Positions 1 through 64,000 of a DNA stretch of 64,000 bases are shown one piece after another. The stretch lies in the NCBI RefSeq assembly GCF_009914755.1, contig NC_060933.1; one strand, written 5' to 3'. Source of the DNA: the human T2T-CHM13v2.0 reference genome, Homo sapiens. A model generated the notes under the pieces. That model was not told the origin of the DNA, made no database searches, and saw only the letters and a program-made list of their open reading frames with translations. The position numbers and the translations under genes were made by a program. The stretch's first letter is position 1. Each line of letters starts with the position of its first letter.

Positions 1-247
1 CTAAACATGCCCTAAAACATTTTGAGATCTTTTAATTACCAATTAGTTATGAAGTCAACAGATATTTATGTTCCATTTAAAGGAAGAGATAACACAGTTA
101 TCTCTTCATAGAAACTTACAGGAACAATGAAGACATATACCTCTACAACTAAACATGCCCTAAAACATTTTGAGATCTCTTAATTATCAATTAGTTATGA
201 AGTCAACAGATATTTATGTTCCATTTAAAGCAAGAGATAACACAGTT
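1..247. repeat. Direct duplication with a 148-bp period (1-99 and 149-247)
   Basis: 96 of 99 bases identical by eye. Confidence 0.9.
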
Positions 248-340
248 CTGAAGCCAAACCACGAATGAAATCACACAGCTTAAGAGCTACATAAAATAAC
301 ACTTTCAAGTGGCTGTATCTAGTTAGTAAACTGTACTAAA

Positions 341-493
341 TTAGTACTTTTCAAACTTTAATGTGCATAAGAATTGCATGGGGATCTTAATAAAACAGTT
401 TTTTGTTTAGTAGGTCTGAGGTGAGACCTTGGATTCTGCATTTCTAACAAGTTTCCAGGTATTGCCTGCAAATAACATTTTTGAGTAGTAAGG
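341..493. mobile_element. MER5A-like hAT-Charlie MITE
   Basis: Contains tcaaactttaatgtgcat...gtaggtctgaggtgagacc...tctgcatttctaacaag...tttgagtag. Confidence 0.7.
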
Positions 494-2413
494 TACTAAA
501 TGACTATGAATTATAAATCAACATGGCTACTGGAACATTCTGGTACCATGGAGCTAATGAGTATGAAAATACAAGATTAATTTCCAAATAGGGAATGGCA
601 TATTGAATTAAATGTACGATAAGACAATTGTTTCTTAAAATATTTTTAGCTATAATATTTATTCTGAGGTTATATTAAAATGACGTTAATAGCTACATAA
701 CAATTTATACTTTATATATTAAAACTAATATATATTCCCTCTATATGTATATTTAATGTATACCTAATATATATACCCAATATATAGAGTCAAATTAACC
801 TTTTATAAAACTGAATAGGAACACAATTAGTTTGACTTATGCCAACTCGATGTCATATACAACTCTACTACCTCTCTTCTGCCTCCGAAATAAGGCATAT
901 ATGTGGCCATTACATTCAACTCAACTTCATATGATGTTTTTAAAAACAGAATCAACCCAATAAATAAAGTTCAACTTAAAAAAGGAGAACAAAGATTTTT
1001 TTTTAAAAAAGCAAAACACCTTATTAAAACCTCCTTCTCATTATCTTGCATTTGAAAAACGTATCTGAGGCACAGGGCCTGCAGGGGTGAACACGAAACT
1101 CCATAGCAGCTCAGATTACAGTCAGGTCACATTGCTAACACTTATGAGAGGAGGTTTTCAGTCAAGCCACAGAGGTTACAAGAAGAGTTTTATCTCCCAG
1201 CAAGAACCTCTCCAAGGCTGTCACACTCCCTCAAGTTAACCTTTAATTTAATATAATCCATGGCAGAGCTACAAAATCACAGATCTCAGAGCTGAAAGGG
1301 ACTAAAAATGTGTAATTTGTCCAAGCCTTAGCCTAGGCTAAAGAGACCTATCTCCAATTCATATAAAAGGTAATTAAACTAACAGAGGTAAAGTGACCTA
1401 AGATGACACACTGCTAGAGGAAACCACAGAACCCAGGACTTCTCCTACTATATTATATTCTTTTTAAAAGGGTCTTTATAACAACACAAAAATAAAGAAA
1501 TCTAACAACTGAACTTGTATTATAGTTTTAGGATTCAGTTTATATCTAAGCTTTCATTTTTATTAAATGGTAATATTAAAAGGTCCTCTCTTCAACTCAA
1601 CAAGCAGCAATGTATGTATGTGGTGGGAGTGGGGAGGCCCTGTAGAGATAAAAAAAAAAACTCCATGACCGTATCTCAGAACTACATAATAAATCATTCC
1701 TTACTTTACTGATACTTCAAACTAGAAATTATGTCCTTTGGATAGAAATTCAATAGGTCTAAAAGATATTTACTTGCTCCAAAAAAGGACATAAGGTAAC
1801 ATTAAAAAATACAAACAATATGGTAGATTATATTAAAAAGCAAAGCAAAAGGAAAACAATGTAGAAAAGTAAAAATGAATAGGTCCAGACAAAAGGGATC
1901 ACACATTCACTCCCGTTCTAATAAAAAGATCCTGTAATTTATTATAAAAATAATAAGTGAAATACTAAATGCATGGTATAAATTCAAAATTTATATTGTA
2001 TTTAAACTAAAATTATAATGGCATCTGCTAAAACTATGCAGATGGGAAAATTTCTTTTTATTTCTTATCATCACCATACCAGCAACAAGGACTACTTAAA
2101 AACTTGCAAATAAGGATATCACTTGTGACATGAAAGCCAAATTAGTCTGATAAACAACCATGTGATTAAACACAGATGTTTCTCTCAATGAACTATATAT
2201 ATTTTTAAGGGAGAACTATATTAATTTTAAGGGGGAAGAACTCCTGCTGTTAAAAGTGAAACAAAAAGCGGAGGTTAAAAATATTCATTTTAAGAGGGAG
2301 CAATTCAAAATAATGATATAATCAAAACATCTTAATACAGTAAGCAGTTAAAAAGCTGATTAAACTAACAGAGGTAAAATGACCTAAGATGACACACTGA
2401 TAGAGGAAACCAC

Positions 2414-2546
2414 AGAGAATCGCTTGAACCAGGAAGTCAGAGATTGCAGTAAGCCAGGATTGTGCCACTGCACTCCAGTCTGGCAGCAGAGCGAGACTCC
2501 GTCTCAAAACAAACAAACAAACAACAACAACAACAACAACAACAAA
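2414..2546 (+). mobile_element. 5'-truncated Alu (end of right arm) with a (CAAA)/(CAA)n tail
   Basis: agaatcgcttgaacc...gagactccgtctcaaaa. Confidence 0.85.
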
Positions 2547-3489
2547 ACCCTAATTTTAATTTTGGTTTCAATTTGTTATGTTGCAGTACTTTATTTCTTA
2601 TCCCTTAGTTTCTCCATTGGTTAGATGGAGAAGTATAGTTTTTTCAGAGGTATGTTAAGGATCAGTGAGTTTTTTCTTATGTTTGAAAACAATGTAATAT
2701 AAGTCTTAGCAGCTGGATTCTGGAGTTCTTCTGCAAAGCAGCCTTTAAAATCAATCATGCATATGAAATGGGAGCAAGGGCACACTGCATGGAAGATTTT
2801 TTTTTGGTTATTGTTGAAAAGCAGACTTAGGGTAACTAAGGCTGTTAAATTATTTTTAAAACTTATGTTATTGAGACTCAACACATTAGTTTTTAAAAAT
2901 ACTTCCTGTAACTTTCTGTCATAATTATGTACAAAAGATAAGTCATATAACATTAGATTTCTCTCTTAAATGTTAAATGAAAAGACTTTTTAGGAAAAAG
3001 TAACTATTAGGAAAACTGATATTCACTTTTCAGTCTAATAGTCTTTCTTTGATTACAAAACAGATAAAGGAAAAAGAATTTTACCAATTTAACAAAGTCG
3101 TAAGTAAATGTTAAAGTTGATATAAAAGCTTAAATCACCAATATTCTATAATTATCACTAAAAAATCCAACAATTTCCCCTACATGACAAATATATAATG
3201 CATCATAACAATACAACAGGGATAAACGTAAGTTTTCACTCTCATCAAACATAATGATGCAAATACTATTACTTGGTTTTCCACTTTTCAAATTCTTGTA
3301 GGCTTAATCATGTGCCACTTTCATTAAGACCAAATCCAAGATTTATTTCAAGGTTTTAAGTAAATGGAAAGAGTGCTAAGGGTCAATAATAGATGTTTTT
3401 ATGCCATTTTTAATTGATTTTCCTATTCATAATTCAGTGTTTTTCACCAGAAGCGACTGACCTGCTTATTTGAAAACAATAAAAATGGC

Positions 3490-3680
3490 TAAAACAGTAA
3501 GCTGTATCATTCAATCCTCACAACTCTACAAGGAAGGTACTATTATTACCCCACTGTACAAATGAGAAACTGGAATCATGGAGAAGTTAAATACCTTACC
3601 CCACAGAGTTAATCAGTGGTAGAGCTGGCATTCAAACCCAAGTAGGTAGCCTGGTTGCAGAACCCTTGTGTTTAACCACT
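3490..3680 (-). mobile_element. MIR SINE
   Basis: MIR core-like sequence aatcctcacaac...tattattacccc...acaaatgagaaactg. Confidence 0.65.
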
Positions 3681-3849
3681 ATGCAGATTACTGGTACCCA
3701 CTGAATCAAGGTCTTTTGGAGGATGAAACCAACAATCTTCATTTTAAATAAAGGTATCACATTATTTTTATACTATCTAAAGTTTGAGAACCACTGACAT
3801 AACTCTTAGGAAAAAGTGGCACACATTTGGTTAGACCCTTTACAATATA

Positions 3850-4181
3850 CAGTCGTCCCTCGGTATCCGTGGGGTACTGGTTCCAGGACTCACCTCTGAA
3901 CCCTGCGGATACCAAAATCCAAGGATGCTTAAGACCTTGATATAAAGTGGTATAGTATCTGCATATAACACATCCTCCCATATACTTTAGGTCATCTCTA
4001 CATTACTTATAATACCTAATACAATATAGTTGTGATATAAATTGTTGTTATATCATATTGTTTAGGGAATAATGACAAGAAAAAAAATCAGTACATGTTT
4101 AGTACGGACACATTTAAGAAAATATTTTCAATCCAAGGTTGAATGCACAGATGCAGAACCTACAGATACAGAGGGCTGACT

Positions 4182-4182
<1 letters not shown>
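3850..4182. mobile_element. MER2 (Tigger-family MITE), apparently complete
   Basis: Terminal inverted repeats CAGTCGTCCCTCGGTATCCGTGG and CCTACAGATACAGAGGGCTGACTG, flanked by TA target duplications. Confidence 0.85.

Positions 4183-4183
<1 letters not shown>

Positions 4184-4218
<35 letters not shown>
4184..4218. repeat. (CA)n microsatellite
   Basis: About 17 perfect units directly after MER2. Confidence 0.95.
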
Positions 4219-4221
<3 letters not shown>

Positions 4222-5128
4222 CCACCCCACCCTGCCACACATACAAATCCAATCCACCATTTGAATGCTCACAGTGTATACTCTAAATAGGAGTAGGATG
4301 ATTATTTTCTAAACCTGGGTGCAGATATTAGGTGTGTATATAAACATGGATTCTTTCTGAAGCAAATAGGGGGGCAAGTTCAAGTTCTAGCTTTAAAAAA
4401 AGTCAACAAAAACATTGTCAAACTAAAAAGCAGCTGAGGTCAAAACATTTTTAAAAACTCATTAGGACTTAAAAAAAAAAAAACTTCACAATTTAACCCT
4501 TTCATTTATCTCTATCTAAGCATGCTTTCTGTCAATTTAAAGAAGACTGGTCCTTTGGCAAACTGGTCAGGTTTTACAAAAGGGATCTATTATCTATCCA
4601 AAAACAGGTTCATTATTTTCAGAAGCAAGATATTTCAGAATGAATAATATGAAGATCTTCTGACTAAATATTTCTATATTTTTATGTTTAATGCTAGAAA
4701 TGTGATATTTAAAACACCTTGAACAAAACAAATAATTTACAGAATCTGAGGTGCTAAATACCATATCGCTAGAACTTTTGGGCAGGGAATGAATTCACTT
4801 TATTATATAATAGTCTTCTTACATGTGGAAGACTCAAATAAAGTAACACACTACATAAAATTATTTTGAGAGACAAAACTAAGTTTTGCATTTAACAGCA
4901 AAGTTTACTAGTGACTAGCACTATCTCCTATTTTATTAATGTGTGTATTTGAAGCAAATGATCTATTTCCCTGTGAGACAGTTGCCAAGTTTCTTTATGA
5001 GTAATGCCGTGGTATTCATATTGTAAACTAGGCATAAGAACCACTGTTTTCATGAGACTATTACTCCTCTCTATCCTCTCTCTCTCTCTTCTTCCCTCTC
5101 TGTTTTCTCTCCCTCTAGGACACCTTGA

Positions 5129-5473
<345 letters not shown>

Positions 5474-7158
5474 TAAACAGCTCAATCTGGCAAAATATTT
5501 TGACCATGACCCATGGTCAGCAACACATTTTACAATGCATATCCTTGTGTACACACATACAATTGAAACCAAAGTTTCACGAAACAATATATGTGAGTGT
5601 ACATATTCACACTGCTATGTGTAGCACACTTACTATATGTAATTGTGCTGATTTCTTTTCTAGTTTAATTTTGTTAGCTTAAAAAAGAAACACTGGTCAT
5701 GCAATCTGCTAAAATGATTTCATGCCTCACTAATGAATACCACTGCAATTTTAAAAAACACTGGCTATGCAGCCTGTGCTACTTAATATATGGAAAAGTC
5801 TATTCACTAAGATGGGTATAGAGGAAATATTAACAATGGGCCAGATTTGCTCTAACATCTACATTCCCAGGGCTGATGCTTTGAGGACTGAGAAAAACAA
5901 AAGTCGGAGAAATAGTAAACACAGGTGTGACAGCAGTGGACGCGTGATGATGTAATACTAAAGCATTAAAATATGTTACAAGAAGTGGTATAAAGGCCTC
6001 TAAGTAAACAGTAAAATTGTTATTTTTTTATTAACTACTCTGCAACCAAGGTTATATAATATATAAAAGGATTTTGTAGAAATGTTTGTAATTCATCCTA
6101 AGAATATCATTAAAAATATTCTATTCTACAGTACTAAGAGAAAAACATGTCTATTTTCTTTAACTGTTGATTTAAAAATGTTAAATTTTTACCAGTTAGT
6201 AACTTCCATAAAAACACTCTCCAAAATAGAATTTTTACTGAAAATGAATGTGTCCACATTTTTAGATATATCTAACTATTAAACTCACATTATATATTAT
6301 CAATATTTTCATAGCTATTGTCCCTTTATTTTCATCTCTACTTGACTTGAGACTCACAAATTCATCTGAACACCACTTTTATCTTTTGGTCATTAGGTAT
6401 GAGTTTATAAAACTTTTGAAAATTGACTAGACACATGAATACAAAGACGTTTTTAAAGAAAGTGTTTATTGAAGAAAATACATCTTTTATAAAATAGAAA
6501 ATAAAAGCATTAATTAGGGTGAGATTCTCTGCTTAGTATTAGCTACAAATAAAAAACTCTTCACTTAATCATATGGCAGTACAGATAATTACTTTTTCTT
6601 TCCACAGAAATGTTTAAAGACCATTTCAATTAACCTTTACTTAATATTCTCTCTGAAGATCATATACAGCTAAGAGTTGAAAGATTTGTTTTCCAAGTTA
6701 ATAAATCTACCATTTATTTCTACAGTGCCCAAATAAATGAAAACGAACTATCTAGGCACTATTACCATCTCCAAATTATGATTTGTTCTTGGAAGAGTTT
6801 CATTCACACATTTGCTTTTATGTATTATATATATATACATACACACACACACACATATACTATATAGTATATATATATTATTTCTATTAAACTGCTTCTA
6901 GGAAATGTACTAGTAGAGATTAAGATATAAAAAAGGGTTTTTATTATTAAAAGACAAAAATAGAGGTAAAAATTACGAAATACTAGCAGATTAAATCTTG
7001 GTTACATCTGCACTTGCAGGGAGAAAAGTCACTGTCAGAAACATTTCATTACAAGTAAGTGTGCTACAGTTTCTTGGAATTCAGCCAAACTCTCGAGGAA
7101 TGATATGAACACTGAAACAAAAAATTGAAAAATTTCGAGACAAAGTTGAAACATTTAC

Positions 7159-7238
7159 CTGAAACTCTGGTACAGTAGGTGACTTTATGACAGTTTTCCT
7201 CTTCTTTGTGATTGCTTTTTTAGAGACGGATTTTTTTC
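7159..7238 (-). CDS. BRD10: BRD10 coding exon 4 (80 nt; GKKSVSKKAITKKRKTVIKSPTVPEFQ)
   Basis: Acceptor ttttctcttttaatcttgaaag|GA, donor CAG|GTAAAT. Phase-1 start matches exon 3 and continues the Lys-rich sequence. Too short for the ORF track. Confidence 0.9.
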
Positions 7239-7914
7239 CTTTCAAGATTAAAAGAGAAAACCTTCATAATGCTGTTTATAGCACTTCATTAACAAAAAAC
7301 AAATTACGCAGATCCTTGAAAGTTAAATTGTAACTAACAGATGGCTGCTAGTGAGTCAAATAAAAATGATGAATCAAAACAAGCCCCAGTAAAAGCAAAC
7401 ATTAAACTATTAACTACCTGTTAACAGACATATTAACAAATGCTGTTTTATGTTTATATGAACTGAACGATTACCATCTCCAATGTGTTATACGGTAGAA
7501 TCTACTGCAAGATTAGGCAAAAAAGTCACATTACTACTGCTTAATTAAAATCTACATTTGCAACTTAAGATGAGACTACATAGGGAAAAAAACCTTACCT
7601 TTAACATTGACTTCGCAGTCAGGAACTTGCATAAGAACTACAGCTGAAGACTATGGTCTCTAGCCAGCCTAATGTGAAAATCCCCTTAAGTAGCTTAGGT
7701 AACAAAGTTTTTCTACTCCTTTAGCTCTGCACTCACCTAATAGGCTGCCCTTGGCGGTATCAATACCCAAAGTTTTAAAAGAAGATAAACATCTCCCTTT
7801 AAAGTGCACCTAGTTATTTGTGGAATCAGAAACCACTGGAAAAAAATAAACCTCATACTTAGAGCCAATTCACAGTATACACTGAAATATATCTACTTTT
7901 TGTATTTAACGTGA

Positions 7915-8252
<338 letters not shown>

Positions 8253-9499
8253 AAAATTCTATTTTTAGTTAGAAACACATTAAAAGTTTTCCCCCAATTT
8301 GTAATTAGCAAAATCAATTAACAAACTGCTAATTACTCAACAAATACTAGATACAGGACACTGTACAAGTTACGGGGACAACAAGGAAGTAAAAAATTAT
8401 AAAAAAGAAAAATCCTATCCTCTAGGAGCTTACAATCTACACAAGGGCACAAAAAATATTCAGCAATACTTTTCTGTCATTTTTAGTTCACAATCATTTG
8501 CAGACTAAAATCCACTTAAATGTCAATATTTTTTTCAAAAGGGAAAATGAATGCGTACATAAAGTAACTTTGCAGTACATAATCCTAATGCTCCTTTCCA
8601 AACATTTTCCTATATAAATATAATCATCTTGCAAGAAATATGTCAACTCAATTGACACAATTCCAGTTTATAATTTGTTTTTTGTATTACTTTTTAATCA
8701 TATCGCAGAACTGTAATTTATAAAATTTCTAACTTTTGGCTCAATGAAATCCATGTATACTATGACTGAACTGCAAATTTTGAGTTGCTGAGGTTCACAG
8801 GGGTTTAACTGTCTTATTTTAATAAGTATTGACGGGTGTCATTTGACATCTGCTTTCAATTAAATTAAAATAACCCAACATATATTTCTTTATTCACCAT
8901 TGTTATTTACTTCTGTGCTTACACAGTACCTTATAACAGAAGTATACTCCTACAAAGATAGGTAAGTGGGTGGGCTGCTTAAATAAGCAATACTCAGGGA
9001 GAAGTGATTAAATTCTTGATATCTCTATAATACAGCTAGTAATTGATTCCTAAACTGAGTGCCATAAGTATTGCTGAAGGGGGCTCATGAATTTGAATGC
9101 CAAGATGCCTTTCCTCTATACACTGCCTTTACCATTTTTTAAAGTTCACAAGAAAAAACTGAATGATCTTGCTAACTTATGTATGGGAAGGTTTTATAAA
9201 AACAGTAATTTGGAGGAAATAAAATTCTTCCTCAACCTCTCCCCACCAGCCCTACTCTGATTAGCTTAAAAAAAAAGCGCCATTTGATTTTGTATTCATT
9301 TATAAGCACAACAGAGGTCACCCTTGATAGTCCCATGAATTTCATCTTATTGTTACACAGGCACTAAACACAGGTACTAAATTCTCAGTTAACTCTAGCA
9401 GCTACTCTATTTGAATGGACTGAGAAGCTAAGGTGGTTACTTGGTATTTCAGTTCACCACATCATTAGGATGCTTAAATGTTATTAGGAAATTGGAGGT

Positions 9500-9775
9500 A
9501 ATGTTACATATTGGTTATAAGCTTGAGTTTTAGAACTAAACTACCTGGGTTTGAGTGCCTGCTACAACCACCTACTATTATAGAGGTCATGTATAACAGC
9601 TATCACATACAAGACCTTGAGCAAACTGCTTTATTTCTTTGTGCAGTTTCTTCATCTGTAAAACAAGGGATAATAGTATTACCTACTCTGTGAGAATTAA
9701 ATGGGTTATAACACCCCAAAAGCTTATACTACTGCTAGGCACATGGTAGGTGATCAATAAATGTTAGCTATTGCT
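9500..9775 (+). mobile_element. MIR SINE
   Basis: cagtttcttcatctgtaaaa...ggcacatggtaggtgatcaataaatgttagc. Confidence 0.7.
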
Positions 9776-10254
9776 TTAGCTTTAGCTAAGCTATGGTGAG
9801 AAAAGCCTAAACAGAAAATCTTTTAATTTTCTTTAAATTCTTTTTACTTACTCCATCTCAGTTCTTCTTATGCATGTCCTCTAAACTACCACTCTACTTT
9901 GTACACAAATCAATGAATGTAATACTTAACTTAGAGTACTGTAATTGTCTGTTCTTATGTTTGTCATCCTTACTATACTGTAAATTATTGGTGACAGAAA
10001 TCACATTATTCACTCTGTATTTACAGCATTTAGCACACATAAGTTCTAAGAAGTGATCCCTAAATACAAGAATCCTACTTTTTTCAGAAATGTCACCAAC
10101 AGTCTAGGGGGTAGGAAAAGGGATGCAGGTAACTGTTTACAATTCTGAGGGTCCATTTAAGTCTACTTTATAGTGAAGAAAACACTGACAACGATTTTAA
10201 ATAATTTAAACAATTCACCAAAGAGTTTCAACATGACCTAGTAGTGGTAGTAAG

Positions 10255-10730
10255 AAGATTAACATTTATTGAGAACCTGCTGTGTGTCAGATACTTAGTA
10301 AAGTGGTCTGTATAAATTAACTTATTTATTTCTCAATATAACCCTCCCAGGTAGGTAATAACTCTACTGTAATACTGGATAACTGAAGATCAAAAAGATT
10401 AATTAACTCACTCATGTGTCACACAGTAAGTAAGCACCACAGTCAGGGATTCTAACTACAAAGTCTAAGCTCCTTCCATTATGTAATTCTACTGCACAAA
10501 TATCTTAAGTTACCATTTATTGATTCCTACCATGTGCCAAGCTCCAAGTGACATACTGCGCATTTGTTATTCTAATTAATCTTAACAATACAGCCAAGTA
10601 GGTATTACCTCACTTATCACAGATAAAGAAACAGGCTATAAACAGGTAAAGAAACTGATGGAGGAGCTGTAGCTAATATGCACTAGGAGCATACATGTGA
10701 AATTAGGTCTGTCTCACTTCAAAGCTGTAC
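10255..10730 (-). mobile_element. Two adjacent MIR remnants
   Basis: Each begins with a catttattgag/catttattgat-type end and has a degenerate core. Confidence 0.55.
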
Positions 10731-11630
10731 TCTTTTTATGGTAAAATACTGCATTCTTTCAAATTTTTGAAAGGGATGTAATCTGCTTCTGTTTGGTTCA
10801 GAGCATTCCTTTTTATTAGGGTTGGATGATTTGTACATTTACTATTTTTTAATACCTTCAGTATATATCCTGAAAAAAACAATTTCAGTATAAATTTTCC
10901 TGTATTCTTCAGTAAAAACATCAGCACTTCAAAAAAATTAAATATTATTTTAAAAATCGAGCATGAGATACTACAAAATCATGCCTTTATTTGGTAACCT
11001 GTTTTTGCTTCAGGACAAAATATATACAGGGCAAGTTACATACTACCAGTGGGCTTCCCTTCCCTTATCACTCAACTTGATCATATCCCAGGCCTTTTAC
11101 TTCCACTGCCCTAAGTTACTTGGTCATATAAAATAGAATAAAATTCTCAAACCTATAATTATGCTGAAATCAGAAGTCAAATTAAAACATACACAGAATT
11201 TCAATACCACTCTTGAGCCTAAAACAGAAAGTGTCAGCCTGTACCTGGAAAATGCATAAGGAAACATTAATAAACCTTAATAATAAACCTTAGTAATTAA
11301 TGTTACAAAAGTATACCCTAATGAAGCTTTCTAAAACACTATGCTTAGAACAACTTAAGAAAAGAATGCCCAACCTGAGAGGGAAAATTATAACTAAAGA
11401 TATATTTTATACTGTAACTGAGGAATAAAACTCTAGTTTTCTAGAATCTGGAAATATGCCTTTTATAAAAGAAATGGCATATTTCTTTACATAAGAAGGT
11501 GATTATCATCCCCCTTTCAGTTCCCCTTTCTCAGTTTCTTATTCCTCATTCTTTACCCTTCTCCTTCACCTGGTTTTCCTGTCTTCACTCCTCAGACCTC
11601 TGGGCTACTCATACTCAGACTTCCACTTTA

Positions 11631-11763
11631 AGCCAAGTGTGGTGGTGCATGCCTGTGATCCCAGCTCGCCTGTGGTCCCAGCTACTTGGGAGGCGGAGGT
11701 GAGAGGATGGCTTGCGCCCCGGAGTTCGAGGCCAGGTGGGCAACATAGCGAGATCCTGTCTCT
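11631..11763 (+). mobile_element. FLAM-type Alu monomer with a short internal duplication
   Basis: Single-arm Alu containing gcctgtgatcccagct-c-gcctgtggtcccagct. Confidence 0.8.
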
Positions 11764-12464
11764 CAGGGAGGGATAGGAGGAAGAAAAAGAACAGAAAAAA
11801 AAAGGTACTTCAATGCTTTCCTACATTTAGCCTTTCCATGTTTTAAAATTATCCCAACACATTCACTCCTCCCTCTGTACTTTCGCCTTAGGAACCTTAA
11901 TAAATAAATGAATACTAAGATATTAATCATTGTTGCAAGTAAAAACTCAAGGGTATTTGTATTATTAAACAGTGAATTTGCAAAGTGCCTGGGATGTAAA
12001 GTCACAGAACTAGAGCCTAAACTTGTCTTTTATTTACTAAATGTGCATGTCTTGAGCTAACTATATTCTAGGAGTTTCTGGAGTGTTCTATCTCAAGTAA
12101 GCAATTTGACCTTAACAAAACAGTTTATTTTCCTTTTATTCTTCTTACCTATAAGCAAATTTCTTATCATACTGGTAATTCTTTAACGCTATCACATAAT
12201 TCAGTAACTCCTGAACACCCATTTCTTTTTACCCTTTAGCTTAGAATATTGAATCAGTTGCCAAATTCTGCTACTTATTGCAGCATCTCTCTCAAAATAG
12301 AATTTTCTTCTATCATTGTGATAGAAAAGTCACATAATCAATCCTTACCTGGATTTAGAATTGTCTCGTTATAGTTATCATCTACCCCTTCATCTTACCC
12401 CTGCCAGCTTCTTTTCATAGCTCTTTAATGGTATCCTAATTATCTTGCAAGATCCTTTCTCCTA

Positions 12465-12665
12465 ATCCTGTCACTTACTAGCTCTAGCTGTGTGACTTTG
12501 GACAAATAAATCTCCATCTCAATTTTTAAAAACCTCTAAAATCTGTAATAATGGGGAATAATAGTAATATTTATTTTTTGAAGTCTTCATGAAGATTAAA
12601 TGAGATAGCATGTATAAAGGCTTAGAACAGTGCCTGGCATACAATAAGCACTCAATGAGTACTCG
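12465..12665 (+). mobile_element. MIR SINE
   Basis: tgtgactttggacaa...atctgtaataatgggg...aacagtgcctggcatacaataagcactcaa. Confidence 0.75.
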
Positions 12666-13388
12666 GTTTTTTAGACAAAAAGTAGAAGGATTGAAAAAAT
12701 AAAAGGACATGGAGTATAGTAAATCCTTTCACTCTCTTTATATTTTGAAATCTTCAGCTGGTATGCTAAAAGTTTTCTCCGTAAGACACATGTAGTTAGG
12801 GTCTCTAGTGCTATCACTACAGAACTATATAATAACCTTTTCACAGATACGGGCCTGGAAATAATCAAACACTGTAGATTACATTACCTTCTCAGTCATT
12901 TCCTATAAAGCAGCTCATTACTTTTTACACATCTGATATATCTTATTTCAAGCTCAATTCCTTGCACTGGACTCTTGATTCAATTATTTAACATAGTACC
13001 ACATGCCTAGAAAGATCACCCAAAAATGACACCCTTCTATCATTCGAACAGCTTCTAAAACCTCAACTTTTCCACAAAAGTTTTCTTTAATTGTGCTTCT
13101 TCCAGTGACACCTCACTTAATTATACCTCTATGCTTTTGCTCGTGTTATTCAACATTTTCCACCTATCCAATTCCCATTATTCTTCAAAGTCCTTCATCC
13201 CTTGTAAAACCTTCCCAGACTAGCACAGCACATTGATTTTTTCTCTACTTGACCTTTTATTGTGTTGTCTTTATCTGTACTTAACTATTATTCACTTGAG
13301 GTCACTGACCACTTTTTAACTTAGTTTTTTCACCTATAAGAGAATAAGACCACTTGTCTTATTCATTTTAGTCAGTTTAGAGGTGCTA

Positions 13389-13740
<352 letters not shown>

Positions 13741-15022
13741 CTATTTGAGGGGGGAAAACTTTCCAAACAAAACTGGTTGAAAGTATCTTAAAACACCATA
13801 AGCTTTTTGTAACTGTTAATGCGTCTGTAATCTTTTTTGTGTTTTTTCAGATTTTATAAAAAGTCCCCTAATTTTTAGAATTTCTAATTCATTTTAGCCA
13901 ACTCTACTTGCTCTACACAATCTATAATAGTATATTATTGAAAACAACCAAAATGTCCAATAAGGAGACTGGTTAAATTAACTGCAAAATACAACAGGAT
14001 CCTACACAGCCATTTAAAATGATGCTACAGGGACCTATTTATTGCCCAAAGATGTTCATGGTATACTGATACGCAGGGGAAAAAAAGCAGATTGTTAAAA
14101 TGGTATGTATAGTATAATCCTATTCAAAAATACATAGTCTTTGAAAAAGTGTTGAAAGATACATATTAAGGAGTTAGTTTTAGTTACATCTAGGTGAACC
14201 ATATTAAATGTGTTCATTTATTTGTTCAGTATATTCCCACACAATGCATCAATCAATCTGCTAAAGTGCCAGGGATGCAAAACCAGAAATAATCCTTCTG
14301 TCCCTAAGAATGTTATAGAATAGAGAGGAGACAATCCTCAAAATAACCTAGAAGTAAACGCAACTATAATAAGTATTACGAAGGAGAAGTGTCTGGTGCT
14401 ATAAGCATGAACAGCAAGGAAAATTTTAACAAGTCACAAGATAATGGGAGGCTTCCTTAAGCAAGTGATAAAAGAATAAACATTTACTAGGTAATGAGGA
14501 AAGGGCTATTCTTTTTGCTTGTCTCTATATTCTTTAAAGAAAATGTACTGCTTTTATAATAAGAAAAAACAATGAAAGAAAACCAAATGATCTGAATTTT
14601 TTTTGCTCTGAGTTTTTTTTTACTCTTAAATAATTATTTTTAATTTATGCACAGCTAATCTTGCCTGTCTTGCTTAAATGACAAAGTTTTCAGAAACATT
14701 TAAATTTTGAAAACAGGTCATCAAGGAAAAATTTCTAATCGCCAGGACATATTTTTCTTTTCTATGACTGAATAAAAACATAGGATCAAGCATGAGATAA
14801 TGGACATTATATTGTTTCCACTGTCTTCTATTTATTCTATAATGTTTCCAATAGTAAGGAACAGGCCTAAATGAGTAAAAATGAATTCAAAACTTAAAAA
14901 GGAGGAAAGAAACCCCAATTCTGAAAAGTAGATTAAAATGCTTAAATATTACCCAAACTGCCTCAAACTGTGCTAAAATTATCAAATCATTTTCAACCAA
15001 ATTGTCTTTGTGCCTTCTACTA

Positions 15023-18224
<3,202 letters not shown>

Positions 18225-19601
18225 AAAAATCACCTGCCAACACAATAAGAAGGCTTACTAAATTTGGAGATACTACCAAAAATTAAAGCCTGTATTACAC
18301 AACATAAAACAGACCAGATTAACCACATGTAGAACTTAGTCCACCCGAAGTGAAGGTTCATACATCAGTCATGAATGACACAGCTCATCCCAAAGCGTAT
18401 TCTACAGAATACACAGGTTATCGGTAATCATTACTCGAAAAAAAGCTGTGTTAAAATAAATTCAAAAAAAAAACACTACGTTAAACAAAATTAAGCAGTT
18501 TTCTTTTCTTCAAGACTTTCCAGAGTCTTTAATAAACAGGCCCAGAATAACTTAACAATTTAGAAGTTCAGAAGATTTTGAAAACTCAAAGTCTCAAATA
18601 TAATTTATATGGTAAGAAAACCTGACTTCAACTTAAGGTTTTCTAGTCTTTGTTTTATTTAGTCTAATTCATACATTTTTCAGTAGAGATTATATGTTTG
18701 ATTACAGGAGTAATTCCCACTGGGGATATTACTTAACCTAAGCCCCACTGGGGATGACTTAAACATTATATACACCATAATGCCCTTCTGAAATCTGAAG
18801 ATTTCTGAATTTCAAAACAAATCTATTATCAGTTTTGCAAAATGAATTGTGAACCTCTACTAAAGGACAATGTGAATCTTTAAGAGGAGTATTTTCCAAA
18901 CCTATGATGATGGAGCTCACTTTTAAAAAGAGTGAGAAAGTAAAGACTGGATTAAGGTATGCCCCGAACTGACTATGAAAGGCCACAACGTCTCACACCT
19001 AATAAAGAAGAACAGGGTAAAGCCTCAGATAGACAAGTGGACTGAAAATTACATAAAACAAATGTTTAGCTGTTATTATAACAGTTTATGTAACATTGTT
19101 ATATCAATAAGGAATTCAGTAACTGATGAAAAAAGGGAATTGGCCAATGTTTACCCAGTATTAACTAGGTAAGCAGACAAAACTGCATCTACCAGATCCA
19201 AACATTTTTGTCACTTAAGATCTGACTTCCTAAAATTTGCTCTGAGAATAAAATAAGTATACAAACAAGTGTATTCTTTTCTTCTATTTCATGCATGTAA
19301 GTCTTCTCTCCTCAACTAAGGCTTAGAGTACTTGCTGAATACAATTTATAAATTTGCCTTCCAAGTGTTTCTATTCATTTTTCTAGAACTGGATACAAAA
19401 CTCCTCCTCCCAATTTTCTCTCTGATCTACAGCAGTGTCTATTTTATAAACCACTTTATTGCCTTTGAGCATATGAACAGAAGTGTAATAAACAATAAAG
19501 GGTTCTGGGTTACAATTATATTAATAATATACTATATAATTGAGTTGGGAAGTAGTTCTAATTTTAAAATATTATTTAATATTTTAGAGACTAACATTTC
19601 C

Positions 19602-19907
19602 TTTTTTTTTTTTTTTTTTTTTTTTTTGAGACAGAGTCTTGCTCTGTTGACCAGGCTGGGGTGCAGTGGCATGATCTCTGCTCACTGTAACCTCTGCCTC
19701 CCGGGTTGAAGCAATTCTCCTGCCTTAGCCTCCCGAGTAGCTGGGACTATAGGCGCATGCCACCATGCCCAGCTAATTTTTGTATTTCTATTAGAGACAG
19801 GGTTTCACCATATTGGCCAGGCTGGTCTCCAACTCCCGACCTCATGATCTGCCCCCCTCGGCCTCCCAAAATGCTGGGATTACAGGTGTAAGCCACCGTG
19901 CCCAGCC
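19602..19907 (-). mobile_element. AluS
   Basis: Full Alu; TSD TAGAGACTAACATTTC at 19585-19600 and 19908-19923. Confidence 0.93.
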
Positions 19908-21170
19908 TAGAGACTAACATTTCAAAGTGAATTTGCCAAATTCATCAAACTGAATTTATAAAAAACAAATGGATCGCTTATAAAATTTACAAGGCTTATT
20001 TCTAAAAGTAACTTTTAAACATTGTGGTTTTTCACCACCTGGATCAATGTGGAGCATTTTGAAATTTTCAGTCCATTAAATTAAGCCTGTTTTTGGTAAT
20101 ATATTTTATACTACTTTATCAATGATACATTATATACATGTTTTAAAACACATTCAATTGTATTTAATGATTTAAATAACTAAAACATAACACCAATTAG
20201 CTAAAAGATTCATTCCCTTATTTTCCAATTCATTACCAAATTTTTGCCAAATCTTACTTTTGCTACTGAAGAAAGAAATAAAAAGCTGAAATCCACAAAC
20301 AATGATGATGAAGAGCCACCAGATTTTAATGTTAATTCCACCTTTTTTTTTTCCAATCAAGCAACTTCTTATTAGGGTTAATAAAGCTGATCATCTGCTT
20401 TTATCTCACTTATGTGCTTGATAAATGAGACATAAACTGATTTAAAAGACAGACAACAAGAAAAGCAAAAGCACCTAAGAAATTCAAAAGCAGAGCAATA
20501 GGCCACTGAAGACTTCATAGAATTTTCTGTTGTTTAAATAGGCTGTTGACAAATATATAGGGCATTTAAATTTGGTGAAAGACAAATTTACAAATCCTTT
20601 TACAGAAATATGCTTCATGTCTTATTAATTGATGTAATTTTCTTATATTCCACATATTTTCTTGATATAAAAATATATACTGAAAACATAGTTCTGAAAA
20701 ATACATGATGTGGGAAAAAACAGACCCAGGAAGATAATCTGACTACCCTTGGTTTAAGCAGCTAGTTGCTATGAACTTTAGTCCTGGGAATGTTACTTCC
20801 TGAAATCAGTGCTTTTCCTACTACACTGTACTGCCCTTAGCCTGAAAAAAAAAAAAAAAAAAACACACATTTCATAAGCGATGGGAAAGAAATTGGTCCA
20901 GAGAAAGGTAAAAACATAATGTCCAAACATGTTCAACTGAAAATTAAATTCAAACATACTGCATCAGTACTTTTTTTGTTGTAAGTATATAAAATGTCAT
21001 CTGCTCTGGCTTTTTAACACATTGAATATAAAATAAAATTTGACCCTCAAATATACACGCATGCATACATGTGCATTTTACTCTCTCAATCAAAGCATCC
21101 ATGATGCATAATGGAAAAAACAATTTGAATTATACTTAAATATAACTCCCATCCATTTGTGTTAGCTTAC

Positions 21171-22588
21171 CAGATTTGTGCTTCTTGTGTTTTGCTTTTT
21201 TTTTGATGATCAATAACTTATTCTGGATCTCAGGTTTGTAAGACTTGAATGCAAGAGAATGAAGACCTTCACGCTTTCTCTGTAAGTTTTCATTCAAAAC
21301 ATCTTTCAATTTCTTTTTTTTCTTTTTCTTCTTTTTTGCCCTCATTTTAGTTAGTTTGAGTTTCTTGTGGCTCTGTAGTGACTGCTCTAATAGAATATCC
21401 CTTACAACTTTGTGGCAGTTAATTTCTGGATGATCACTGTGACTTCCATTTACATGTATTTGGCAAGATTTTAGAGTATTTTCTTTTAATGGACTGGGTT
21501 CAATCTTTATTCTGGAAGCTTCACCGTATTTTTCCTGATTTTCTATAAACCTTATTTCACCTGGACTGAGAGGCTCTCCAAAGCCAGTAACTTCCCCTGG
21601 ACTCCTTGGTTTCTCTAAATTTTCTTTACAACAATCAGTTTTTTTAATTTCACAAGGCCTGCGAATTCTAATTTCATAGTTGGATTTTACTCCCATTTCA
21701 ACAGAGATGTCATGATTATCCAAGATCATTTTAGCAGGACAGCAAGCTGGATCAAAATTATTTTCCTGCTCTTTCTTGAAGGAAGAGGGCAGGCTATCTC
21801 TGCTACATCTATGTTCTCCATTACTTGTACTAACATAGTCACACTTCAATTTCTCCAATTTAATCCGAGGTACTCTTTGTATTTTAATGGGTGGAATTGG
21901 AAATTCTGGGGCCTGAAAGGGTCTCTGTTTATAAATCCGTACATCTGCACCACAGAACTGTGGAAAATGTACATAAGCATTCTCCAAATAATCATAACCA
22001 AGAATAACTTCCCTGCATTCATGGATAGGCTGTCCAAGTACAGCATCTTGAACTTCCTTTTGTGTTTCATACACAAAGTCACAAAGACCCTTAAGTAGCC
22101 ACACTTTTTGGTAAAAAGGTAGTTCGTGAAAAGGTTTTTCTTCCAATGGATTAACTTCTCCAAGAACTTTAAAAAACTGAGGACACAACCCCAGTTTTTC
22201 AGCACAGTTATCAGGATTTTCAGTTTGCCCTACAGCAGTGTACCACTGTTGTACTTTCTGCCTCAGCGCTGCTTCCCAGGTCCTATAAGGCAAAGTAGGT
22301 CTTCGATGTAAGGTAGGTCTGCGATGGGGAGGACTTAATAGAGAAGTCATTATTTTCGATAGAAAAGCATTACACTGAGGCATCAGAAGACAACGTTCCA
22401 GTTCGTAAAAGACTATTTCTGGCAAATTTAGAATTTGCTGAGCTAAACAAAGGAAATGCCCAATAGCTGGAATTTCCCACATGGTCTCCATACAAGTTGG
22501 AGCTGCTTGAGCTAGAAGTTTTCTTTCCCATTCTTCTATTTCCTTTTGACTAGCTTCTTCTGCTTCTTTTCTTTCCTGCTCCCGAAGC
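21171..22588 (-). CDS. BRD10: BRD10 coding exon 3 (1418 nt): DDT/WHIM-like helical module and Lys-rich region
   Basis: Acceptor ttctttag|G, donor CTG|GTAAGC. Lies within the 489-aa ORF; frame matches exon 2; ends in phase 1. Confidence 0.95.
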
Positions 22589-22693
22589 CTAAAGAAATTT
22601 AACAAATTATACTATTATTATTCAGAGGGTACCATAAAATGATAAATTTTAAGTATATTTATCTTTAGTCAAAAAGGCAATCAACTGTCCTAG

Positions 22694-22997
<304 letters not shown>

Positions 22998-23639
22998 TGC
23001 CCTAGTTTTAAATATCAGTACAAAGTGTCTCATAACAGTACCATTTTGCTTTTTTCAGATGAAGAAATACACATATCACTTCAGTCTGAATTTGATGGAG
23101 GATTGCTGACATAATTATCCTCAAGGTAAATTCTTCAATTTATAATGTATATCAACTTCATTTACTAAATGAAAGCACAGTAGAATTTGATTACAGTAAT
23201 TTCTAGAAGTAATATGACTTCACATAAAAGCTGTAAGATATTTATATCCTCTGACCCCATAATTCCATTCCTAGAAAGTTATACTAAGAAAATAATTCAA
23301 CAGAAGCAAAAAGTTATGTACTTACCAATGTTAACTCGAGTTTTATATAAGAAAAACAAAACTATGAAAAAATTGTTTTAAAATTGGGAAATAAACTGGA
23401 AATATTGTGCAGCCTTAAAAATTAAAATTATTAATATCATGCATAAATACAGAAAATGTCAGAATACAACACAGTACTTAATAGTCATAATGAAAATAAG
23501 TATATATTAAGCAGGGAGGTGACAGTGTTGCAAAAGTAAATAATTTCTAGGTTAATAGGAATATGAGTGCTTTTTTCCCCCTTAAGATTTTATTAGCACT
23601 ACTATAAAAACTTAATTAAAAAAATGAAATTAGATGCAA

Positions 23640-24625
<986 letters not shown>

Positions 24626-25560
24626 GACACTGGCTATTTTTCTATAAATCAGATTGCAATCCAGTAAGATAAATACATAAATAGTAAGAACACTACTTTG
24701 GCAAATATCACAACTTGCTCTTTTATAGAACAGCCTACTTTTATATTTTTGGTTGAAATGTCATACTATAACTGTCATTAGTGATTTGGTATTTATATAT
24801 TACATTTGAGTACCTAAAAAATATTAAATATTCTTAATAAAATTCAACTTCTTTCAAATGTGCTTAGAGTTTTATGGAGTTTTATTTTTTACTGAATGAG
24901 GATGGTAGTGGGCAGGTAGAATTTGGCTTCCTCTGTACAGAGCTAGGACTCCAAAAGCACACACACTCAGTAGAGGGGCATACTAGAAAAAAGTCCCTTC
25001 CCTTCCCCTCATCCTCAACTAGAGGACTGCAAGAAAATTTTTTTGTCTTCACAATAGGAGTGGTGAGAGGAAAAAAAAATCTTAAGAATTTGTAACTATA
25101 AGCTGACTCATATGGATTTATTGCCCAAATTCACATTTCCTGAGTGCCCAGAAAAACATCACACTAAGAAATGAGTTTAATGTGGTTTCATGCCAATATT
25201 GCTGTCAGGTACATGAACAACAACAACAAAATCAAATCTCTAAGGGAATGCACCTTAAGTCTAGACTTTAAGGAACTCCTACTACTACAGTGATAAGAAA
25301 TGAGTCCACAGTCAAAGATAAAACATAAAAGGAATTAAGATATTAGGAGGGATAGGAAGAAAGAATCTGGCCCCAAGATAATAGATGTAAGAATTATAGG
25401 ACACAAGGAATACAATGTTAAGTGAAAAGAAACTGAAAACATGAGCAAAGAGAAGGAGATTATAAAAAATGACAAAGCAGTTTTGAATACGAATTAAAAA
25501 GAACTTCTAGAAATGAAAAATACAGAAAATAAAATAAAAACAGACTTACAGCTAACTCCT

Positions 25561-25978
25561 TGATATAGTTTGGATATCTGCACCCTCCAATTCTCATGGT
25601 GAAATTTGATTTCCAATGCTGAAAGCGCAGCCCAGTTACAGGTGTTTGAGTTATGGGGGTAGATCTCTCATGAATAGCTTGGTCCCATTCTCACTGCAGT
25701 GAGTGAGTTCTCACTCTACTGGTTGTCACAAGAACTAATTGTTAAAATGGGCCTGGCACCTTCCTCCTCTCTCTTGTTACCTTTCTCACCACGTGATATG
25801 TTGGCTCCCCTTCACCTTTTGCTAGGAGTAGAAGCAGTCTGAGGCATTCTCCTGATGCAGATGCTGGCCCCATGCTTCCTGTACAACCTACAGAACCATG
25901 AGCCAAATAACCCTCTTTTCTTTATAAATTACTCAGCCTCAGGTATTCCTTCACAGCAATGCAAAATGGACTAAGACA
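25561..25978 (+). mobile_element. MST (ERVL-MaLR) solo LTR
   Basis: Termini TGATATAGTTTGG...GGACTAAGACA; 5-bp TSD CTCCT/CTCTT. Confidence 0.85.
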
Positions 25979-26336
25979 CTCTTCAACAGCAATAACAGAA
26001 GCCAGCACACAATGGAGTATCTTTAATATACTCAGAAAATAAGTGCCAACAGAAATTTCCATTCAGAGTAAAAATCTCTCTCAAAAATATAGACAAAAAG
26101 ATATTTTCAGACCAAAAAAATGTGGTATTTGTGACTGAAAAACACAATCTAAAGGAAAATTCTAAAGAATGTGCTTCCAGTGGAAGAACAGTGATCCCTA
26201 ACTAAAGCACAAAGATAGGGGAAAAAAAAGTAGTAATACATAGGTTAATTTACATAGATATGGCATAAATAATTATTAAAATGCTCTACGGAGTTTAAAA
26301 AGAAGACAAGATAGAATTCAAATACATGACAACAAC

Positions 26337-26629
<293 letters not shown>

Positions 26630-26758
26630 CTAATACTAACATAAAATAAAATACATAACAGTAATAGCAAATAAGCTGGGAGAAAAATGATTAAACTGAA
26701 AAGGAAGAGACAGACCAAAGAAACACAAATCAATATCTAACATACAACAAATTGATTG

Positions 26759-27070
26759 GGCTGGGTGTGGTGGCTCACACCTGTAATCCCAGCATTTTGG
26801 GAGGCCGAGGTGGGAGGATAGCTTAAGCCCAGGACTTCAAGATCAGACTAGGCAACATGGCGAGATTTCATCTCTTAAAAAAAACGGGCCTGGTGTGGTG
26901 GCACAGGCCTGTGGTCCCAGCTATTCAGGAGGGCGAGGTGGGAAGATCACTTGAGCCCAGGAGGTCAAGGTTGCAGTGAGCTGTGTTCATGCCATGGCAC
27001 TCTAGCCTGGGCAACAGAGCAAGACCCTGTCTCAAAAAAACCAAAACAAAACAAAAGCAAGAGACAAAAA
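26759..27070 (+). mobile_element. AluJ
   Basis: J-type diagnostics (ggaggatagcttaagcccagg, gagcccaggaggtcaagg). Confidence 0.88.
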
Positions 27071-27074
27071 ACAA

Positions 27075-29330
<2,256 letters not shown>

Positions 29331-30716
29331 AAACTAGAGAGCGTGTAAAATAAAATAAGTCTGAAATCAATTTTTCAAAGCTAAAAAAAAATCAAATGAT
29401 TTAATCACGTTTATGTTAAATTTATAGATACTGTGTACTTTACCATGAAACTGAATTTCTCTACACTTTATGTACTGAGAAGGGTAGAATATTTTTCTTC
29501 AATGTACTGTTATTAACAACAGGCAAAGTTTTCAAGTTATTTCCCATAAAATTTAATTCAGAGTTTGTTTAAAAGTTTGTAATAGGATACTGTATCTTAG
29601 AATCAACCGTCAGAAACTGGGTTTGTTTATTACTATTCTTGGCAGAGAAAACTGATTTTGGTTAATCTTGTCATAATTAATCCTGACTATGAGCTCACTA
29701 TAAAATCACTTATTAGTTATAAAACATCTCAGACTGTAAGTCTAGAAATTCTCCCTTTTTGGTTATACATATAAGTAAAATATAATGTTGTTTATGGCAG
29801 ATTTCTATTTTCAAAATTAAATGTGACACTTTGTTTTTTTCCAAAGGAAATAAGATAAAGGAACTAGGAAGCGCCAAATAGTAGAATAGATGTGAAGAGT
29901 CAACACTAAGTAGGGAAAGGACAGCAAAAAAAAAAAAAAAATCTGGGAATCCTGAAGGCAGTGCATACATGACTAACATCAATGAAATACATTTTGTTCT
30001 GACAGAGAAGAGTGTTACATGTTCTGCAGAAGTGAAAGAGTGACAGCTAGTGCTTGGGGAAGAAAATGAAAGGGAAAGTTGGAGTAGATGAAAAAACTTT
30101 TATGGACTTGCTTTGCCTAAAGCAGTGAAAAGCAACTTTTGGCCAATATAAAGATTGGTGATAAGGTAATTTCACAAATTATTTACCTGCTGCGAATATT
30201 AAGGACATACAGAAAGGTGAAATAACTTCCCCCAGGTTTTCCTAGCAGGTCAGTATAAGAGACAGAAACACAGTTTGCCTGGTAGGCCAAAGTTAGCACC
30301 AACTGACTTGCTCCTAGAAGAGGAAGAAAATTCATGACACAGTTGAAGTGTGATAATGCCATCTGTGTGCACTATCTGAAGCTAATCAAGGGCTGCTACT
30401 CACACTGCTGCTGTTCCTCATACACTGTACCTTTCAGGGGAGGATTATGGAATCTAGCCTCAGACTATGAATACTAAAGAGATGTGAGGAAGGACAAAAA
30501 AGTACATGGCTGGTATAGGCCAGCATAAGGCAGAACAGCCCTTTACCTTTAGAAATACAACTATGGAGTCTCTTTCCTGATCCTCAGTAGTGTAGTAAAT
30601 AGGGAATGGGAGCCTGCTGAAGATCTCTAGAGTTAATATATATAATCAGCCATTTTTAAAAAAACTTTAACACTTATAGTTAAAAATTAAAAACAGTATC
30701 TTAAAAATGCTGAAGT

Positions 30717-30996
30717 GGCTGGGCGCAGTGGCTCACGCCTGTAATCCCAGCACTTTGGGAGGCTGAGGTGGGCAGATCACGAGGTCAGGAGATCGAGACC
30801 ACGGTGAAATCCCGTCTCTACTAAAAATACAAAAAATTAGCTGGGCGTGGTGGCAAGCGCCTGTAGTCCCAGCTACTCGGGAGGCTGAGGCACGAGAATG
30901 GTGTGAACCCAGGAGGTAGAGCTTGCAGTGAACCAAGATCACGTCACTGCACTCCAGCCTGGGCAACAGAGCGAGACTCCGTCTCAAAAAAGAAAA
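30717..30996 (+). mobile_element. AluY-lineage element with a 12-bp left-arm deletion (Yd/Yc-type)
   Basis: GAGATCGAGACCACGGTGAAA plus Y diagnostics (gagaatgg, gagcttgcagtg). TSD AAAAATGCTGAAGT at a TT/AAAA site. Confidence 0.85.
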
Positions 30997-32323
30997 AAAA
31001 ATGCTGAAGTACATCACATTTTGCTGGTAAGGCAGACAAAAAGCCATCTTCCAGAATTATTCTCATTTAAAAAATTTATCCAAAAGTACAGTACTAAAGG
31101 CAGATAAAGCAGTGCATGTTTCTAAAATACTAGCTCAAAAAATTAAGCCTTCAATGTTGGGAAAATACCAAAAGGCTGCCTAAGGATATTTGCAAAAATA
31201 ACATTTGCTATTTTTAAAAACAGGGTACATAAACAATACTGAATAAACAAGAAAATTGGTTCAATTTTTTTTTCTGGATCAGCTCTCATTTTTGATGTTG
31301 CTCCTTACTGGGCTGTGGCATGTTTGCCTGTTACTCTGTGAAATACTAATAGAAGCTGTGCCTAAGGTTATTTTAGCCATGCACGATTTGGCAAAAACAC
31401 TAGATTTCCAAAAGAAAATTAAGTTTTAAAGTATCCTAACTTTACTATTATAGTTTTATAAACTTTTATTGAATGCTTACCATGTGTGACAACACAAAGA
31501 GGTGAGAAAACATGGACCTCACTCTCAAAGACATTGCAATTTAGTAAAAAAAAAAAAAAAAAAGGAGTTTTAAGAAATAATAAAATGTACACAAATTGAT
31601 GGCATGAAAAAGGGAAGCAAGATATTTATTTATATTTTCTAAGATGAATAACACATAATATTATATTTTAGAAAAATTAACCATTCATATCAAGTCCATC
31701 AGTCAACCTTCTTATTTATCTGACAACAACAGAATCTCCTCTGGCTAGCTGAAGCAGAAAAGGAATTTATTTAAGGATTAGTAGGGAGCTTATAGAAGCT
31801 CTGTCAAGAGTCAGAGAGCCAAACTTAGATGACAAAAAGCCAGAAAACAAGCCCAACCACACTTAGAAGGTTCTCCAAGAAAAACTACACGGTCAGCACT
31901 AGTTGGCACCTTTGATACCAAGAACCTGGAACAACCAGAAACTCCTACTACCACCTTTATCAAAAAATAAACCCTCTCACTCAAGATTGCTACCTGATGT
32001 TGTTCATGCAATATCAAGTAAGAAGTATATACCTGCTCATATACCTCTACCTTACCTGTGAGGGGGTTTGAGAATATAAATTTTCTGGCATCTATCCTGG
32101 GAAGTTAAAACTTGTACTATAGGAAATTACCAAAATGTAAGAAAGCTATTTAAAAATGCTGGGTGGCCACAAATGATGAATACATATTTAATTAAGTCAC
32201 TGCTACTTTGTGTTATAGAGAATATGAAAATAAATCACTTAATTATAAAGTCATAGTATTTATTTTACAAAAATAATCACTGGAGTTTAAAAATCTGTTT
32301 CAATTCCAGTGATTTCCAGATCA

Positions 32324-32687
<364 letters not shown>

Positions 32688-32762
32688 TCCACTATTTCTG
32701 AAAATCCAAATGGTTTTGCAAAAAAGGAACAATGAACAGATCTAGTATTTTTAAGACAACTA

Positions 32763-33194
<432 letters not shown>

Positions 33195-34209
33195 AAGTAT
33201 CTTAAATGTGTTATCTACTTTCCTGTTTAATAAACAAGGTATACAAAATATTATTCAATGATTCCTTAATGGTTTTAGGTCATCATTATAAACAGAATGT
33301 GGTGGTGGTTGTGATTAGCTTAAAGACTATTTCAGCAATAAATTAATCAGCTCTTTCACTCAATTTTCTCAGACTTTCACTTAGAGGGCTACTGTCTCCT
33401 AAATCAACAGGGTCTCTCTACACCAGTTCCCCCAAGACTGCCTGTTGTCCTATCAGCATTTTCTTGAAGATGGCCAGACTACCAAGCCTTTCTCAGTATT
33501 TATTCCTCTCTGTTCAACAGGCCATCACTCGCCATCTCCTTTATACTGGTATCCAAAGCTGTCCAAACTAATAAAGACAGCAATAGAGGAATGCCAGGAT
33601 TTTAAATCTGGCAATCTAAGAAGCCATTATTTTGATAGCATATACTGCACAAGGAAGGTAATCAGCCTACTGTATAAAAATTAAAATATAGAGTGGGGAG
33701 CTTCCTTCCTTTAAATGGAATAGGTAACAAATTAGAAACCAAATTAGGTACATTTAAAGATTGTAAAAAATTTCTGTAGACCAGGGTTGGTTTAAAAAAA
33801 ACTTCACACACACACACACAATGTATATGTATATAGAGAGAGAGAGAGTAAAAATTTTAAAAAATCTACTTTTTAGTTTGTGTCTGCCCAGATGATCAGC
33901 TGTAAATTATCAGATGTCCATCAGATACCAGATAAAGTATTACCATATTAAAATATATACTAAATTTTCAGGCTGCTGCTATCTTGATCTCAAACTTCTG
34001 ATATAACAGGTGTTTTAACCTACGTAACAAAATGAAAACTGTTTTCCCCACTTCTTATGCCAAAGGTTTTAATTAAAACAACAACAGTAACAACAACAAC
34101 AACAAAACACCTTCCTCTTCTAACATGACCTTCCTATGATTTCAAAGTCCCTTCCCTATCTAAATTTATAAAATCTATACTCTTAGCTAGTCTCTGACTA
34201 ACTCTTGAC

Positions 34210-34625
34210 AGGGTATTAGATTGACAGATTAGATTGTTTGCCTCTAGATCCATTCTCCATCCTTCACTGTAAGGTTTATCTGTATCAATAGGCAACCTCA
34301 CTCTCAGTCTTCCCTTGGGTTCATCAATGGAGAGACCTGGGAGGTAATCAGAAAGATAAAATAAAGTGGGATGAAGCATTTATTTCCCTGGCTCTCTCCT
34401 CATGAGGTTGCCTTGGGCTTTGTCCTTCAATAGAAGTATCTTCTCAAAACAGTCTCTCCTCTATAACTGTTTCCTGGGTACCAGTTACTCTCTCTGCTTA
34501 CCCTGGTTACAGCCTTATTTCTTAAGATTCTGCTACATTGTAACCCCTTTGAAAATAAACCCTCTTTGAAATATCCTAATTTGAATGTGCCACATGTTTC
34601 CTGGCAGAGGAGAGACACTGATACC
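34210..34625 (+). mobile_element. LTR33-like (ERVL) solo LTR
   Basis: tttgcctctagatccattctcc...aataaaccctct...atttgaatgtgccacatgtttcctg...ctgatac. Confidence 0.55.
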
Positions 34626-34700
34626 AACACTGACAGATACGACATCCAGAGAAGACATTAAGCAGGCAATTAGGTCTGAAACTTAAAGGAGAGACCTGGA

Positions 34701-34813
34701 CTATCTATCTATCTATCTATCCATCCATCCAATCTATTTATCATCAATTAATCTATCTATCCATGTATCTATCTTCTATCTATCTATCTATCTATCTAAT
34801 TTAATCTATCCAT
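34701..34813. repeat. Compound (TATC)/(CATC)n tetranucleotide repeat
   Basis: Seen directly. Confidence 0.9.
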
Positions 34814-35066
34814 CTCTGTGTCCATCCTCAAGGGAGACACAAGAATGTTTACTATAGCATTCTATAATAATGAAACAACAGAAATACTTCAAAACGTCCA
34901 TCTCTTCTGGAAAATGGATACACTGAAATACAGTCACATGATGTAATACTATTACATAGTTATTATATAAGGCTTGAAATAAACTAGAACAAAACAGTTC
35001 AACATGAATAAAGCTCAGATACGTAAATAAATGGAAACAGAAAGTTGTTAAGGGATAAAAGACCAT

Positions 35067-35185
35067 ACTTTGGGTAAAGTGTACACTGCTCGGGTGATGG
35101 GTGCACCAGAATCTCAGAAATCACCACTAAAGAACTTATTTATGTAACCAAACACCACCTGTTCCCCAAAAACCTATTGAAATTT
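35067..35185 (+). mobile_element. L1PB-type 3' end fragment
   Basis: gtacactgctcgggtgatgggtgcacc...aaacaccacctgttccccaaaaacctattgaaa. Confidence 0.75.
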
Positions 35186-35503
35186 TATGTATGTATGTAT
35201 GTGTGTGTATATATATATATTATTTTTAAGTTGCCAATTATATGAAGGTTAAAGACATGCAAAAGAATGTTATATATTATCTACAAATATATACCTATGT
35301 AATTAAAACATTAAAAATGCATGGAAATGACCACTTTTTGTGGTCATGATGAAGTAATTGAACCAAACTTACCCTCCTACTGCAAGCAGCTACAAACCGA
35401 ACACAATATATAAAACATACATTTTCAGACACTGGACAAACAGTGCAGGACTGTGATCACCAAGAGAAGTGAAACAAATGAGATGATCCCTACAATTGCC
35501 CAG

Positions 35504-35899
35504 TGCTAGGACAGCTGGTTTGAATAGTTGTCCCCTCCAAAACTCGTGTTGAAATTTAATCCACAATGTGGCAGTATTGAGAGGTGGGGCCTTCAAGAGG
35601 TTATTGGGTCATGAGGGTTCTGCCCAAATGAGTGGATTAATGAGGTATCATGGGAATGGGGCTGATGGCTTTATAAAAAGAAGTGAGACTTGAGCTAGCA
35701 CACTCAGCCCCTCACCATGTGATGCCCTGTGCAGTTTCGGGACTCTGCAGAGAGTTGCCATCAGCAAGATGACTACCAGATGTACTCCCTGACCTTGGAC
35801 TTCACATCCTCTGTAACTGTAAAAAAACAAATTCCTTCTCTTCATAAATTACCCAGTTTCCAGTATCCTGTTATAAGCAACAGAAAATAAACTAAGACA
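35504..35899 (+). mobile_element. MST (MSTC/MSTD-like) solo LTR inserted in L1M
   Basis: ggtttgaatagttgtcccctccaaaactc...ataaattacccagtttc...aactaagaca. Confidence 0.8.
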
Positions 35900-36299
35900 T
35901 CCAGCTTTCTGACTGAAGGCAGTTTTTAGACTATGAGAACAGAAAGTCGGGATCAGGGAGTCCAGTGGAGTGGAGTTGAGGGGATAGAGATTGGCATCTG
36001 GGGAGGATGAAGCACCTGGAAGTTGTGAGATAATTCCAAAAAGAAGGAAGTTATACAGAACAGAAATCTATATTGTATTTTAAATTTTGAATTTTTAAAA
36101 TTGTGGTATTGTTATTTTTATTGTTTTTTTCCCCAAACATGGGAAATATTTGGGAAATAAGCAGTTGGTTGAATCAGTGCATGTGGAACCTGCTGACACG
36201 GAGAGCCAACTGTCCTGGCTGTGACTTCCTAGAGTTAAACTCCACAAAGTTAAATCTGACCAGAATATTAATAAGGTAGCAATTCGGACAGCCACACAA

Positions 36300-38990
<2,691 letters not shown>

Positions 38991-39121
38991 GCATGGGAAT
39001 GAGAAACAAAAAAATTAAGATGGGGTATCTTCTATAACAGAAGTACAAGGAAACTAGATGGCATTTATGGCTAATTCTTTAAAAAAAAATTGTTGGGTTG
39101 TGGGCACATAGGCTTTTTAAA

Positions 39122-39767
39122 AATTATTATTATTATTTTAAGGTCCAGGATACAAGTGCTGGACATGCAGGTTTGTTACACAGGTAAACATGTGCCATGG
39201 TGGTTTGCTGCACCTATCAACCCATCACCTAGGTATTACGTTCAGCATGCATTAGCTATTTATCCTGATGCTCTCCCTCCCTCTACCCACCTTACAGGCT
39301 CCGGTGTGTGTTGTTCCCCTCCCTGTGTCCATGTGTTCTCACTGTTCAGCTCCCACTTATGAGTGAGAACATGTGGTGTTTAGTTTTCTGTTCCTGTGTT
39401 AGTTTGCTGAGGATAATGGCTTCCAGCTTCATCCATGTCCCTGCAAATGACATGATCTAATTCCTTTTTATGGCTGCAGAGTATTCCATGGTCTGTATGT
39501 ACCACATTTTCTTTATCCAGTCTATCATTGCTGAGCATTTGGGTTGATTCCATGTCTTTGCTATTGTGAATAGTGCTGCAATGAACATAGGCATGCACGT
39601 ACCTTTATAACAGAATGATTTATATTCCTTTGGGTTATATACCCAGTAATGGAATTGCTGGGTCAAATGGTTCTAGATCTTTCAGGAATCATCATACTGT
39701 CTTCCACAACGGCTGAACTAATTTACATTCCCACCAACAGTGTAAAAGCCTTCCTACTTCTCCACAG
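39122..39767 (-). mobile_element. Older L1PA (about PA8-PA13) 3' end, 5'-truncated
   Basis: ORF2 C-terminus-like [17 protein letters not shown] on the minus strand; imperfect TSD GCACA(T)AGGCTTT. Confidence 0.88.
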
Positions 39768-41499
39768 CACAGGCTTTAATTTTATTTATTCTTTGTTCTA
39801 TGCTTAAAATATTTTATAATTTAAAACGTTAACACTAAAAGAGATAGCTTAATTCATATAACTCCATTAAATTATCATAGTTACTATGATATTTAACAGA
39901 GGGTTTTCCTCCCATGGCTTATTCTCCCATGTTTATTTGATGTCAGGGCACACATAGATTGATTCATATTCATAGTTTCCTGCTATGCATTCCTGCTTGG
40001 ATATGTAAATGTTTTCATTATCATATTAAACAATTTATTCAAAATGAATTCACTGCTTTTTCCCCTACCTGGACTCACCTTTTCAAGCTCTTCTATTTTC
40101 TTTGCTAGTTTTACCATTTTACAAATCAAAAAATGGTATACTGCTTAGGAGCACTAGCTCTAGAGCCAGGCTGATTGGGTTCCAATCTTGAGTTCACTAC
40201 TCAAAAACTGTATGACCTTGGGCAAGTTACTTCATCACTCTGTGCCTCAGGATAAATGCTGAATACAAGGAAGGTGCTTAGAGCTAAACCTGGCAAATAC
40301 TCACGCTCAATAAACATTAGCCATTCTTTTTTTTTATCTTATTGTTTATATCACTACTATTATTACAACTACTTTTTGACTTATCTTTGTCTCTTCCTTT
40401 GTTCTCCCTATACCAAGGAAGATACTAAGTTCTATTAATTGTTCTCAGGACAATCTGATTTCTTCCAATTTCTGGTGACCAGTATTGGAGGTGGTGACCA
40501 GTAGTGGAGATGTAGACTACTACAGCCTTCTTCGTACAAGCCTTCCTTTTCTTCAATTCTCCCCATTCCAATCTACTGTACGCTACTGTCAAGTTAATCT
40601 TTACCCCTTTCCATAAGCCCTCCTTTCCTATAGTAGGAGTAGTTCTGTGAAGCTCTGCACAAGGAAAAAAAAAATACTTTACAGCAGGTTTCCAAATTAA
40701 TTACTGCTGGAAAAAGTATGATGGTAGAAAGTCTCAAGGCTGAGTTTCAATCCTACAAATTTCAAAGCAAGTTACATTTATTATTACAAGAAGAGCAACA
40801 AAATATTATAAATTGCCTCTGACCAGCATTAACAAGTCCTTATAACATTAGTAATCACTCCTAACATAGTTCGCAATTTGATTTAGTACTATAAAAATAA
40901 CTAGTCTTTTTGTTTGTTTGTTTGTCAGTATAGAAACATCAGTGTCACTTACCTCTCTGGGCCCTGGTTGTCTTTTTATAAATTGAAAAGTTATATAAAT
41001 GCCATCACTCTTATGCTCCCAGACCCTAGAAGCTACCATTAATTGAGCACACTTTTTCCTGATCAGCCCAGAGTAAGCACAGTTATCCAGGATATTAATT
41101 CCAATGGAGGAACAGGCAGAGGTGAATTTATGTCATGCTTGAACTACATAATCTCTGGAGATTCTCCTGATTTTAAAGGTCTGTGATTCTGTTCTAAAAC
41201 TACAAACCTATAGAAAATTCCTCTAATTTAAAACTTATAATTCACTTGAGAATGAATACTACTAGAAATCTAGAAAGCACTCTGAAATATTCTGTAGAAA
41301 TTATTTTTGTATAGCTTCAAGATAAGTGGTTTTAAATTTTAAAATTACATTTTAAACAAATTTTATTGCGATATTTCATTATGAATTCATACTTTTGTAA
41401 CAATGCATTTTAGAACACTACTAAAATGGGCCCAGAAATCTGATATGGGCACATAAAAATTATGCAGCTGAAATTATGAATTTTTTTTTTAACATTTAC

Positions 41500-41700
41500 C
41501 TTTTTTCTTCTTTTGCTCTCAGCTGTTCTTCCTGTCTCAAAACTTGAACCATTATAGATTCAAAAACTCCACTTGTCAAGCCTGCCAAACTTCGCGGTGT
41601 TGACCGACGCCTTGTTGAGGTACATGCAGTTCCCTTCTCATCCTCCAATCCATAATAGCCTCTAGATGTAACTGCTATCGTTGTCTTTTCTCTCAAGTGC
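41500..41700 (-). CDS. BRD10: BRD10 coding exon 2 (201 nt, phase 2-2)
   Basis: Acceptor ttcttctccaag|G, donor AAG|GTAAAT. Continues the exon 1 frame (R-HLREKTTIAV...RAKEEK-R). Confidence 0.93.
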
Positions 41701-42103
41701 CTTGGAGAAGAATAAGTCAATTCACAAGGTCAAATCTTCTGGATAAGCAATAAACCCCCTTAGCCAGCAACTTAAGAATCCCTTTTGCTAAATACATAAA
41801 AGTATTTAAACCTTACTTACTTAGCTTTGTTCTAACTTTTTATCCTCCCTACACAATTTCTCATACTCCTTATGTCATAAAATCAGAGTGACAGTCTCTT
41901 CCCTGCATTAAAAAAAAAAATCTGAGACTGAAGCATTTAAAATATTGACTAAAGCACTATCTCTTTAATAGAAAACAAAGTTTATTGTTTGCAATGTATT
42001 TCATACTATCTATTATTGGTACGAGAAAATGTACAATAATACAGAAACATTTGGAAAAAGAAAATGTAAAATGATACATAAACACTTTGAAAAAATTATA
42101 AAC

Positions 42104-42387
42104 AGCCGGGTGCAGTGGCTCATGCCTGCAATCTCAGCAATTTGGGAGGCCGAGGCAGGCGAATCATCTGAGGTCAGGAGTTTGAGACCAGCCTGACCAA
42201 CACGGAGAAGCCCTGCCTCTACTAAAAATACAAAATTAGCCAGGCGCGGTGGCGCATGCCTGTAATTCCAGCTACTCGGCAGGCTGAGGCAGGAGAATCA
42301 CTTGAACCAGGAGGAGGCAGAGGTTGTGGTGAGCCGAGATCACATCACTGCACTCCAGCCTGGGCAACAAGAGAGAAACTCTGTCTC

Positions 42388-42424
<37 letters not shown>

Positions 42425-42600
42425 AATTAGTCAGGCATGGTGGTGAGCACCTGTAGATCCAATTATTAATATATTAATACTTGGGAGGCTAAGGTGGGAG
42501 GACCGATGCTTGGGAGGTTGAGGCTGCAATGAGCTGAGATCGTACCACTCCACTCCAGCCTGGGTGACAGAGTTCCTACCTCAAAAAAAAAAAAAAAGAA
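42104..42600 (+). mobile_element. AluSp-like element followed directly by the linker and right arm of an older Alu
   Basis: Poly(A) runs into AAAATACAAAAATTAG and a second right arm with its own A tail. Confidence 0.88.
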
Positions 42601-42696
42601 AATTTATATAAATTAAAAGTTGACCCTATAGTTATATTTCCCTGCTTTCCTACAGGCTTTAACATAAAATAGGCTAAAGGTTCATTAAAATGTAAA

Positions 42697-43018
<322 letters not shown>

Positions 43019-44590
43019 TGAAGTCCTGTCCTCCTTGGACTATGTCCAGAGTGATTTATTACACTAAATTAGAATAACTTTGTAACAACCTTACCCTCAG
43101 TGCCATCTAGGTCCCATGAACAGTATGAGTGTAGGATTCTACCAAACTGTAGCACCATTATGTGTTTTCTCTGTTATACGGTGATAACACTATAACTAAT
43201 TCAGCTTTAATAAGGGCATGAATGTTAAATTGGTTTTCCAAAAATACTGAAGAATTTGGGCTAATCTAGCATACCATTTTAGGCTGTGATCCTTCAGTAT
43301 ACAATGGCATACATCTGTATGATAGCTAATTGGGCCGGAAGTAAGGAATTGCGGACCCAGGGAAGATAGCCAACTGGCAACAACAGATACTGAATGGGTG
43401 TACTTGAATTTATTTTAGTATAATATTTTTAGTAGGTGAATTAATTAGCTATATAATTTTAACTACTTCTTCAATACTGATGAAAGAGAACATTAATGGA
43501 CAATATTGCATTGAAAAATAATGACATCTCAGAGGTCACAGCAGGTATGTAGAGCATTGAGGATAAAAATTCAGTAAGTACACAGAACACTGGGGATAAG
43601 GAAAATTGAGAAAAATGGCAAGTTATATGGCTAAATTGTTACATAAGGTCAGAAACTGTATTTTACTCTTTAATTTCAGTTTTATAAGTAGATAAGATAA
43701 AGGTATAAACTTTCTAAATCAGTATTTTCTCAGAACAAAGACCAAAGAGAAAGTAATATCCTTTATTACTCATCAGAAATTAAAATTTATGAGCTTTGAT
43801 ATTTATTACTCATAATTAAAAGAAAATCCAACCAACCATGGTGCTGCTTCTCTCTCACCAACATGTAAAGATAAAAAAGACTGATATTACTCAGGGTTGG
43901 AAAGGATGTAAGGAAGGAAAAATTCTTAAACAACATTAGTAGAAGTGTAAACTGGCAGTCTTTCTAGCAGTCAATTTAGTAATAATCATTAAAGTTTAAC
44001 ATGAACATATCCTTTGACCCACCATGCTTCTCGGAATTTATCCAACAGATGTAATTCAACAACTACAACCAAGAACACTCAGAATATTGCCTGTTATTTT
44101 TTAAAACACTGGAAACATAAATGTTTTTCAATATGAGACAGATTAAATAATGTACTGAACACTACAACATGGAAGAGCATCCATCCATTAAAACGAATCA
44201 AGTATATGTATATGTATTCACTGTTAAAGATGTCCATATTACACTGCTAAATGTAAAAAAGAAGTTTCTGAACAAAATATATTTTTTAACCCAAAAATAA
44301 TTATATATGTGCATGTGTGTTTTGTGTGTGTGTGTGTGTATATATATATATCATGCATGTACAGACACACTACTAGATGCCATATGTGTATTAGTTTTCA
44401 TATGATATGTACGCATACATCTAGTAGTGTATCTGTACATGCATCTAGTAGTGTGTCTGTACACGCATGAGTTCAAACTCTCATCTAGACTACTGCAGTT
44501 GCTTTGTGACAGGCCTCCTGGCTTCTGCTCTGATATTCCTAGAGTCTATTCATATAGTAACCCAGGTAATCCTTTTAAAAAGCAAACCAG

Positions 44591-44954
<364 letters not shown>

Positions 44955-46163
44955 CTAAAGTTCTTATGATCTCCAAGACCTAGCATGATATGGCCTTCGC
45001 CTACCTCTCCAGGCCTAATTTTCTGCCATTCTGACCTTAGCTCTTTGTATTCCAGCTACAAAACTCTCCATTTTATTCTCAGTCATACCAACACAACTGT
45101 TTCCATGCATCTTTGCACTTGATCACTCTCCTTTAAGACACTCTTCCTCCAGATACTCATATGGCTACACTCTATCACTTCATTCAAGTCTCTGTTCAAA
45201 TGCCACAACATCTGAAAGACCTTCCCTAACTTATTTAATAAACGATACCTTATCACTCTCTATTCTTACACTAGTTTCTTTTTCATGTCACTTATCACTA
45301 CACTGCATTATATAATTACTATTTTTTTGGTAATTATCTAATAAAATGAAAGCTCCAGGAGGATAGGAACTTTGTTTTGTTAATGACTGTCATCATGCCC
45401 TCAAATTGTGCCCTATATATCTATATGCGCATAGAAAGTATTTGGAAGAACACAAGCCAAGTTATTTATTTTCCATTTTAAATTCACACACATAATTAAG
45501 GTTTAAAAATTCCAGTCATCTATATTGTCCATAGTAAAAGAATCCCGATTAAACATGTTACTATCTACTTGAGTTCCATTAATCAGTGAATAAAATAAGA
45601 TAAAAAAATAAATTTACCTTTCAAATAGGGTTGTCAAATAATCAATGGCCAAATAAATACACTAAAATAGCTCTCCCATTGCAAAAAACACACTAAAATA
45701 GCTCTCCCGTTGCAAAAATTCAAGCTTTTTTTCTGTCTATTACGGAAATCATTTCATGAAATCTGACAGTAGTTTGAAAATAATAATATGCTGCCATCCA
45801 TAAGCAAACACTAACCAATAATTATGGTTACTTATTGAGTTTTACGTTTACTTTCTTTCTCCCCCTTTTTTTTTTTAACACAAAGCATGTAAAGTCTTTT
45901 CTGTGTTAATACATTCCAAATTTCAGAATTCAGAGGCTTGATTCTGTTTAAAATTATTACAATAAGTCTTAACAAGAAAGTGAATTGATATTAAGCTTTA
46001 CTTATAGTTAACATACAAACTGACACCTACTCCCCTACTAAAAATAGATGTTTGAACACTTTTGCATTATGTGATTTTCTTTTGCTATCAAAAACAATGT
46101 ACATGTGTCACCTATAAAAATTCTATCAGCACACTCAAAACTCATGGTTATCTAATCTGTTTA

Positions 46164-46473
<310 letters not shown>

Positions 46474-46544
46474 CAACTAAATGAAGAGTTTCAATCACTT
46501 AGTTCACCTATCCATTTAAAAATATTAAAATGCAACTTTAGCCC

Positions 46545-47010
46545 TAAGGGTCCTGGAAAGAAATAGATAATATGTAAAAAGATGTGATGTTTATTTAATG
46601 AAGGGACTATTTACAAATGTGCAGGCAAGGTTGAGAGAAAATAGGAAGGGATAGTGAAGCACTCCAGTGCTAGCCACAGCAGAGAACTATTTTACCACTC
46701 TAAGCCCAATATGGGTAGGAGAGTGAATAGTTACTGGAACCCAGAGAGCGGTGACTGTAGGAGAAGGCCATAACGATGGAGCACAGTTACTGACAACTTG
46801 CAACCCAGCAAAAAGGAAGCTGTAGGAATAAATATGTCTGTCCTCTCTGTCCTCCTGTCAGTCCCTCCTATTGGCTGAACCCAATCAGAAGTCAGAGGTC
46901 AAGGCATACCAGTTTGATCCTTATAAATCAGCCTTCTGGGGCACAGAGCACAGTGCACAAGGGTAGAAAATGCATTTACAGGGGCAAATGGAGATTAACA
47001 GCACAGCACA
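46545..47010 (-). mobile_element. LTR33-like solo LTR
   Basis: tttaatgaagggactatttacaaa...ccaatcagaagtcagagg...aggggcaaatgg; reverse of the LTR33 pattern. Confidence 0.55.
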
Positions 47011-47979
47011 CCTTAGAAATACTTTCCAAGAACAACTAATTAAATTAGGAAAGACAGAAAATTTTACTGGGGAATTCTGACAAAAAAATTTGCATATTTG
47101 ATAGATAAGCATCATTCATCTAAGCTTCTGTCTACATTTATGTATCTTTACAAGCTCTGTGCTACAACAGCCATTAAAACCAAGTATCAAAATAAACCTA
47201 ACTTAAAACAAGCCTTTCAAATAGCTCTACAGCCAAGTACGAAACCAAGATTCTCAAAACTAATGAAGTATCACAATGCCCTCACCAAAAACTTTTTATA
47301 CCATCAATAATGTTAAAAAATTTTTTAAATATGCTTATTTACTCTCTCATTTTAAGTATCTAGCTTAGCTTATGTTTTATAATATATAAAACATAATAGT
47401 AAAGTATCCATATATGATTTATAAATAAATATGCATAATCGAAGGTATATATTCAAAATGTTTGCTGCTTGAGAAGCCAGATCATGAAAGTCTGGAGACC
47501 ACTGCTCTTATCTGCAGCTATAAGCTACCTCACACACAAAAAGGTTTTCAGGAAAAGAAGTAGTCTTCATACCCACAAAAAAGCACTTATTAAAGACCAT
47601 TAAACTTACTTTCTACTTGATTTTTACCTTCTATTTTCCCAGTCATTACCTTATTCCCCCTGAATTTCTTTTTCGTCTTCCTTCAGACCTCCAGTCCCTT
47701 GTCTGACTCTCATTTGCTGTAACATAATTCAACTTCTTTTAGCTACTCACATAGATAACCAGTTGAGACCCATAATACATGACTAACCTCTTCTCTTATC
47801 TCCCTGGACCAATTATATTTCTGTCTCAGGCATGTAGCCTCTCTCTTAAATCTCAGCCAAAGGCCCCTTCACTCCTATACTTCTCCTACTGAGCAGGGTA
47901 GAAAAAATAATCCCCTTATAATCTGTTGTCTAACTATAACCTCAGCTGGGCTCAACTGTACCTAATATGACTTCTTTGA

Positions 47980-48527
<548 letters not shown>

Positions 48528-49428
48528 TAATGAAAAATGAATCACTACACAGGTCTTCAGAATTTGTATTTCATTAATTATCTTCTGAGCCTTCAAACTC
48601 TCTTTCTCTGTCTGTTAGCTGCTTTAGCATATAAACAAGTCCAAGTTTCCCTGAGGAACATCTAAACTGCTGATCCAATTCATCTTTCATTCACATCTCA
48701 ATCTATAATGTGGCATCTGCTTGGAGCTACTCCACTGAAATCCCTCTTCCCAGAGATCTCCCAGTTAGGAAATGCAAAGGGTATTTTTCAGTTCTTATTT
48801 TAGTCAACCTTTCTATACCCTATCTGGTCACCCTTTGTTAAGAACTTGAATTGGACTTTGCAGAAAGAACAGTTTTAGATAGATAGGAAAGAGTGGAGAG
48901 AGAATACTAAATAAAGACAAAAATATTCATTCATATTATTCAAATATATTCATCAAAATATTTACTGAGCCACAGGGATTTAGCAAAGAACACGCTAACA
49001 ATTTGTACATATGGAATTAAAAGTATAAACATCAAAGATGACTGATACATTCAGGCTGAAACAATGATAACACCACTGACAAAAATGTGAAAAGTCAAAA
49101 AGAAAAACAGGAAAACTGGGAAGGAGATTTGGGCTAGAAATATACTCAGTTTTTAACATTTTGAGATAACAATTACACAACCAACTGGAAAAGTTCTATG
49201 GACAAAAATATGAAACTAAAACTAAAGGCGGGGGGTTCAAGATACTGATTTAGGAGCCCTTAGTGGTAAGTAAAGCCATTAAACAACAACAGTAAATAAA
49301 TACATATATAAAAATAAATGTATTTATTCCTCTCCAGAGGAGAAGAATACAAACAAAACCTTCCAAAGCCATTATTCATTTCTGCAACAGCAACAGGTAA
49401 ATGACATAACGCCCCAAAGAACAACTGA

Positions 49429-49770
<342 letters not shown>

Positions 49771-52700
49771 TAACTAATTTTTAAAAAATCGTTTTGCTTA
49801 GAATATATTTATTCTGTTTTTCTGAATTTAGGAAAGGCACAAAGGCAAATGCAAAGTTTTTATTTACAGACAAATAGTATTTGAAAAGTGCCTTATCAAC
49901 CTTGACAAGTGTGATAAGCATTTTTAGTAAGTTAGGGCTGCTCTGCTGAACATACTACTACTGCTACAGCTATTCCTACTTCTCAGGAGTTCTCAATGCA
50001 GGCAGAACAGAAGCTCTCTAGGTCACTAACTCTCATACTGTCTCAATATGCTAATGTTCCCTAGAAGATGCTAAAAATGTAATGAGTCTGCAAAGTACGC
50101 AGGTAAATACCTTGGCTTCCTGTCCCTGGCCAACTCTTCTATTTATCTCCTAAGCATTGATGAGGCTTTAAAGTAGCTGATTGTAAATTTAGGACACTTT
50201 CAGATTCAGACAATGGCACAAGGAAGAAAGGCAGGAAAGCTAGAGCAAGTCTTAGCGCCTGCCTACCTGAAATAACAGGTCTTAACAAAGAGATATAGGG
50301 ACTTGGCAAGAGCTAAGGACATAATTAAAATGAGAAGAATGTAGCAAGTGGCTATTACAGTGTCTACAGAAAATAAGTAATGCTATCAACTTTTCATCTT
50401 TCACTTCATGAATGAGAAGAATACCACTCTTATTCCCCACAAACTAGTGATTTTTATTGTTTTCTTGCATATTTCTTATGCGAAGTGAACAAAACATGGG
50501 TGATGCAAATGTTGCTTCTGCTATACTTATTTAAAAGCCACATATCTAATGGAAAAATAAATACATGAAAAAATGGGTTTTTTTTTTTGACAGAGGACTC
50601 ACTCTACCAAATATATTAAAATAAATTCTAAAGTCACAGTAATAAAGTTTAATATCAGAAGATGAATAGTTAGATCAACAGCACACCAGAGAAAGTTAGA
50701 TCCAAGTACACCAGAGACATATGATAAAGAAAAATAGATCCAAATACACCAATAATATATCATAAACATGGTAATTCAAAATAATGGAGAAAGTTGATGT
50801 TGCGACAACTGGCTGGGTATTTGAGAAAAAAATTAAGCTGGATTTCAACCTCACTTCTTCACCAAAACAAATTTCAGGCAGATCCATCCATCCATTCATT
50901 CATTCCTTCATTCAATATTAACTAAGCACTTATAGGTAGTGGGGTAGGTTTGGCAACAACACAGACAACATTCCTGTCTGCTCTGAGCTTACATGGATAG
51001 CAAAGAAGATACACAAAAAGCAAGCACACACAATACATAATAAATAAGTTCAAACTATAAGTTACATACTGTACGTTTTGTAAAGGACAGTCAAGAACAC
51101 TTACTTAAGTGGTAACAATAGAAAGAAATAGGCAAGATTTAAAATATACTTTAGAAGTAGGAAGAATCAATGAAAAATGCTATTTTTTTGGCTAGAGCAA
51201 TTTGGTGGATGGTCAAATCTCTAAGACTAAACTTAGTAAAAATAAACAAAAAAAAGAAAAGTTCTGTTTTGAACATGTTAAAGTTTGAGATGGCTACTGG
51301 ACACTCAATTGGATAAAAGAAACTATTAACAGTAGGATTGGCCTCTTAACAGTAGGAGACCTGGAGACTGGTGAAAGAGGGAGATTTTCTCTTGTACTGT
51401 TCTATTATTGCCCCAGGATGTACACATTTTAAATTAATAAACTATTACGAATATAAACACTAATCACTGGATTGCTAAAAAGTCTACATATATTAGTTAC
51501 AATTCAACTATTTCCTTTAGATTTCCATAATATGTATACACATAATATTTTAATAATCTATATTGCAAATACTGTCAATCCTACCACCACAGGTATCTAA
51601 ATGCTCCCTACTCCTTCAAATCTTTTATGATCCTTTTCTCTCCAGTCTGTCTCTCAGGAGAAAAGACTCCTTTCTCTCAATCCTTACAGCTTTTGTTCAT
51701 AAGCAACCAAGCATGATGATTAAGTGCTATATAGCAAACTCAAACTTTGCATTTAATTTTTTTGGGTGTAAGTAAATAATACATGTGTATATATGAGATA
51801 AAAAAGGGTTTAAATTGTTAGTAAAAAATTAAGAGATTTCAGTTATCCTATAATTTATATACTCTTCTCATGAAACTTTTAAAATAAGTCTTGGATATGA
51901 TTAAGAGCTTTGACTTAAATATTACTATCAATCAAATTTCCTAGCCTGGAATTAATAAGTAGTAGAAATCACTAGCGTACTAGAATTGTACGAAGGATTT
52001 AGATAAACTTAAGAATATAAATGGTTCTCATACTTGTCAGTAGTCTGTGGAATACCCTGAAATACTATCATATTTAATAGTTTTTAAATACCTTCTACTA
52101 GCAACGTTGTATTTTTTAAGGATTATGTTCTTATAAGTATTAAACTGTTACAAATATAAATTTGTGTCTATAAAAACTAAGCTGTCAAATTAAGCATATT
52201 GATATTGTCAATATGTTTATAATTTATTAATTATATTTGCCATAATTCTTTTTTTGGTTATTGGCAAAGTTGCTAAAAACAACTTGGTAGTAGACTAACT
52301 TAAATTGATAAAATTATGTATTTAACATATTTTTTTCCCTGAGAACAGAGAGAAGATTGAAATTATTCAAAGAAACAAAACAACTAAGTCTGACAAATTA
52401 TTTGGAGATGTAAATCTAGCATATTATCTCAATTTGGCAAAATTTCTCTTATATCTAGCATTGCTCTAGGATTTCTGCTATATATAAAACTAATTTTTCC
52501 TGATACATTTATATATATATAATCACCAGACCTAAAAGAAACATAGTCAAACGCAATTCTTTTAACTCGGAAGTCAAGAATAAGCAAAGCTGAAAATTAA
52601 AGGATGGGAAAAGATCAAATTGAGTCTAGTTTTCTCCTTCTCTAATTCATTTCATCTATGCATCCCTTGTAATTCCCTAGCTTAAAATCCTTCATACAAC

Positions 52701-55700
52701 TCCCGAATATTAGCACAGCATATTAGGCCCTCTGTGATCTGGCTACATAATCTGGCCCTCACCGTCACACCTGTCACTACTTTTCTACATATAATTACAC
52801 TCTAGCCAAACTAAACTACTGGCCATTCCCTAGCTACACACAGTAGCTCTTTTTGCCTTTGCACTTTTAGATATGGTGTTCTTATTGCCTGAATAACCTC
52901 TACACCAATTTAGTTTATCCACTTGTGTCTTTCTATATCCATCTTTGAATCTCCCTATAGTGCCTATCAAATAATAAGCATTGTAAATATATGCTAAAAA
53001 TAATGAACTGAACTTGTCTTACCACATTAACCACATACTACCTTCTTGCATGCTTTTGAACACTGTGTCCATCCCTTAAGGGAGGGTATGCTGTCTGTGT
53101 TCAATTTTTAACTTGTATGGTTTATTCAGAATTGTAAATATTAACTTCCTTTCAATAAAATACATTTTTAATATAAAAGTAATATGCTTATTGTAGAATA
53201 TCTAGGACATATAGAAAAGTTAAAAGAAGAAAATGAAAACTACCTAGGATCTTTCTAGTTAACAATAACAACTACTAACATTTTCTTGGTTTTCCTGAAT
53301 CTTTTTTCAAAGTGTACATACTTAATATTCTGACTGTAATGCATGCTTATTTCTGGAACATTCATAGGTCTCAGGTGGAAGACGATATAACAAAGGGTTT
53401 GGTGACAGATACTACCACTGGGGCTTATTAGCCTTTCCCAATTAAAAAGAAAAAACTTCTGGTAACTTAACATGAATTTTAAGATTCATATTATTATACA
53501 AGTTCCTGGAAAATGAAAATGGCTATTATTTGTTCTGGGCAACTCTCATCTTACAGAGATAGCCTAAAGATCATCTGAAAGCTAAAATAAAACTATGAAA
53601 GGGATGACATTTTCTCTCCAAGATATGATTTTTCTTCCCTGCTCTAGTGTTCTTCTGGGAAATAAAAATAAATACAAGGGCACAAATACAAGGAGAAACA
53701 AACTATAAGGCAAAATATATTAGAATCTGTTAGGACATTTTTATTGTCTTAATTCTAAATCATTCTCAAATTAATATTTTCAAATGGAAGAACAATCTTT
53801 TTAAATAATAGTCTGTAAGTTCAGCATATTTCAAATAATACCTTTTTACTTATTCCAGAATAAATTCTTTTCAGCTTCATTAACTCCCTTTTCTAAATTA
53901 AGCATTTCAGCTTTTAATATACATTATACATATTTTAATCATAACCCTAATCTTTTTTCTTTTCAGTTTGAAGACATTCAATCCTCACACAAAGTTCTGC
54001 CATTGGCTCCCTTGTATTTTTACTAGACTCTGTCCTGGGCAATTTCATTTACTCTATTTCTTTATCATCCTTCAGCAAGTTACCCTCTAATTAAACTTCT
54101 CTAGCCCTTGTCACTATGCTGGACTCCACATGCACTCTTATAATTCTCAGCTGGGTATCTTCAAATGAATGCCTCCTCTCAGGTCCCCTAAGCATCACCA
54201 CCAGCTGGGCTCAAATGCTTCTATTCATTTTGGACATCATCTGCTCCTTCATACTCCACATTCAACAGTTTGCCATTTACCACTGATACCTGTTGAATTT
54301 ACCTCTTTTGTATCCCCATCCACCTTTCTATTCCTACTGTTTATTATCTCTTGATGGAATTAACTCAATAATCTTTTAATTGGTTTTCTTCCCTCATTGT
54401 CCTTTCACTTCTGCCTTCAAACCTCAAAATACTACTAGTAAAATCTTCACGTTACTCCCTTAGTCGCAACCTGTGATGGATCTACACTGCCTAGATTCTA
54501 AATTCCCTAGCAAGCATTCACGGTACTTTATGATTGGCCCCAGACTATCTTTCTAGACTTAGCTGCCACTACATATCCTCATCATCCTATACTCTAACCA
54601 CTGGGTATAAACTGTTCCCCTAGACTACTCTGTACTCTCCTGCCTCCGTACTTTAACTTTTAATTATGCCTCCAAATACCTAACTTTTAATTATGTGTTT
54701 CTGTTTACCTATCACCTTGAAGGGACAAGGTAATGTTTGTCATTGTATCTACAGGGCTTTACATATTATCTAGCACATAATAGTTCAAATAATTGTTCAA
54801 TGAACTACACATCTTCACCTATCATTATTCTACCCACTCTTCAAAACCTAGCTCAAAAACTACAATCTCTTGAATAAAATCTAATAAAATATTTTTAATC
54901 CCAGCTATCCACTCCCAATAGTTATCCCTCCTCTGCACACTATAATATAGCTCATCACGGTAGTATACATCCTCAAAGTATGCTCCTTGGAACATGGTCA
55001 TTCATGAGCTGAACCAAGATTTATCACCTAAAATCTGAAAGTGATTATGTTTTCCCAATTTGTAGGGGGAAAAAACTAAGACACTACATAGAATTTCTTC
55101 AATTAAGGGTTCCCTCCCATTATTTGTTTTAAACCTTTTAGATGTCCTAGCAAAAAAATCATGATATAATTAAAAACATATTTCAGGATGTTGTGAAAAT
55201 AGTACCATGACTTCTAAGTGTTCTGACAATGGAACACGTTTGAGACTCATGGTTTAAACATACTTTACCTTTTACTATGCCTGTGTATGTGTTTCTTCCT
55301 ACCATCTTTTAAACCTGTTGGGGGTGGGGACTGCCCCCCAAACCCTAGAACAAAACAGGTGCTCAATAAATGTCTTGTTAATTGAACTCTTTCATACTTC
55401 TGTTACTGCACTTAAAACATTTTCTGAACCTTCTTGAAATAACACTATTTTTTAAAGAATGGCTACTATAATAAATAGAACTACATGGAATATCAAGCTG
55501 TAACATTCCATAGGTTCTGAACATGAGGCAAATCCAGATTCTATTACCAAAGATCCCCAATTTGTAAAGATTTATATAAAAAAAAAAGCATTACAGAATC
55601 CAGTGGTAGGTAGGATGGGTGAGATTTACTGAGGAGAAATAAACATTTTGTTAAAATTTCCAATTACTTTATAGGTTTTGATCTTGACTGAGGATAAGCA

Positions 55701-55758
55701 AGCCAGTAAGAATTCAAATTTAACTTAGGAAAAGATTAAAATAAAAATTCATTTTTAA

Positions 55759-56121
<363 letters not shown>

Positions 56122-58350
56122 AAAGTATGCTGTACTCTTACCCCAATCCAAAAAATATTCTGCCAACTAAAAAGCAATCACAAAACCAAATAATCTTCAG
56201 CTATATTTTAAGAAAGCCTTTTTATCCCATACATGTACCATTTTTTAACAGTAACAATATGGAAATCAAGAATAATTTTAACAAAGCTATACACAAGCTT
56301 ATTTTCACCAAGATATTATCATAAATGGCAAAATTAAAAATTTAAATTTAGCTTTATTAGTGTCACTGGTGATGCATCTTTTCTAATGACAGCCTTTCAA
56401 AACTAGAAAAAGCCATCTTCAGCCTACATGGCAATATTCTTAAAGTTTTCAAAAATATCATCATTTAAAAATCAGTTTTGGAAGAGGTAAAAATTCATAC
56501 TAATATTTGACGTTTTCTAAAGTTCTTTTCATAATTTCCTATTATTTTCTATTCCTTTCCACTTAGATGATCTTCTCCCTGTTTCTAATGTTAATTGCTA
56601 TTTCTCACAGTTGCCTCAAATGGATGAATGAGATCCCTTCTAAAATATAACTTTCTTGAGAATAGATATGTTATCTAACAGAGAAAATTGTATCTATAGC
56701 AATGCGTGGTCAAAACTGTATTTTTGATACTAAAAATTTAAAAATCTGTGTTGGGACTTTCAAAATATGTTACCGCCTTTGAAAAAGGCAATATACACAC
56801 CAGTAGCCCAATTTGGAATTCATTCTGAGAATTAATCAGCTTTTGGAAACTGAAAGAGCAGACCTGAATTTTAGTCCTACTTCTCTTGAAAATATATATA
56901 GATAATATAAAAATCATAAATATTTATAAATTATTTATAGATTACATGCATTGCTGCTTTAAGCATCACAAAAAGCAAACAAAAAGATATTTCAAAAGGT
57001 AAAATAATAACAGAACATACTTAAGTCCTAATATTTTCTTCTCTCACCCCAGTGGGTCATCCTGTCTACTTCCTGAGATGCTGAGACTACTCTGGAAACC
57101 ACAGTGAAGCATACAGAAGTATTTGTAGTTTCCAGAAATACTATGCTGTTTCATGCCTTGCACTCACTGTAGTTCAGCATTCGGAATGCCCCAGTTAAAC
57201 CTTCCTAAAAAGTTCAGTAGTAATATTCAACTCCTTCAAGAATCAATTCAAATATAAACACCTCTATGATAGACTAGTCTCTTTCTCTTCCTTACCTCGT
57301 CTCACTTGTCATCCCCACATTCACCCCTTCCGCTTCAGATTTATGTCATCTTCCTTTAAATTCCTCTTGTACTTTGTTCATATATCCATTACAGAATTAT
57401 TCTATTTTTAAGTAACTGTTTCCCTACTCAACTACAAACCACTTAAGGGCAGGGAACTTATCTTTTGATCTCAGGGACATGAATGCCTAATTCTAGAAGA
57501 TACTTAAATACTTGCACAATTATTCTACCCTAACACCCTCATTATACAGATAAGGAAACTGAGATTCAAGTTATATGCTGTGTCCAGGGTACTAATGCTA
57601 TTGGGCTGCTCTCTAATGAGAATGTGGTATCCTCTTTACCTAATATACCTCATTTATTGCTCACTAGAAAGCTCAGCAGTATAGGGAACGGCTTTAAAGT
57701 CTCTTTACACTTTGAAAATAAGTTCCTTTAGTGTCTTACAAATATATTCCAGAAGTCAACGGAAAATTCAAATAATATCTAAGTGATTCATTGGTTTCAT
57801 TTCTAAAATACCATATACCACTTTGAGATATTTACAAATAAGCTATGAGTCATCTATATGCTGAAAATCACACTCCCATGAACACTCTATAGAATATTGT
57901 TTTGAAACATCTATATACCTTAGTTGCATTTCAAACAGTTGTGACCTATGCTTTTCTCAAAGTTGTGCCCATTGGAAGCAGTTAGTAATGACTCAGATTT
58001 TAGGCTAGAAGAACTGATGTCCTAGTATCCACAAGTGTGGTCTCGCAAACCTGATGTGTTTGCATACATCAAATACAAAAAAGCGAGGGACTCCAACTTT
58101 AATTAACTATTTGAGGTCATACTACTTTTTGCTACTAAAATAGCAAGAATTTTACCTCTACTGGCCTAAGAATGTCAGAAATACATTATTTTTATAAACT
58201 ACAATGTTGTAAGTTTAATTTCTAAATATGGATACTATTAGATCACATGGGAATATAAGTATTCTGAGCATTAACGACTGAGAATGATGATTCTAAGCAT
58301 TTAGAAATTTACCTTTATGTAGTTTCTTAGTCTGCTCTTTTTTAAGACTA

Positions 58351-58699
<349 letters not shown>

Positions 58700-59289
58700 T
58701 CAAACCCATATGCTATCTCTTAGCACTTTCATTCAGTCATTCTCTTGCCTCATTCTAAATCATTATTCCCACATCTGATAGATTAGATGAACTCTAAGGT
58801 TCTTCCAGGTCTAAAATCTTGTGACATCAATCAGGAGGATACTTCATAACTTCAAAATAATAACGTGAATGGATTGTTTTTTATGTGAGTCACAGCAATA
58901 ATGCACTGTGGAGACAAGGGTAACAAACACACTACAGAAATACAAAATTACTAAAGTATTAAAAGTAATTTACAAAGCAAATATGTGAATAATTATTCTA
59001 TTACTAAATAATCCTACTCTATGAAAGGATTCAAGAAGAGGTTCCTTAAAGAGAGCTCACTTAACGAAGACAGGCACTATGTTAACTGTTTTTGGTGAAA
59101 AAAATCACCGTTAGTCTTGAAAATGGCATATGGGAAGCCAATGACAAAGGTTACTTTTAAATTACAGTGACAAATCAAGAACCAAAAAATTAACACAATT
59201 TCTAGGAGCTATTCTGTAAGAGCACAAGTATAATGCCGTTTCAGATATGAAGTATACACTCATATTATTCAACGACTGCTACTACTTAC

Positions 59290-59470
59290 ATTAAAATGGC
59301 TAACACTTATACTTGGCTAACTATGGGAGCAGCACTGTTGATTTCACATTTATTAACTCATTAAATCCTCAAAGCAACTCTATGAGAGAAGTACTATTAT
59401 TATCCCCGCTTGATAGATGAGGAAACTGAGGCCAAAAAGGTTAAGTGACTTGCTCAACTTAAATTCACTC
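59290..59470 (-). mobile_element. MIR SINE
   Basis: aactcattaaatcctcaaagcaactctatgag...gatagatgaggaaactgaggcc...aggttaagtgacttgc. Confidence 0.8.
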
Positions 59471-60332
59471 TAATAGTAAACAGTCAAACTACTATTCCAC
59501 TTCAACTACCAATACCAAAAACATTGAATTTTTCCACTCCCGAAAAATTTAAACTTTAGAAATTAACTTGGCTGACACAGACTATACAATTATTATAAAA
59601 CAATACATTCATTTTAGTATCCTCCTCTTGTGTTAAATAATTGGATATATGGGTGGCGGATACCAAGAGCACAGTATCATCTGACTTGCCTATGATTTCT
59701 GGTAGAATAAACATAAATGTATAAACTTTAAAAAATGTGTGTTGATGCATTCCCTATTATTGCAAAAATTGGGTGTCCTCAGATGAAACGGAGAGAAAAG
59801 ATCAGTAGTATGCAAAAGTAACCATTAACCATTTAGTAACACTCCATAAATCTTCGATGACCGACATGGGTAGTAAATGATAAAATTATTTTTTAATGGT
59901 TTAAGACACCTTTTTACATAAGCCAAAATTATTTTTCTAGAGATATTTCATCCTAAACGCTGTTTTAAATGTCATGCTAAAACTGTCTAAAAGTTGCAGG
60001 TCCAACTTCCATCCCACAAAAACTGTTCCTCTGCCTACACGTGCAATTCTTCCTACGGGACCCATTCCATTTTACATCTGCAAACTATACCCAGCTCTTC
60101 AGCGCTGCAGACTCGGGTTTCCTTCTCAGTCTACGCGCAAGCCGGGTTCGGCCCACACCCACCACACCCCTCCGGTCCCCGCCCAGCGCCGCTCCTCCTC
60201 CCGGGCTTCTCCAGCACCGACTCAGCACCTATCAGCGCCGCCCCCAGGCCCCTGGCCCAGCCCATCCTCGGGCACGTGTGAGTGTGTGTTTGTGTCAGTC
60301 TGTCAGTCCCACCGGGGACCGGGCTCGCTTAC

Positions 60333-60925
60333 CGAGAGAGAAGCGCTAACTTCTGCTCCAGCATCATCTCCAGCTTCTGGCCCTGTTTGGAGATCCAGTG
60401 GTCCACTCCGTGCAGGCGGTAGCACGTCTCCAGCATCAACCTGAAGTCCGCCACGAACTCGGTGATGCCCCCGTACTGGCCGCTGGCGAACTTCTCTTCC
60501 ATCTGCAGCAGACACATGCCCTGTCCGGGCTGCTGCGGGAAGGCGCGACCGCCCCGGCCCCCGCTGCGCGGCCCTTCCGCCACCTCCTCCTCCGCGGTGG
60601 CAACGCCCCCCAAGGGCTGCAGAAAGGGGGCGGTGAGACCCCGGTGCTTCTCCTGCAGGAACTCGCCCAGGATGCGGTAGCCCTGCTGTAGCTCGTAGGT
60701 CAGCTCCTGCTCCTTGCAGCAACCGCCTCCGATCACCATCGCCTCCATCTCTTCCTCCTGATCGTCCGCGTCCTCCAGCGAGGAGGCACTCCTTCCGTGG
60801 GCCGGCCCTGAGGTCTGGGCCGCCGCTGCCACCTCCTCCTCGTCGTCCTCTCCTTCGGCCGCCGGTGGCGGCCGCTCTTCCTCCCCAGCCGGCTCCATCG
60901 CTCCCGGCGTCCCGGGCACACTCAT
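60333..60925 (-). CDS. BRD10: BRD10/KIAA2026 coding exon 1 (aa 1-198): acidic N-terminus plus atypical bromodomain
   Basis: ATG at 60925 (MSVPGTPGAMEPAGEEERPPP...). Bromodomain-like APFLQP...MCLLQMEEKFASGQY...FVADFRLMLETC. Donor TCG|GTAAGC at 60333/60332. 593 nt, ends in phase 2. Lies in the CpG island. Confidence 0.95.
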
Positions 60926-60963
60926 GCCCCGGCAGGCCTAGGCTGGGCGGTGTGGAACAGCCG

Positions 60964-61042
60964 CTCGAGGTGCTGGGGGACGCGTGAGCGCGAGCCGCTT
61001 CCTCACGGCTCGGCCGCGGCGCGTAGCCCCCGCCACATCGGG
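60964..61042 (+). ncRNA. MIR4665: MIR4665 annotated hairpin (5p ~60973-60995, 3p ~61009-61034), antisense to the BRD10 5' UTR
   Basis: Sequence CTCGAGGTGCTGGGGGACGCGTGAGCGCGAGC...CTCGGCCGCGGCGCGTAGCCCCCGCCACATCGGG matches my recall of hsa-mir-4665. The arms are complementary (GGGGGACGCG / CGCGTAGCCCCC). Whether it is a genuine miRNA is uncertain. Confidence 0.75.
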
Positions 61043-61609
61043 CCTGGCTCTCCTCAGCCGCCGGCTCGGCTCGGTGCGCGCGGGGGTCTTGAGCTCACCG
61101 CCGGCGGGGCGGGGTTACATGGCGCGCGAGGAGGGGGGAGAGAAGAGGAGAGCCTAGGTGCCCTCCTCTCCCCTCCCCCCCGGCGGCGGCGCGCGCACGG
61201 CCCTCGCCGGCCTCACCCCTCCGCACCCCGCCCGCCTGCTCTTCACCGGCCAGGCCCTGCCGGGTCGCCGCGGCCTCGGCGCCCCACCCCCTCCCGGGCC
61301 AGCGGGGGGCTGGGAGGGGGCGAGGAGGAAGGGGGTTCTCCTCTCCCCTCCCCGGAGGGGGCCGCAGCGGCGGCTCCGGCTCCTCCTCTCCCTCACACCC
61401 CCTCCCGCCCCCCTCTACCTGCGGGGGACACGGGCAGAAGGAGGCGGTGCACGGACGGGGCCCGGCGACAACTGTCAGTTAGAAGCCCCGCTGGGCGGTG
61501 AGGGGGGAGAAAGGGGAGGGGCAGGGAGAGAAGGGGGAGGGCACTCAGCCCCCCGGCTGGGAAGAGCTGTGGAGAGAAGCAAAGAAAGAGGCCCTGTCGC
61601 CATCCCCGG

Positions 61610-61798
61610 TGCGCATGCGTAGTAGAACAATTCCCCCCTCCCCCCCCGCCACCATCGTGCCCCGCCCCGCTACGCAAAAGGAAGAGCTTCGGCTCAGCTA
61701 CAGGCCCAGAAGCCTGCTAGGGTTGCGCGGACCAATGATGTAATCAATCGTAGGCCAATCGAACATGTTGATGGAGGGGGAAGCAAGGCGCCTGCGCA
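61610..61798. promoter_or_regulatory. Promoter motif cluster: NRF1-like TGCGCATGCGT (61610-61620) and GCGCCTGCGCA (61788-61798), GC box (61660-61668), CCAAT boxes (61732-61736, 61755-61759)
   Basis: Direct matches to known NRF1, Sp/KLF and NF-Y consensus motifs at the upstream edge of the CpG island. Confidence 0.7.
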
Positions 61799-63482
61799 GC
61801 TTAATTCGCTACCGCCTGGGAAGGTGGCCAAAAGGCTTTTTTTAAAGCAAGTGCTTCAAGAGGAAACTTCTTTTGCAAGACCCGTGTTAGCCCCCCAAAC
61901 TAAAATTAAAGTTGCTAGATAACCTTTGTTAATGGCAAATGAATAGTGAGAAAGCGCAAAATGTAAATCTTCTCTACTATAAAATTTACATTCTGTTCCC
62001 ACCCTTTCTCCCTTGTGACTGCGGGTCTTCTATATATAACCAGAATTTTGAGAAGTTTAGAAAGAAAGTTTAAGGACTCGACCATACGTTCACATGCAGA
62101 AGAAAAGGAAGTGATTTTTAGAACCCCAGCTCTTAACATCAATTCATATTTTGGAACTAATTCCATGTTTTCAGTTACAAATTTCCACCCTCCCGATTCT
62201 TGAGATCTGTTAAGAATAAAGAGAATGGAACCTCATTTAAACAAATTCTTGGGACTGAAAACAGTCAAAATAGTTCATGTCTGAGTTGTACAGCATTAAA
62301 CAGTTGTTTGCATGGGCTGATAATCTCACTACATTTTACAATTACTGTTTAATGACTAAAAAGTGGACTCATCATTCACATTGGTTTACATGTTACTTAA
62401 AATTAGTTGGGAGGTAGGAATTCATGGTTCCATAAAGCAAATACTACTATTTCCTCATGTTCTATTTGAAAGACGCACATATTATTTTTTCTAGGTACAC
62501 AGAACCCTCGTTAAAACCTAGAATTACCTAAACACAAAAACAAAATTACAGAAATCATGCATTTTAAAAGTAAAATGTGTATAACTAAATGATTAGGATA
62601 CTCTGACTCTTGCAATTGTTTACTTCTCATTAATGTGAACTTTAAAGCAGTGATAAAATTTTTTTTTAACCTCAAAGCTGTTTTTGTCCAGTAAGTTAAG
62701 TATCACTCTTAAGTAAAATAGTGAAGCGGGAACGCTCTGTTAGGGTATTCACACTGTCCTCCACACATACCTTTTATCTAGTATTCGAGGTCTCCTCTCA
62801 TCAGACATTTGTAATATATAACGCATTTACAGGGTTCTCTCCCCTCAGAGAAGAGTCTGTGGACTCTGAAGAGTCCACAGAACCTCAGCTCACAGAAAGA
62901 AAAATGCAGGGATCAGTCTTACTTCAGCACCTGGCAACCAAAACGTGTGTCTGACTAGACATTCCTCCTTTCTTTCGACAAAGCCCAGGAATCTGAAGCC
63001 CAACGTACCCAAGCAAACATCCTCTACTCCTCTTTAGTCATCAGCTCTATTTCATGACTCTTGGACAATATTAGCTTACATTATTGAACCCTGTGCCACT
63101 AAGCACTTTATATTCATTGTCTCCTTTAATCTCACAACAAGCCTATCAGCTAGGTATTAACCTTATTTTTCAGATGAGGAAACTGCCTCTTAGTTTAAGA
63201 AAGTTGTTAAACAAAGTTAAAATCTAGGTCTGTCATACTTCAAAAACTCCAGGTGCCTAATTCCAAGTCATCTGGCAGAATTTCTAATTCCTCATACATA
63301 AAAGTGTAGGGAATTGCTAGAAATGTTGATAAAGGGTTTCTTAATTAAGATTATATAAAAGAGAAAGGTGTGGGTGAGTAGAAGGAACCTCAACTCTAGG
63401 TTATGAAGAGGTCAAGATGATAGCAACTTAACTATAATGAAAGTAGGATCGGGTCCTTGATCTTAAAAAAGAAACTCTATTA

Positions 63483-63877
<395 letters not shown>

Positions 63878-64000
63878 CTAGAGAAAACCTCTATTAATAC
63901 TTTGAGGTGGGATTTTTCTATTCATTCTTCTATACTTTATTTATCTTAAATATACTAAAAATTGTGATCATACTATACATAATGTCCTTAATTTTCCTTT

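What the first reader, a model, noticed from the sequence alone, without database searches (positions are those of the whole stretch)
21925..22491. BRD10 has a DDT-WHIM1-WHIM2-like module: candidate overlooked ISWI remodeller subunit
Seen in translation, three blocks in order: METMWEIPAIGHFLCLAQQILNLPEIVFYELERCLL...FLSKIMTSLL (aa ~298-349; 22491-22336), NPLEEKPFHELPFYQKVWLLKGLCDF (aa ~411-436) and REVILGYDYLENAYVHFPQF...RIYKQ (aa ~457-486). From recall these parallel, in the same order, the CECR2 N-terminus (WEVPAIAHF...[56 protein letters not shown]...RMYKE) and RSF1. Established: DDT/WHIM/WSD modules of BAZ1A/B, BAZ2A/B, BPTF, CECR2, RSF1 and yeast Ioc3/Itc1 bind ISWI ATPases. Inference: the poorly characterised BRD10 is an additional SMARCA5/SMARCA1 partner defining its own complex. 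Its bromodomain lies N-terminal to the DDT, the reverse of CECR2/BAZ. I cannot confirm whether this has been published.
Basis: partly seen in the sequence, partly recalled or inferred. Interest (0 to 1): 0.9.

Follow-up and report, generated by a model that had tools for sequence, protein, structure and literature searches.

The report
BRD10 hidden WHIM module, likely ISWI partner
The little-studied human bromodomain protein BRD10 carries a very divergent copy of the module that known accessory subunits use to dock onto ISWI chromatin-remodelling motors, so it may be an overlooked partner of SMARCA5 or SMARCA1, which has not yet been tested at the bench.

Summary
The three blocks are real, in frame in BRD10 exon 21171-22588 (minus strand), at the stated coordinates. 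They lie in a ~190-residue domain conserved from human to distant, unnamed homologues at about 30% identity.

Pfam files the core as its own family, PF23450 KIAA2026_hel. Human BRD10 matches no DDT, WHIM1 or WSD model.

Homology to the WHIM module is nevertheless supported:
- WHIM1 scores over Pfam's cut-off in 2 of 62 distant homologues, and DDT, WHIM1 and WSD hits always fall in the right order.
- Profile-profile P is 3.7e-4 for WHIM1 and 2e-4 for the WSD N-half, with 0 of 30 shuffles reaching either score.

The WSD C-half is absent.

A complex model with the SMARCA5 HAND-SANT-SLIDE region scored 0.76 against 0.00 for the best control, and docks on the SLIDE tip.

Nine of ten literature searches looked for a BRD10-ISWI or DDT/WHIM link and found none. 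Binding remains untested experimentally.

The parts
21925..22500 (-). Whole folded module (aa ~295-486; positions 6-197 of the 211-aa query window:21883-22515:-): helical N-part followed by a three-stranded sheet.
22336..22491 (-). DDT-like block (aa 298-349), spanning the first four predicted helices (6-10, 14-24, 36-42, 50-60).
Evidence: Translation. Pfam DDT hits fall below the cut-off in 2 of 62 homologues, at this position (P0242 E 0.034; P0194 E 0.2). In the complex model, positions 13-24 touch SMARCA5 983-986.
22051..22476 (-). Pfam PF23450 'KIAA2026 helical domain' (aa 303-444).
   Evidence: E 4.8e-57, 192.7 bits, exon residues 38-179, whole 142-position profile.
22027..22152 (-). WHIM1-like block (aa 411-452).
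   Evidence: Translation. hhalign against an alignment of five human paralogue exons gave P 3.7e-4 and score 26.9 over 39 columns; 0 of 30 shuffles reached it. Against the BPTF family P is 0.093, in the same register. Pfam WHIM1 hits occur in 8 of 62 distant homologues. Two are over the 19.1-bit cut-off (P0242 23.2 bits, P0239 20.9 bits), and all fall at this position.
21925..22014 (-). WSD N-half / WHIM2-like block with the G-x-D signature (GYD, aa 462-464) and three strands (aa 457-486).
   Evidence: Translation. hhalign P is 2e-4 against human paralogue exons, with 0 of 30 shuffles reaching the score. It is 3.8e-4 against the BPTF family. Pfam WSD hits below the cut-off occur in 4 of 62 homologues, directly after PF23450. 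D175 is conserved in 90% or more of alignments A2 and A3.
60377..60517 (-). Bromodomain match in coding exon 1 (aa 137-183), N-terminal to the module.
   Evidence: PF00439, E 2.1e-6, 28 bits against a 21.7-bit cut-off, profile positions 37-83 of 84.

Best explanation
BRD10 residues ~295-486 form a strongly diverged DDT-WHIM1-WHIM2 module. This is the module by which BAZ1A/B, BAZ2A/B, BPTF, CECR2, RSF1, yeast Ioc3/Itc1 and plant DDT proteins hold the C-terminal SLIDE domain of ISWI ATPases.

Proposed mechanism:
- The first helix of the DDT-like part, the end of the WHIM1 helix and the first strands of the WSD part form one surface.
- The N-terminal bromodomain and the long disordered tail would then direct the remodeller to acetylated chromatin or other partners.

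Shown here: the blocks exist and are conserved, there is statistical similarity to WHIM1 and the WSD N-half, Ioc3 is the best structural match, and a predicted interface passes its controls.

Inferred: DDT homology, real binding in cells, any effect on nucleosome sliding, and exclusivity against other subunits.
For: 1. Sequence. Pfam WHIM1 is over its cut-off in 2 of 62 distant BRD10 homologues and present at E<1 in 8 of 62. DDT appears in 2 of 62 and WSD in 4 of 62, all below cut-off. All hits are collinear, and P0194 shows DDT 275-320, WHIM1 381-406 and WSD 427-443.

2. Profile-profile. WHIM1 P 3.7e-4 and WSD-N P 2e-4 against human paralogue exons, with 0 of 30 column shuffles reaching either score. 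WSD-N P 3.8e-4 against 35 BPTF/NURF301 sequences.

3. HMM scan. A BRD10-family HMM was run over 2,267 ORFs of 29 human loci. Its two best hits were the WSD exon assigned to RSF1 (E 0.015) and the WHIM1 ORF assigned to BAZ1B (E 0.036), both in the right register.

5. Language-model neighbours outside PF23450 are a WSD cluster (0.84), a WHIM1 cluster (0.79) and a DDT/WHIM1 plant DDR4 cluster (0.75). All are under 0.9, so they are leads only.

6. Complex model of the BRD10 module with residues 735-1025 of a 1,051-aa SMARCA5 orthologue:
- ipSAE was 0.77, 0.76 and 0.75 in three runs; the best of 3 controls was 0.00.
- The mark was reached by 51 of 78 solved complexes and 2 of 108 mismatched pairs. 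On eukaryotes it was reached by 39 of 65 solved pairs with no like older complex and by 2 of 126 unrelated pairs.
- The runs agree in at least 73% of their contacts, and the partner's pLDDT is at least 80.
- The interface is SMARCA5 929-990 (SLIDE, notably 983-987) against BRD10 positions 13-24, 156-169, 182/184 and 200-203.
- In the tool's own test, distant cousins of a true partner reached the mark in 0 of 84 cases.

7. Literature. AlphaFold models of ISW2 and ACF place the DDT, WHIM1 and WHIM2 motifs on the tip of SLIDE (bioRxiv 10.1101/2025.04.27.650761, passages). Paramecium ICOPa/b have only weak WSD homology and were shown to bind ISWI1 (PMC11789628, passages).
Against: - Human BRD10 itself matches no DDT, WHIM1 or WSD Pfam model at E<=10. 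Its exon is not among the genome-wide hits of those models.
- The DDT part is not significant: P 0.29 and 0.2, and 12 of 30 shuffles reach its score.
- WHIM1 against the BPTF family alone gives only P 0.093.
- The WSD C-half is not detectable in any of 261 family proteins (best E 0.34). The control found 118 hits among 120 BPTF-family proteins.
- Foldseek found nothing in the PDB at E<=1e-3.
- A profile of the domain found no PDB sequence at E<=10.
- The predicted contact residues are not more conserved than the rest of the domain: entropy 1.80 against 1.91, P 0.29.
- The complex score may partly reflect memory of the solved Ioc3-Isw1 complex. The tool did not use my alignments.
- A SNF2H co-IP/MS paper reports only the known subunits in its main text (PMC11176080, passages). 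Its supplement could not be read.
- The one functional paper on BRD10 places it at the basal body and primary cilium with DZIP1 (PMC13705004, abstract and passages).
Confidence: 0.6

Rival explanations
1. The domain descends from the WHIM module but no longer binds ISWI. It serves another role, such as DNA or linker binding, or docking of another partner, in a protein that acts at the cilium or basal body or as a plain acetyl-lysine reader.
For: - The module is so diverged that Pfam keeps it as a separate family.
- The WSD C-half is missing.
- Predicted interface residues are not specially conserved.
- The published data show DZIP1 binding and basal-body localisation and do not mention ISWI (PMC13705004).
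- The main text of the SNF2H IP-MS paper lists only known subunits.
- In Paramecium the G-x-D signature was not needed for ISWI binding, so conservation of the motif alone proves little.
Against: - The complex model passes with 0.76 against 0.00. In the tool's test, distant cousins of true partners reached the mark in 0 of 84 cases.
- The interface uses the same SLIDE tip and the same three motifs as described for Itc1 and ACF1.
- The characterised DDT/WHIM proteins in the papers I read all bind ISWI (abstract of PMC11950633 in the listing).
Confidence: 0.25
2. The helical part (positions ~5-157) is a calponin-homology-like domain of the kind that binds microtubules in NDC80/NUF2, augmin, IFT81 and CEP44. 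That would fit the reported ciliary role. On this reading the WHIM likeness is superficial.
For: - In VIA-align ranks 2-19, 17 of the 18 rows fit this reading; most name CH, Hook or microtubule-binding heads in their titles, and I count the others as CH-like from recall. They include the Hook-like NuMA entry, augmin, Ndc80/Nuf2, Hec1, IFT81, CEP44, fimbrin, utrophin and IFT54. Z runs from 4.0 to 6.6 over 94-125 residues.
- BRD10 was reported at the basal body and in association with acetylated alpha-tubulin (PMC13705004, abstract and passages).
Against: - These matches cover about half of the model and score below Ioc3, which covers 180 residues including the strands.
- No CH family appears in any Pfam scan of 62 homologues.
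- The sequence signals are specific to WHIM1 and WSD.
- That paper attributes tubulin recognition to the bromodomain and maps DZIP1 binding to the region with the nuclear localisation signal, not to this domain.
Confidence: 0.07
3. Chance resemblance: a lineage-specific helical domain with no evolutionary link to DDT/WHIM.
For: - There is no Pfam hit in the human protein, no Foldseek hit and no PDB sequence hit.
- Repeated weak Pfam hits among orthologues are not independent of one another.
Against: - Two separate motifs each reach P of about 1e-4, in the expected order and spacing.
- Two homologues pass Pfam's curated WHIM1 cut-off.
- The only solved WHIM protein ranks first of 48,161 chains.
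- The nearest language-model clusters carry WSD, WHIM1 and DDT.
- The complex model is consistent with this.
Confidence: 0.05

Closest known systems
BPTF/NURF301, BAZ1A (ACF1), BAZ1B (WSTF), BAZ2A (TIP5), BAZ2B, RSF1 and CECR2: the human DDT-WHIM accessory subunits of ISWI complexes
   Same: The order is the same: a DDT-like helical part, a WHIM1 helix, and a WSD N-half with G-x-D and strands. In the BPTF exon, the WHIM1 match starts 115 residues after the DDT match. The DDT-like and WHIM1-like blocks of BRD10 start 113 residues apart. A bromodomain sits in the same protein. The predicted docking site is the SLIDE tip, as described for ACF1.
   Different: - Human BRD10 passes none of the three Pfam models.
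- The DDT likeness is not significant.
- There is no WSD C-half.
- There is no PHD finger, WAC or MBD/TAM domain in the Pfam scans.
- The bromodomain is N-terminal to the module rather than C-terminal.
- No experimental ISWI link was found.

The gene names of the paralogue loci other than BPTF rest on my recall of chromosome positions. BPTF is confirmed by names. CECR2 itself was not retrieved.
Yeast Ioc3 in ISW1a (PDB 2y9z chain B)
Paramecium ICOPa/ICOPb
   Same: They are a precedent for ISWI partners recognisable only by very weak WSD homology, later confirmed by co-IP and pull-down in E. coli (PMC11789628, abstract and passages).
   Different: ICOPs have only the WSD motif, were modelled on the ISWI1 N-terminus rather than on SLIDE, and have no bromodomain.
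Pfam PF23450 KIAA2026_hel
   Same: This is the family in which the core of the module is already filed.
   Different: The Pfam entry's name says only 'helical domain'. It stops at aa 444, before the WSD-like strands. I could not see its text or clan, so whether Pfam or InterPro already note a DDT/WHIM link is unknown.

Membership tests
DDT domain (Pfam PF02791) | Sequence match to the DDT profile at or above the curated cut-off (22 bits). | tested here: inconclusive
   - Human BRD10 has no hit at E<=10 and is not among the genome-wide hits.
- 2 of 62 distant homologues have hits below the cut-off at the right place: 14.7 bits (E 0.034) and 12.2 bits (E 0.2).
- hhalign puts the block in the expected register, but P is 0.29 and 0.2, and 12 of 30 shuffles reach the score.
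DDT domain (Pfam PF02791) | Short helical bundle preceding WHIM1 that contacts ISWI SLIDE. | tested here: inconclusive
   The block carries predicted helices 6-10, 14-24, 36-42 and 50-60. Positions 13-24 contact SMARCA5 983-986 in the complex model. Both are predictions, not measurements.
WHIM1 (Pfam PF15612) | Sequence match to the WHIM1 profile at or above the curated cut-off (19.1 bits), downstream of DDT. | tested here: met
   The feature is met for the family, not for the human sequence alone. P0242 scores 23.2 bits and P0239 20.9 bits. Hits at E<1 occur in 8 of 62 homologues, all at the C-terminal end of PF23450. hhalign P is 3.7e-4, with 0 of 30 shuffles reaching the score. Human BRD10 has no hit.
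WSD / WHIM2 (Pfam PF15613), N-half | G-x-D signature in a strand-turn-strand directly after WHIM1. | tested here: met
   - GYD lies at aa 462-464, in predicted strands 170-174 and 180-183.
- hhalign P is 2e-4 and 3.8e-4, with 0 of 30 shuffles reaching the score.
- Pfam hits are only below the cut-off, in 4 of 62 homologues.
WSD / WHIM3 (Pfam PF15613), C-half | C-terminal motif of the W...L..L...G.RE..L type, seen in the BAZ1A/1B/2A/2B and BPTF exons. | tested here: not met
   An HMM built from five human paralogue exons found nothing better than E 0.34 in 261 BRD10-family proteins, and the weak hits fell at scattered places. The positive control gave 118 hits among 120 BPTF-family proteins, best E 6e-23. 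In the genome scan, the locus I assign to RSF1 matched only positions 1-51 of the 69-position WSD model.
ISWI accessory subunit (DDT-WHIM class) | Fold of the module like a solved ISWI-bound WHIM protein. | tested here: inconclusive
   [not shown]
ISWI accessory subunit (DDT-WHIM class) | Physical binding to the HAND-SANT-SLIDE region of an ISWI ATPase. | not testable with these tools
   There is only a prediction: ipSAE 0.76, best of 3 controls 0.00. The mark was reached by 51 of 78 solved complexes and 2 of 108 mismatched pairs. The runs share at least 73% of contacts, and the partner's pLDDT is at least 80. Nine of my ten literature searches looked for such a link and found none (one search listed no BRD10 paper).
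ISWI accessory subunit (DDT-WHIM class) | Modulation of nucleosome sliding or spacing by the ATPase. | not testable with these tools
   This needs reconstituted complexes and a remodelling assay.

The most novel reading that the evidence does not exclude
BRD10 is an eighth human DDT-WHIM-class ISWI accessory subunit. It forms its own SMARCA5/SMARCA1 complex through a minimal module that lacks WHIM3, with an acetyl-lysine reader placed upstream. It is conserved across animals. Loss of this complex would contribute to 9p deletion and neurodevelopmental phenotypes, and perhaps link ISWI remodelling to the ciliary and DZIP1 biology reported for BRD10.
Probability: 0.5. Interest if true: 0.85.

Novelty: new member of a known kind. 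Interest (0 to 1): 0.78.

Why it matters
The papers I read treat the set of mammalian ISWI accessory subunits as closed. The Nat Genet 2024 study names six main ones, and HGNC's ISWI gene groups list eight named complexes. An extra subunit would add a new remodelling complex with its own targeting logic.

It would also give a first mechanistic hypothesis for a 2,103-residue protein (length recalled, not from a call) about which a 2025 paper says 'little is known'. That paper lists BRD10 among 24 prioritised 9p-deletion genes and reports an excess of de novo loss-of-function and missense variants (PMC12551315, abstract and passages).

The hypothesis is directly testable with a pull-down and an IP-MS.

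It also shows that PF23450 probably belongs with DDT, WHIM1 and WSD, which matters for domain annotation of the whole animal family.

Tried and rejected
Searches that found nothing:
- Single-sequence phmmer of the domain against PDB sequences gave only a chance hit, E 1.1.
- The A2 profile against PDB was swamped by bromodomains, because more than half of its rows carry one. I therefore built the domain-only alignment A3. A3 found 0 PDB sequences at E<=10.
- Foldseek against the PDB gave 0 hits at E<=1e-3; the top rows were spike proteins at E above 1.
- The BRD10 domain as a protein query found no paralogue in the human genome. The next hits were at E above 5.

Weak or failed comparisons:
- The first AlphaFold run on 14 vertebrate sequences was poor (pLDDT 52.8) and was not used for fold search.
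- hhalign of A3 against the single BPTF exon ORF aligned only the G-x-D stretch (E 0.044, probability 1.2%). I then built family alignments.
- The DDT part failed significance in three settings.
- The WSD C-half is absent.
- Predicted interface residues show no extra conservation.

- The genome search does not take an alignment for this genome.
- Earlier findings of this scan were not open.

Full report
**Observation**

The exon annotated at 21171-22588 (minus strand) lies inside an open frame, 21136-22611. From the exon phases, the in-frame reference is window:21172-22587:- and exon residue 1 is protein residue 266.
- 22336-22491, aa 298-349;
- 22027-22152, beginning at aa 411;
- 21925-22014, aa 457-486.

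The first coding exon carries a bromodomain match: PF00439, E 2.1e-6, aa 137-183. So the bromodomain does lie N-terminal to the blocks.

**What databases already say**

Pfam files aa 303-444 as its own family, PF23450 'KIAA2026 helical domain' (E 4.8e-57). It reports no DDT, WHIM1 or WSD match for the human protein at E<=10.

Genome-wide scans of the window's own assembly with PF02791, PF15612 and PF15613 find exons on chromosomes 17, 12, 2, 7, 11 and 14. I assign these to BPTF, BAZ2A, BAZ2B, BAZ1B, RSF1 and BAZ1A. BPTF is confirmed by names; the others rest on my recall of positions. The scans do not find the BRD10 exon. The domain has no paralogue in the genome.

**Conservation**

- The 211-residue query (window:21883-22515:-) has 286 relatives in the word-indexed search. 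The 120 listed are all at 70-97% identity, and those that carry a name are vertebrate.
- The exhaustive search of 1.84 billion representatives gave 289 hits at E<=1e-3, of which 150 were listed, down to 31% identity. That library carries no names, so the taxa of the distant ones are unknown to me.
- In 33 of 62 distant homologues scanned, a bromodomain precedes the module (16 of 30, 17 of 32). In the others the module sits near the N-terminus of the predicted protein.

**Sequence evidence for DDT/WHIM**

Among those 62 distant homologues:
- Pfam WHIM1 appears at E<1 in 8, and is over the curated 19.1-bit cut-off in 2 (P0242 23.2 bits, P0239 20.9 bits).
- DDT appears in 2, both below cut-off.
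- WSD appears in 4, all below cut-off.

DDT falls at the start of PF23450, WHIM1 at its end, and WSD directly after it. P0194 shows all three in order. Such hits among orthologues are not independent, and other weak families recur too (a dynein coiled coil, RecO_N_2). So I tested profile against profile.

I built a 71-sequence BRD10 family alignment, filtered at 75% identity. I compared it with small alignments of the human paralogue exons:
- WHIM1: P 3.7e-4, score 26.9, BRD10 positions 125-163.
- WSD N-half: P 2e-4, score 27.6, positions 162-190.
- DDT: P 0.29.

Column-shuffled templates scored 9.6+-1.7, 10.6+-1.8 and 11.4+-2.1. Of 30 shuffles, 0, 0 and 12 reached the observed scores.

Against 35 BPTF/NURF301 sequences from vertebrates to a cnidarian:
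- The WSD N-half again gave P 3.8e-4.
- WHIM1 gave P 0.093 in the same register.

A BRD10-family HMM run over 2,267 ORFs from 29 human loci ranked the RSF1 WSD exon first and the BAZ1B WHIM1 ORF second.

The C-terminal half of WSD was not found in any of 261 family proteins. The same HMM gave 118 hits among 120 BPTF-family proteins.

**Structure**

With 14 vertebrate sequences AlphaFold2 gave a poor model (pLDDT 52.8). With 39 diverse sequences it gave pLDDT 88.3 and pTM 0.84. The model is a helical body followed by three strands that carry the G-x-D block.

Language-model neighbours outside PF23450 were WSD, WHIM1 and DDT/WHIM1 clusters at 0.75-0.84. These are below the 0.9 level at which the tool trusts them.

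**ISWI binding**

Passages of a 2025 preprint describe AlphaFold models in which the SLIDE domain of Isw2/ISWI is engulfed by Itc1/ACF1, with DDT, WHIM1 and WHIM2 on the tip of SLIDE. Paramecium ICOPs were recognisable only by weak WSD homology and were shown to bind ISWI1; the G-x-D signature was not required.

I fetched SMARCA5 orthologues through the human SLIDE exon. I then asked for a complex of the BRD10 module with residues 735-1025 of a 1,051-residue SMARCA5. The result:
- ipSAE was 0.77, 0.76 and 0.75 in three runs; the best of three controls was 0.00.
- There were 52-54 contacts, and the partner's pLDDT was 81-82.
- The runs agree in at least 73% of contacts.
- The mark was reached by 51 of 78 solved complexes and 2 of 108 mismatched pairs. 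On eukaryotes it was reached by 39 of 65 solved pairs with no like older complex and by 2 of 126 unrelated pairs.

The interface joins SMARCA5 929-990 (notably 983-987) to three parts of BRD10:
- positions 13-24, the first DDT-like helix;
- positions 156-169, from the end of the WHIM1 helix to the start of the WSD strand;
- positions 182/184 and 200-203.

Caveats:
- A like complex (Ioc3-Isw1) is solved, so the pass may reflect likeness rather than binding.
- The alignments were not used by the tool.
- The contact residues are not more conserved than the rest of the domain.

**Literature**

- No paper held both KIAA2026 and SMARCA5, or both BRD10 and SMARCA5.
- KIAA2026 or BRD10 together with ISWI occurs only in the HGNC paper and one unrelated paper. 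The HGNC paper says the gene was renamed solely on a Pfam-N bromodomain match.
- KIAA2026 with DDT gave unrelated uses of 'DDT'.
- The only listed paper with KIAA2026 beside BAZ or CECR2 names is a table of bromodomain genes.
- The one functional study links BRD10 to DZIP1 and the primary cilium, and lists only a bromodomain, a coiled coil, an FhaB-like region and two nuclear localisation signals.
- A 9p-syndrome study calls its function unknown.

Subscription journals and supplements were not searchable, so prior interactome entries cannot be excluded.

**Verdict**

Homology of the domain to the WHIM1 plus WSD N-half part of the ISWI-docking module is well supported; I put it near 0.9. The DDT part is plausible but not demonstrated, and the WSD C-half is absent.

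That BRD10 docks on the SLIDE domain of SMARCA5 or SMARCA1 is the best mechanistic reading, at about 0.6. It has one passing structure prediction and no experiment behind it.

This would be a new member of a known kind, with an unusual architecture: bromodomain first, and a minimal module.

Noticed in passing
window 21304-21366 (-): A lysine run, [21 protein letters not shown], at aa ~673-693. It coincides with the putative nuclear localisation signal region that the 2026 paper maps as the DZIP1-binding region. The rest of the exon after aa ~500 is poorly conserved and gappy in alignment A1.
   Followed up: partly
[not shown]
   Followed up: partly
L024 and L026 (G000 C17:32.95 Mb and 33.04 Mb): Two loci with weak WSD C-half matches (E 0.33 and 0.99) are 89-92% identical to the BPTF locus L025 over about 3 kb, including non-coding sequence. 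They look like segmental duplicates of part of BPTF.
   Followed up: partly
L037 and L039 (G000 C7:78.32 Mb and 104.11 Mb), L038: SLIDE-domain matches interrupted by four stop codons. Three blocks of the SMARCA5 locus that are separated there lie next to each other here, at 78-84% identity. This looks like two copies of a processed ISWI pseudogene.
   Followed up: partly
proteins P0193, P0195, P0207, P0209: One group of distant homologues without a bromodomain repeatedly gives a weak match to a dynein heavy-chain coiled-coil family (PF25007, E 0.008-0.087) about 450-500 residues after the end of the module. It is probably just a coiled coil.
   Followed up: no
window 60964-61042 (+): According to the supplied annotation, MIR4665 lies on the opposite strand, just upstream of the BRD10 start codon and within its first exon. 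I did not examine it.
   Followed up: no

What the first reader, a model, noticed from the sequence alone, without database searches (positions are those of the whole stretch)
60338..60700. Atypical bromodomain: anchoring Asn replaced by His
The fold motifs are recognisable (APFLQP; MCLLQMEEKFASGQY; EFVADFRLML). However, the canonical N-[C/A]-x-x-[Y/F]-N reads T-C-Y-R-L-H (His172 at 60410-60412), and PMDL reads GMCL with no preceding conserved Tyr. Established: that Asn and Tyr bind acetyl-lysine. Inference: this is a pseudo-reader or a reader of another ligand, and probably insensitive to standard bromodomain inhibitors. The whole domain is encoded in the CpG-island exon.
Basis: partly seen in the sequence, partly recalled or inferred. 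Interest (0 to 1): 0.7.

Follow-up and report, generated by a model that had tools for sequence, protein, structure and literature searches.

The report
Disabled acetyl reader, likely remodeller partner
The little-studied human protein BRD10 has a bromodomain whose acetyl-lysine-gripping asparagine is a histidine across vertebrates but intact in invertebrates, so it likely no longer reads acetyl marks, and its next domain resembles the module that is predicted to dock onto ISWI chromatin-remodelling motors.

Summary
BRD10 (KIAA2026) aa ~75-196 is a well-folded bromodomain, and His172 sits in the anchor-Asn column of an ungapped alignment to BET BD2. All 14 named invertebrate orthologues keep Asn and the ZA-loop Tyr. 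Of 106 jawed-vertebrate rows, 97 have His, 5 Asn, 3 Tyr and 1 Arg. The ZA Tyr survives in coelacanth, gar, bowfin and sturgeons but is gone in sharks, teleosts and tetrapods, where the loop varies in length and is low-confidence in the human model. Many polar aB/BC/aC residues stay invariant in 216 of 216 rows. Best reading: a stepwise-decayed pseudo-reader kept as an interaction module; binding is untested. BRD10 may therefore be an unrecognised ISWI accessory subunit. New variant of a known kind; interest 0.6.

The parts
60338..60703 (-). BRD10 bromodomain, aa 75-196 (four-helix bundle)
60410..60412 (-). His172 (CAC) in the anchor-Asn position
   Evidence: Asn in 14 of 14 named invertebrate rows, His in 97 of 106 jawed-vertebrate rows
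60425..60427 (-). Thr167 in place of the aB Asn that ties down the ZA loop (BRD4 N135 in PMC3326523); change seen only in amniotes, Ser in sharks
60527..60604 (-). Expanded Gly/Glu-rich ZA loop (aa 108-133), pLDDT under 50; Phe129 (60539-60541) lies in the register of the lost ZA Tyr
   Evidence: F-to-M spacing 36 in human, 20-22 in 8 of 8 invertebrates tabulated, 14-40 across vertebrates
60623..60631 (-). Ala99-Pro100-Phe101: WPF-shelf position, Trp lost in vertebrates
   Evidence: W at this position in 14 of 14 named invertebrate rows as printed
60347..60409 (-). BC loop and helix aC (Gly173-Leu193): invariant polar residues; Ile178 in the gatekeeper register; His176 matches the BET-BD2 His
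   Evidence: 216 of 216 rows for G173, D175, H176, W177, S179, Q181, Q183, K184, E186, E190, Q191, K192, L193; register, gatekeeper position recalled
22327..22494 (-). DDT-like helices (aa ~297-352), start of Pfam KIAA2026_hel
   Evidence: Pfam DDT E 0.24 at this place in 1 of 27 homologues; Atlas structure rows carrying DDT; AF2 model
22021..22173 (-). WHIM1-like motif (aa ~404-454)
   Evidence: Pfam WHIM1 E 0.0057 and 0.13 in 2 of 27 homologues; sub-profile hits presumed CECR2 exon (26.3 bits, shuffle maximum 10.1) and presumed BAZ1B WHIM1 (E 4e-4)
21919..22032 (-). WHIM2/WSD-like beta-hairpin motif (aa ~451-488)
   Evidence: three predicted strands; best chr22 hit is the next frame downstream of the WHIM1 hit (11.3 bits, shuffle maximum 9.6); WSD clusters in Atlas

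Best explanation
Human BRD10 carries a folded bromodomain in which His replaces the acetyl-lysine anchor Asn and the ZA-loop Tyr is lost, so it likely no longer reads acetyl-lysine and likely serves as a protein-interaction or scaffold module on a protein predicted to dock onto ISWI remodelling ATPases through a DDT-WHIM-like domain. Shown: the fold, the His register, the canonical pocket in invertebrate orthologues, and the order of losses. Asn->His and W->A/T/S/G at the WPF shelf are found throughout jawed vertebrates and in one unnamed basal row. The ZA Tyr was lost separately in sharks/rays, teleosts and tetrapods. aB Asn->Thr and Pro->Gly are amniote changes. Invariant aB/BC/aC residues and structural likeness of aa 296-490 to DDT/WHIM/WSD proteins are also shown. 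Inferred: loss of acetyl-lysine binding (about 0.7); that the invariant polar residues form a binding surface (about 0.65); DDT-WHIM homology (about 0.9); actual binding to SMARCA5/SMARCA1 (about 0.55). In this model the ancestral animal protein would have coupled an acetyl reader to an ISWI-binding module, as CECR2 does in the reverse domain order, and vertebrates would have uncoupled targeting from acetylation.
Confidence: 0.6

Rival explanations
1. The domain is still an acetyl-lysine reader of low affinity, with the His imidazole replacing the Asn amide as hydrogen-bond donor; acetylated tubulin or histones would be its ligands.
For: His kept in 200 of 216 rows and hydrophobic gatekeeper register; Thr- and Tyr-type domains described as able in principle to hydrogen-bond; PHIP BD2 and TRIM33alpha precedents; tubulin co-IP. 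Most plausible for coelacanth, gar, bowfin and sturgeons, which keep the ZA Tyr and a 20-residue loop.
Against: In human the ZA wall of the pocket is unconserved and low-confidence; Tyr, aB Asn and shelf Trp are all lost; Tyr and Arg are tolerated at 172.
Confidence: 0.2
2. His172 defines a new specificity (an acidic acyl mark, a phosphate, nucleic acid or a metal shared with His176 and Cys168).
For: His arose once near the base of vertebrates and again in unnamed non-vertebrate rows; the adjacent G-V-D-H-W loop became fixed in jawed vertebrates (W177 216 of 216, but W in only 2 of 14 invertebrates).
Against: Position 172 changes to Asn, Tyr or Arg in at least seven named lineages while its neighbours never change; the substitutes are single-base neighbours of His codons.
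Confidence: 0.1
3. The helical domain is a calponin-homology-like tubulin-binding module; BRD10 is a ciliary or microtubule scaffold and not an ISWI partner, with the bromodomain as a passive pseudo-reader.
Against: Those hits cover only about 100-120 residues and omit the beta-hairpin, at 9-16% identity; sequence and Atlas evidence point to DDT/WHIM/WSD; nuclear enrichment and two predicted NLSs.
Confidence: 0.12
4. The bromodomain is a functionless vestige.
For: Pocket residues and ZA loop drift freely; weak Pfam score in amniotes (19-28 bits).
Against: 24 of the 60 positions 136-195 are identical in 216 of 216 vertebrate rows, many of them polar.
Confidence: 0.03

Closest known systems
BET second bromodomains (BRD2/3/4/T BD2)
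   Same: Best sequence and fold matches; ungapped aA-aC alignment; His four residues after the anchor; invertebrate BRD10 also shares the WPF shelf and ZA-loop pattern.
   Different: Human BRD10 has His for Asn, Thr for the aB Asn, no ZA Tyr, APF for WPF, GMC for PMD and a ZA loop 14 residues longer than amphioxus; single domain, no ET domain found by Pfam.
Non-canonical human bromodomains (PHIP/BRWD, TRIM28, MLL1/KMT2A, TRIM33alpha)
   Same: Bromodomain fold without the anchor Asn; MLL1's acts on the neighbouring PHD3 instead of binding acetyl-lysine (PMC8303718).
   Different: The 13 known cases carry Thr or Tyr (12) or Asp (MLL); His is not listed. KIAA2026 has 0 mentions in the main text of the 61-domain census. 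Here the loss can be dated and followed step by step.
ISWI accessory subunits CECR2, RSF1, BAZ1A/B, BAZ2A/B, BPTF; yeast Ioc3
   Same: DDT-WHIM1-WSD-like module in the same order; a bromodomain in the same chain; nuclear localisation.
   Different: Bromodomain lies N-terminal to the module rather than C-terminal (order in the known subunits recalled); no PHD found by Pfam; about 70 extra residues between DDT-like and WHIM1-like parts; below Pfam cut-offs; ISWI binding not shown.

Membership tests
Bromodomain (PF00439) | Left-handed four-helix bundle aZ-aA-aB-aC | tested here: met
   [not shown]
Bromodomain (PF00439) | Pfam score over the curated cut-off | tested here: met
   28 bits against 21.7
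Canonical acetyl-lysine-reading bromodomain | Anchor Asn at the end of aB | tested here: not met
   His172; met in 14 of 14 named invertebrate orthologues
Canonical acetyl-lysine-reading bromodomain | Conserved ZA-loop Tyr (BRD4 Y97) | tested here: not met
   Phe129 in register, unconserved, pLDDT under 50
Canonical acetyl-lysine-reading bromodomain | Hydrophobic gatekeeper residue | tested here: met
   Ile178; I/L/V in 216 of 216 rows; the position six after the anchor is recalled
Canonical acetyl-lysine-reading bromodomain | Binds acetyl-lysine peptides | not testable with these tools
   Needs binding assays; only a full-length tubulin co-IP is in print
DDT-WHIM ISWI accessory subunits | DDT domain | tested here: inconclusive
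   Pfam E 0.24 in 1 of 27 homologues at the expected place; Atlas TM about 0.6 to DDT proteins; no sub-profile hit to known DDT exons
DDT-WHIM ISWI accessory subunits | WHIM1 motif | tested here: met
   Sub-profile hits presumed CECR2 exon at 26.3 bits (shuffle maximum 10.1) and the Pfam-WHIM1 exon on C7 at E 4e-4; Pfam itself stays under cut-off
DDT-WHIM ISWI accessory subunits | WHIM2/WSD motif after WHIM1 | tested here: inconclusive
   Collinear hit only 11.3 bits against shuffle maximum 9.6; beta-hairpin predicted; WSD clusters top the Atlas feature list at 0.86
DDT-WHIM ISWI accessory subunits | WHIM3 motif | not tested
   Region after aa 506 was not modelled
DDT-WHIM ISWI accessory subunits | Binds the HAND-SANT-SLIDE region of SMARCA5/SMARCA1 | not tested

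The most novel reading that the evidence does not exclude
BRD10 is an overlooked regulatory subunit of human ISWI (SMARCA5/SMARCA1) remodellers, defining a further complex. Its bromodomain was a BET-BD2-like acetyl reader in early animals and became, in vertebrates, a His-type pseudo-reader whose invariant aB/BC/aC face binds a fixed partner.
Probability: 0.45. Interest if true: 0.8.

Novelty: new variant of a known kind. Interest (0 to 1): 0.6.

Why it matters
BRD10 was named from a machine-learned Pfam match (PMC12807706) and is listed as a 'reader' (PMC9522521). The one functional paper found proposes bromodomain-mediated anchoring to acetylated tubulin, and its main text has no occurrence of 'asparagine' or 'histidine' (PMC13705004). 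The pocket analysis makes that mechanism doubtful and directly testable. A His-type non-canonical human bromodomain, with living intermediates (amphioxus intact; gar and coelacanth His plus Tyr; mammals His without Tyr), is a natural series for how readers become pseudo-readers. If the DDT-WHIM module binds ISWI, a 9p-deletion candidate gene with excess de novo variants (PMC11974940) would join the remodelling complexes already tied to neurodevelopmental disease.

Full report

2. What the pocket residues should be. Passages of PMC3326523 define the conserved ZA Tyr (Y97), the P-phi-D motif, the aB Asn (N135) that ties down the ZA loop, and the anchor N140; Asn->Ala abolished binding. Passages of PMC5636791 show Asn->Tyr abolishing BAZ1A binding. 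Passages of PMC9594046 count 13 non-canonical human bromodomains, 12 with Thr or Tyr; MLL has Asp. His is not listed, and KIAA2026 is absent from the main text of the census. Human BRD10 lacks the anchor Asn, the ZA Tyr (Phe129 in register by the alignment; which Tyr of the pair is Y97 is recalled), the aB Asn (Thr167), the Pro and Asp of PxD, and the shelf Trp. It keeps a hydrophobic residue in the gatekeeper register (Ile178).

3. History of the pocket. The first search listed 120 of 141 hits, vertebrate wherever named: His 112, Tyr 8. The all-representative search reached distant homologues that also carry the BRD10 helical domain, and most of these have Asn. Searching with amphioxus P0165 listed 120 of 546 hits with names. 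All 14 invertebrate rows (3 amphioxus, 2 hemichordates, 2 starfish, 6 molluscs, 1 annelid) have Asn, the ZA Tyr and Trp at the shelf; the 106 jawed-vertebrate rows have His 97, Asn 5, Tyr 3, Arg 1. A quick tree on the helical domain alone (77 rows; no bootstrap) places an unnamed His-bearing, Tyr-keeping row (P0218) as sister to jawed vertebrates (SH-aLRT 95) with amphioxus outside. The ZA Tyr survives in Latimeria, Acipenser, Polyodon, Lepisosteus and Amia, each with a 20-residue loop where measured, and is absent in all sharks/rays, named teleosts and tetrapods shown, implying at least three losses. Loop length then ranges from 14 to 40. A separate unnamed clade of five rows has His, His, Tyr, Phe and Asn at the anchor, so the anchor was lost at least twice in animals.

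4. Is His itself required? Pooling searches gives 216 vertebrate rows (142 distinct cores; isoforms repeat, and unnamed rows are taken as vertebrate from 53-100% identity). Position 172 is His 200, Tyr 10, Asn 5, Arg 1, while G173, D175, H176, W177, S179, Q181, Q183, K184, E186, E190, Q191, K192 and L193 are identical in all 216 (D160 and R162 were part of my anchor pattern, and no row failed it). Departures occur in Pelodiscus, one hummingbird, three parrots (Asn), Apus, Microcaecilia, killifish-group fishes (Tyr) and Theristicus (Arg). All are single-base neighbours of His codons, though Gln, Leu, Pro and Asp are also neighbours and were not seen, so some constraint remains, perhaps helix capping (inference). 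This fits a decayed pocket on a domain kept for another surface better than a new His-specific ligand.

6. What is in print. Searches: KIAA2026+bromodomain 10 papers, BRD10+bromodomain 5, KIAA2026+ISWI 1 (unrelated passages), ISWI terms with KIAA2026 (0 of the 30 listed of 497 mention it), KIAA2026 with WHIM/DDT (20 of 93 listed, none relevant), KIAA2026 alone (40 of 70 listed), KIAA2026+SMARCA (9 of 10 listed, none on ISWI binding by title and abstract), atypical-bromodomain terms. None of what I saw describes the His substitution or a DDT-WHIM module in BRD10; subscription journals, database entries and Aravind and Iyer 2012 were not visible. Of PMC13705004 I read parts 1, 3 and 4 of 6 and term passages: it reports DZIP1 binding to aa ~603-726, basal-body and nuclear staining, nuclear enrichment, and a co-IP with acetylated tubulin that it links to the bromodomain without mapping. 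PMC11974940, PMC8653789, PMC8303718 and PMC9522521 were seen as passages; PMC11176080 as listing and supplement search only.

7. Verdict. The feature is real and conserved. Most likely the vertebrate BRD10 bromodomain is a pseudo-reader (about 0.7) on a protein with a DDT-WHIM-type module (about 0.9 for homology, 0.55 for ISWI binding). It is a bromodomain by fold, not a canonical reader by two defining residues; it works like an ISWI accessory subunit by anatomy but is not filed as one, because binding is untested and two motif tests are inconclusive. Novelty: new variant of a known kind. Interest 0.6.

Noticed in passing
window 21865-22497 (-): Pfam KIAA2026_hel plus the following beta-hairpin resembles a DDT-WHIM1-WSD ISWI-binding module; became part of the main argument.
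   Followed up: yes
[not shown]
   Followed up: partly
P0124, P0276, P0331, P0336, P0348: Apparent reversions His->Asn in a softshell turtle, a hummingbird and three parrots, in domains that lack the ZA Tyr.
   Followed up: partly
   Followed up: partly
window 60926-61620 (-): The 695-base GC-rich 5' UTR has four upstream ATGs (61616, 61603, 61120, 61038) giving ORFs of 23, 42, 1 and 11 codons; MIR4665 lies antisense within it.
   Followed up: no
window 11570-11681 (-): Alternative exon of 112 bases, not a multiple of three; inclusion would shift the frame after the helical domain.
   Followed up: no
window ~21240-21370 (-), aa ~673-755: Lysine-rich tracts after the helical domain, overlapping the reported NLS and DZIP1-binding peptides.
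   Followed up: no
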